DNA of 64,000 nt, from the NCBI GenBank assembly GCA_965603825.1, contig CBFDEM010000004.1, forward strand, positions 1 to 64,000, written 5' to 3'. Source of the DNA: Blepharisma stoltei ATCC 30299 (Eukaryota > Protista > Ciliophora). A model generated the notes under the pieces. That model had not been told where the DNA came from. It ran no database searches and was given only the letters and a program-made list of their open reading frames with translations. Position numbers and translations under genes: made by a program. Positions 1 to 64,000 of this stretch are shown here, piece after piece (the stretch's first letter is position 1; each line of letters starts with the position of its first letter).

Positions 1-1643
1 AACACCCTAACACCCTAACACCCTAACACCCTAACACCCTAACACCCTAACACCCTAACACCCTAACACCCTAACACCCTAACACCCTAACACCCTAACA
101 CCCTAACACCCTAACACCCTAACACCCTAACACCCTAACACCCTAACACCCTAACACCCTAACACCCTAACACCCAACACCCTAACACCCTAACACCCTA
201 ACACCCTAACACCCTAACACCCTAACACCCTAACACCCTAACACCCTAACACCCTAACACCCTAACACCCTAACACCCTAACACCCTAACACCCTAACAC
301 CCTAACACCCTAACACCCTAACACCCTAACACCCTAACACCCTAACACCCTAACACCCTAACACCCTAACACCCTAACACCCTAACACCCTAACACCCTA
401 ACACCCTAACACCCTAACACCCTAACACCCTAACACCCTAACACCCTAACACCCTAACACCCTAACACCCTAACACCCTAACACCCTAACACCCTAACAC
501 CCTAACACCCTAACACCCTAACACCCTAACACCCTAACACCCTAACACCCTAACACCCTAACACCCTAACACCCTAACACCCTAACACCCTAACACCCTA
601 ACACCCTAACACCCTAACACCCTAACACCCTAACACCCTAACACCCTAACACCCTAACACCCTAACACCCTAACACCCTAACACCCTAACACCCTAACAC
701 CCTAACACCCTAACACCCTAACACCCTAACACCCTAACACCCTAACACCCTAACACCCTAACACCCTAACACCCTAACACCCTAACACCCTAACACCCTA
801 ACACCCTAACACCCTAACACCCTAACACCCTAACACCCTAACACCCTAACACCCTAACACCCTAACACCCTAACACCCTAACACCCTAACACCCTAACAC
901 CCTAACACCCTAACACCCTAACACCCTAACACCCTAACACCCTAACACCCTAACACCCTAACACCCTAACACCCTAACACCCTAACACCCTAACACCCTA
1001 ACACCCTAACACCCTAACACCCTAACACCCTAACACCCTAACACCCTAACACCCTAACACCCTAACACCCTAACACCCTAACACCCTAACACCCTAACAC
1101 CCTAACACCCTAACACCCTAACACCCTAACACCCTAACACCCTAACACCCTAACACCCTAACACCCTAACACCCTAACACCCTAACACCCTAACACCCTA
1201 ACACCCTAACACCCTAACACCCTAACACCCTAACACCCTAACACCCTAACACCCTAACACCCTAACACCCTAACACCCTAACACCCTAACACCCTAACAC
1301 CCTAACACCCTAACACCCTAACACCCTAACACCCTAACACCCTAACACCCTAACACCCTAACACCCTAACACCCTAACACCCTAACACCCTAACACCCTA
1401 ACACCCTAACACCCTAACACCCTAACACCCTAACACCCTAACACCCTAACACCCTAACACCCTAACACCCTAACACCCTAACACCCTAACACCCTAACAC
1501 CCTAACACCCTAACACCCTAACACCCTAACACCCTAACACCCTAACACCCTAACACCCTAACACCCTAACACCCTAACACCCTAACACCCTAACACCCTA
1601 ACACCCTAACACCCTAACACCCTAACACCCTAACACCCTAACA
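1..1643 (+). repeat. Telomere, (CCCTAACA)n, about 205 units
   Basis: Near-perfect 8-nt tandem repeat from base 1 to ...CCCTAACA|GAAGCTG at 1643; one variant unit CCCAACA at 173-179. CCCTAACA is the heterotrich (Stentor/Blepharisma) telomere repeat. Confidence 0.98.
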
Positions 1644-2455
1644 GAAGCTGAAATGAAGAATTAGCTATTTTTATTTTAGAGTAAATTAAATAAAAATATT
1701 AGAATTGCATAAAGGGAGAAATGATTATTCGTTTAGCTAACAACAACAACAATTTGTTTTAGTCAATAATTTTAAATTGGATATTTATTTAAATAAATAG
1801 AGATAATCAATCAACTATTTTTGATGATTGTGCTTTTCCCTCACATTATTTATAGATGTATCAGAAAAAGGCTTGTACTTGCTATTTATTAATTATGTAT
1901 TTTCTTACTATCTCACACCCTTTTGAAGATGACCATGCTGCAGAATTGTCTGAATTCGTTATCATAATCGAGTGGGATAGCTTGAATATTTGGACTACTT
2001 CGAGGTTAGGCAAGATTATTTGTTTATGTTTTTAAGTGTAGTAGCGAAGAGGGTCTATTAAAATTAATTAAGATTATTTGAAAAGCTCCTGTGATTCCCC
2101 GAAGGTAATTTTCTCCGCTCTTCTCCACCAGCTACCTGCTGCCATCTTCAGGCTTGGCGTTATGTAATGAGAAAAGTGGTAACTTTGTCATACCCTAAAC
2201 TTGACATAAATTTTCTGGTGTTAAAACCTAGCTGATATAAGAGCTGATAGACTTCATGGACACTTTCCCTGCGCAACATTAGTCTTCTAATTCAGGACAT
2301 GCCTAAGCAAATTTATAAATGATACCAAAATTTTATTTATATTATGCTTTTTAGGAGTAAGTTAGCTAAATTCTAAACCTATAGTGAGAATAGATTAACT
2401 GCGCTACCATTTTGTTTAAGAGTATAGAGAGTTATTAAAGTTCTAAATTTTTATT

Positions 2456-3668
2456 TTAGCGAACAGCACTTGATTGATTATAACTGTTAGGAATGCTATT
2501 AGTCCCTATTTGAGTCCAACTAAAAACATTGTTTTCAGCACTTTCAAAAGTCCTTCCCCCTTTCTCAAATAAATAAACTCTTTTATTCCCTCTCAGCATA
2601 AATTTATAATAATAATTGCCATTTAACAGCAAATTGGGGACTTCTTGGTAGTTGTTTTGAGTTATGCTATAAATTATAATTTTTTGAATACCATAGCTCG
2701 TTATAAGAATCAAATCTCTATATAAAGCATTGCAACCAATTCTAAAATCCAAACCTTGAGGTAGTGGAGCCATGCTTTCCCACACGTTTCGTTTAAAATC
2801 ATACCTTTCAGCCAAGTTTTTATTTCCTCCAATTAAATAGATGAAGTTATTATAAAAGATAGGATCAGCATGATAATTTACTTTTGAATTTTGGAGGTAT
2901 TTAACATTTTTATTTTTGTCAATAGTAAACACTAAGCCTGAACTAGTGCTATAATTGCAACAATAGAAATAAGTATAATCAGGAAGTATACAGCTTGTAG
3001 TGTATCCGATAATTGGTTCTTGAGTTGGAAGAGTTGCAGTAGAAGAAATCTGGAAGGTATCTAAGTTTATAGTTGCAAAATTTGAAGTGCATATGCCTAA
3101 AAAATGAGAGTTCATTTCATTCAATGATATCTTCTATAGGTTGCATAAAAGGATTAAAAGGTATTCCATAAGTTTTACTAATTGCTGCATTGATATCTTT
3201 ATAGTCTAGGTAACACTCTTTTATATCTCATCCACTCATCTTCCACTGAACATCTGAAGCATTTAATTTAAGCACACTTTCCATATCATCATCTTTAGCA
3301 ATGTCAAGAACCTCTTCTCCACTATATAAAATTGTAAGCATCTTATTGATTCTTGCTTCTACTTCATTAATCTGATCAATATATCTTCCAAGCGTAGTTT
3401 TAAAATTCTTGATAATTGTATTTGCGTTGATAAGTGCGTCAATTTTGTAGTTTTTGATATCTTCTTTGAGTGCTATTAGTTTATCAATAATTGGCTGCTT
3501 AATTTCTTCTGCTGGCTTAAAGTATAGTCTTAGGCATCGATGTCCTTTAGAAGTTGTTTTTCTAAGTGCTCAAAGCCATGGTCTTTGCAAAATAAGACAA
3601 TGCCTTCGCATTCACATTTCCCATAAAGCTGGTTTGTACAACCATCTTTGAAGCATCTTCCACGACAT
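2456..3668 (-). pseudogene. Zn-finger/coiled-coil/kelch-like repeat protein, frameshifted
   Basis: ATG at 3668, then a coiled-coil region (one TGA=W), then kelch-like motifs (IYLIGGNKNLAERYDFKRNVWESMAPLP). The span is 1213 nt, not a multiple of 3, with a frameshift near 3100. The Cys/His motif CFKDGC..CEC..FCKDH..H is out of frame with the ATG, and the 3' end is degenerate. Confidence 0.65.
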
Positions 3669-4294
3669 AATTATAGAATCATAATAAGCTATTATTTCTT
3701 TTCTTAGTTAAAGTTTATTTCCCCAGGTAAAAATTATAATCCTAACAGTTCTATTATATTTTATGTTCTTAGTGCTTATTTTAATTTGTTTTATAGTTCT
3801 AAACTGGTTTATTTCTCGTGAATGGATTTTAATTTGGTGCAGAAATTGCCACAGAAAACCATAAAAATAATGTGGTAGCGCACATGTGCACTAATTGATT
3901 GTACCTCAAATAAGATTTTTTATGAATTAGTTGATACAAGTTTGCTTGATAGTTAGTATCTATGATAATTTTTCAGAAGTGAAATTTTAATAGCACTGCA
4001 AAATTTCATTATTTGTCTACATTAAGCTTAAAAAATCATAAGCATTATAAGAGACAATTGGTATATATATCTCTCCTTTATTGTATCAACATGAAACTTG
4101 AGATGATTATCTATATAGTAGCTATAAATATTTGGATTGTAATTCTGGCAAATGAAGTTTATTGCAATGAACTTTAAAGTAAACATTTTGATTTCTATAT
4201 ATACTAGTTCAAGTATAAATAGATTAGAAAAATAAGTGATTTATATTTTTAAGACTCCCTTTGATTAAGGCATAAATAATCTTCTTATTGCAAA

Positions 4295-4993
4295 ATGGAC
4301 AGTAATGAAAATGAAGTGCAGTATAGCTATAAAGTTGTTTTGATTGGGGATTCAGGTGTTGGAAAGACTTCGCTACTTACCCGATTTACAAAAAACCAAT
4401 TTTCCTTTGAAATTCGCTCGACAATTGGCTTTCAAAATGCTTTTCACGCTGTAGAAATTGAAGGAAAAATAGTAAAAGCAGAAATTTGAGATACAACTGG
4501 ACAGGAAAGAATAAGGCCTGCTATGAATCCATTTTACAGAGGAGCAGTAGGAGCATTGCTAGTTTTTGATATAACAAATGCAGAAAGCTTTGCTGGATTG
4601 AATAACTGATTAAATGAATTGTCAAACTTCGCAACAAATATCTCTTGCATACTATTGATAGGAAATAAAACAGATTTGGAAAGTGATAGAAAGGTTAGCC
4701 AAACCAAAGCTATTCAGTTTGCGCAGAAATTCAATAATATGATGTATATAGAAACTTCAGCGAATACAGCGGAAAATGTAAATAAAGCATTTGAGACGCT
4801 TTTAGGGAATATTCTCAGCAGCACAATAAAAGCGAAGAAAGTAAGTGGAGGAGAGCAATTAAATTTAAATGGGCCAGCAAAAAGAATTGAATTTGAGGAT
4901 ATGGTTGAAAATGCCAGGCATAGGAAGAAAAGGAAGAGACATCAGCAAGATAATCCTCAATGTGCCTGCGCCCTTGCATGCAGTGTATTTTAA
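4295..4993 (+). CDS. Rab family small GTPase (divergent, Rab11-like), 232 aa
   Basis: GDSGVGKT, IW(TGA 4487)DTTGQE, FYRGAVGALLVFDIT, W(TGA 4607), GNKTDL, ETSA. Two ORF-track pieces join in frame when TGA=Trp. Confidence 0.93.
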
Positions 4994-5225
4994 AGTAAAT
5001 TGTCACAAAGCAATTGAGATTTCAGAAATAGATTAATATTTAATTATTTATATAGTGACGGGTAAATTTCTTTTTCAAATGATACAATTGTAATTAGGTT
5101 AAATATGCGTTTTTGTGCTTAATTGGCTCTAGATATTGATCCCGTAACCATAACCTCAAGTGGAATTTCTTGAAGGTATTAATTGCTAAAAATTAGTAAT
5201 CTTTTAGTTTCTTTCTTTAATAAAA

Positions 5226-6251
5226 ATGATTTATCTGCTGCTCTTCCTGAACTTCTTTGTATCTGCAACAGACAACTGGGCAATCATTTTGAACTCCTCT
5301 AAATTTTATTTCAATTACCGTCACACAGTAAATGCGCTGCTAATTTATCAGATGATAAAGCGATATGGAATCCAAGATGATCATATCATTTTCATGCTTC
5401 CTGAAAATGTTGCTTGCCATCCAAGAAACTCTTACCCTGGACGCATGTATGATGGAAAACATCAGGAAGATATTTATGCAGGAAATATAGAAGTTGACTA
5501 CAGAGGGCAAGACCTGACGCCTGAGTCCATTGTGAGGGTTTTGACTGGAAGACATGACCCATCAACTCCTATTAGCAAAAGGCTGAGGTCAGGCCCAAAT
5601 AGCAAAGTATTTTTCTTTATGAACGGGCACGGAGGGGACAGCTTCTTAAAAATTCAAGATACAATGGTTTTGAGAAATGTGGATTTAGGGGAGGCCATCA
5701 AAGAAATGAATGCTAAAGAAAGGTTTGGAGAACTGCTGATCATTTTGGACACTTGCCAAGCCTTCAGTATGTTTAACTATGTGGATTTGCCCAATGTTTA
5801 CACTATGGCAAGCAGCTTAACTGGGCAGATGGCAAAATCATATGGATCAAATGAAGAGCTCGGGATTTCGATGACTGATCATTTTAGCTACTTTTTTAGT
5901 GATATTTTCAGAGGAAAGTCTTATGACAGCATTAAGAAGATGAATTTGAAGCACATTATAGACAGCCTACCTTCTAATCTGATCATGTCAGATATTGGCT
6001 ATAAAGCCAAAGTTTCAGCTGATAAAATAAAAATTGCAGGCTATATTGGAGAAGAGCTAGACAGGACTTATATTCCTGAACTCTCATATACTATAGAAGA
6101 AAAAAATGAATTTAAATGGAACTTTGGCTCTAGAAAAGCAGAAGAAAAGTCATCATTTTACACAGTCTCAAGGTTTAATTCATCCGTCTTTGCTGCCACT
6201 ACAGTTTTAATAGTATTTCAAGCAATCATTTTCCTAATAAACTATCTTTAA
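5226..6251 (+). CDS. GPI8: GPI-anchor transamidase catalytic subunit (peptidase C13), 341 aa
   Basis: Signal peptide, NWAII..SKFYFNYRH, EVDYRG, catalytic GHGG and DTCQA motifs, C-terminal TM helix. Confidence 0.93.
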   Translation: MIYLLLFLNFFVSATDNWAIILNSSKFYFNYRHTVNALLIYQMIKRYGIQDDHIIFMLPENVACHPRNSYPGRMYDGKHQEDIYAGNIEVDYRGQDLTPESIVRVLTGRHDPSTPISKRLRSGPNSKVFFFMNGHGGDSFLKIQDTMVLRNVDLGEAIKEMNAKERFGELLIILDTCQAFSMFNYVDLPNVYTMASSLTGQMAKSYGSNEELGISMTDHFSYFFSDIFRGKSYDSIKKMNLKHIIDSLPSNLIMSDIGYKAKVSADKIKIAGYIGEELDRTYIPELSYTIEEKNEFKWNFGSRKAEEKSSFYTVSRFNSSVFAATTVLIVFQAIIFLINYL

Positions 6252-6331
6252 AGAGTGAGTCTTGACTAACTAAATAATATGGATTGGATTAATCGAAGCT
6301 AATTGACATGTTAATAACAAAAAAAATATAT

Positions 6332-7966
6332 TTATAGTCTCCAGGTATTTTTGAAGCTGAGGCCTTTTTTCATCAAGGTTTCTTTGAGCTGCTCTGAAGA
6401 ATTTCCATCTCATTCAAACCCAACTTGTGATTGAGAGGCTGAGAGCGAAACAAAGGGGGAAGCTGATCTAGTCGCGTAAAGCCTTCTCTTCCTCAGCTCT
6501 TCAGAAGTTCTTTCGTTGTTGATTCTCCCTAGAATCGAATTAATCACAATGCTTTCAACTGCTTCTGGAACTTTCTTTATTTCCTCTTCAGGCTGGTATC
6601 TTTCTGTAATTGACTGGGCTCTGTATGTGGGCCTAGCTGTTTCTTGATGTCTTCTCTCTGTTCTTGAAATGTCTAATGGAGGGACTATATCCTTTACGCT
6701 TGCAGATCTTGAAATACCACTGGCAATCCCGCTCCTGTTTCTAAAGCTTAAAGAAAAGCTGGGGATTTTTGGTGCCTTTTGTGAGTTTTCCTCATCTGAA
6801 TTTTCAACTGAGATCTAGATAAACTTTACGATTTCTGGCGTTTGAGAATTTTGTGAGGAAGGTTCCGTTTTTTCTTGCTCTTTGTTATTTAAATTTTGAA
6901 TGATGAACTCCAAATCCTCATTCTTTTTCTCTGATAAATATTTCTTTAGACTTGCTATTTCATCTTGCAAACTGTCCATTGAGAGTTTGTTATGATGACT
7001 GAGATTGATGATTTCATTTTTGAGAATTTTCATTTCTTTGTCATATTTGTTTTTTAGCACAGACTCTATCTCCTTGATTCCCCCTCTACTATTGTTTATT
7101 CTGTTGCTTAGCTTTTTTTGGGCTTCTTCAATTTTTTTGATACTTTCTGTGAATAATGGTTCAGTTATATAGCCCTGCTCTTTGCAATTTTCTTCTTTAT
7201 TCTTTTCAATTTCATCAATCGTTTTTTCAATCCTGATGAAGTTTTCTCTGTTAAAGTTTTCCAATTTTTCAAAATCATTCAATTTGTTTTCAATTATGCA
7301 AAGTCTTACTTGGTCGGCTTCTTTGAGCTGCTTTAGGTTCTATATGAAAAATACATTGATTTTTATATCAGCCTCTTCTATTCTAAAAGAAAGGGTTTGC
7401 ATGCACTCTTTTGAGTATTTACATGATCTTTCATAATTTGATAGCTTTTGCTCATAAATTTCGTTTTTTTTAGTGAGGATATCAATTTTTCTCAGTAAAT
7501 CCATTTCTAGGCTTTCGAGAGCTTTTCATAGTTTTGCAGGGTCACTTGTGATTATTCTGCGTTTTGATGGTGGAGTGTTTCTTTTGTCAACTTCTTCAAT
7601 CATTTTATAATCAAAGTCAGTTGAGCTTAGACTTGAACGAGGATGAGTATCTAGTGAATTTTTTATTGTGAATTGAGGCGTTTCAGCTGGATTGGATAGC
7701 AGGTTTGGATTGTTGCTAGCAAGACCTAGGATATTTGGGTTCGGGGCAAATGGGAGTGCTGATAGTGCAGCTGATGGTTGAGTTCTATCATCAAAAGCAT
7801 TTTTAAAATCATCTGTAAAGTCACTTTCGGTGCTCAAGTGGGTAGCTAGGCTTCTTCTTCTACTTTCAGAAAATTGATTAGTTCACACACAGATTTCTGT
7901 GTCATTTTTTGCATCTTCTTTATTTTCTTTTGAAATTACCAAATTTTGAATATTGCGAGAAATCAT
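6332..7966 (-). CDS. Uncharacterised coiled-coil/low-complexity protein, ~534 aa, two 15-nt introns (7340-7354, 6815-6829)
   Basis: Continuous frame from ATG 7966 to TAA 6332 with TGA=Trp after removing GTATTTTTCATATAG and GTAAAGTTTATCTAG. Confidence 0.8.
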
Positions 7967-8183
7967 TTTTAGTTATTCAAATTAAAATTAAATGTTTTTA
8001 ATCTAATATTAAAGCAAATATTTAAAACCAGAGCCATTAGATCTTTAAGGCATTTAATATCAAATTAAATTACAATCCAAAAATGAATGCTCAAATTGCT
8101 CTTAATGATGTGTTAATAGACTTTCATTTACTAAATTACAATTTAATTTCCCCTTATCCTCCATATTGTAAAAATAATTTAGA

Positions 8184-8883
8184 ATGGATCCCCAGTCAAA
8201 GCAAGATATGCCAAAAAAGAAAAGTCTAGCGAAGGAAGATTCCAAAAAATGTTTAGATTTAATAAAGCACTTGGAAAAACAAAATGACGCTTTCCTGTTT
8301 CTAAAGCCTGTTGACTATAAAGCCTCCGGCCTCGACGACTACCCTTTGATTATAAAGCGCCCTATGGACCTTTCAACGGTAAAAAAGAAGATAAAGTCAG
8401 AGAAATATAGCTCCATCAAGGAAGTACTCGCCGATGTCAACCTTATATGGGAAAACTGCAAAACATATAACCAAGCTGGATCTGTAATTCCCTACTTAGC
8501 CAATTTATTTGCAAGCTGAACACATGGAAAGTAAAACTAAAAAATACTCAGAAAAGCATGGATTAATCAGTAATAGACCGCAGAAAAGACCAAGAGAAGA
8601 AACCCCAGCTCCTCAGCCAGAAGTCTCTACCTCTCCAGAAATTATAAGCTTTGAGGCAAAAGTTGATTTGGCTGAAAAAGTTAGGAAATCTCCTAATGAT
8701 ATCTTGGCTGAAGTTGTACGAATTGTAGAGAACCAATGTAGAAAAGCACTTGAAGAGCTTGATTCAGAAAGGGTTCAAATAAAAGTGGATAACTTAGATA
8801 AACCGACTTTTGAGAGACTATGGGGATTAGTTAACTCACAAAGAGACGATGATGGAAAGACAGTCAAGAAAGCGAAGCATTAA
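8184..8883 (+). CDS. Bromodomain + extra-terminal (ET/NET) domain protein, 227 aa, 16-nt intron 8484-8499
   Basis: FLKPVD, DYPLIIKRPMDLSTV, LIWENCKTYN bromodomain; ISFEAKVDLAEKV...IKVDNLDKPTFERL ET domain. Removing GTAATTCCCTACTTAG joins the two frames. Confidence 0.92.
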
Positions 8884-8978
8884 TTTAATATATTTGAAAA
8901 TGTGTGATAAATTAGAAATTTTATTAATTAATTTATATGGAATGTTAAGTAGAAATTAAATAAGTCTTTATCGTTAGA

Positions 8979-11900
8979 ATGAAAACATTTACAAATGGCG
9001 AAAGTGCAGCATGAAAAGGCAACCAAATCAATTGGCACAATGAAACTTTAACTGAAGACCGATTTTACAAAAACGAGAGAGAAAACTTTGGATATTTTTA
9101 CAATTATCATGATAGTCCTATGATGGAAACGCTTTACACTCGGCTAAGCCAAGGATTAAGATATACCTCCCTAGGCCCAATTTTAGTGGAAAATGAATAC
9201 AATGCAGAAGGAGATGAAAATTTCTATAAGATTGATGAAAAAAGCCCTCATTTATTTAACATTAGCAGAAGAGCTTATAACTCCCTAATTAGCACACAAG
9301 CGAGCCAAGGCATTTTGAATCTTGGGAAATGTTCAAATAATTACACAAATCTTGATAGACAGCTCGACCACTTGCTGTATCTTTCCAGCAAGCAAGAATC
9401 CAGTAAAATTTTAAAGCAAAACTCCTTATTTATCCAAGCAGTCAAAAACTCCATAAAGCTTATCAATTTATTTGGTACAAGTATCTATCAAAACGTTGAT
9501 GTAACTTATACAGGAATTGCTGTACAAGTATTTTTCGACATAAAGCATCGGCTCGTTGGCTCTTCTATAAGAGCGAAACTCCTTGACCCAACTTTCCTAT
9601 CAACTAACAGTGATAAAAATTACCCAATTTTCAACAATATTTTTTCTCTCTTAAAAAGCCTCCCCTCAAACCCTATGCTCAACCCTGACCAAAAGTATAA
9701 ACTTATATCAAAGGAGCTTCAAAACAGTGAAAATATCCTGGAAATCATGAACTCGCTTAAAATCAAGCAGCAAGACATACAAAAAATAAAAGACTCTTTA
9801 GCAATGATAGTGCTATTGTTTGAAATCACATTTACTTGTGGCAAATTTACTCTTGCAGGGCAAAATAATAGAGAAAAATGGGTCCCAAAAGCAAATGAAA
9901 ATTTAAGCAGGCTCTGCAGGGCCTTCAATGTGAGTCAAGAAGTGTTTGTTAATTTTTTTGGGAACGCTGGATCAAAGCGAGAAGCTGAAATAATGGTATT
10001 AGATCTTGCAAGGCTGATATATAGGGCGACATTTGACTGATTAGTAACAAAAATTGACGAAATGCTTGACAAGCTATCAGGAAGTGTCATTCAAACCAGA
10101 AAAAGCTTAAGTTTATCGAAGGATGAAAATGAGGAAACATACAGAGGAACATATTCAATTTCTCTAGTAAATTTTCCAAATTTCGACTATCGAGATTCTT
10201 TGGGTGGGCTGTATATTAATTGGGCCTTAGAAAGCTTAAAGCTCTTTTCATGTCGATCTTACTTTGAGCTTATTCAAGCAGTGAAAAGACAGGAAACTGA
10301 CATAACTTATTTATCTGTCCCTCATTGCCAAAACCTTATAGATACTTTATTTAAGCCAGACCAATTTGTGAGTAATTTGAGCTCAGACAATTTTCAAAGA
10401 TATTGAAAAGAGTTTATAGGAAACTATCAAAATAAATCTATTTTTAATGACTTCATATCTACTGATTCTTTATTATCCTGCAGAATAAAATTTTCATATG
10501 GAGAAATAGCATATAATGTTTCCAACCTCCTCAATGAGTCACAGAATTTTTTGCCGACATCAACATATTACCCTCTAATAAGCAAGCCGACCAATAAAAT
10601 TCTTTCAAGAATGCTTCCAAAAATCTGCAGTGACTCAGATGTCGCTCACACGTCACTTTATGACACCCATAAAAAATCTCTGTCTTACCTGCTAAATCAT
10701 TTGGATTTTAATTGTTTTTTGGTCTACGATATAACTAATTCTAAAGCAAAGTATGAATTTTGTGAAGAGCTAAACAAAGGAATACTATTGCCTATTGCTA
10801 ATTGGTACTATTATGGGTTCCCATTTTGGATCCCTATAGTAAAACTACGAAAAATAATGACAAAGCAAAATGAGTCTTTATTCCAAGATGTCATTGAATG
10901 AGTCAGGTATAAATTAAAAATAAAAGATTTCCGCTGCAATGATGAACTGGTCATGCTCAAGCAAGAAGACTTTAAGCATTTAACAATCTCAAACAATTAT
11001 TTTTCTCAGATTTCTAAAAAATACGAAAATCAGATTTCGAACTCAAATTCATATTTTATCATTCTTGGCCACATACGAAGCCAAGAATACAATTTTGAAG
11101 CAAAAGCTCTAGAAAAGTCCTACTCACAGATTGACATTTCTTTTGACAAGTCCTATATTTCTAATGAAGTTCATAAATGGCCTAAAAATATTCGTGCAAA
11201 CTACAAGCCATTAAGGAGAACAAACTCCTTAATTTTGGCATCAAATAAGACTTATAATTTTTTCAAAAGAATTTTATCGCATTTTGAGTTATTTGACTAC
11301 ACAGACACTCTTCCCATTATCATAAAAATTCAGTCATATTATAGAGGATATCTCTCCAGAAAATACTTCAGAAATTTGAGACATTTATTTATTAATGCAA
11401 GATTTATACAAAAAATATGAAGAGGTCACAAATCGAGGAAAACTTATAAACCTATTGGTATCTGCGTTGCAGCCATTAGAAAGATTCAGACATTTTATAG
11501 GAACAGATTCCAAAAATTAACTAAGGCTGCAGAAAGAATACAAAAATGGTACATTTCGATTATAAGAAATCGATATAAATCATCAGTCACTTCTATAGCA
11601 ACTGTTGAAATCACTCCATTTCAAGAGCCGGCAAGTCCTTATTTAATGCTTCATACAGCTCACCGCTACTATGTAAGACAAATGAATTCTGCAGGCAAAA
11701 GTCCTCAAAAAAAGTATACATTTTCTCCAGTGATTTCGAAAAAAACAAGAGAATTTGCTGAGAAATATCATAATAGGCACGGTAGCTTGAAATTTGACAT
11801 CCTTGACAAGTTTAAGATGTACGAAACCATAAAATCGCAAAAAATTGAAGAGGAAAGAAAAAAAGCCTCAGAAAGCACAGCTACACTCATTTCATATAAA

Positions 11901-12269
11901 AAATCATCAGAAAGCAGTGGAAATTACAATGATTTTTATAGAAGAATGAAAGAAAAACAAGACCAATACCAATCAAATAGAGATTTACTAATCCACCAGA
12001 AAATAATTAAGGAAAAAGACACCCTGACTTTTTCTCCAAATATAAAAAAATCAAGATCGACAAGTTTTCTAAAATTCAGTGAAAGATTAAACTACACCCC
12101 TTCGAAGGAAAGAAAGGAATCTGATGAGACTTCTTTTATATCTGAAAAGCCGAATTTACTTTCGGACAAGTCTCGAGAAATTGCTGAAAATCGACAAAGA
12201 AAACTGCGCAAAGCTTCTCAGCTGCAAAACGAGATCTTCAAATCATTTCAGCCGCTATGGCCTCACTAA
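8979..12269 (+). CDS. Highly divergent myosin-head-like protein with IQ motifs, 1096 aa
   Basis: One frame with TGA=Trp. Ordered myosin landmarks: YTSLGPILV, PHLFNISRRAY, NYPIF, DLARLIYRATFDWLVTKID, SLGGLYINWALESL, FSYGEIAYN, YGFP. IQ motifs IQSYYRGYLSRK, IQKIWRGHKSRK, IQTFYR, IQKWY. Confidence 0.8.
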
Positions 12270-12304
12270 TTTTTAATTTCCTAATAATTTACCCTCTTAT
12301 AAAA

Positions 12305-12730
12305 ATGCTTTGGCGACCAAGAGTGGCTCTCAGATTTATGTCAACCTCAATGATGCAAGCGAGTGCCTTCCCTCATAACGAAGACATGACCAAACTTTCT
12401 CCTATGGTTTATGACAAGGAAGGGACAATTGTTCCACGAAACTACTTAGTGCTTAGGAAAGAAGAAGAGATCGAAAAGTACGTCCTCAATCTGCTTCAAA
12501 ACTACTTCCGCACCTGCAATAAAGCTGCTCTGTCTATTAATAGTTATCTCCCTGATCACGGTCTAGATAGCTTGGATGCGGTCGAACTTGTAGTGAGAAT
12601 GGAGGATGAACTTGGCTATATCATTCCTGCTGAGGCACTTCCAGCTTTCAAAAACGTCAGAGCGTTTGTGAATTACATCAAACAAACTGAGGACTTCAAG
12701 GCTGAGTTTAACAAGAACCCAATAAACTAA
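12305..12730 (+). CDS. Mitochondrial acyl carrier protein, 141 aa
   Basis: GLDSLDAVE phosphopantetheine motif. The Arg-rich presequence MLWRPRVALRF favours ATG 12305 over 12257, which overlaps the previous gene. Confidence 0.9.
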   Translation: MLWRPRVALRFMSTSMMQASAFPHNEDMTKLSPMVYDKEGTIVPRNYLVLRKEEEIEKYVLNLLQNYFRTCNKAALSINSYLPDHGLDSLDAVELVVRMEDELGYIIPAEALPAFKNVRAFVNYIKQTEDFKAEFNKNPIN

Positions 12731-12938
12731 GCTAAATCTACAAGGTTAGTATGATATAAATTGCTATCTAAATTGAAATTTCATTGTGGCTCCACTTAAG
12801 TTGCCTCTTTTAGATATAATGAGAGAATTATTTAATTGAAGGCTTTCTTAAGAGAAATTATTCATTTAATGCTTTTAAAAATAATTATAAAAATATGATA
12901 TTAATTTTGAATAGCATAATTATTACAGGCCAAATTCT

Positions 12939-13352
12939 TTACTTGACAGTAGTAAAGAGCAATCGGCCATATTCCCTTAATCTCGGCAATCGAATTTTTA
13001 TTTTTACTCCTTTCCGCTTTATTTTCTCTTTTCTCGAAATTTTTCCCTTGATTATTTGAGACCTTAAGCACCCAGTAAAACTCGGACATCTTTCGATACG
13101 AGGCTTAAGATTTCGCTTTTCCAAGGTCATCGATTGATTTTGAACGTCAGCTCTCCCTCTCCTTCTAATCACTTCTCTCAATTTTTTAATTCTTGGATTT
13201 ATGCTCGGAAGTTTTGATGAGCTATCTGATTTTTGAAGGGCAGTGTCTTCTATGATCCACTTTGAGCAAGAAGACAGAAGACTCTCATCGGCTTGCTTTG
13301 ACGAGACACTTCTAGTTTTGCGTGATTTTCGCAAAGCATTATAGAAATACAT
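12939..13352 (-). CDS. Small basic hypothetical protein, 137 aa
   Basis: ATG-TAA ORF filling the intergenic gap, AT-rich flanks; no recognised domain. Confidence 0.6.
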   Translation of the reverse strand: MYFYNALRKSRKTRSVSSKQADESLLSSCSKWIIEDTALQKSDSSSKLPSINPRIKKLREVIRRRGRADVQNQSMTLEKRNLKPRIERCPSFTGCLRSQIIKGKISRKEKIKRKGVKIKIRLPRLREYGRLLFTTVK

Positions 13353-13475
13353 TATGATTAAGCTAATTCATGAATTTTGATGGATTATTTATTACCTTAA
13401 AGAAAAGCTATTTTTAATAAAATTCAGTTATTTCTTGGCCACCTTAAAGGTCCAGCCATAATATAAATTAATCAA

Positions 13476-15650
13476 ATGGAGTTGTCCTTGCTCTCTAATT
13501 TAGATCTTTTAGACCAAGCTCTACCTGCTGACCTCAGTCCTAAGAATTCTTCAACGAAGTCACACAAGCGCTCTTCTACTATTTCAGGCAATCAACAGTC
13601 AAATTTATTCGTAAAAACGCTGAATCCTCTTTCTAACAGATTTGTTAGAGATGTTTCTCCGTTGGTATATAGAGACTCTCGCATAGCGAACTCTAAGCTG
13701 AATAAACATGAAATAAACTCGATTTTTATCAACTCAGGAAGCTCAGTTCTTCGTCCACCTGAAGAAGTTCCTATTTATTTTCACTGAAAATCAGTCTTGC
13801 CAGCACTTTCCTCACAAGGACTTTCGCAGTCAGCAACTCCAGAGTCTTTTGCCCCAAAGTTGACATCAATTGAAAAGAAAAATAAAAAAAGGCCAATTGT
13901 TCCTCGATTTAAAAAGCCTGAAATTCAAACGGTTGAAAACCATAATGATACAAAAAATCAAACAAGCCGAAATATCAATGTAATGGGAGTAACAACACCG
14001 AAGCACAATCGATATAAGCATTTAAGGGCACTTTCTTTGCTAAGTGAGCTTGCAAATTCTATTGAATTTTCCAAAGAGATTACAAACAAGCCTCCTGAAG
14101 AAACAACAAGGAATTATATTTTAAAACCAGTCAGTGCAGAGAACACTCAAAATAATCTGGATAAAGTCATAGAAGAAACGCAGAGAAGGACTCTTTTAAA
14201 ACCCCGAAAAAAAGAAAAAAAGCTGATAAGCTCGACAGAAGTTTCAATAATTGATGATAAGCAGCTTAAGGAAAGCACATATTTATCCTTCCTGGAGAAC
14301 TTAAGACTAAGTAATGGAATTTCTCTTCCCCACTCCGATTTAAGGTTGGTAAAGTTTTATCTCGGCCCTGGCAATAACTCCCCGATGATTTCTTGAATAC
14401 TTAGAACTCGCCCATGAATGGCAAGAGCTGAAAGTAGAAAAGAAGCCACGCTAGTCTGAACTAGTAATATTCATATGAAAACAATAAAAAAACTACCATT
14501 TGCTGATTGAAAATATACTGTTTTTGTAAAAGATAGAAAAAATTCGAAATTAACCAGAAAAATTGAGGCAGAAAAAGAAAGGCTGGGATATTCAAAAATT
14601 TTGCAAGCAGAAAAATTTTTGCACATAGAGCCAAAAAGAAATATTACTAATAGCGATCTTAAGATACATAACCATCTAGAAGGAAATAGGCATTTGTGCA
14701 CTAAAAAGGGATTATTCAAAAACCTGAAGCGATATTATGAGTCTATTGGAGCTAATCCTTTTGAAGTAATTCCTTTAACGTTTCACATATCTAAAGGCTT
14801 GGAAGATCCTCAATTTAAACTTTTTCAAGACTATTTTAATAAGTTTGAATCAGAATCACAGTCGAAAAATACCAAAAATATATGAATTATTAAGCCAGGA
14901 GAAGGAACAAATCGAGGAAATGGTATTAAAGTGTCTTCATCCCTTGAGAACATAGAAAGGCTTTTACATTCATATTCACAGAGAGAATCAAAACACACTT
15001 ATATTATCCAAAAATATATAGAAAATCCATTACTCGTTTATAAGCGAAAATTTGATATAAGATGCTTTGGAATGATTACGTGCATCAATGGATGTATCCA
15101 AGGCTACTTCTATGAAGATGGCTATATAAGAACCTCTTGCAAAGAATACTCTGTTAAAAAATTAAGCAACCGTTATATCCATCTCACCAATGATGCAGTC
15201 CAAAAAAAATCCGACGACTATGGAAAGTTCGAGCCGGGAAATAAGCTTTCTTATGTAGAATTTCAAGAGTATTTAAATGAAATTAATTCTGGCATTAATT
15301 TCGATGAGAAAATCCTTAAAAAAATAAGAAACACCATAACTGATACTTTTAAGTCAGTTTATAAGAAAATCGACCCCAAAAGGAGACTCCACACTTTTGA
15401 GCTGTTTGGATATGATTTTATGATTGACGAAGAATATAATGTATGGCTGATAGAAGCCAACACAAATCCCTGCCTGGAGCTTAGCTGTGCCTATCTCTCG
15501 TCGCTAATTCCAGGACTTATAGACAACGTCTTCAGAATAACGGTGGATCCACTTTTCCCAGTCGATCCAAAAAAGCATCCCAACTGAATCGCAGATTCCA
15601 AGATCCACAATAAATTTGAGCTGGTTTTCAGCGAATACAGCGAGAACTAA
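13476..15650 (+). CDS. Tubulin-tyrosine-ligase-like (TTLL) tubulin glycylase/glutamylase, 724 aa
   Basis: One frame with 7 TGA=Trp. NHLEGNRHLCTKKGL, WIIKPGEGTNRGNGI, IIQKYIENPLL..RKFDIR, HLTNDAVQK, FELFGYDFMID, WLIEANTNP. Confidence 0.92.
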
Positions 15651-15725
15651 AAAAGTCTGAAATAATACATTTTTGAATTATTTAAGTGCTTAAGAAATAG
15701 GAGCATTTTTAAATAAGTAATAAAT

Positions 15726-16025
15726 ATGAGCTTCCAGACCACAGACTCGAAGAAGGAAGAGTTCAGAAAATACCTAGAAAAGAGCGGCGTCATTGACCAG
15801 CTGACTAGAGTCCTTGTAGGACTTTATGAAGAGCCAGAAAAGCCTTCCAATGCAATTGAGTAACATTTATTTAGCTTTATAAAGCGTTATCTTGGAACAC
15901 CTTCAGATATTGACACTGAAACTTTGAGGGCTGAGTACGAGGCATTGAAGGAAAGAAATGCACAACTTGAAAGAGAAGTGGAAGAGCTCAGGCAAGAGTT
16001 AGAAAACTTAAGACCTACTGAATAA
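15726..16025 (+). CDS. MYCBP: c-Myc-binding protein (MYCBP/AMY-1) homolog, 94 aa, 15-nt intron 15860-15874; absent from ORF track
   Basis: MSFQTTDSKKEEFRKYLEKSGVIDQLTRVLVGLYEEPEKPSNAID/FIKRYLG followed by a coiled coil; intron GTAACATTTATTTAG. Confidence 0.9.
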
Positions 16026-16262
16026 AAATTTCATCAAATTTGTCTATAAGGATTATATGGAAATACTGAAATTTGTTGTTTTTAGGACTTTTAGCTTATT
16101 TGAGTTTTTAAACTCAAAGAGTGAAATTTAATTTCTTTCAATTTGAGAATGCTAATTCAAATATAATTTTCCCTATATATTTTTAAGTCTATACTTGATG
16201 AAAGTATTTCCTATTCAATAATTCTTATTTCTCGTATCTAAATAATAATATATGAAATAAAT

Positions 16263-18077
16263 ATGCTAAACAACCTTCGCCAGAAGTTTCTAAGAAATAT
16301 AGCTGTAATCGCTCACGTCGACCATGGTAAAACAACGCTTGTGGACTCTATCCTTCAACAATGCGGCAAAAAGGTTTCGATGGACAATCTGGCGTTAGAA
16401 AAAGAAAGAGGAATCACTATTTTATCAAAAGTTACTGGCATTACCTACCGTGATCATCTAATAAACTTTGTAGACACTCCAGGACATGCTGATTTTGGAG
16501 GCCAAGTAGAGCGTGTAATGAGCATAGTGGATGGCGTACTCTTAGTCGTTTGCGCAACTGAAGGGCCGATGCCTCAAACTCGCTATGTTCTCAGCAAAGC
16601 AATCCATGCTGGGCTAAAGCCGATAGTTGTCATGAACAAGCTTGACCGTACCACATCACGTCCAGGTGAGGTTGAAAGCAAGATTTTTGATTTATTTTGC
16701 ACACTAAATGTCAATGAAAGCCAATTGAGCTATCCTTTACTTTACGCGTCTGGAAGGGCTGGCTGGGCCGATCTTACCCTAAATGGTCCTAGGAAAAACT
16801 GTTTTCCTTTGCTAGACACAGTTATAAGCGAAATTCCACCCCCTAAAGAAAATGAAGAAGGGCCTTTTAAAATGCTCGTGTCTATGACAGAAACGAACCC
16901 ATTTTTTGGGACTTTTATGATAGGAAAAGTTAATCAAGGAGATGTGCTAATAGGTGACGATATCCATGCAATTGGCCCAAATGGAGTAAAAGAGATTGGA
17001 AAAGTCTCAAAAATCCAGAAAATCATAGGAATGGACCGAATTGACATAGAAAAAGGAATAGCAGGGGACATCATTTCAGTTGCTGGTGTAAAAGGCTCTG
17101 TAAACGACACAATTTCGCATACTTCAATCACAGAAAAGCTTGATTTTATCCCTATAGACAGCCCTACAGTGACTTTAAGGATCAGGCAGAACGATTCCCC
17201 TTTCAGTGGCGCAGAAGCTTCTAAATACACTTTGGCTGCTTTAAAAAAGCGTTTAGTTGAAGAAGCGGAAAACGACTTAGCCCTGGTCGTAAAAGATGGC
17301 AAAAACTGCATTGAAGTTTCAGGCCGTGGCGAGCTCCATTTAGGCATCCTAATCGAGCAGCTTCGCAGAGAAGACTATGAAATGTGTGTGGATCCACCTA
17401 TTATCGTCACCAAAGAAGATGAAAGCGGGAACATCCTTGAGCCTATCGAAGAAGTCAAAATTGAATGCCCAACAGAATACGCCAACCCTCTCACTGAAGC
17501 CTTTTTATCAAGATTAGCTAACTTTATCGACCAAGAAGAGTTCTCAACCACACATACAAGGCTGATTTTTACTATTCCTACGCGCGCCATGATGGGATTT
17601 AAGCCAACACTTTTAAATTTGACAAAGGGAAATATCACGATAGAATCTCATGTGGCATCATATGGACCATATAAAGGAGCCTTACAGAGAAGATCAGAAG
17701 GTGTAGTGGTCGCTACACATATAGCAACGTGCACAGAGTTCGGAGTCAACCATTTAGAAGAAAAAGGCACAAGCTTCGTACACCCTGGGGTGAGAGTTTA
17801 TGAAGGAATGATCATTGGGGAAACTGTAATTGATGAAGAACTTTTAATTAACCCTGGGAAGGAAAAAAGGTTCACAAATGTGAGGGCTGCTATGAGGGAC
17901 GATAATATAAAGCTGACACCGCCCAGGGAGTTTACAGTAGAAGAGGCTTTTGCGTATATTAACGAGGACGAGCTTGTGGAAATCACTCCGAAGTCAATTA
18001 GGATGAGAAAGAAGATCTTGAATTCAGATGCAAGGCTGAGAGAGAAAAAAGATAAAAAATTGCAGGAAAATAAATAG
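16263..18077 (+). CDS. typA: TypA/BipA translational GTPase, probably mitochondrial, 604 aa
   Basis: [68 protein letters not shown] (BipA C-terminal domain). Confidence 0.93.
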
Positions 18078-18108
18078 ATAAAGCGAGTTAGTCCTATTAG
18101 TAAATGAG

Positions 18109-20613
18109 TTAATAAAGCTGATAATTATAAAATTCTAATGAGTCATGCGCCATAAGCCAGTTTCCTTGCGACATCATATAAATATCTTCGATTTCTCCTT
18201 CATCAAAATGTTGGAAAGTCCATTTTGTCAATCTATAATGGTGCACAGCCTTCCTAAAATCATTCAATGCTAAATAGTCCACCTTCACTTCGAAACTTGG
18301 GTCGATGTTTAAGGTTTTCGAAGTGCAAATATTCTTTTCTCTAGGACGGGTAAACTCTGTAGTCCCAACTACTTTAATCCCATTTTTAATCCTGTGGCCA
18401 TCAAACCTCATAAAGGCTCTTGCTAAAGAAATATCATGCGAAGGAATGGAGCTTTTCATTTTCTTGTAGTTTACGTATTTGACACTAGGGAACTCAGTCG
18501 GCCTGAAGAAATCGTTATAGCTATCAACAACCACGAGTACATTATGGTCATCAGTATGATAAAGCTGCTCCAAAATTTCACAAACCACATTGGTGCAATA
18601 AATTGGATTATTCAAGGCAAATTCGATAAGCTGGAAAACATTATCTGGGTTAGGGATTTTTTCTGAGATGCGAGTGGCTACTGGCTGAAGCTCCTCAATG
18701 TATTTTTCTTCGATTTCTTCATCAGATGATTGCTCTTTATTGTAATCGATTTTTTTCTTGGCTTCTTTGATATTCAGATTTTGTGAGTACACTGGCTTTG
18801 GATTATATGTAAACTGATTGTTATCTGCTGGGGCTTTTGGCAGCATTCTTTTCTTGGGCTTTCTCTTTGGACAATTGATAGGCAAAATCGTGTCGAGTGA
18901 GATGTTATCATGGTAGTTCGGATTGTTCCATCTCTGTATCCACGAATCAGGGAACTTCCTTTTTCCAAAATAATTAATTTCGTATTCAATCATCGTGGTC
19001 CTTTTCTCCATCCTAATTTCTCTAACTCCTTCCATCCAGTAGTCAATGGTTTCTTGTGGGTATTCTTTTTTCCAATCATCAGTGTAGCATTGAAGATCTC
19101 TAATAAACTCATGGTAAGGCGTTGTCGGCCTATAATTGGCGTCATATTCGTCATGGAGCCCAGCAATGTTATATTTCCCATATAATTCTTTCTTAATTTT
19201 CAGCGTTTGGAGTTTCTCTTTATTGGTGTTCATGATGTCAAGCATATAGTCATAAGCAACTTCTGGGAGGATATAGAGTCCTGAGGCATCCCATTTTATC
19301 CTTGTACGGTTGCGTGTCAAGTCTCCTCTAGGCACTTTTACCACAATCCAGTTGGGATCATTAGCAGCCCAATATGCAGCGCCTGCAAGGACTTGGGATT
19401 TTCCGTTGCCTTTCATTCCAGTTAGCAAGGACCCAATAGAAAGTCTCTGAGGCTCGATTATTACATCTAATATTTCTTTTGGCATTTGTGGTCTCTTGTT
19501 TTTGTCAGCGTAGTCTTCTAAACTTAGGGAAAATTTGCGACCATTGTGCTCAAAATCTAAGGTTTTCGATACATGGCGGAAATAATCAGCGAAAAACAAT
19601 TGGTGAAGGCTGTCCTCGTCTGTGATTTTTGCGGAGACATCTTCGAGAATCCCATTTAAGAGCTCTTTGATTTTTGAGTTCGCGAAGCTTGTATCAATTG
19701 AATCGAAAGGATTTTCAGTTAATAATTGTGCATTTTCAAAGACACTGTCATGGATTTCTTGATTTCTCAGCTCATGCATCACTATGAAATTTAGCTGGTG
19801 GAAGAATTCTGGACTATGTTTCATTACGTTCCTAACTTTTGTGTTTTTTGTCTCATCAATAACTTCATTTAAATAATATCCCACTTTCCTAAAAATCTTT
19901 AAATACGTATTCAAGTCATTCTGCATCAGCCAGTTATACTGCTGGCAATGGTTGAGCCCATTTAACCCTTCATAACTTTGCGGCTCTGCAAATATCTTGC
20001 AAGGATTGACATTCTGCGATGCCTTCATCAGTTGGATTATGTGGTAGGTTTCTTCCCTCATCTGTATATCAAATGATGCGCTCCTTGCATAGGTATCCCT
20101 GAAAAAGTTCCCAAAATATCCTGAAGTGAAGTACTTTATGGCTTGCTCTTTGTTTATTTGGAAAAATTTTCCTATTTGGTCAACTGTGATGTTAGACAAA
20201 TCCTTGATAAATAAGTCAGGGTCAATGGGAGGGGCAGCTCTATCAGGCTCAGGGACTTTGGGGACTTTCTGGGGATGGTGGATTTCGGACTGTGTGATAA
20301 GGCTTCTCATTTTATAAGCGTCCTCCACTTCTTGGATTTCTTCAGGTGATAGATGTGCCTTCATGGCTTCAATGATTTCTTTTTCCATTTTCCCTTCAAC
20401 TGCTGGGACTGTTTTCACGAGGTTTACGAATTCTTGCAGAGGACGTGGGATCACAATTTGTGCACGGGTTCTTTGCCGCTCTCGCATAGTCATATGTAGG
20501 AGAGTATGGCGCTTGCCAAGCGTCCTGTGAGGAAGCCTTTCAAGCGCCCTAGCATTGTCGAGGACTGCGTTGATGGGGTGAGCATCTTTGAGAAGGCGGA
20601 GAGTTCTTCTCAT
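18109..20613 (-). CDS. DAP3: Mitochondrial ribosomal protein mS29/DAP3-like, ~834 aa
   Basis: LLTGMKGNGKSQVL..A..WA...WIVVKVP P-loop region, VLVVVDSYN Walker B, C-terminal SQGN. Presequence-like MRRTLRLL suggests ATG 20613 (20646 is also possible). Confidence 0.8.
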   Translation of the reverse strand: MRRTLRLLKDAHPINAVLDNARALERLPHRTLGKRHTLLHMTMRERQRTRAQIVIPRPLQEFVNLVKTVPAVEGKMEKEIIEAMKAHLSPEEIQEVEDAYKMRSLITQSEIHHPQKVPKVPEPDRAAPPIDPDLFIKDLSNITVDQIGKFFQINKEQAIKYFTSGYFGNFFRDTYARSASFDIQMREETYHIIQLMKASQNVNPCKIFAEPQSYEGLNGLNHCQQYNWLMQNDLNTYLKIFRKVGYYLNEVIDETKNTKVRNVMKHSPEFFHQLNFIVMHELRNQEIHDSVFENAQLLTENPFDSIDTSFANSKIKELLNGILEDVSAKITDEDSLHQLFFADYFRHVSKTLDFEHNGRKFSLSLEDYADKNKRPQMPKEILDVIIEPQRLSIGSLLTGMKGNGKSQVLAGAAYWAANDPNWIVVKVPRGDLTRNRTRIKWDASGLYILPEVAYDYMLDIMNTNKEKLQTLKIKKELYGKYNIAGLHDEYDANYRPTTPYHEFIRDLQCYTDDWKKEYPQETIDYWMEGVREIRMEKRTTMIEYEINYFGKRKFPDSWIQRWNNPNYHDNISLDTILPINCPKRKPKKRMLPKAPADNNQFTYNPKPVYSQNLNIKEAKKKIDYNKEQSSDEEIEEKYIEELQPVATRISEKIPNPDNVFQLIEFALNNPIYCTNVVCEILEQLYHTDDHNVLVVVDSYNDFFRPTEFPSVKYVNYKKMKSSIPSHDISLARAFMRFDGHRIKNGIKVVGTTEFTRPREKNICTSKTLNIDPSFEVKVDYLALNDFRKAVHHYRLTKWTFQHFDEGEIEDIYMMSQGNWLMAHDSLEFYNYQLY

Positions 20614-20969
20614 ATTTATTGGAATTAAGAAATTAGAAGATTTCATTAAATTTATTCGAAAACCAATAAGAAATATTCTATGACGAAATTGTAAGTTTCT
20701 AAAATCTTTTTATGAAATCTCCCAGATTGAGGTTAAGAGAAGTGGTGTTATTGCTATTACTATAGCTAAACTGACTAAGATCTAAGTTTCATTCCAATTT
20801 TGTGGGGCTTATACTTAGAAAATTTTATCTTGAAATTTCTTAAAAAATTATAATCGTTGGATACTATAAATGATTTACATCAAATCAGTTCTCCGAAAAT
20901 TTTTATTACTCAGGATTTTGTTTTATTACTGGAGTTTTTCTGGCTACCTATATCTAGCTGTGCCAGAAA

Positions 20970-21210
20970 GGCTCTAGCTTGGGGTGGAAGTTTTTAGCCC
21001 TTGAGTTTAAGAGGCATAAAGCTTTGCTTTTTGGCTTTTCTCAAGAGGGAAAGTCTTCAAAAAACGAAACGTTTAGAAACCAAGTGCAGAGTGAGAAATT
21101 CGTCCAGTTAGATTTGACGTTGAGAAAACTTTATCATTGCTTAAGAGTGCTCTGCTGGCACTTGCCACGGGTTCAGAGCTAAAGGGGGTTATTCAATCTT
21201 TGGGAATCAG
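20970..21210 (+). ncRNA. Candidate structured RNA with RNase P/MRP-like layout (tentative)
   Basis: P3-like hairpin with internal loop (21000-21045) directly before GGAAAGTC (21048-21055, CR-I-like), hairpin 21149-21179, then GCTAAAGGGGGTTTA (21178-21192, CR-V-like). The implied P4 helix is weak and mostly G-U. Confidence 0.3.
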
Positions 21211-21533
21211 GCATCGCATTAAGCACTATTTAAGTATAAGGAAGCTTTAAAATTATCATTTTCTAAATTATTCTTCGAATTGGGATGCGATATGATACAA
21301 CAATCGGGCTTTCAGATTTTTCTATTTTTGTTTTTAAAAATAAGTATTTAACTTTTTTAAATGAACTATTCTCAGTCTTCTAAATTCTGCTATTTATATA
21401 TCATTAGTTTTTCTTTCCAGTGTTTATGCTCAACTTTTCCCTTTCCATAGCTTAAGTTTGGTATTTATTAATATAAAAGGCTAGGTGGTGAAAATATGGA
21501 TTTATCAAATATTTGCTAATTAGAAAATAAAAT

Positions 21534-22754
21534 ATGCCAGAAATGATTAGTTTTCTGCTTTATCTCAGTTTTATTCTCTTGTATGCTTATGGGATGCAGA
21601 TCTCAAGTTCAAATTTGTTACCATATTCTTCTTCCAACCCCTTTTCGGATCCCGCAGACGAGCTCTCTGTGCAGATGTGCAAGAAGTATACTTGCAAACT
21701 CCCTACGCAAGAATTTGTTAGTTCTACCTGTGGATACTATGGTGGAACTGAACCTACAGTTTATGCTCAGCCTTGTCCTAATTCTTCTACTTACTGCAAA
21801 TTAAATACAACCTCCTTAAATTACACTTGCCAACCGTTCATTCCAACTTATTATTCCTTTCCAGGTGACAAATGTAGTCCTGACAAAGAATGCTACGAAG
21901 GATATTCGCAGTCTTGCACTGATGGCATTTGTGTCGGCCTTAAAAAAGGAAAACCCTGCACATCAAGCTACCAATGTGACCCAAACAGCTCCTGCAGAAA
22001 TATTGATGGAACTTTACAATGTGCGCCTTTATTAGAAATCGGCCAAACTGGCTGTTATAAAGAGTTTGACTGTGTCTATAACGCAGGCTGCAATGTTACA
22101 TCGACTACCGATTTGTCGAAAAATACATGCATACCTTACGGCTCTATTCCTCCTGGCACTGAAATTTCGATAGAAACCTGCTCTTGGTCAGAAAACCTCT
22201 GCAGCTCACACATTTGTGTGCAGAAAACTGCTGGTGATGAGACTGCGATCTGCAGTGGAAATATTGAATCAAGCAGCCAAATGCCAGCTTCATGCATATT
22301 ACCCGCAGGAACTACTCTTCAATGCCAATCAAAACTCGATAATTATACAGACACAATATCTCTGTCAAACTGCTTGTGTGGGTATAATAGTGGCGGTAAT
22401 TCATATTGCGAGCTATTCCCCGGTGATGTTCCAATGCAAGCTTATTATAGAGAGCTTAAAAAATGGCAGGAAAGCAGCGCTATCAAGAATTGCAATACTT
22501 ATTGGAGATATCCAATTGATAACGGCGAAAATTTGCTATGCATAAAAAATAATTATGATAAAGCCAGATATGAAAGCTTGTATTACTGGTATTTGTACAG
22601 TAGTCTTTACCCACAAATATATGGGGCCGAAGATTGTGTACTAAAAACATTTTTCCCTGATTATTTTCAGGCTGGAGAAAATGGAGGAGATGGGAAGGAT
22701 AGCAGTGCGAGAGGGATAGCTTTGGTCTCACTTTTACTGATTCTTAATCATTAA
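21534..22754 (+). CDS. Cys-rich secreted/GPI-anchored surface protein, paralog 1, 406 aa
   Basis: Signal peptide, ~30 periodically spaced Cys, CxCGYN..G..YC motif, small-residue spacer plus hydrophobic C-terminal tail. Confidence 0.85.
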   Translation: MPEMISFLLYLSFILLYAYGMQISSSNLLPYSSSNPFSDPADELSVQMCKKYTCKLPTQEFVSSTCGYYGGTEPTVYAQPCPNSSTYCKLNTTSLNYTCQPFIPTYYSFPGDKCSPDKECYEGYSQSCTDGICVGLKKGKPCTSSYQCDPNSSCRNIDGTLQCAPLLEIGQTGCYKEFDCVYNAGCNVTSTTDLSKNTCIPYGSIPPGTEISIETCSWSENLCSSHICVQKTAGDETAICSGNIESSSQMPASCILPAGTTLQCQSKLDNYTDTISLSNCLCGYNSGGNSYCELFPGDVPMQAYYRELKKWQESSAIKNCNTYWRYPIDNGENLLCIKNNYDKARYESLYYWYLYSSLYPQIYGAEDCVLKTFFPDYFQAGENGGDGKDSSARGIALVSLLLILNH

Positions 22755-23386
22755 AATTAAATAAAATTAAACTGAGCCAATTAATCGTAATATAAGCAGC
22801 ATGAAAGCTCAAAAAGCATTATAGTTAAGCGTAAGTGTTTTTATTTATGTAGAGAATTAGCATGCATATAAGGCTTCTATGGAACATGTATGATAATTAG
22901 ATAGAAAGATTTCTTAATTTTCTTTCATATATAAATAGGAAAAAAATTATTTTAAATGCAAATATATTTTACACTATTTGCTATTTATTTTAGGAATATC
23001 TGTAGCATATTTTATAATTGTTTTCTATATAAGCTATATAAAGAGACAGAATTAAAATTCTCAGATAGAGTAAATATATAATTTATATTAAAAGTTAAAT
23101 ATTAATAAGGAAAAGACGTAAACTTACTAATTACTCATTTCTCATAAGCGTGCTGCATTTAAAACTTAGGAAATTATTCAGCCATTGCAAGCAAATATAG
23201 TTTGCTGCCTTGGCCTAAAAAATTTATGACTAAAAATTATTAATAGATTACCCTGGTGAAAAAATAGCTTTCTTAGATATACACATTTACATAGATAATT
23301 CATGCTGTGCAGTATAAAAATACTAATTAAGAGGTAAGAATGTGCTCCAAATAATGCATATTTATGTCATATCCATAAATACATAA

Positions 23387-24589
23387 ATGCCAGAAAACGT
23401 TAGATGTCTGCTTTTTCTCAGCTTTATTCTATTGTTTGTTTATGGAATCCCTTCCCCAAACTCAATTTTGCATCCATATTCTCCTTTGGGCTCTTTTTCA
23501 GATCCCATTAAAGATCTCTCTGCACCAGTATGCAATAAATACAAGTGTCAGGAATCCTCCCAAGATTATAATAGCTGTTCATATTTCGAACAGGACGAGT
23601 CTACATTCTACGTCAAACCTTGCTCTGACCCATCTTATTCTTGCAGCGTGCTCATAGATAAATTAAACTATACCTGCCAATTAAAGACCCCAACCCCAAC
23701 TTCCTTTCCTGGAGACAAGTGTAGTTCTATAGACGACTGTTATGGAGGATATTCTCAATCATGCACTAATGGTATTTGCATAGGCCGAAAAATAGGAGAT
23801 GCCTGCACATCAAGTTATCAATGCAGCCCTAACAGCACATGCAGAGAAATTAATGGAAACCTTCAATGTGCACCTCTTTTAGAAATCGGAGAGACAGGCT
23901 GCTCTCAGGAATTTGATTGTGTTTATAATGCTGGCTGCAATTTTACGTCCTCTTCTAACGTTTGTGTGGCATATGGTTCTTTATCTCCGGGAACTGAAAT
24001 TTTAGTAAAAACTTGCAACTTATCGGAAAATTTATGCAGCTCCCACACTTGCTTGCAGAGGGCTGCTGGTGATGAGACTGCAGTTTGCACTGGAGAAGTC
24101 AGCTCAAACGCTCAAATCCCGATTGCTTGCAACTCTCCACAGACATATACTAATCAATGCATTTCTAAACTAGACAATTATACCAATTGGGAGACTTCAT
24201 CGGTGTGCTCTTGTGGGTATAATAGTGATGGAAATGCATACTGTGACTTATTGCCAGGCGATGCTCCTATGCAAGCCTATTACAGAGAGCTTAAAAAGTG
24301 GCAAGAAAGCAGCGCAATCAAAAATTGTAACACGATTTGGAGATATCCGATGTATAATGGACTTAATTTGCAGTGCGCCGAAAACAATTATGAGAAATCA
24401 AGCTATGAAAGCTTCTTTTACTGGTTTTTGTATACTACTCTTTATGTCGAAGTATATGAAGCTGAAGATTGCGTCTTGAAAACATTTTATCCTGTTTATT
24501 ATAGTATGAAGAATTCAAATGGAGGAGATAATGATGATAGCGCTAGGGAAATAGCCTTAGCTTCGCTATTGCTTCTCTTCAGTAATTAA
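23387..24589 (+). CDS. Cys-rich secreted/GPI-anchored surface protein, paralog 2, 400 aa
   Basis: Colinear with paralog 1, same Cys scaffold, identical block PMQAYYRELKKWQESSAIKNCNT. Confidence 0.85.
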   Translation: MPENVRCLLFLSFILLFVYGIPSPNSILHPYSPLGSFSDPIKDLSAPVCNKYKCQESSQDYNSCSYFEQDESTFYVKPCSDPSYSCSVLIDKLNYTCQLKTPTPTSFPGDKCSSIDDCYGGYSQSCTNGICIGRKIGDACTSSYQCSPNSTCREINGNLQCAPLLEIGETGCSQEFDCVYNAGCNFTSSSNVCVAYGSLSPGTEILVKTCNLSENLCSSHTCLQRAAGDETAVCTGEVSSNAQIPIACNSPQTYTNQCISKLDNYTNWETSSVCSCGYNSDGNAYCDLLPGDAPMQAYYRELKKWQESSAIKNCNTIWRYPMYNGLNLQCAENNYEKSSYESFFYWFLYTTLYVEVYEAEDCVLKTFYPVYYSMKNSNGGDNDDSAREIALASLLLLFSN

Positions 24590-24781
24590 ATCTCAAATAA
24601 CTGATGAATTCATACATGGTAGGTTTCTTGGAAATGGGCTTTTTATAGGCTAAGTTGATAATTTTTATTTTTTCCACATAAATTAACAGCCTCTGTTCAT
24701 GCTTAAGCAAAGAAGCATATTATAAGAGCATTGTATTTTATGGTGAAACGATAAATTAAATAAAATTAATTGTCTATGTAA

Positions 24782-27022
24782 ATGCATAAATTTCTCAAAG
24801 ATTTATCAGTTAAAGCTCAAGTAGTCGAAGAAACAACGCTTTCTCCTTATATAATCAATTTTCTTGACTCAGACACCAAAAGCATTTTTTTACACCTAAA
24901 GCAGTTTGCTGATGAGCTGTGATACCTCATAATTTATTCAGAAAAAGACCAAAATTTTCTTGAAAAGTTTAATTCTGACATACAGAGCACAAAGGCAGCC
25001 TTAAACAAGGTGCTTCAAGTTGAAAAAAAATCAAAGAAAATAATTTCAATATATGAAGCTTTGTCTAATAAGTTAGAAATTTCTATAACGAACACGATAA
25101 CTTCAATAGCTTATGCGCAACAAGATATTGATAAAGTTATTTCTGCTCTTGTAGATTATGTGAATGATGAAAAAGAACGGGTTTTGTTTAGGATTAAGCA
25201 ATACTCTATATCAAAAAAATTCAATTATAATGAGTTAAAGTGAAGAGAAGATGATGATGCTCATTTTTCTGAGACAAAAAATTGCAGTGGCCCTCTTATT
25301 TCTTTTTCTAACTGTATCAAGTCTCTACCTTTCAAAGAAATTGATATAATTTCTAATGAAATCGACAATTTGTTTGAAAATAACGCTCAAGTCTTAGCAA
25401 ATATGAATAATTTACAAAAATGTTTGGTTTTTATCAAAATTTCCTCAAATAAGATCATAAATCTTTTGAAAACTTATACTTATCAAATAGAGCTCAAATA
25501 CCACGTTTATCAACAAAAATCATCATCAGATGAAATACGGAGAGTTCTTTTTGATCAGGAAAAATTCGAAAAATTTTATCAAAAAGTGATAAGCATTGGT
25601 AACTGGCTGTCTAGTGAAACCAAAAAATTAGAGGCTTTTATCGAAATTTTGCCATTGCAATGCCAGAAAATGTGTGAAAAATGCGTGATTTTTCCATATA
25701 ATATTTTTAATGAAAATAAATTTTTACATGAGAAATTGAAGCACATCAAAAGTGCCTGCTTATCAGCTTCTCAATACTTAAACTCATTAGTCGTAAAAGA
25801 ATCGCCTGCTAGCATTTTAAGCCTATTAAGAGCCACCCGCTTTATTGAGCAAGCAAGCAGCATGGAAAACTTTACACAAAATGATATTATTATTTCCAAG
25901 GAATTTAAATACTCCACAAGCATTTTATATAGAATGTTGCACTTACGGTCAGAATTATTGAGAAATTTGCAGCTTTACGCATTAATTAAAGAACTCGACG
26001 AAAAAAGAAAATCCCTTTCTGAAGATATGAAAATTCATATCATTGATAGCCCAAATGCGAAAGAATGAGAAAATTATATCAAAATTTTTGCATATGACTC
26101 ATTTGATTTTATAAAAATCGAAAGCAAAATAAAAAGCTCAAGGAATATAGGGTCTGAAGGGTTCCATTCTTATAATTCAAGCTGAGATTTAAAGATTCCT
26201 AAAGAGAATATAAGTGAAATTTCCATAAGTAAGCCAAGCAATAATCACTCCAATAGTGATTGATCAGAAAGTGAACTGTCTTGTAGCATAAAAAGTGGCG
26301 ATGATGAATTAGATTATCAAAATAAATCAAATGGCAAAATAAATTATGCAGAAAAAATCAGAAATAAATTGAACGAATATGCGAAAAAAACTCATGCTAA
26401 AGGAATAAAAGGGTGGAAAAGTGACTTAAAGCGCTTGAAAAATCGAGAGAAAACTCAAACGTCTTTAGATCAAAGCAAGGCGAAGATTTTTCTTGATGAA
26501 AGTTTATTTAAAACCCCAAAAGATGAAAAATCTGACTTATCGACCTGCTCATTTACCCCAAACTCGATCAAGAATTCATTTTTTTCTAATAAAAGAACTA
26601 AAACTTGAAAAGAAAGCTCTATCAGATATTCCAAAACAATAATTAGTAGCAGCAAAAGGATAAAAAATGTGAAAAGCACTGTGCGAGATTCTGTTATAAG
26701 AGATGAAGAAAGCCTGATAAGGAGTGTTTCGCTAAGGAAAGGAAGATCGACAAGTAAAATAGAGAATAAATTATCTAGAGACCTAGAAAATTTAGAAAGC
26801 TATGAAGGAATTAATATCAAGGGGGATTTTTCTAAGCTGCAGAACTATAAAGGAGGGTTTTTAAGATGCAGAATTAGAAATATACAAAGGGATCGGTCGA
26901 TTTCAGCTATTCAGAAGGTGAATGCAATAAGAGATGAATTTGAAAAAGCCAACATGGAAGAGAAAAAAGTAAGGAAGCCAAGAAGTAGGCTTTCAAAAGT
27001 TAATGATTCATATTTAATTTAA
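24782..27022 (+). CDS. Uncharacterised protein, 746 aa
   Basis: ATG 24782 to TAA 27022 in one frame with TGA=Trp, joining four ORF-track fragments; helical N-half, low-complexity basic C-half. Confidence 0.75.
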
Positions 27023-27506
27023 TATTTTAAAATAAAAAAGACCATATGCATAAGCGGAGCAAACTGTTTGAAGAGGAATCTAAAAATATCTGGCTTCCCA
27101 AAAATTCAATTACCTCCTACTCTTAACCATTCATCAAGATTCAAGAGTTTCTTACTTCTATCATTGCATTCCTATTGGCGCCTTATTTTAGTTGCTGGAT
27201 CATGTGGAAATAGTATTAATAGGATATAATTCAGAGTTACTCGTTTCGATGGTAAAATTAAATCTTTAGGAACTCTTAGCCTAAAATCCATGTCAGATTA
27301 TCCCACCAATGAAAAGATGTATGCAATTAATATATAAAGTTTGTTTTTATAGATCCATAATCTTCCAAATACCTTTATTGCTTTTGACGTTTCAAAAATG
27401 AAATATTTCCTTTCCATTCACATTAATTTAGTACTTTTTTAAGCATGATTAGGAATAGGTTTATTAAATAATTCATCTAGGTTTTTAATGAAAATTACTA
27501 ATCATA

Positions 27507-28631
27507 TTATCTAGCTGGTGAGGAAATCATTGTAGAAATTAGCCTGAAAAATATAATTCCAAACGCAAATCCTACTGCACAAATCAATATCCCTTTACTT
27601 TTTGATGCAGATGCTGACTTTATTGCATCAGTCAGGATTATTTCAGATTCCCTCTTTTTCTCTTCATATTCTCTTTTTGTCTTTTTTGCAGTCTCAATTT
27701 TCATTTCCAACTCTCTTTTTTTCGCCTCATAATTCACAGCCCTCGGAGTCCTAGGAGTTCTGCTCCCTGGCGAGTTGCTTCTTTTCCTAGGGGAGCTATA
27801 AATTTTTGACGCTTCCTCTTCTTTTCTTACACTTCTTGTTGTATCATCAATTTCTCTCTTTTTCAGCTCAACTTTTCTTTCAGACTCAAATCTCAGCTGA
27901 TTTATCATGTCTTTTCTTCTCTCAATTTCTCTTTCTTTCAGTTCAGAGTCAGCTTTTCTTGCAAGCTGCCCTTCGCTTTCTAGCCTTTCTAGCTCTTTAA
28001 GCTGCTCTAATTTATTTTCAAGCTGGTCTTTTATTTCTTTTCACTTGGATATTTCGATTGTTTTTTGGTTAAATTGATTAGTCATTTCTTGGAAATTTAA
28101 GCCTGTTTTGGTGTATTCGTCTTGCTTGAAGGATATTCGGCTGTTTATTTCTTGGAGTTTTTCGTCGATTTCTTCAAGTTTGGTTTGCAATTGGCTAGCT
28201 TTTAAGGCTTTTGGGGCTATTTCGCTTTTTACTGATGCAATTTGGGTGGATTTTTCTTCATATTTTTTATAGCTTTCAATTAATGACAGCTCGATCTGTT
28301 TTTCTTCGTCAAGAATTTTGTCAAATTCAGTCTGCAATTGTGAGAGCTTGTCTTTTGTTTCTTTTTCTCTTTCTTTATAAAACACTTCTTGCTGGATTAG
28401 CTCATTTATTTCGTTTTCTACGACTTTAGGGTCATATTTTTCAATTTCTTTGTTTAGCGCCATAACCCTTCCTTCAGCTTGTTCAATATTCTTTTCAATT
28501 TCTTTATTTAAAGCGTCTTGTTTAGCTGTTTCAGTGTCAAGTTTGCTGATTTTATCTGTCAATGCTTCATTTTCGCTTCTTTTCACTATCAGATCTCTAT
28601 TCTCAGTTCCCGCTTGAGCTATTTCAGTCAT
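27507..28631 (-). CDS. Coiled-coil protein with C-terminal TM anchor (tail-anchored, golgin-like), 374 aa
   Basis: Two ORFs joined through TGA at 28041; long E/K-rich heptads; ILICAVGFAFGIIFF near the C-terminus. Confidence 0.8.
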
Positions 28632-28672
28632 TTATGATCTTTATTAATCCTTAATTTAAATACATTACAAAA

Positions 28673-29407
28673 TTATTCACGCATGATGTCTTCTATAGTC
28701 ACTGGCCTTCTACAGTAAGGACAAATTGCACTTCTTGCCAGCCAGAGGTCAATACATTCAATGTGAAATCTGTGAAAGCACCCAGGCAAAACCTTAATAT
28801 CAGTCCCAGGCTCCACATTTTCTAGACAAATCGAGCATATCATATTTTCTTCTGTTTTTTCCGTCTTAATTTTCTTGATTTCTTCAGCGCCCAAAGGCCT
28901 TCTCCCCACATTTTGAATATCCATCCCTTCCAATCCAGGCTCAAACATATCTCTATTCGCCGAAATCAGCATTAGTACCCCAAAAAGCCCAACTGAGCAA
29001 GATATCAGTGACCAATACATATAAGCTCCTGATAAGACTAATATTAGTTGGTAAGGTTTCTGTATTTCTGGGATCTAATTGACTATTACGCATGCTTCAT
29101 CCTCATGAATGGTATAGACTATCCAGTAAGTGCCTATAACAGTTCATATGAAGTTTCAGAATTGGATAAGAGAAATTATTGTGAGAAAAGGGTAGAGGCA
29201 GCGCCGAGGAAAGCGCCGGGGGTTAAAAAGAAAGCCTGAAATATTTAGAAAAAGGACAAGGGTTAGGGAAGAAAATTCGATGCATTCCCAAAGACCTAGG
29301 TCAAAGCGGCAATTTTTCCAGTCTTCTTTGTGCTCTTGGTAATTGGAGATTCATCGGATAATGGAGGAAATTAATAGTGAGAGTCAAAATACTTTTTGAT
29401 AGGACAT
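28673..29407 (-). CDS. Membrane RING-H2 E3 ubiquitin ligase, 239 aa, 15-nt intron 29075-29089
   Basis: CSICLE..LPGCFHRFHIECIDLWL...CPYCR; several N-terminal TM segments; intron GTAATAGTCAATTAG. Confidence 0.88.
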
Positions 29408-29489
29408 TTATAAATAAAGAAATTATTTAGGATAAAAATGTGAGGCTTATTTTATATTCGAGATTTTTTGTTATATTTATTTCATATAT

Positions 29490-32400
29490 TTACTTTCTTG
29501 AATATTTGACAGGAATAATTGAGGACATCACTTTCATTCTTTTTAAGTTGTTTATTTCTTTTCTAAAAAAGGGCAGATAAAATATTAAATACAGTAAAAG
29601 TGAAAAAAAGATATAGATAACCAAAGAAATAATAATCCAATTTAGCTGGCTTTTTATAACTGATAAAGAATCACTATCAGCAGAACTTATCAAAATATCA
29701 TATTTCAAGTCCAGCTCATCCAGCTCCACCATTAGATTATACCACGTCCCAATTCAATCTTTTTCATGAGCATTGTCCATATAAGATGAATCAACAGTTA
29801 TAATATTACCTCCAGCCAAAGCCCCATGCTCCATATAATTAGTCGAATTGCTGAAATGCTCATAAAATTTGGCCATGTAAGCATCTGATAGCAGCGGATT
29901 ATATTTTTTATTTTTTAATTGTGAAATTGAATATTCCAATGCAGAATAAACTTCATTGGCTTTTATTTCTGGCTCCTTAAATGGATAGGCTTCAGGAATT
30001 ATGTCCCTTAGATCAAAAAGACTATCTTCAGCCAGAATTTCGCTTGATCAGACTGATAATTCTATATATAAAACCTGCGAGTTTATGATATTTCTTAAAA
30101 GTGTTGGCCGTAAATATAAAAAATCAGCGCAGTTTAAGTATAGATAAGAAATATTTATCAGATAAAATACAAAAGTAATCAATAAATAAGCCCCGATTCT
30201 TCACGTGTATTTTCAATAGTTTTTGAAATTTGCTTTTTTGCTCATACGATTTCCATCAGTAAACATTATGTCGCATTCTCCATGGATGCTTGAAAGCCGG
30301 TCAATGCAGGCTTGTTTAAGTTCAATATAAGAGATAAGGGCAAATTCTTTTATAAGGTTCCAAAATTTATTTTTCATATTTACAACTGATATTCCAAATG
30401 GGATCATAATGAGATTGCATAGGACAAGCACCCCAAATCCGACTGATAAAAGAGCGTCCATTTTGACTTTTAAATCATTGATACCGTTTAATTCACAGTC
30501 AACTGAGTCATAAAAAGAACTATTACAGCGCTTCAGCGTCTCTCCCCAGCCATTAACAACGAAAAATATCAATTCCTCTGTAACATTCTCTCAGTTATCC
30601 AGTTTCCCAGCAAAAGAATTGCCCTAATTTTCAATTACTTTACGAATAAAATCAGCCAATAAATCAATTAAATTTGTTTTTTCTAAATAAAACCCATCAT
30701 CAACTTTTCAATAATCAATATTTTCATCTGAAAAAATATTTCGACTTGAGCATGAGCTTGAGCCTGTGACATTTGTCAATACAATAAGGTGAAGGTCATC
30801 AAGAGCAGCAAGTGTCGACAAAAAATGGTCAAAGCAATAGTCTATAATTTCTTGTGGTCCTTGGGAATCTTTAATAACCAAAATTCCCCTTGCAAAATGA
30901 GCAATTGAATTAATTGCTTTTTCTATATTCCCAACAGTAATTGGTATATCAATATTACTTGCACTTTCTACCTTAGAGGAAGTATAAAATAGAACCGCTG
31001 AATTTGTAGCTAAAACGACAATTATCTATGTAGTAATTACTGATATAATAAAAACACAATGAAAAATATTGATAGATTTTGATGTTGAAATAACAATATT
31101 TTCCAGTACATGAGACTGTGACAGATTATCGGATTTTTGTGACATTTTTTCTGACTCCACAATTTTTTCATTTTTTTCTAAATTTTCTAATTTTTCACAA
31201 ATTTCTGTTAATGCTATGGTATCTTCAATGCTGGCTTGAGAAACATCAGGCTTTGAGTCAAAACCAACAGTCTTCATTTCTCTGGCTGTTCTTGTGCTTT
31301 TCTCAGCTTCATCTCCTGGAAGAATTGAGCTTGCATATTTAAGAGATATATTAGAGGCCGAACTGAACCTGATATTTTTTCCAAATTTGGCCTCTTCTGC
31401 ATCTCCATGTTTTCAACTTTCTATTTCTAAATAATCGTTCAGCAACACAATATAATTAATACTTAAGCCTAAAAATGTTGAATTGCACAGAATTAAATAA
31501 GTTTCCTTCGTGCTATAAAGCTTATAAGGCTCAAAAGGAACTAAATTTTTGCTTGTCAAGGAAGGAAATAATTTTTTAAGAGAGTGTCCTCTTAAATTTT
31601 TGGCCGTTTTTCCTGAATTTTCTACGAATTTTTCTGTATAATCATATATTTCGCCTTCTTCAGAAACTAACGCGATTTGATGCTTGGATTCTTTTTCTTT
31701 AAAAGCAAATACCAAAATAATTGAATTTTGTATTGAAGTCACTGAAATTCTTCCACTACATTGAATAATGCTGTGATTGGGCAATTTTAAAAAAATAGTG
31801 GGTGGTAGATCTAATTCTGTGTCAGAAATTGGCTGGATATTTGTATATATGTCTTTGAAATAGATACTGTATGGCTTTGGCATAAAAAAATCAATACTGT
31901 TCTCTATTATTCCTTGAAGAGGATATTTCAAAATTTCTGCAGCTTTTGAATTTGCATATGTAATTTTTCCGAAATCCTTATTTTCGCCTGAAATTATAAT
32001 TAACCCATTACTTTCATCAAAATAGCTAATATTTTTATTATCTCTGAAGGAATTGGTGGCTATTTTACCTATAGATCTCATTCTGCTTTCTAAATAATTT
32101 GCCTTTTCGACATCAGATAAAATATTTCTAACATATGAAGAGTACATTAAATAAGCCTCTTTGCTTTTTGGAAACTTTACCACTAAATTGGTATATTCTT
32201 TATTCAAATAAAAAATTGAATCAGATATTGAAATCAACATTTTATTCAGTTTTTGCAATTCAGGCTTAAAAGACACTAGCTCTTTTCAAAAATCCAATAA
32301 ATCATTACAAACAATCTCGTCTTCAATTCTTATATCTTGGATCTTATTAAAATATTTCAAAAATTCAGTGCTTTCATTTGAGTCATAATCAGATAAAATT

Positions 32401-33746
32401 TTTTTGCAAGAATATTCTTGATAGATTCCTTCTAAAGTAATATCAGATTCTCTTCCTTTACTTAATTTTATTTTTGCTAAAACATCATTATTTAGTGTAA
32501 AAATGCAATAATTTGTTTCCCAGATTGTAGTCAATTTATATGAGTATAGCTTTGAATTAAGAAAGCAATCAGCAAATATTTGCAATATTTGGTCAGAGTG
32601 AATTGAATTATTAAGACAGAGGGCATAACGTAATAAATGCTCAAATCCGTAAATGTCTGTGCCAAGTTTTATGCTTGCTGGTATCTCATTTTTAATTTTT
32701 CTTTGCAAGATGATAATGATTTGTATAAGGATTAGACATAATATTGGCAAAATAATAGCAGCAAATAGAGTAATAACAAAAGCTTTATCTATAATCCTAG
32801 CAAACACGAATATAAAAGCCATCATCATAACAATAAAAAATCTCAATGCCATAATGCAATTCACAAAAGTTGAAAAATAAGGCAAATAAATCATGACTTC
32901 AGCCATCAAAATTCCAGAAAATATCATAATAAGTATTTGAAAATACACAATATTATACACTGCTAAGAAAGCATGCAAAATTGGTGATAAATAAGTAAAA
33001 AAAGCTAAATGAAACTCAACTCTTGAATGAGCTCTCGCTTCTAATATTTGTTTAGCCATAGAATGTCGAATATCGCCAGAAAATACAGCATTCAATAGCA
33101 AAATAAAAAAATAAATGATCAATAAAATAATGATTGCCACTAATAATCCTACATTAACTTTAAAGTCAGAGCCATTATTTCCCTCTGGGTATTCTAATGC
33201 ATAGTCTTTAGGAAAAAAGCTATACTTGAGGCAAAGAGTTAGCAATGCTACATTTGGGATTAAAGAAAAATGAGACCCAATATATAAAGTTCGTCTAAAA
33301 GTCCTATAGAAAATTCTTGGAATTCGGACAGAATGGTAAATCAGGCTGGCGAGGAATAAAATTCCCGTGAAATTGAACAAAATTATTCCAAGAGAAGCAT
33401 AGATGCAGAAATTGACCACATTTGAAGCTGCGCATATGGTATCAAGGCGAAGATAGCCTAAATATTCCCAAACAGTCATAATGTCTTTTCATCCAGTTAT
33501 TTGTAAATCAGGAATCCATAGCAAGCTTGAAATCTGAATACATCAAATGAGATTTGTAAAAATGACTTGCACTTTTTGGTTAAATAAAGCTCTTTCTTTG
33601 GGATTTTTTTTGTAATAGCTGGCTCTATAAAATTCAAAAATAGAATTGATTAAAGATTTTTTCCCTCTTATTCTATTAATCCTTTTCAGCTGACTTGTGT
33701 CCTCATCAGCTTCTTCTTCAAAATTTATATTGAGTAAGGTTGACAT
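29490..33746 (-). CDS. Multi-pass membrane PAS-domain protein (TmcB-like), copy A, ~1408 aa; introns 31026-31040, 30624-30638
   Basis: Continuous frame with TGA=Trp and two 15-nt introns. N-terminal TM bundle, helical linker, PAS-like GLIIISGE..FGKITYANSKAAEILKY...NSIDFFMPKPY, four further TM helices. Most divergent copy. Confidence 0.85.
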
Positions 33747-34464
33747 GCCTCTAATAAATAATTATAAGAAAAATGCTTTGGGAGACTAACAAAAGGTAAG
33801 TGCCAATATATCAAAAATCTGATAGAGAATAATTTAAGTTAATTATAATGTTGAGTAATATTTGAGCCATATATTTCACATAATTAATTTGTAAAAAAAT
33901 CTAAAACTAAGAATCTTTTAAAATAATTATAAAATAGAATTTTTATCATTTAAATTTAATAATATCTCGCAACAGATTCAGAAATAATATTTTAGATTTT
34001 TTTAATTAAAAAATTTATATTCGCAGCATCTCAGATTTTATAAAAATGTAAGAAATTTATTAACCATTCTAATGTTGTAAGTTGGCAAGTAGTTTAATGA
34101 AATATTTAAAGCTTTTCATTATTAGTAAAAAACTTTTTGCATATTTTCCAATAATTTCTGAAGCTTCAATTAAGCATAGAATATTAAATAATTTATTGCA
34201 TTTTTTTATTATGAGAATTATCAAAGACTTTAAAATTTTTGGTCTGGCTGATAGGTAGTCTAAACATTTTTCGTAACGATAAACAAAATAATAAAGGAAA
34301 AAAATGCAAAATATATAAGGATTCTTCATATATGATGAGTTAATGTGCCATCTCTGTGGTGTTAGAACACAAAATATTAAAAATTTGTTTATGGCTTAAA
34401 ATTCTGAAAGGATTTTCTTCGCTAAACTCAATATTTTTTATCTATTAACACTAAAATTTAATTA

Positions 34465-37400
34465 TTACGGCATAATTTTCATCACAGCATTTATTTTCTG
34501 AAAATATTTCTTTTCTCTTCTGAAAAACACCAAATAAAGCCCTAAATATAAAGCAAAAGAAAAAAGAATAAAAGCGATGAGCACTGCTACGATAATTTTC
34601 ATTTGGTTATCTATAACGCTTTGTGAATACTTATCAGTCTCATCAATAAAACTATCAAAATTGTAATCTAATTCTTGGAGAGCCGCAATTCACTTTCTTC
34701 ACATAAAATAATCTGGATAATAAAAAGAAAGAGAATATGCATCGGCCATTATACTTAACTTTGAAGAGTATATTCCATATGCTAAATAATCTGCACTATA
34801 CTGTTTATCATATTCATAAAGAGCAGCTTTAATATTTTCTGATAAAACGTCTGCACACTCGTTTTTCCTTATTGCCGAATTTGAGTAATCTAATTTTGAT
34901 ACGATTTCTAAAAATTCATTTTCGTTATCACTGAAAGGAAACATAGACGATAATTGATCTAGAATCGGTAATCCAAATTTTGTCATGCTAATCTCAGTTG
35001 TTCATATATTCAAGCTTGTATATAAAACTTGTATATTTATTAAAGTCTTTAAAACTTCTGGTCTAGCCAATAAATAGTCAGCACATTTTTCGTAAAGATA
35101 GGTGATGTTTATTATTGAAAATAATAAAGAAAAGGCCAAAAATATAAGAGTTCTTCATGCATACTTTCAATAGCTTTTAAAAGTATATGGCTTCATAGAA
35201 AGATGAGGCTCATTTAGTGTTACGTCTGCCTGAAAATGAGCATATTTAAGTCTTTCCATAATTATTTGCTTTAGCTCAAAATAGTGACTATAGGCATTTT
35301 TTCTTATTGTATTCCAAAGATTGTTTTCTATCTTAATGATTGTGTAATAAAATGGAATCATTATTAAAATGCATATAATCAGGAGCGCAATTCCTAATAA
35401 TAAAAGAATTATCATGTCAGTTTTAAAGCTGCTCATCATAGATTTTTGGTAGTCTATAATATCATAAAGTGAATTATTGCAATATCGAATCGATTCTCCA
35501 TACCCATTTAATAATAAAAACGACATATCATTCAGTCCATTGCCAGTATTATTTAATTCGCTTAAGAAACTCTTTCCCTAAATAAATTTTACAATTTTGA
35601 TAAATGCTGCAATTGTATCTATCAAGGTTGATTTTTTCTTATAAACTCCATTTTCATCGATTCTCCATAAATTTACAGCTTCATCAGTCAAAATGCTTTG
35701 GCCTAAGCAAGAATTTCTGATTTTAAGATTCATAGTAACATTTCAATAAATATTTTCTAAATCCGCTAATTTTTCTTTATATTCCTGAAACGTTAATGCA
35801 GTTGCTGGATCATTAGACTTAATGACAGTGGCTACATATATCATTCTTGATAGATAGCCGATTCTCTGAAAATCTTTTCCAGATTTTCCTATGCTTATAG
35901 GAAGACTCATGTCACTGATTAAATTTATGTCGTAAAAAGCATAAATTAAGACTGTAATGTTGACAGCCAAAACTACAAGCATCTGTGTAAAAATTACTGA
36001 AAAGGCAAATGCTAAATGTAAAATATTGATGGCCTTAGATGAGGATTTTATCATATTGAGAAATCTCCTATGAGAAGAGCATGCTGATAGCTGAGATTTT
36101 GAATCATTATCACGTTTTTCTGACAATTCTTTAGCATTTTTTTCTGGAAAAAGCATAATTTCAGAGTCTAAGCATTCTCCAAAGCGGGGGCTTTCTCTAT
36201 AAGTTGAACTAAAAGTTTTATCAGTGCATAAAGATCCTAACTGCTCCTTCTTATAAACTATTTTTTTCTAAAAATAAAAATCGTTTTTAATTGTTGTGTT
36301 CAGTGGGAGTAAAAAATTTATTGATAATTGATTCGTTACTTGGGTTTTCCCTATTTCGACTGAATTTTCATTATTTCATTTTAAAAGCTCTTCTTTGTCG
36401 TTTATGAGAGCTACATAGGGCATTTTCATTTTGTAAAATTCTGAGTGCGAAAGAATTAAAAAAGTTTCAGTCTTGAAGTTTGATAAATGGTAAGGGATAT
36501 TTGGCTGCAGCTTAAAGTCTTCTGAGTTAAAAAATAAGGTTTTTAAGTTCCATCCTACCAAGTTTTCAGATTTTTTAGCTATTCTATGAAAATTATCCGA
36601 GTGGCAAATTATTTCTCCTTCCTCTGATATCAAAGCAACCTCGTAATTTTTGACTTTGGGTTTAAATACAAATATAGCTACAACTAGATCGTTCACGGTA
36701 GTTACTGAGACTTTCCCTACACATTCTAATAAATCATTTTGTGTTATTAAAATGAATCCTTGGCTTAAATCTATTTCAGATGAGGAAGTAAATTGAACAA
36801 ATCTTTTGGCTTCAGCCTTGAATTTTTCTTTATAATAGGGGTGAATGAAGTTTAAAATGTTGTCACTGATAAGGCTGCCAATTGGGAGCCTAAAATATTC
36901 TGCAGATTTTTGGTTGGCATAAAGAATATCACCAAAATTTTGGAGTTCATTCGAAATTATCAAAATTCCATTACTGTCATTAAAAAAGCTAAAATTTTTA
37001 GAATCACTAATGAAATTTCCAAGAGTTCTGTCTAGGGCTCTTAATTTCATCTCAAGTAAAATCGATTTTTCCGAGTCATAGGTGATATCCTTAATAAATG
37101 AATAATAAAGAGCTAAGGATTCTCTCGAATTGGGGAATTTCAAATTTAAATTGCTGTATTCTTTATTTAAGAATAAAATTTCTTCATCTATCAAGTTGAG
37201 ATTCTTTTGTAGTTTATGCAGATTCGGTATTGATGAGGCAATTTCACTCCAAAAATTCAGTAAATTTGTACATAAAATTTCATCTGTTTTTTTAATTATA
37301 TTGAATTGCAGAAAATAATTAGAATATTGTGATCCTTCAGATAAATTGGCATTGGAAATATTTGTTTTACATATATATTCTTGGTATGCAGCTTCAAGAG

Positions 37401-38691
37401 ACCAATCTGAAATTTGTTTTATTTTGCTGAGCTTGATTTTTGCTAAAGATGCTTCTTTTAGAGTAAATAAACAGTAGTTAGCTGCTCATATAACTTGAAG
37501 CTTGCTCCTGTTAACCCCTTTTTCTATAAAAAAAATTTCAAAGGTACTGATGATTTGATTTTTGTTTTCAGTATCGTTTGAGCATAACGCATACCTTAGA
37601 GATTTTTCTAAATCGTATTGTGAATTTATTTCTGCCAAATTTTCAGGAATACATTTATTTATTTGTTTTTGCAATGCTACAGAAAATTGAACAATAAATA
37701 AAACTGATAATGGACCTAAAATAATTACCAAAATTGAAATAGCTAATGAATTATCCATTAAACTTCCTAGAAGAAAAATAGAAGAAATAAAACCTATAAG
37801 GTATAATCTCAGAATTATAATAGAATGATAATAAACTGAAAAATAAGGTAAAAACATAGTAATTTCCTTTATCAAGAACGCTGCAAAAATGATAGCTAAA
37901 ATTTGTAAATATATAATGTCGTTTTCAGCAAGCACAGAATAAGCAATTGGAAAAAAATATGTAAAAAGTGTGACATGAATATCAATTTTTGAGTGAGCTT
38001 TAGCATTTATAGCTTTTTTAGAAACAAAGTGCCGAATTTCTCCTGAAAACTCTGTCTGAAAAAAAATTAAAAATAGGGAAATGACCAGTGCAACACTAAC
38101 TCCAAATTGCAATAGAGGGCTTATTTCGAATTCTTTAAAATCATTATGATTTTCATATTCTGAGACACTATTTTGAGGTAAAAAATTATATTTGAGAAAG
38201 ATGGAAAATATTTCAATTGAGGGGATTAGAAAAAACGTTGATCATAAGTAAAAAATCTGTTTAAAAGTACCTAAAATATATTTTGGTAAAGGATAAGAAT
38301 AATAAATAATAATGACAAAAGGAATAATACAAAAAAAATGAAAATAAACTGCCAAAGCAGATAAGTAAAGACATTCATTTATTATCCCTAAGGATGAGCA
38401 GGCATTGTCAAATTTTAAATAGCCAATTATTTCTCATATTATCATATTTTTGTGTCAATTTTTAATTGAAAGATGTGGGATTCATAATAAGCTTATAGTT
38501 TGAAAGCATCAAATAATCCCTTCAAGTGCTGTTTTAGCTTTTTGTAATATAAAATCTTCTACCTCTAAGTTTTCATCATAGTAAAGCCGCCGATAAAGCT
38601 CAAAAACAGAGATCTTGATATTATTTTGAGTTTTATTTCACTTTTGTGTGAAACCAAAAATTGTGCCAGCTTGATCCTCTAATTCTTTCAT
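34465..38691 (-). CDS. Membrane PAS protein copy B, ~1374 aa after removing 72-bp insertion; introns 35983-35997, 35578-35592
   Basis: Colinear with the other copies. The only non-intron in-frame stop found (TAG, 36268-36270) lies inside a TA-bounded insertion absent from paralogs. Confidence 0.85.
36238..36311. mobile_element. 72-bp TA(A)-bounded IES-like insertion in copy B
   Basis: TAA direct repeat at 36238 and 36310. Deleting 72 bp restores QLSINFLGSLCTD, against QLSINILGSLCSD in copy C. Confidence 0.8.
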
Positions 38692-39015
38692 AATGATTAT
38701 ATTTATGCTATGGATTTATTAATTTTCTTTTGATTAAATAATACACGAAGCAAATATATGATAAACTATAGAGCTTCTGTTTCATATTAATCATATATTT
38801 TACTTCATCCACTGAAAATGTGTTAATTTGGCCTTGATTTTATTATCTCATGTAATTAGTTAAAAAATAAAAAACTTAATTAAACAAAATATCTCAAGAG
38901 TTCGAGTTTACTTTTTCAAGCTAATAGATTAGCTTAAGTAAAAACTGAATGAGATGGTCATAATTGATGCTATTTCTTATTGCTTATATACAGTATATTA
39001 ACCCAAAATTAATTA

Positions 39016-42000
39016 TTATGGCATTATTTCCATGACAGAATTTATTTTCTGCAGATACTTCTTTTCGCTTCTGAAAAACACCAAATAAAACCCGAAATAT
39101 AAAGCAAAAGAAAAAATAATAAAAATAATGAGTGTGGCTACAATGATGCTCATTTGGTCATTAATTACGCTTTGTGAGTAAGCATCTATTTCGTCTATAA
39201 AAGTATCATAATTTGAGTCCAGTTCTTGAATAGAAGACATTAAATTTAGTCATATTTCAGGATTCTCAGATGAGCTGACTACTAGGGAAGCTTCAACTAC
39301 TATGTTTAGCTCTGCTGAGTAAACCCCAAATGCAAAATAATTTGAGTCATGCTGCTTGCCCTCTACATACAGAGTTTCTTTAAAATCTTTAGATAAAATT
39401 GCTGCATACTTATCTTCTCTTATTATTGAGTTTGAGTATCCTAATTTTGATATGATTTCTAAGAAATCATTTTTGAGATTGCAAAAAGGATAAGTAGAAG
39501 GAAATTCATATATTAAAGGGATACCTATGCTTTCCAAAATTACTTCCGTTGTTGATATACTCAAACTTGTATATAAAATTTGCAAATTTATTAGATTTTT
39601 CAACACTTCAGGCCGAAATAGCAAATATTCTGTGCATTTTTCATAAAGATAAGAAATGTTTATAATTGAAAATAATAAAGCAAATGCCAGGTATACCAGT
39701 GTTCTCCATATATATTTTCAGTAATTTTTAAAACGAAATGGCTTCATAGAGAGACGCTGATCGCTTAAAGCTAGTTCTGGCTGAGAGTGGACGCATTTAA
39801 GCCTTTCCATAACTGTTTGCCTCAGCTCAAAATAGTGATTATAAGCTTTTTTTCTTATATTATTTCAAAGATTGTTCTCGATCTTAAAAATTGAGTAGTA
39901 AAATGGGATTATTATTAAAATGCATGCCAATAAAAAAACTATTCCTAGCAGTAAAAGAATTGTCATTTTAACTTTAAAGTCGCTCATCATAGATTTTTGG
40001 CAGTCTATAATATCATACAGTGAACTATTGCAATAGTGAAGCGCTTCGTCATACCCATTTAATAGCAAAAACGAAATATCTGTACTAGTCGCAGTCTCAT
40101 TGGTATAAAATTTTTGGGCTAGGCCGTTTCCCTATATATTTTTTACAACTTTAATAAATTTTGCTATTGTGCTTATTAGCGTAGTTTTTTTTTTATAAAT
40201 TTCATTTTCATCAACATTCCATAAATTTACCACTTCATCAGTCAAAATGCTTTGGCCTGAGCAAGAATCCCAATTATTTAGATTTGAGGTAACATTTAAG
40301 TATAAATTTTCTAAATTCGATAAAATAATGATATATTCCTTGGCCATATCTATATATAATGGATCTTCTCACGGTAGGTTTGGAAGTGAAAAAAGCATCC
40401 TCGAGAGATATGCGATTTTCTGTAAATTTTTCCCTGTTTTCCCGATACTTATAGGAAGATTCATGTCGCTTATAAAATTTATATTGTAAAATGCGTAAAT
40501 TAAAACTGTAATATTGACAGCCAAGACAGTCAAAATCTATATAAAAACTACTGAAAAAACAAAGGCTATATGCAACACATTGATGGACCTTGATGAGGAT
40601 TTTATCATATTGAGGAATCTGGCTTGAGAAGTGCTTGCTGAAACCTGAGATTTTGCATCCTCATCACGCTTATCTGAGCCTTCAGCGTTTTTGTCAGAAA
40701 ATCTATAGAGCATTATTTTGGAGTCTAAATCTTCTTCTGAATGACTGCTTTCTTTATCAATTGAGCCAAAATTTTTATCAGAGCATAAAGACCCTAATAT
40801 ATTTATTGATAATTGGCTCCTAGTTATTTGTGCTATTTCTTTATTCCCCTGTGGATTTTCGTTGTTCCAATTTAAAAGTTCTTCATGACTATTTATTAGT
40901 GCTATATAGGGCATTTTCATTTTGTAAAATTCTGAGTGTGAAAGAATTAGAAAAGTTTCAGTTTTGAAATGAGACAAATAGTAAGGGGTACTTGGCTGCA
41001 GCTCAAAGTCTTCTGAGCTAAAAAATAAGGTCTTCAAGTTCCATCCTACCAAATTTTCATTTTTTCTGGCAATTCTAGGAAAATTATCCGAGTGGCAAAT
41101 TATTTCTCCTTCCTCTGATATCAAAGCGACCTCATAATTTTTGACTTTGGGTTTAAATACAAATATAGCTACAACGAGATCGTTCACTGTGGTTACTGAG
41201 ACTTTCCCTACACATTCTAGTATATTATTTTGTGTTATTAAAATGAATCCTTGGCTTAAAATTATTTCAGATGACGAAGTAAATTGAACAAATCTTTTGG
41301 CTTCAGCTTTGAATTTTTCTTTATAATAAGGATGAATGAAGCTTAAAATGTTGTCACTGATAAGGCTGCTAATCGGGAGCCTAAAATATTCTGCAGATTT
41401 TTGGTTAGCATAAAGAATATCACCAAAATTTTCGAGTTCATTCGAAATTATCAAAATTCCATTACTGTCATTAAAAAAGCTAAAATTTTTAGAATCACTA
41501 ATGAAATTTCCATGAGTTCTGTCGAGGGATCTTAATTTCATTTCAAGTAAAATCGATTTTTCCGAGTCATAGGTGATATCCTTAATAAATGAAGAATAAA
41601 GAGCTAAGAATTCTCTCGAATTGGGGAATTTCGTATTTAAATTGCTGTATTCTTTATTTAAGAATAGAATTTCTTCATCTATCAAGTTGAGATTTTTTTG
41701 TAGTTTATGCAGATTTGGCTTTCCTGAGGCAATTTCACTCCAAAAATTTAGTAAATTTGAGCATAAAATTTCATCTTTTTTTTTAATTATATTGAATTGC
41801 AGAAAATAATTAGAATATTGTGATCCTTCAGATAAGTTGGCATTGGAAATATTTGTGCTGCATATATATTCTTGGTATGCAGCTTCAAGAGACCATTTTG
41901 AGATATATTTTATTTTACTTAGCTTGATTTTAGCCAAGGATTCATCTTTTAGAGTAAATAAGCAGTAGTTGGCTACTCATATAGCTTGAAGCTTATTTCC

Positions 42001-43188
42001 ATTCAAACCTTTTTCTCTAAAAAAATTTTCAAATAGATGGACTATTTGGTCTTTATTCTCTATATCATTTGAGCATAATGCAAGTCTTAGAGATCATTCT
42101 AAGTTGTATTGTGAATTTATTCCTACTAAATTTTTTGGAATGCTTTTAGAAAATTTATTTTGCGCTTTTAGAGAAAATTGAATAGCAAAATAAGTAGATA
42201 TTGGGCCCAAAATAATTGTTAGTATACAAACAACTAACGAATTATCCATAAAATTCCCTAAAATAAAAAGAGAAGAAATAAAAGCAATAAAATAAAATCT
42301 CAGAATTATAGCAGTGTTGCAATAAATTGAATAATAAGGTAAAAATATAATTGTTTCTTTAATCAAAAACACTGCCAAAATTATTGTTAGGATTTGTAAA
42401 TAAATAATGGAATTTCTTGCAAGCACCGTATAAGTCATCGGAAAAAAAAAGGTAAAAAAAATGATATGAACATCAATTTTTGAGTGTGCTTTCGCATTTA
42501 TTGATTTTTTAGTCATAAAATGTCGAATTTCTCCTGAAAAAACTGTCTGAACAAAAATTAAAAACAGGGTAATTAGCAGTGCAAAAATAATGGCAACTTG
42601 CAATGCAGAGCTTATTTCAAATTCTCCTAAATCATTATTATTTTCATATTCTGAGACAATATTTTGAGGAAAAAAGCTATATTTGAGAAATATGGAAAAT
42701 ATTTCAATTGCTGGTATTAAAAACAAATTCGATCACAAATAGAAAATTTCTTTAAAAATTCCGAGGGCAGATTTTGGCAAAGAATAAGAGGAATAAATAG
42801 CAACTAAAAAGACAGACATACAAAATAGGCTTGCATAAGTGATCAAAATTGATAAATAAAGGCATTCATTTATTATCCCTAATGACGAGCAAGTATTGTC
42901 AAATTTTAAGTAACCTATGATTTCCCAAAAAATCATATTTTTGTGTCAATTTTTTATTGAGAGGTCAGGAACCCACAGTAAACTTATGATTTGAAAGCAT
43001 CAGATAACCCCTTCAAATGCTCTTTTAAATTTTTGCCTTATAATGGTCGTCTCTTCTTGGTTCCCGTCAGAATAAAGTTGTCGATGAAGTTCAAAAATAG
43101 AGTGCTTGAGGGATTTTTTTTCTGTTGTATTTCAAAATTTTTGTGTAGCATTAAGAAATTTACCAGTTTCAGATCGGATTTCTGTCAT
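39016..43188 (-). CDS. Membrane PAS protein copy C, ~1380 aa; introns 40537-40551, 40132-40146
   Basis: Frame consistent from ATG 43188 to TAA 39016; same architecture and intron positions as the other copies. Confidence 0.87.
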
Positions 43189-43529
43189 GATTGATTTTAA
43201 TTTATAAATTTTTTAAAATCATAAATATCATTAAAACTTATCATTGATAGCCATCATAGTTTATTATTTAGAAAGTTTTAGGCATGATTAATACATTATT
43301 AAGGCCATAAATGATAAGATAATAAAATTAAACCGAAATGGAAAGGTTTAATTTTATTAATTAATGTATATATTATTTAATTATTAAGTTAAATAGGAAA
43401 GTATCATTTCATATTAATTTCAATTGCAAGAACTCAATAAAATCAACAACTTTGATACTTTTTGAAAAGATACTCTAAAGAGTAAGATTATAACATATTC
43501 ATTTTATATGCATACTATTAAATTTATAT

Positions 43530-43740
43530 TTTTGGGATATGCTCATAAGTCTTTGAATGTTTTTCTTAAATAATAAAAATATGAAGTATAAAGTAATTAT
43601 AAACAATAAATGTAATTCCCATAATAGTACCCGCTGATATTCAATTAATTTTGTGTATATTTATCAATTTCATCAATAATATTGCTAGATTTTATTAGTT
43701 TCTTAAAGCTTCTATTAAATTGGTCATATCATGGCATAAG
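43530..43740 (-). pseudogene. Relic 3' fragment of the PAS membrane family
   Basis: Degenerate NLIEAL...IIDEIDKYTQ...EHIP matching the family C-terminus, with multiple stops and indels. Confidence 0.55.
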
Positions 43741-44540
43741 GATTCAAGTTCTTAATTCCTGTAGATGAGTTCTACTAGAGCAGGGACATTGAGAAATAGC
43801 GGAGGTAACCAATGTTTACATTGGCAAGGTTTTTAAGTCACAGATGGAGCAGCGGCTAAGCTGATCAGCCACAGTCCTAATCCTATTGAAAGGGTTTTTT
43901 TATACGGGTAAATAGGAGACGAACTTGTAAAGGGCTAATCAACAGGGACAAAGAGAAAGTTTCTTGGTCAATCAGGATAATTATGCAGCGGATATGAGGC
44001 TTTGATTCTAGGGAGTAGGCTAAACGAGGGCTGAATGATATTATATTTGATCAGCAGTAATGCTTAATTTATGGCAGTTTTAATCTTTCGACATAAATGA
44101 AATTATAAACAATGTTATATATTAATTAAAAGCAACACTTAAATCTGATATTTTTTTGAATAAAATGAATAGCAATATCTGTCTAAAACAGGAATCATGC
44201 TTGATTCTGAATGATACAAGAGTGTCTCAGTTAAAGCCAAAAAATTAATATTTTCTTATTGGATTTCCCATACATAAAAAATTAAATCTAAAGCTTTTCA
44301 CAATTGAGGTTTTAACTTTTTCTATTATTTGCTTTTAATCCTTCTTTTATCATAAATCTGTATTATGTTTCTTTAATAAGATCGACGATAACTTTTTCCA
44401 TATTAAAATGAATTCATTTATTACATTAAAGAGATTTAGATTGTTTAAAGCATAATTTTATTTCAGTATTTTTATGATACTTATAAAGTAAATCTATTAG
44501 TTTATACTTAATTTAGAGTATAGTAAATTTATCCAAATTT

Positions 44541-47500
44541 CTAGGGCATAATCTCCATCACTGAATTTATTTTCTTCAAATATTTTTTTTCACCCCAAAA
44601 AAATACCAAATAAAACCCAAAATATAAAATCAAAGTAAAGATAATAAAAACAGTCAAAGCGATCACGATAATTTGCATTTGGTCATTAATTACTTTCTTT
44701 GAGTGCTTATCAATTTCATCAATATAGGAATTATATTTGCTGTCTAATTCTTGAAGAGAGGACATTAAATTCCACCACACATCTTGTGGAGCCAAATTAT
44801 TAGAGATCAAATTTGCTTCATTTATTATATTTGACTTTGATGTATATACCCCCAAATTGAAAATATCTGTAAAAAAGCCCTGATTACTTTCATAAAAAAT
44901 GTGCTTAAAGGTATGAGACAAAATAGGAGAATATTCTTTTTTGTGGATGGCGGAGTTTGAATAGATAATTTTTGAAATAATTTCATTAAATATTTCTTTA
45001 CTATTTTCAAAAGGATAAGAATATGGAAATTGGTACCACATGGGCCATCCTAAAACCTCATATGCAGCCGCATTTGTCCATATGCCCAAGCTTGTATATA
45101 CAATTTGTAAATTTATTAAGTTTTTCAATACTTCAGGCCTATATAACAGATAATCTGCACATTTATCATAAAGATAGCTAATATTTACAATTGAAAATAT
45201 AAAAACAGCGGCCATGTATATTAAAACTCTTCATATATAATTTCAGTAGCTTTTAAAAGAAAATGCCTTGTCAGATTGATGCCGGTCATTAAGCTCAATA
45301 GTTGGCTGAGAGTGAACATCTCTTAGCCTCTCAAAAATTGTTTGCTTAAGTTCAAAGTATCTCTGATAGGCTTTTTTCCTTATATTGTTTCAAAGGGTAT
45401 TTTCAATTTTAAGGATCGAAAAATAAAAGGGAATTATCATAATTATACAGATACAGAGCACGGCTACTCCTAAACTCAAAAAAATTGTCATTTCAATTTT
45501 GAAGTCGCCCATCATGGCTTTTTGGCAGTCTATAATATCATAAAACGAACTATTGCTATAGTGAAGAGCTCCCCCATACCCATTTAATATCAAAAACGAA
45601 AAATCGTCTATAGTTGTAATCTCTGATCTGGTTATTTTGTTTAATATTTGGTTTCCCTGCATAAAATATACAATTTTAATAAAAATCCCTATTGTGTCGA
45701 TTAAACTTGATTTTTTATAAATCCCATCATCTTTATTTCACAAATATAAATTTTTGCCAGTTAAAATGTCTTGACCTGAGCAATAATTTCATTTTTTTAA
45801 ATTTGTGGTTATGTCTGAATAGGTATTCTCTAATTCTGTTAAACAAGTCACAATATCATTAAGCATTTGCTTTAAATATGGGCTATCAGGAGTGTATGGC
45901 AGATTTACAAATAAATTAGAAACATATGTAATTCTCTGCAAATTTTTCGCTGCTTTTCCTATGTTAATAGGAAGGCTCATGTCGCTGATAAAATTTATAT
46001 TGGAAAAAGCATGGTTTAAAACTATGATGTTGAAAGCTACAACAGTTAAAATCTATATAAAAATTACCGAAAAAACAAAAGCAAAGTGGAGAATATTGAT
46101 TGACCTTGATGAAGATTTTATTAAGTAGAGAACCTTCTTCTGATGAGTGCCTACCGATACCATAGAATTTTCACTGCCACGCTTGTCAGATCCTGAGTCA
46201 GCATTTTTACTAGGATCATCATTTGGAAAATTTTGCAATTCCATTTTTGAATTTAAATCGTCATCTAAATTTTGGTTTTCTTTATTTAGTAAGCTATAAG
46301 TTTTATCTGAGTCTATAAATCCTGATAAGTCCACTGACAAATAATTCGCTGCTTCCTCAATTTTTTCATTATTGCCTTGCTTGTTTTCATTATTCCCCCT
46401 TTTTATAATTTCTCGGCTATCATTTGCCAAGACCACATAGGGTATTTTGAATTTGTAAAATTCTGAATATGAGAGCATTAAAAATCTGTTTAGGTTTGAT
46501 AAATAGTAGGGAGTGTTCAGCTGTAATTTAAAATCTTCTGAATTAGAAAATAAATTTTTTAGTTCAAATCCAACTAAACCTTCAGATTTTCCTACAGACT
46601 TTGGGAAATTATTTGAGTGGCAAATGATTTCTCCTTCCTCATTTAATAGCGCTATTTCGTTTTTAACATTTTTTGGCTTAAAAACCAGAATAGCGACAAG
46701 TTGGCCATTTATTGAGGTAAGTAGCATTTTCCCTTCGAGCTGCAATAAGTCTTGTGCATCTTTTGCTAAAAAAAATCCTTTAGTTAAGTCTATTTCTGAT
46801 GATGAGCTATACTGGATAAACCGTTTTGAGTCTTCCTTGAATTTTTCTTTATAATAAGGATGAATAAAATTTGAAATATTGTCATTTTTAATGCTGCCAA
46901 GAGGGAGTTTTAAATATTCTGCTGATTTTTGTTCTGCATATAGTATTTCACCAAAATTACTATCCTCATTAGAAATTATAAGGATTCCAATATTTTCATT
47001 AAATAGGCTAAATTCTTTAGAATCGCCCAAAAAATTTGTAAGATCTTTATCAATAGATCTTAGCTTAGCTTCAAGGAAAAATGACTTTTCTGCATTATAA
47101 ATAATATCTCTGCAATATGAATGGTAAAGAGATAATAAACTTTTAGAATTCGGGAATTCGGTAATTAGCTGGTTATATTTCGTGTTTAAAAATAAAATTT
47201 CATCTTCAATTGAATAAAGTTTCCTTCTTAATTTTTGAAGATTAGGCTGACGTGAAGTAATTTCACTTCAAAAAATAAGTAAATTTGTGCATAATTGTTT
47301 TTCTTCATTTTTAACTAAAATGCTTTGAAGAAAATAATCAGAAAATTGCGAGCCTTCAGATAGGGAAGTATTTGATATATTTTTTTGGCATAAATATTCT
47401 TGATAATTGGACTCTAAGCTTCAGTCTACAATATGTTTGGTTTTGCTGAGCTTGATTTTGGCTAAGGATTCCTCTTTTAATGTATATAAACAGTAATTCG

Positions 47501-48701
47501 CTGCTCATATAGCTTGAAGCTTATTCCCATTTAAACCTTTTTGTATAAAAAAATTTTCAAAAGCCCTGATTATTTGATCTTTATGTTCTGCATCATTTGA
47601 GCATAGAGCATATCTAAGAGATTTTTCTAAAATATATTGAGATTCTATATTTATAAAGTCTGTAGGAATAGTTCAAGAAAAGTTTCTTTGAAGTTTAAGG
47701 GAAAATTGAATTACAAAAATAGCTGATAACGGACCTATAATTACTGATAGCATAGTTATCACCATGGAATTATCCATAAGGTCTCCTAAAAGGAATATTG
47801 AAGAAATAAAGCCAATAAAATATAGCTGAAGGATTATTAAAGAGTTGCAAAAAATGGAAAAATACGGCAGAAGATCTATAGTTTCTCTTATCAAAAGTAT
47901 TGCAAAAATAATTGCTAAAATTTGTAAATGTCTAATATAATGTTCAGCAAATATCACATAAACAATAGGGAAAATAAAAGTAAAAAATTTTATGTGCTTG
48001 TCTATTTTTGAATGTGCTTTTGCACTTATATTTTTATTTACAGAATGTCTAATTTCTCCAGAAAATTCCACCTGCATGAAAGATGACAAAAAAGTAATTA
48101 CTATTGCCAAAATAATGCAAATTTGTAATGGGAAACTCCTAATGAATTCTCCTATTTCACTGTGATTTTGGTATTCTGATATTGCATTTCGGGGCAGAAA
48201 GCTATATTTCAGAAAAATGGAATATATTTGAATAGAGGGCACAAGCAAAAATTTTAATCAAAAATAAAAGATCGCTGAAAATATGCTTAGAAGTACCTTT
48301 GGTAGATGGTAAGAATAATAAATAGCAATAACTAAAATAGCCATACTAATAAAATTAGCATAGGCTAATAGAATTGACAGGTAAAAGCACTCATTGATTA
48401 TCCCAAGCATTGAGCAAGTGTTGTCAAATTTTAAGTATCCGATGATTTCTCAAATTGCCATATTTTTACTCCAATTTTTGATAGAAAGATCTGAGACTCA
48501 TAGCAAGCTTAAAATTTGAAGGCATCAAATAATGCTTTCAATTGTTATTTTTATTTTCTGCCTTAAGTCAGAATTTTCTTGAAAATTAATTAGCTGAAAA
48601 AGCTCGAAAATTGAATCTTTAATTGATTTTTTTTCTGTTATTCTCCATAATTTATGTTCTGAGCTCAAAGCTTCTTCTCCTTCACCAAAAAGATGAGTCA
48701 T
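44541..48701 (-). CDS. Membrane PAS protein copy D, ~1376 aa; introns 46053-46067, 45657-45671
   Basis: Frame consistent from ATG 48701 to TAG 44541 with TGA=Trp. Confidence 0.87.
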
Positions 48702-49349
48702 AAATGGTCAATAAATTAATGTTAAAACGAGGAAATTTATGCATTATTTAATTATTATTTTGGAAATTTGTTTATAAGCTATCTTTATTTTAAAAAAAGC
48801 TATAAAGATTTGGCAGATTTTGCTATGGAATAGTTTGGCTCACCTGATAAGAAAAAATTTAATAAATGTTAATCACAAAAATGGTTTTTAAGAAGTCGAT
48901 AAATCTAAGATTTGATAAAGTGGCTATATTGATGTAGGTTGAAATTGATTTTAAGCCTAATTTTGAAGTTTTTATTTTATGAAATCATTGATAGTTAGTA
49001 TTTAAAAGGCAAGCTGTTGCTTGACTTATCGCTAACTATTACCTATCTTTGATTGAACGAGTCTATTTAAATCTCTTAAAAATTAGAAGTTGACCTATCC
49101 AAACATGAAAGCCAAACTTAATCGTCACCTAAAATTTAACTATCTAATCCTAAATTCGGGTATTATGCTGCAGTTGTTTCTAAGGTAAATTTATATAAGA
49201 TAAAGCAAAATTTGATTTTTCAGGATTTATTATACTTAAAAGTGAAAACTTATTACAAAAGAATTATATTATATAAAACTAAATAGCTGGTTTCAAAGTA
49301 AAACTGTTTTCAATTAAACAAATCAAAAAATAAATATAAAAATCATGAT

Positions 49350-49900
49350 TTATTGGCATTATTTCTAATAATGAATTTACATTTCTATTTTGAAAATAAT
49401 TGTAAACTAAAGATATGTTCAATTAAAGCTAAATAGTGCAACCCTTTTAAAAAAGTGGCAAACTAAAGATAAGTTTAATTAAAGCTAAGAAATATTAGAA
49501 AAGCGATCTAATATTTTCTATCATTAGCCATCCAAAATTCGCAGCATTAGATTAAACTCTGAATAATGCTCAAAATTAAACTATTCTGAGCAAACTTCAT
49601 CCTATTTTTAAATAAAGCATTACATAAAATTATCAATTTAATAATAAAAATGTCATATTGAGTCTAATTCTTGAAGAGCTTGTATTAAAGCTAGATATAT
49701 ACTTCAGGAATCAAAAATCATTATAATCTTCGTTTTTTATGTATGATCATACCAAATTTGAAAATATCTATATTAAAAACCATTTCCAGAGTATTCTTTT
49801 TTATGACAGCCGAGCCTGAATATTTGATTTTTTATATGATTTCATTATACATAGCAAGGCTAGATTCGAAAAGATAAGTAGCTCGGTAGGCAGTCATTAA
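49350..49900 (-). pseudogene. Second relic 3' fragment of the PAS membrane family
   Basis: Remnants ALQELDS, NEII..KIKYS and VNSLLEIMP in the family's order, heavily deleted. Confidence 0.55.
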
Positions 49901-50346
49901 CCTTCTAATTAAACTATGCATAGAAAACAATCTTTATTTCTTGCTTAATGAAGACTAATATTGTAAAATATAATTTCGCAGCTTCATCGAGGCTATGTAA
50001 AAGGGCAAGTAAAATACGATCAATTAACAAACCAAATTTTTTCAAATATTAAATATTTTGTTTATTAATCTATAACCCAGGGAGCAACCCAAGCCAGAGC
50101 TAATAAACTGCGTTACCTCTATAACTTAATCTTATCCTTTCCATAATTGTTTTTATATTAGTTAATTAACTATTATTATTTTAAATTAAATTAAAATATA
50201 CTTTTAATGTTCAAATAATTCTTCAAGCTCTTCATTTAAAGCATCTTTATAAAAATCATAAAACAATTTAAATAACATGCGTTTAATTATAATTTTTTTC
50301 GTATTTATGTTTTTCACATATTTTTTTATTTGCTAATATATCAATT

Positions 50347-53300
50347 ATGAACGGAGAGAAGGAGAGTCCTCCTAAAAGCGATGATTTTTGAAAAATCGCA
50401 AGCGGAAAATCAGAAAAAAATTCAATTTTTGAGTTTTATTCCCAACTTTACAGTAATATCAATAATGAAGAAAATTCTATTGTTTGGGAAAAAGTAATAG
50501 AGGCAGCAAGGGGTATAGTTTGATGCCTTCAAATAATAAGCTTACTATGGCTTCCTGATATGAAAATTTCCAATTGAAACAAAAATATGATTTTATGGGA
50601 AATCATAGGCTATTTAAAATTTGACAACATTTGCTCAGAATTAGGGATTATAAATGAATGCCTAATTTTATCTATTCTATTTACCTGTTCTGTTTTTCTG
50701 AGTGTAATTACTTTTATTGCCGCTATTTATTATTCTTATAGCATACCTACTCTTATTTTAAGCTTTTTCCGTAATTTGTTTAGCTTATATATAGCACTAT
50801 TTTTGGTACCTTCGATTGAGATTTTTACAATCTTCCTCAAATACAATTTTTTGCATCATGATAAAGTTGCAGAATATCAAAGCAATAACGATTCTGCCAA
50901 GTATGAAATTAGCCTAGCTTTGCAAACTGGGATAATATTTTTACTGATTTTTGGGCTGGTTTTAATGATTTTTTATACACAACTTTCTGGAGAAATTCGA
51001 CATTCTTTGCATAAAAATACAATAACGGCTAAAGCACACTCGAAAATTGATACGCACATAGCTATTTTTACCTATTTCTTACCAATTTTTTACGTTGCAG
51101 TTGCTGAAAACTCTGTTATCTATTTGCAAATATTAGCAATTATTTTTTCAGCGATTTTAATCAGAGAAGCAATGATATTCCGCCCATATTTTTCGTTTTA
51201 TTATAATTCAATAGTTATTCTTCGGCTATTTACTATAGCTTTTATTTCTTTTATTTTTATTTTGGGGCGATTAATGGATAACTCATTAGCTATTTCTATG
51301 TTTGCACTCATTTTATGGCCTATTTTATCTATTTTCTTTATTCAGCTTACAATCAAGTCAGAAAAAAAAGTTCTTAAAAATATCCCTAATGGTATGCAGA
51401 ACATAAATTCTGAATATGAATTAGAAAGATCTTTGAGGAGCGCATTACTTATAAATGATGCTGAAAATAAAGAGCAAATAATTCAATTTTTTGAAAATTT
51501 TTTTATAGATAAAGAGAGAAGTTGCAGCAAGCTCCTAGTTATATGAGAAGCAAATTATTGTTTATTTACATTAGATAGCAAATCTTTGGCCAAAGTCAAG
51601 ATTGCTAAAATTAAGCATTTTTCTAATTTAATTTTGGAAGGCGATTATCAAGAATATTTATGCAATAAAAATATTTCAAATCATGAATCCGATATCTTAA
51701 ATTTTCCTAGCTTTTTTGCTGAATTTCAATTAATTAAAAAAAGAGACAAAGAGTTATGCATCAATTTGCTAAATTTTTTGAATGAGATTACTTCCTTAAA
51801 GCCAAGTATGAAAAAATTAAAAACAAAATTGAACTCCATAGATGAAGATATTACAGTTTTGAACAAGGAATATAGCCGCTTAACAACAAAATATTCCAAT
51901 TCTAAAGAAGCTTTGTCTCTTTATGCTTCATATTTAAAAGATATCACTTATGATCTAGAAAAATCAGTCTCAATTGAATTAAAACTAAAATCTGCTAGCA
52001 GAATTTTTTCAAGCTCTTTTAATGATCCTAACAATTTTAGCTGCTTTAATGACAACAATGGAATTTTAATCATTTCAAACGAATCAGAAAGCTTTGGAAA
52101 AATCTTATATGCAAATCATAAATCCGCAGAAATTTTTAAGTGACCCTTAAATAATTTTGTCAGTGACAATTTTTTCAATTTTTTTCACCCTTATTATATA
52201 GAAAGAATTATAGCTGAAGCCAAGCATTTCGTTCAATTCAGTTCATCATTAGAAATAGACTTAAATCAAGGCTTTTTTTTAAATCTCCCTAACAATTTAT
52301 TAGAGTGTATAGGAAAATTATCAGTGACGACAATAAACAATTTTATTGTGTCCATATTGATTTTTAGGAAAAAAGAAATTGAGCGCCAAGTTGCATTGAT
52401 ATCCGATGATTTCGAAATAATTTGCCACTCAACAAATTTTCAAAAATTTTCAGGTAAAGTAAATGACAATTTGATAGGATCTAACATAAAAAACCTATTT
52501 TTTTGCTTAGAAGAATTTGATTTAAAGCCTTTTACAGCTTATCGTTTACCATATATTTCTAACGAAATGCATTTAGTACTATCATATTATGAATTGTTTG
52601 AATTAAAACTCCCATATGTGATACTAATAAATGACAGCAAAGAAATTAAGAATTGGAGGAGTGAAGAGCTTGATACTTATAATAACGCCAAGCATTTGCA
52701 ATTAGAACCTAACTTTTTGTCAGCAGAGCTCCCAGATACATGATATTCTGAAAGAATAAATGCATCATCCCAAAAAGAAAACCAACCAGAAGAATTATTG
52801 GATTCAAAAATGAATTTATATGAAGAAAGCTATGAAGACCTTGAAAATAATGAAATTACTGATAAAAATGATGATAATAGATCTCAGTTCTCTGCAAGCA
52901 ATTCTCGAAATAAATTTCTCAGGGCAAAAAAAGTTTCATCAAGAGCAGTAAATGTCCAGCACGCGGCTTATGTTTTTTGTGTATTTTTTATTTAGGCTTT
53001 AGTTGTTGTATCTTTCAATATAGCTGTCTTGGTTTATGCTTTTTCTACAATTAATGCGATAAGTAATATAAATCTGCCTTTGCATATTGGAGAAACTGGA
53101 AAATATTTTCAGCAAATTGCTTTATCTTCACAAATGATTTTGTGGGCTATAATTTCTCAAGTTCCTGAATCACTTGCTCTTGTTCCAGAAATTAATAATA
53201 GATATATAGGCAGTTTATCTGATTTTAAAGCACTTTACTCAAATATTACAGCAAATGCAATAAACTGAAACCATTGCTCTGGCCAAAGCATTATAAATGA

Positions 53301-54531
53301 TGCAAATATGGATTTATGACACTCAGACAATGGGTTTTATACAAAAAAGTCAAATTTGGTGAATGCTGCTGCTGAGTTTATAGCTAATGTATTTTTTATG
53401 TAGGGAAAAGATTTTGAAGCAAAACTTATTGACAGCTCTTTAGGAAGTCCTTGAGATCCTTTTCACTTTTTGCTATTGAATGGGTATGGAATAGCACTAG
53501 ACTACTGCTACAATTCATTTAATGATATAATAGACTGCCAAAAATCAGCAATAGGAGGTTTCAAAACCCATATGACAGTTCTTTTATCGTCTGGACCTAT
53601 TGTTCTTCTTGTGTGTATTTTGCTGATAAGTCCTGCTTTTTATACAATGTTTAAAATAGAAAATGAGCTTTGATGCGATGTTAGAAAAAATGCTTATAAA
53701 TCATATTTTGATCACAAGCAAACAATTTTAGATAGACTAAGAGACGTTCATTTTGAAGAAAATATAACATTTTCAGATCAAAAGCCTTCGAAAAAGATAT
53801 GTAGATTTTATAGCTATTGGAAATATGCTTGAAGGATAACTGTTGTGCAAGTAGCTGTTTATTCTTTTTGTTTAATAAATATTTTGTATCTCTATGATCT
53901 ATGCTTGGAGTATTTATCTAATAGACCTGAAGCTATCCAAAATTTAATTAAAGCACAAATCTTATATGTAAACTTAGGGATATGAACAATTCAAGCTGCA
54001 GCAAATACGTGGGGTTTTCCATTATGTGTTCAATTTCCTTCTGCGTGCCCTTTTTATCAAGCTGATACCAAAATCGATGAAATAATATTCAGTATTCAAA
54101 GCATACGCTTAGCCTTAAGAAATCCTAAATATTCAAATGTCTTATCTCAAAAATTTAAAAATCTGCTCTATGAAGATAATCAAGAAATTTCAAAAGATTT
54201 TTTTAGGTTTGGGGCTTATTCTGCTCAAGAGCACTTAACTCTTGAGGTATACACTCAAGCGTATAAAATTAATCCTCCTGCTGATTTACTAAACTTTGTA
54301 TGAAATACACTATATATAGCTGATTTTTATGATAGCGCTGTAACTGAAATTGATGATTATTCAAAAAGTTTAATTGATAATCAAATGACTATTATTGCAT
54401 ATTCCCTAGTTGCCTTTATCCTATCCTCATTTGCAGCTTATATCGGAATCTATCTGACATTTTTTATAAACGAAAAAAAGTATTTGCAAAAAATAAATTC
54501 AATACTTAAAATGATTCCAAATAACCAATAG
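50347..54531 (+). CDS. Membrane PAS protein copy E (inverted), ~1384 aa; introns 52981-52995, 53389-53403
   Basis: Frame consistent from ATG 50347 to TAG 54531; the only plus-strand copy. Confidence 0.87.
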
Positions 54532-55034
54532 CATAGATGATGAATAGCTATATTTGCAGAATATAAATTCAGTTCTATAATTAATTATATAGATCTTGTT
54601 AATAACCATTCGGTGCTTATAGTACAATTAATATTTATATTTTAATAAATGCTAATTAGGCTTTTAACTATAGAAAAAATTTAAAACAATTGCTTTATTT
54701 CCCATATTAAGATTTTTCAGTAGTTTTGAATGGATATGTAAATCTTCATAGTTTTATGAAGAAAATTAAATTGAAAAATACCCAGCTTTGTTTAATTATT
54801 ATAAAAGATGGATGCTAGAATTAGAATGCGAATGGGCGTACTCAACCTTCCTAGTCCCACAAAATTTTCCTTCCCATCAAATAGAATCCTTAATGTTTCG
54901 AACTAAAGTCAGCTCTTAGATATCTAAGAATTAGGGAAATAGCTCTTTCCGTTTTCATAAAAATAGATAAAACAAAGATCCTTAATTATTATTTATATTT
55001 AACGCTTTATTTTTTATATATATATTTTTATTGA

Positions 55035-58000
55035 CTACGGAATAATTTCCATTACTGAATATATTCTCTTCAAGTATTTTTTTTCACTCCAAAAAAATAC
55101 CAAATAAAACCCTAAATAGAAAGCCAAAGAGAAAAAAATAAAAAGTGCCAGATTCATAACAATAATCTGCATTTGGTCATCAATTACGCTTTTTGAATAT
55201 TTGTCAATTTCATCAATAAAAATGTCATATCTGACGTCTAATTCTTGAAGAGCTGACATTAAAGATGTCCAAATATCAGAGGAAGCAAAATCATTTGCTA
55301 TTAAATATGCTTCATTTATTATATTTTCTTTTGCCATAAACACCCCTAATCTGAAAATATCTGCATTAAAGTCCGTGCTTTTTTCATAAAGAATTTTATC
55401 AAAATCTTCAGATACAAAAGAAGAATATTTATTTTTTTTTATGACTGAAGTCGAATATTTAATTTTTGATATAATTTCATTAAATATAGTCACGCTATTT
55501 TCAAAAGGATATGCTGTTGGGAATTGGTAAGCCATCAGCACTCCATAGCCTTCCATAGCGACTTCATTTGTCCATATGCTTAAACTTGTATATAAAATTT
55601 GCAGGTTTATTAAATTTTTTAATAATTCAGGTCTATATACTAAATAGTCTGTGCATTTTTCGTAGAGAGTAGTGATATTTATTATTGAAAATAATAAAAC
55701 AGCTGCCATATAAATAAGCACTCTTCATATATATTTTCAATAGCTTTTAAAGGGATAGGGATTCTTTGAAATATGTCTATCATTTAGTGCAATTTCTGGC
55801 TGAGAATGGACATCTCTTAACCTCTCTAAAATTATTTGCTTGAGGTCAAAGTAGCAGTCATAAGCATTTTTCCTAACAGAGTTTCAAAGTTCGTTTTCAA
55901 TCTTAAAAATTGATATATAGAAGGGGATTATTATGACCATGCATAAGCAAAGTACAAAAGCTCCTAAGGACAATAAAACAATCATCTGTATCTTAAAATC
56001 ACTCATCAAAGATTTTTGGCAGTCTATAATATCATAAAACGAAGCATTGGCATAATGAAGGGCTTCTCCATATCCATTTAATATTAAATATGAAAAATCA
56101 TCAGCTTGGGTTATCTCTGAATTGTTTATTTTGTTCAATATTCCATTTCCCTAGGTAAAATTTACAATTTTAATGAATGTCGCCATTGTGTCGATTAAAG
56201 TTGATTTTGTCTGGTAAATCCCATTATCGGCATTCCATATGTTTAAGTTTTTTTTCAGTCAGAATGTTTTGGCCTGAACAATAATTCCATTTTTCCAAAT
56301 TTGTGGTCACATCTATATATGTATTTTCTAAATCTGTCAAGCAGCTCTGAACATCACCAAAAATTTGCTTTAAAGCTGGATTATCAGGTAAATATACGAC
56401 ATTCATAAATAATTTAGAAACATATGTAAATCTCTGCAAATTTTTAGCTGCTTTTCCTATATTTATAGGAAGTCTCATGTCGCTAATGAAATTTATATTA
56501 GAAAAAGCATAAACTAAGACTGTGATATTGACAGCTAAAACAGTCAAAATCTATATAAAAACTACTGAAAAAACAAAAGCAAAATGGAGCACATTGATTG
56601 ACCTTGATGAAGATTTTATTAGGCAGAGAAGCTTATTGTGGCGAGGGGTTACTGATGTAACAGATTTTTCGCTGCCAAATTTTTCAGAAATATCATCAGC
56701 ATTTTTTCCTTGGAATTCCTTTGAATTTTTATGTAAAGGTCTTTTTGAATTTAAATTTTCGTCTGAATTCTGACTCCCTTTATTAAAAGAGCCATCAGTT
56801 TTGTTAGAGCTTAAAGATCCTGATAAGTTTAAAGATAAAAATTGAGTTGGTGCTTGGATTTGGTCATTATTGCTTTGGGAGATTCCATTTTTTCATTTTA
56901 AGACCTCGTCATAGTCATTTATTAAGATAACGTAAGGTATTTTTATTTCGTAAAATTTTGAATAAGACAGAATAATATATGTTTTTAGGCTTGGTAAATG
57001 GTAAGGAATATCTGGCTGTAAGCTGATTTCTTCTGAATTAAAAAATAAATTTTTCAGGCTTAATCCGACTAAGCTTTCAGATTTTCCTATAGATTTTGAG
57101 AAATTATCTGAGTGGCAGATGATTTCTTGTGCTTCAGATATCAATGCAACCTCATGCTTAGAGCTTTTTGGCTTAAAGACCAGTATAGCCATAAGCAAAT
57201 TATTGATTGAAGTTAATAATACTTTTCCTTCAAGCTGTAATAGAATGTTTCCATCTTTTATCAAAAAAAATCCTTTGCTTAGATCCATTCCTGAAAAAGA
57301 GCTATAATGAATGAATCATTTAGTATCCTCCCTGAATTTATCTTTATAATAAGGATGAATAAAATTTGAAAAGTTTTCATTTTCAATATTACCAATTGGG
57401 AGTTTCAAAAATTCTGCCGCTTTTTGGTCTGCATATACAATTTCACCAAAATTCCTGTCCTCATTGGAAATAATAAGAGTTCCATTATTTTCATTAAAAA
57501 AACTAAATTCTTTAGAATCCCCATTAAAATTTTTAAGAGCTTTATCAACAGATCTCAGCTTAGCCTCAAGAGAAATTGACTTTTCTGTGTTATAAATAAT
57601 ATCTTTGCAATATGAATGATAAAGAGAGAGTAAGCTTTTGGAATTTGGGAATTTCGTAATTAACTGGTCATATTTTTTATTTAATAGCAAAATTTCGTCT
57701 TCAATAGAGTAAAGTTTTTTTCTTAATTTTGGAAGATTTGGCTCATGTGATGTAATTTCGCTTCAAAAAAGAAGCAAATTTATGCATAATTGTTTTTCTT
57801 CATTTTTAACTATAATGCTTTGCAGAAAATAATCAGAAAATTGTGAGTCTTCAGATAGGCATGTATTGGAAATATTTTTCTGGCATAAATATTCTTGATA
57901 GTTAGACTCTAAGCTTCAGTCTAAAATATTTTTGGTTTTGCTGAGCTTGATTTTTGCTAAAGATTCATCTTTTAGTGTATATAAACAGTAATTCGCTGCT

Positions 58001-59199
58001 CATATAGCTTGAAGCTTATTCCCATTTAAACCTTTTTGTATAAAAAAATTCTCAAAGACTCTGATTATTTGGTCTTTATGCTCTGCATCATTTGAGCATA
58101 ATGCATATCTGAGAGATTTTTCTAAGGTATATTGAGACTCTATTTCTATTAAATCTTCAGGAATAGCTTGAGTAGTTTCTTTTTGAGATTTAAGGGAAAA
58201 TTGGATTACAAAAATAGCTGATAATGGCACTAAAATAACTGCTAGCATAGAAATAGCCAAGGAATTATCCATAAGGCTTCCTAAAAGAAAAATCGAAGCA
58301 ATAAAGCCAATAAAATATAGCCGTATTAGTATTACAGAATTGAGAAAAATCGAAAAATAAGGCAAAAGTTCTATAGTTTCTGTAATTAAAAGAATTGCAA
58401 AAATAATGACTAAAATTTGTAAATAAATAATATAATTTTCAGCAAGCATCACATAAACTATTGGGGAAAAAAAAGTAAAAATAGCTATATGAACGTCTAT
58501 TTTTGAGTGAGCTTTTGCATTTATTTTTATTTTATTTACAGAATGCCTGATTTCTCCTGAAAATTCCACTTGAAATAATTTCAAAATAAAAGTAATTAAT
58601 ATTGCAAAAACAATACTTATTTGCAATGGAGAAACCATACTAAATTCTCCTAATTCACTGTGATTTTCATATTCTGATACTTTAGTTTTCGGCAGAAAAC
58701 TATACTTTAGAAAAATGGAAAATATCTGAATAGAAGGAACCAAAAAAAAATTTAATCAAATATAAATAATTCTTGAAAATATATTGAGAGCTAGCCTGGG
58801 GTATGGATAAGAATAATAAATAATAATAACAAAAATAATTAGGACAATAAAATTACCATATGCTAGTAGCATGGACAGATAAAAACACCAGTCAAATACT
58901 CCAAGCATTGAGCAAGTGTTATCAAATTTCAAATAACCAATGATATCTCATATAATCATATTTTTGTGTCAATTTTTAACAGGGAGGTCTGGGATTCATA
59001 GCAGACTTACAATTTGGAGGCTCCAAATAATGCTTTTAATTATTATTTTGAATTTTTGGTTTAAAGCAGAATTTTCCTCATAATTCATCAGTTGATAAAG
59101 CTCAAACACAGAATCTTTTATAGATTTTTCTTCTTTGCTTTTTCAAATTTTGTGTGTGACGATGAAACCTTCTTCAACTTCGCTTCTGAGACGAGCCAT
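55035..59199 (-). CDS. Membrane PAS protein copy F with one +1 frameshift in a homopolymer (56248-56255); introns 56551-56565, 56151-56165
   Basis: Span is 3n+1. Removing one base of the T8 run restores EKNLNIWNADNGIY. Either a sequencing error or a young pseudogene. Confidence 0.8.
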
Positions 59200-59910
59200 A
59201 TAGTCAATAAATTAATTCTAAAATAAAGAAAAATATGCATTAATTATTGAAATAATTATTATATGAAATTTAACTAGTCATAACTGATTTTATAAATTCC
59301 AAAAATTCCAAAGTCTGGCTTTTGGACATTTTAGCAAGGCTATATTAGGGAAATTTTAATAATTAGCAGCTTGCCATATTAAGCCTTTTCGAAAAGTAAT
59401 TTTTAACAGAGGAATATTTTTGTTAATTAAAATCTAAAAGAAATGACTATATTAATAAGATTTTGGAATCTAATGAAAAATTAATTCAAATTATGAAGCG
59501 TATGTTTTAGAAATAAATAATAATTTAGTTTTAATTATATTTACTTTATAAATAATTATTAGGCATAATTTGCTGTATCGAATATATTTTCTGCAAATAT
59601 TTTTTCTCATTTCTGAAAAACAACAAACTGAATCCAAAATAAGCCACAAATGAGAAAGCAATAAAAATAAACAACGCTGCTTCTATAATTACCATTTGAT
59701 CATCAATAACGCTTTGCGAATATTTATCAATATCGTCAGTAGTAGCCTTGTCAAAAAATTCATCTATTAGCTTAAGATTTTCTATTCAAATAATCCAAAA
59801 ATCAACATTACCTTCACCATATCCTTCTATATATGCATCAAATATTCATAATCCTTGAGCTGAGTATACTCCAAAAGCAAAAAAATCTGAGAAAAAGGGT
59901 GTGCTAAAGG

Positions 59911-59965
59911 TATAGTGACTTCAGGTAGATGGCGCATTCCGCGCCATCTACCTGAAATCTCTATA
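59911..59965. mobile_element. TA-bounded palindromic insertion (25-bp arms, 5-nt loop)
   Basis: TATAGTGACTTCAGGTAGATGGCGC-ATTCC-GCGCCATCTACCTGAAATCTCTATA, 23/25 complementary. Removing 53 bp restores NQLPLAHPF. Confidence 0.8.
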
Positions 59966-62900
59966 ATTGGTTTCATAGCCCCATGCCATATGTTTCTCCA
60001 CTCATTTGTTGGGCCCAGATACCTAAAGATGTGTATAAGACTTGCATTTGGATTAAATCTTTAATTATTTCTGGTCTTTCAGTTAAATATTGTGAGCATT
60101 TTTCATAAAAATAAGCTATGTTTATTAAGCTGAAAAATATAACAGCTGCAAGCATGCAAGTGTCCTTCAAGAATATTTCCAATAGCTTTTAAAAGTGCAA
60201 GGCTTCATAAAGTTCTTTTGATGAGAAAAGAGGGACTCCTGCTGAAGGTGTATTTCTTTTAGCCTTTTTAAAAGTGCTTGTTTAAGCTCAGAGCTATTGC
60301 CAAAAGCTTTTTTTCTAATGCTCCCTCAAAGAGTATTTTCTATCTTAAAAATCGAATAATAAAAAGGAAGCGCTATAAAAATGCAAACAATAAGCGCAGC
60401 AAGACCTAGTATTAAAAGCAGAGCCATTTTGGATTTAAACTCAGCCATCATTGATTTTTGGCATTCTATAATGCTAATTAACGATTGATTACAGTAGTCA
60501 AGTGCTACTCCCCATCCATTCAAAATAAAAAATCTGAACAAATTTCATGGCATTTCTGACGGATTTTCGATTTTTCTTTTAAATTCATTTCCCTATATAA
60601 TTTATACAGAATTGATAAACATTAGAATAGCAGATAATAAATTTTCTTTCTTTCTTATAGTTGAATCTTCTGTGCTCCATAATAAAATATTTTCGTCTCC
60701 TAAAATACTTTGGCCAGAGCAAGTGCTTCAGCTTTGGTAGCTAGATATTATGTTTGCATAAATCTGTTCTAAATCTGACAAGGCCTTTGCAAACTTTTCA
60801 TTTGAAGCTTTTACTTCTTTATCGCCATTTTCAATGTGAAGATATGGCAGCATTATCTGAACTTGTGCATAAATAGCAAGTCTTTGGAAATTTTCCCCAG
60901 CTCTTCCTATATTTATCGGAAGATTCATGTCACTTATAAATTTAATGCTAGCAAAAGCATAGGCTAAAACAGCAATATTTACAGCTAAAACAATTATAAT
61001 CTGAATAACAATTACAGACAAAGCAAAAGCGAGATTTAAAATATTGATGGATCTGGCTGATGAATTTACCATATTGAGATACTTGTGCATGGCTGAATTT
61101 TGGAATTTTCATCATCATGATTATTTGATGTGTCCTTTTCTGTCTCTTCTTCATAAGAGTCAGTAAAAAAATTCATTTTTGAGTCATAGTATTCTCCTTG
61201 GTTTTCTCTATTAAAAGAGCTGGCAGTCCGAAAAGTGTCACATTCTGAAATTTTCATAGATAATCTATTTTTCGTAACTTATAAATATTTTTCATCATTT
61301 TGAGCAGCTTCATTAAAATTCTCCCATTTACGAATTTCTTCACTATCATGTATTAGCGATACATATGAGATTTTTATATGATAAATTTCATAATATGACA
61401 ATGTCAATAAAAATTCACCAGAATTTTGTTTTATATGATACGGCACAAATGGCTTTAAATCAAAATATTCTGAGTTTAAAAATAATGTTTTTAGTTTAAA
61501 TCCTATCAAATCAGGTTTTCCTGCAAGCTTAGAGAAATTAGGTGAGTGGCTGACGATTTCTCCATCATCAGAAATCAAGGCAATTTGATTGGCATTCTCT
61601 TTTGGCTTTAAAATAATTATAGCGACGAGTAAGCTATTTATTGAAGTCACCCATAGCTTTCCAGTAAACTCTAATAAGCTATTATGGATACTTAAAAAGA
61701 AACCTTCGCTTAAATCCATCTCTGAAACTGAGCTGAACTGAATAAATTGTCTGGCTGCTTCTTTAATCCTCTCTCTATAGTAAGAATCAATAAAATCAAA
61801 AAAATTGCTAGTAAATAATCCTATTTTTAGGAAGTCTAAATATCTCAGATAATCTTTGGTTACAATGGATAATTTCTCCAAAATTATTTTTTTCATTTGA
61901 TATTATTAAAATTCCATTGAGATGATGGGAAAAGCTGAAAATAGTCGAATTATTTTGGGTATTTGATATGGATTTTTCAAGCACTTTTAACTTTACTTCA
62001 ATTTGTCTCGATTTTTCGATATCATAAATAATCTGTTTATAATATGATGCTAAAAGAACCAAGGATTCTTTTGAATTAGGAAATTTTATGCATATTTGGC
62101 TATATTTCGTATTTAAATTAGAAATACTTTTGTTTATGGAATTCAAGTCTGTTTTTAGCTTTTTTAAGCTTGGTTTAGCTAGGGTAATCTCGTTTCAAAA
62201 TTTAAATAAATTGATACATAATTGTTTATCTGCTTTTTTTATTATGTGAAATTGCAAAAAATAATCTGAAAACTGAGAGCTTTGAGAAGAACAAGCATTT
62301 GAGATATTTTTCTTACATAAATATTCTTGATAGTTTGCTTCGAGACTAAAATCAAAAATATTTTTGGTTTTATTTAGCTTAATTTTAGCTAAAGATTCAT
62401 CTTGCAATGTAAATAAGCAATAATTTGCTGCTCATATCGCTTGAAGTTTGTTTCCGTCTAGCTTTTTTTCTATATAGAAATTCTCAAATATTTGGATTAT
62501 TTCGTCTTTATGCTTAGTATCATTTGAGCACAATGCATGTCTGATGCTTTTTTCTAATTCATATTGAGAATTTATTCCCAATAAAATTTTCAGTATATAG
62601 TTGCTTACTTTTCTTTGAAATTTAAGTGAAAATTGAATAATAAAAATTGCTAATAGCGGCCCTAAAATAAATGCTAGTAAAGAAATAGCCAATGAATTAT
62701 CCATAAGACGCCCTAAAAGAAAAATAAAGGAAGCTAAAGCAATAAAAAACAGTCTAAGAATTATAACTATATTGCAAAAAATGAATAATAAGGCAAAAGC
62801 GTTAAGACTTCTTTTATTAAAGTGGCTGGGAAAATAAATGCTAAAATGTGCAAATACAATATGTGATTTTCAGCTAGGATTGCATAAGCAATTGGAAAAG

Positions 62901-63139
62901 AAAAGCTAAATAGTAATAGATGAGCGTCAATCTTTGAATGTGCCTTTGCTTTTAATGTCTTTTTGCTTGCAGAATGTCTAATTTCGGCTAAGAATTCAAT
63001 ATAAAGTAGCATCATTGCAAATGAAATTATTATTGCAAGCATAATTGTGGTTTTTCAAAAATAATTTACTTCAAAATCAGATTAGTTTAGATTAGATTAG
63101 AACTCAATCTACGTCTTTATGACAGAAATTTTATATGCT

Positions 63140-63625
63140 TATCAATCAGAAGGCACAATTTCTTATTCCGCAGAGGTCATTGGGGACTCTGAATATGCTT
63201 CTTATATTTTTGCAACGAAATCCTGAAATATATTTGGGATATTCCATCTTGATTTGCCATCACCATTTTTAAATTAAAACTTTATTTATAGATGGAGTTT
63301 AAATAATGCAAAATAAAGACACCATTACAGTTTTATAATTCTAAAATTCAAACCGCCTCAGTCGAATAAGATTTTTAATATTTAAAATGCTAATTTGAAA
63401 AAATGAATTTGTCTTGTTGTCCAAAAATGTAAAGCAAAGGTTTCATTATCATTTATCAATTTTTTAATTCATATTTCCAATTAAATTGCCCCAAGGAATA
63501 GGAGTCTTAATATTTAAGATTGTAATGGTAAATCAAGATGTTGAATAGTGAAAAATATGAATCAGTGGGCGAGTCCAAAAAGGGTATAATAAAGGTACCA
63601 TTATTATTTATTAATTATTTAAATT
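63140..63625. mobile_element. Non-homologous insert with degenerate inverted repeats in copy G
   Basis: About 480 bp stands where paralogs have roughly 110-130 bp. CATCTTGATTTGCCATCACCATT (from 63245) is an imperfect inverse of 63518-63540. Boundaries approximate. Confidence 0.45.
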
Positions 63626-64000
63626 TCTAAGAATAATAAATAAAGATAACCAATATGATCGTACTTATAAAGCTAGCATAAGTAAATATAAACAATAAAT
63701 AAAAACATTCATCAATCATTCCTAATTCTGAGCAAATACTATCAAATTTGGAGAATCCAATAACTTCTCATATAGTATTATTATTGTTTCAATTAGCAAT
63801 TGGCATATCAGGAACTCATAATAGGCTTATAGTTTGAAGGCATCATATTGTAGCCTCTATCGCTACTAAAATTTGTTGACTTACAACAGAATTTACTTGA
63901 TTGTCGTTAATATTGAAGAGCTGCCAATAAAACTCAAAAATCGAATTCTTGATTGATTTTTCTTTTTCAATTTTTCATAGCTTATGACTTGAATTTTGAG

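Follow-up and report, generated by a model that had tools for sequence, protein, structure and literature searches.

A 72-bp IES-like insert in a TmcB-like membrane protein gene of Blepharisma stoltei is old and present in somatic DNA

How does a 72-bp sequence with the length and boundaries of an IES come to stand in the somatic DNA of Blepharisma stoltei, in the middle of an otherwise intact gene? The window analyzed here covers 64,000 nucleotides of strain ATCC 30299 (contig CBFDEM010000004.1, positions 1 to 64,000). It appears to be somatic (MAC) DNA: its long ORFs appear only if UGA is read as Trp. The telomere repeat CCCTAACA fills the first 1.6 kb (positions 1-1643, ~205 repeats).

The host gene lies on the minus strand at 34465-38691. 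Based on its sequence, a domain search, and its paralogs, it encodes a TmcB-like multi-pass membrane protein, which comprises 1374 aa once the insert and two introns are taken out and then contains no stop other than its terminal one. The protein has an N-terminal TM block, a TPR_TmcB domain (PF25474, minus strand 37063-37326, E 2e-7, above the cut-off), a PAS region with a weak match to PF00989 (minus strand 36805-36936, E 0.03, below the cut-off), a linker, and four C-terminal TM segments. Both introns, predicted from the sequence and paralogs rather than from RNA, are 15-nt GT-AG introns on the minus strand: one at 35983-35997, with its branch A at position 10, is common to the family and intact, and the other at 35578-35592 is intact here and damaged in a sister pseudogene described below. 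An exact-product look-up of the host protein returned no match, which says nothing about absence. The gene belongs to a tandem array, of which ~30 copies on three contigs were examined, several of them decaying. Clustered PAS membrane-protein orthogroups with eroding pseudogenes have been described in this organism (PMC9942806 SI), and the family is probably OG0000018/OG0000052 of that study, an identity based on the description rather than on accessions: both have the N-terminal TM block, TPR_TmcB, a central PAS, clusters near contig ends, and eroding pseudogenes. The nearest intact paralog by alignment (39019-43191, minus strand; hereafter the 39-43 kb paralog) is free of the insert.

The insert occupies 36238-36309, one TAA included, and a second TAA follows at 36310-36312. 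The bounding direct repeat is exactly 3 bp (36238-36240 and 36310-36312; TTA on the coding strand) and is likely a target-site duplication, so that the whole IES-like feature spans 36238-36312. An empty site with a single TTA was found in the 39-43 kb and 130-134 kb paralogs, confirming the clean TAA-bounded insertion reported in the initial annotation. The reading frame on the minus strand is kept across the insert and the insert ends are not GT..AG, as had also been noted, and the in-frame TAG maps to 36268-36270 (minus strand). This stop terminates an 807-aa product out of 1374 aa, and the predicted truncation past the PAS region was thereby borne out. In-silico removal of the insert restored a paralog-like junction, as proposed (SINFLGSLCTDK versus SINILGSLCSDK in the 39-43 kb copy). 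A TA-containing direct repeat arose by chance in 3.8% of simulated random 72-bp insertions, and pairs of TAA/TTA spaced 72 bp apart were frequent (3.5 per kb). The case for an insertion therefore rests on the comparison with paralogs.

The annotated resemblance to the short periodic IESs of B. stoltei held as well. These elements are 65-115 bp long with a major peak at 72 bp and retention of ~0.02 or less (Seah et al. 2023, PMC9942856), and 72 bp is among their two most abundant lengths. Like them, the insert is 72 bp long, carries a TA-containing repeat, lies within a gene, and would restore the ORF upon precise excision; its length, like its TAA repeat, agrees with what is known of excisase preferences (PMC9942856 SI). 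However, it is present in the MAC at approximately full depth, as detailed below. In addition, each end, read from the sequence, matches the weak periodic-IES consensus TATrrntttt at only 1/7 informative positions, a poor fit that may explain weak excision.

In each of two DNA sequencing runs (X2 and X6), one contig crossed both junctions with 0 differences and at a depth similar to that of the flanks (87 and 80, respectively). X2 is probably the same strain, as its long contigs showed no differences from the reference, and X6 is probably a MIC-enrichment fraction. The excised 72-bp joint was absent from the assembled contigs of both runs, although assembled contigs drop rare variants; of the loose contig ends examined in X6, none was demonstrably an IES branch, and they hence provided no sensitivity control for such variants. 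At contig resolution, the focal gene of this strain thus carries the insert in essentially all its somatic copies, and in the MAC of this strain the insert does not work as an IES. As to variation in retention at this junction, which the annotation had proposed to measure, the contigs of two runs from one strain showed the insert-plus form at flank depth and no insert-minus form. The proposal of a germline-type element in somatic DNA also stood in part. Its somatic presence was confirmed and indirect evolutionary evidence points to past excision (see below), whereas absence from the MAC, which would define such an element, was not observed.

These data bear on whether a germline IES was simply built into the somatic assembly. 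The IES-like length and ends of the insert would suit such an artefact. However, contigs of both runs carry the insert at the full depth of its flanks, no alternative path was present, MIC reads make up just ~20% even of enriched libraries (PMC9942856 SI), and a sister copy of the gene carries the insert too. Because the insert is spanned at flank depth in two runs, we consider an assembly artefact excluded for practical purposes, while low-level excision could still escape the contigs.

A second class of elements resembles the insert in its somatic residence. The 'cryptic' IESs of the Blepharisma MAC have a length peak at 72 bp, commonly carry TAA/TTA repeats, are retained at a median of 95%, and are considered to be MAC-destined sequences excised by error (PMC9942856 SI). 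The insert is likewise MAC-resident, 72 bp long, flanked by a TAA repeat, and retained. In contrast to cryptic IESs, it is foreign and breaks the ORF, and its removal would repair the gene. In Paramecium, weak or retained intragenic IESs are tolerated in dispensable genes (Sellis et al. 2021, PMC8354472). The present case is similar in that the insert is intragenic, its excision appears to have failed, and the gene is probably dispensable, but it comes from another ciliate class, its retention seems to be complete, and one strain was examined.

The age of the insert could be estimated from the closest paralog, a pseudogene at C4:135.3-138.7 kb (the sister copy, C4:135-139 kb) that is 87-89% identical to the focal gene. 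In a MAFFT alignment of 29 family copies, two (focal and sister) carried the insert and the other 27 lacked it. The homologous insert of the sister copy lies at the same codon (C4:136396-136465) and differs from the focal one by ~10 substitutions and 4 indels in ~62 bp, which fits neutral divergence at t=0.18. Since a diverged insert occupies the same site in the sister copy, the insert is old, and its insertion preceded the duplication that gave rise to the two copies. A genome search of the assembly (41,464,486 bp, 64 contigs) for further copies of the element gave the sister copy only, with pattern hits at control level. In the sister copy, a 7-bp deletion removed the right TA boundary of the insert, and the pseudogene has also acquired a 1.3-kb deletion, a 560-bp insertion, and ~12 frameshifting indels. 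The ~560-bp insertion (L029, G000:C4:136810-137369) is GC-richer and stands in place of ~54 coding bp; within 190 kb it had no second copy, and it is not clearly TA-bounded.

The bases of the TAG are common to both insert copies. We enumerated the ancestral indel states, which ranged from 70 to 75 nt; only the 72-nt and 75-nt cases are in frame, and both place the TAG in frame. Every ancestral state either shifts the frame or contains an in-frame TAG, suggesting that the insert disrupted the ORF already before the duplication and that a full-length product would always have needed its removal.

Selection downstream of the insert offers an indirect view of whether such removal took place. We used a codon model, pairwise for focal versus sister and in a five-taxon fit for individual branches. 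The pairwise omega was 0.24 upstream of the insert and 0.53 downstream (below 1, p=8e-4), while downstream omega among intact paralogs was ~0.30. In the five-taxon fit of the downstream part, neutrality of both branches was rejected (p=0.004), and so was evolution of both branches at the family background (p=0.008); the downstream omega of 0.53 lies above the background of 0.30. Neither copy has a nonsense change downstream, with ~11 expected under neutrality. Disruptive indels downstream numbered 9 in the sister and 0 in the focal copy (p ~0.03 given the branch lengths), and in the focal copy the 1.7 kb downstream of the insert is free of further stops, frameshifts, and splice-site damage. 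Frameshift and nonsense counts of distant pseudogenes were unreliable and were excluded. From these substitution patterns, it appears that the full-length product was needed for much of the insert's time, with some relaxation. Removal at the DNA level would account for this most simply. Partial purifying selection together with the undamaged focal copy indicates that, over most of its history, the insert most likely underwent excision as an IES, although no excised form occurs in the data.

We therefore favor the reading that this strain failed to excise an old, weak IES, and assign it a probability of roughly 65%. An unlikely alternative is a fixed inactivating insertion that was never excised, or not for a long time, in which case the focal gene would be a pseudogene in slow decay or would have been selected as an N-terminal truncation. 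Consistent with this, the excised form is absent from the contigs of two DNA runs, other pseudogenes of the array keep insertions, and downstream omega on the focal branch (0.73, 90% bootstrap 0.37-3.1) is not distinguishable from 1, with upstream omega at ~0.2. However, the rejection of neutrality for both branches (p=0.004) and the absence of nonsense, frameshift, or splice-site loss from the focal 1.7 kb, compared with 9 disruptive indels in the sister, argue against it. Branch-specific omega was too noisy for dating the loss of excision, but as the focal branch is indistinguishable from neutral, the loss may predate this culture.

When the focal gene is compared with the 39-43 kb paralog, similarity is a mosaic, with the two much closer around the PAS region (t ~0.21; 36330-37200 versus 40800-41700) than downstream (t ~0.77), which suggests gene conversion within the array. 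Such conversion would blur the history of the insert as read from the sequence upstream of it.

The stop codon in the insert could also be dealt with at the RNA level, either by splicing of a 72-nt GT..AG intron (36339-36268 on the minus strand) or by UAG readthrough. This 72-nt stretch (36268-36339), probably a chance occurrence, is the shortest in-frame GT..AG candidate and would remove the stop, and the insert is a multiple of three and lies in a flexible linker. However, Blepharisma introns are 97% 15-16 nt and splicing declines with length; with intron criteria of 15-17 nt, GT/GC/GG..AG, and a branch A at 10-12, there was no candidate of 15-17 nt covering the TAG at the insert locus. Moreover, the GT of the 72-nt stretch is private to the focal copy. 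Readthrough is not a habit of the family, since none of the ~20 intact paralogs has an in-frame TAA or TAG outside introns. Taken with these observations, rescue at the RNA level seems improbable.

The RNA evidence consists of two putative RNA runs, in which short exact-match pieces lie downstream of the stop and none spans the junction. The nearest upstream piece ends at 36329, 17 bases before the insert, and the upstream pieces derive mostly from the 39-43 kb paralog (30/30 variants). The exact-match contigs downstream of the stop would fit a gene fission, in which the insert provides a stop and the AT-rich tract allows separate transcription and translation of the downstream half from a Met 28 codons further on, so that selection would act on both halves with no excision at all. 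The very short UTRs of Blepharisma (PMC9942806) would also be compatible with this, as would the Met of the LDSxM motif, which is common across the family. However, no other examined family copy is split at the insert site, and a long 3' UTR or DNA carry-over would also explain the downstream RNA pieces. When the downstream piece was used in a word-based protein search, no relative came up at E <=1e-3, a result that is uninformative about absence. Fission is also improbable, if marginally less so than RNA-level rescue.

A regulatory role for the insert has an obvious precedent. At the mtA gene of Paramecium, maternal small RNAs control the removal of a functional promoter segment in one of the mating types. 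Both cases involve a TA-bounded segment whose presence or absence alters gene function. In contrast to mtA, one state was seen here (one strain, contigs), and it is retention that breaks the gene. The initial annotation had suggested that variable excision might act as a heritable, mtA-like switch between a truncated and a full-length sensor. In the focal copy, neither TA boundary has been lost and the length is still 72 bp, selection constrains the upstream half (omega ~0.2), and the stop falls at a domain boundary, all of which would suit regulated, maternally inherited switching. However, no alternative state was seen, as both DNA runs were insert-plus only; the insert ends are poor, and the family is redundant, with ~30 paralogs of which several are decaying. 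The data thus do not support a switch, which we regard as very improbable. Equally improbable is its most elaborate form, a Bogo-MITE remnant that has shrunk to the excisase optimum of 72 bp, can still be excised, and through its maternally inherited retention toggles the PAS sensor between full-length and truncated; if true, this would be the first heritable DNA-editing switch in a heterotrich ciliate.

The origin of the insert may lie in a transposable element. Bogo and BogoMITE, Pogo-family MITIES of Blepharisma, have a TAA/TTA target duplication and a C-rich terminal inverted repeat (TIR). BogoMITE is ~389 bp long, has a TIR of ~30 bp at both ends and a conserved internal sequence, and occurs in many copies, and degenerate BogoMITE pieces are already known from shorter IESs (PMC9942856). 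Right after the TTA, the insert has a degenerate Bogo/BogoMITE-like TIR (36291-36309, minus strand), with moderate support from its match to the published TIR (PMC9942856). Among C-starting TTA/TAA sites in 190 kb, the left end of the sister insert matched the Bogo TIR best and the focal end was tied second. The left-end match was significant against random TTA/TAA sites (p <=0.0004), a resemblance that was spotted post hoc, and less so when the TIR tail was shuffled (sister p=0.013, focal copy 0.16). The right-end match was weak (p 0.04, and 0.37 against a shuffled TIR tail), and the two ends of the insert resembled an inverted repeat at chance level (p=0.36). The insert is similar to BogoMITE in its TAA/TTA target duplication, with a single TTA at the empty site, and, with moderate support, in one end that resembles the C-rich TIR. 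It differs in its length (72 bp versus ~389 bp), its collapsed poly-C, a second TIR that is barely recognizable, its two copies, and its presence in the MAC. On balance, we lean towards a Bogo-like origin.

The Bogo TIR core, searched with <=2 mismatches, had nine matches in the MAC assembly (L037-L045; C18, C5, C11, C14, C30, C35, C53, C60) versus 0 in the control. A degenerate C-rich run precedes the TIR-like motif in L037, L038, L041, and L043, and no partner TIR was found for any of the nine motifs, which are likely solo Bogo relics in somatic DNA judging from their sequence. The motifs were considered as relatives of the insert, but they have no convincing internal sequence in common with it.

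The history that we propose for an old, weak IES starts with a Bogo-like MITE that probably inserted at a TTA in the post-PAS linker, duplicated the TTA/TAA, and shrank to ~72 bp. The duplication into the focal and sister copies came after the insertion. The insert would then have acted as an IES, cut TA-to-TA during macronuclear development, so that the downstream halves of both copies stayed under selection. The right TA boundary was lost in the sister copy, which decayed, while the focal element, its boundaries intact, came to reside in nearly all somatic copies, as seen for this strain at contig resolution. Excision may have failed or weakened in the strain lineage through decay of the ends in cis, maternal-type inheritance, or drift of a partly retained copy. 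The last would have had 50 years of clonal culture in which to act; ATCC 30299 has been in culture for >50 years, and assortment of retention in Paramecium was slow over 50 divisions (PMC8467633). The focal gene would now give an 807-aa truncated or NMD-degraded product, with no need for a regulatory role, and the truncation would be tolerated because ~30 paralogs exist. Two downstream 15-nt introns, the sister insert, its pre-duplication age, and the Bogo-like end are features that the initial annotation overlooked.

The locus offers a datable end of the life of an IES, from insertion at a TTA and shrinkage to 72 bp through duplication to boundary loss in one copy versus retention in the other. 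Should the Bogo link hold, MITEs would gain support as a source of short periodic IESs. We know of no test of the maternal inheritance of somatic retention in Blepharisma, for which the insert would provide a simple PCR marker. As no excision was observed and the gene family is redundant, this one locus carries modest weight.

The surrounding array showed further features. It is subtelomeric and contains at least 23 TmcB-like PAS membrane genes (window 29500-64000 and G000:C4:64000-148000) that share two 15/16-nt introns, and at least five copies are pseudogenes. One pseudogene copy (window 59561-63968) is frameshifted at several points, and close to its 5' end it has AT-rich insertions (~118 and 236 bp) that may be retained IES-like pieces as well. 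Broken copies of the family also contain two palindromic inserts of ~54 bp (window 59911-59965, and C4 near 109,130, L026), which are GC-rich and TA-bounded and have a core in common. An inverted pair of paralogs at G000:C4:68265-77239 (L021 and L022) is 92% identical, and the copy on the plus strand shows about six frameshifts but hardly any nonsense changes, if any; in the young pseudogenes of the array, indels seem to outpace nonsense mutations.
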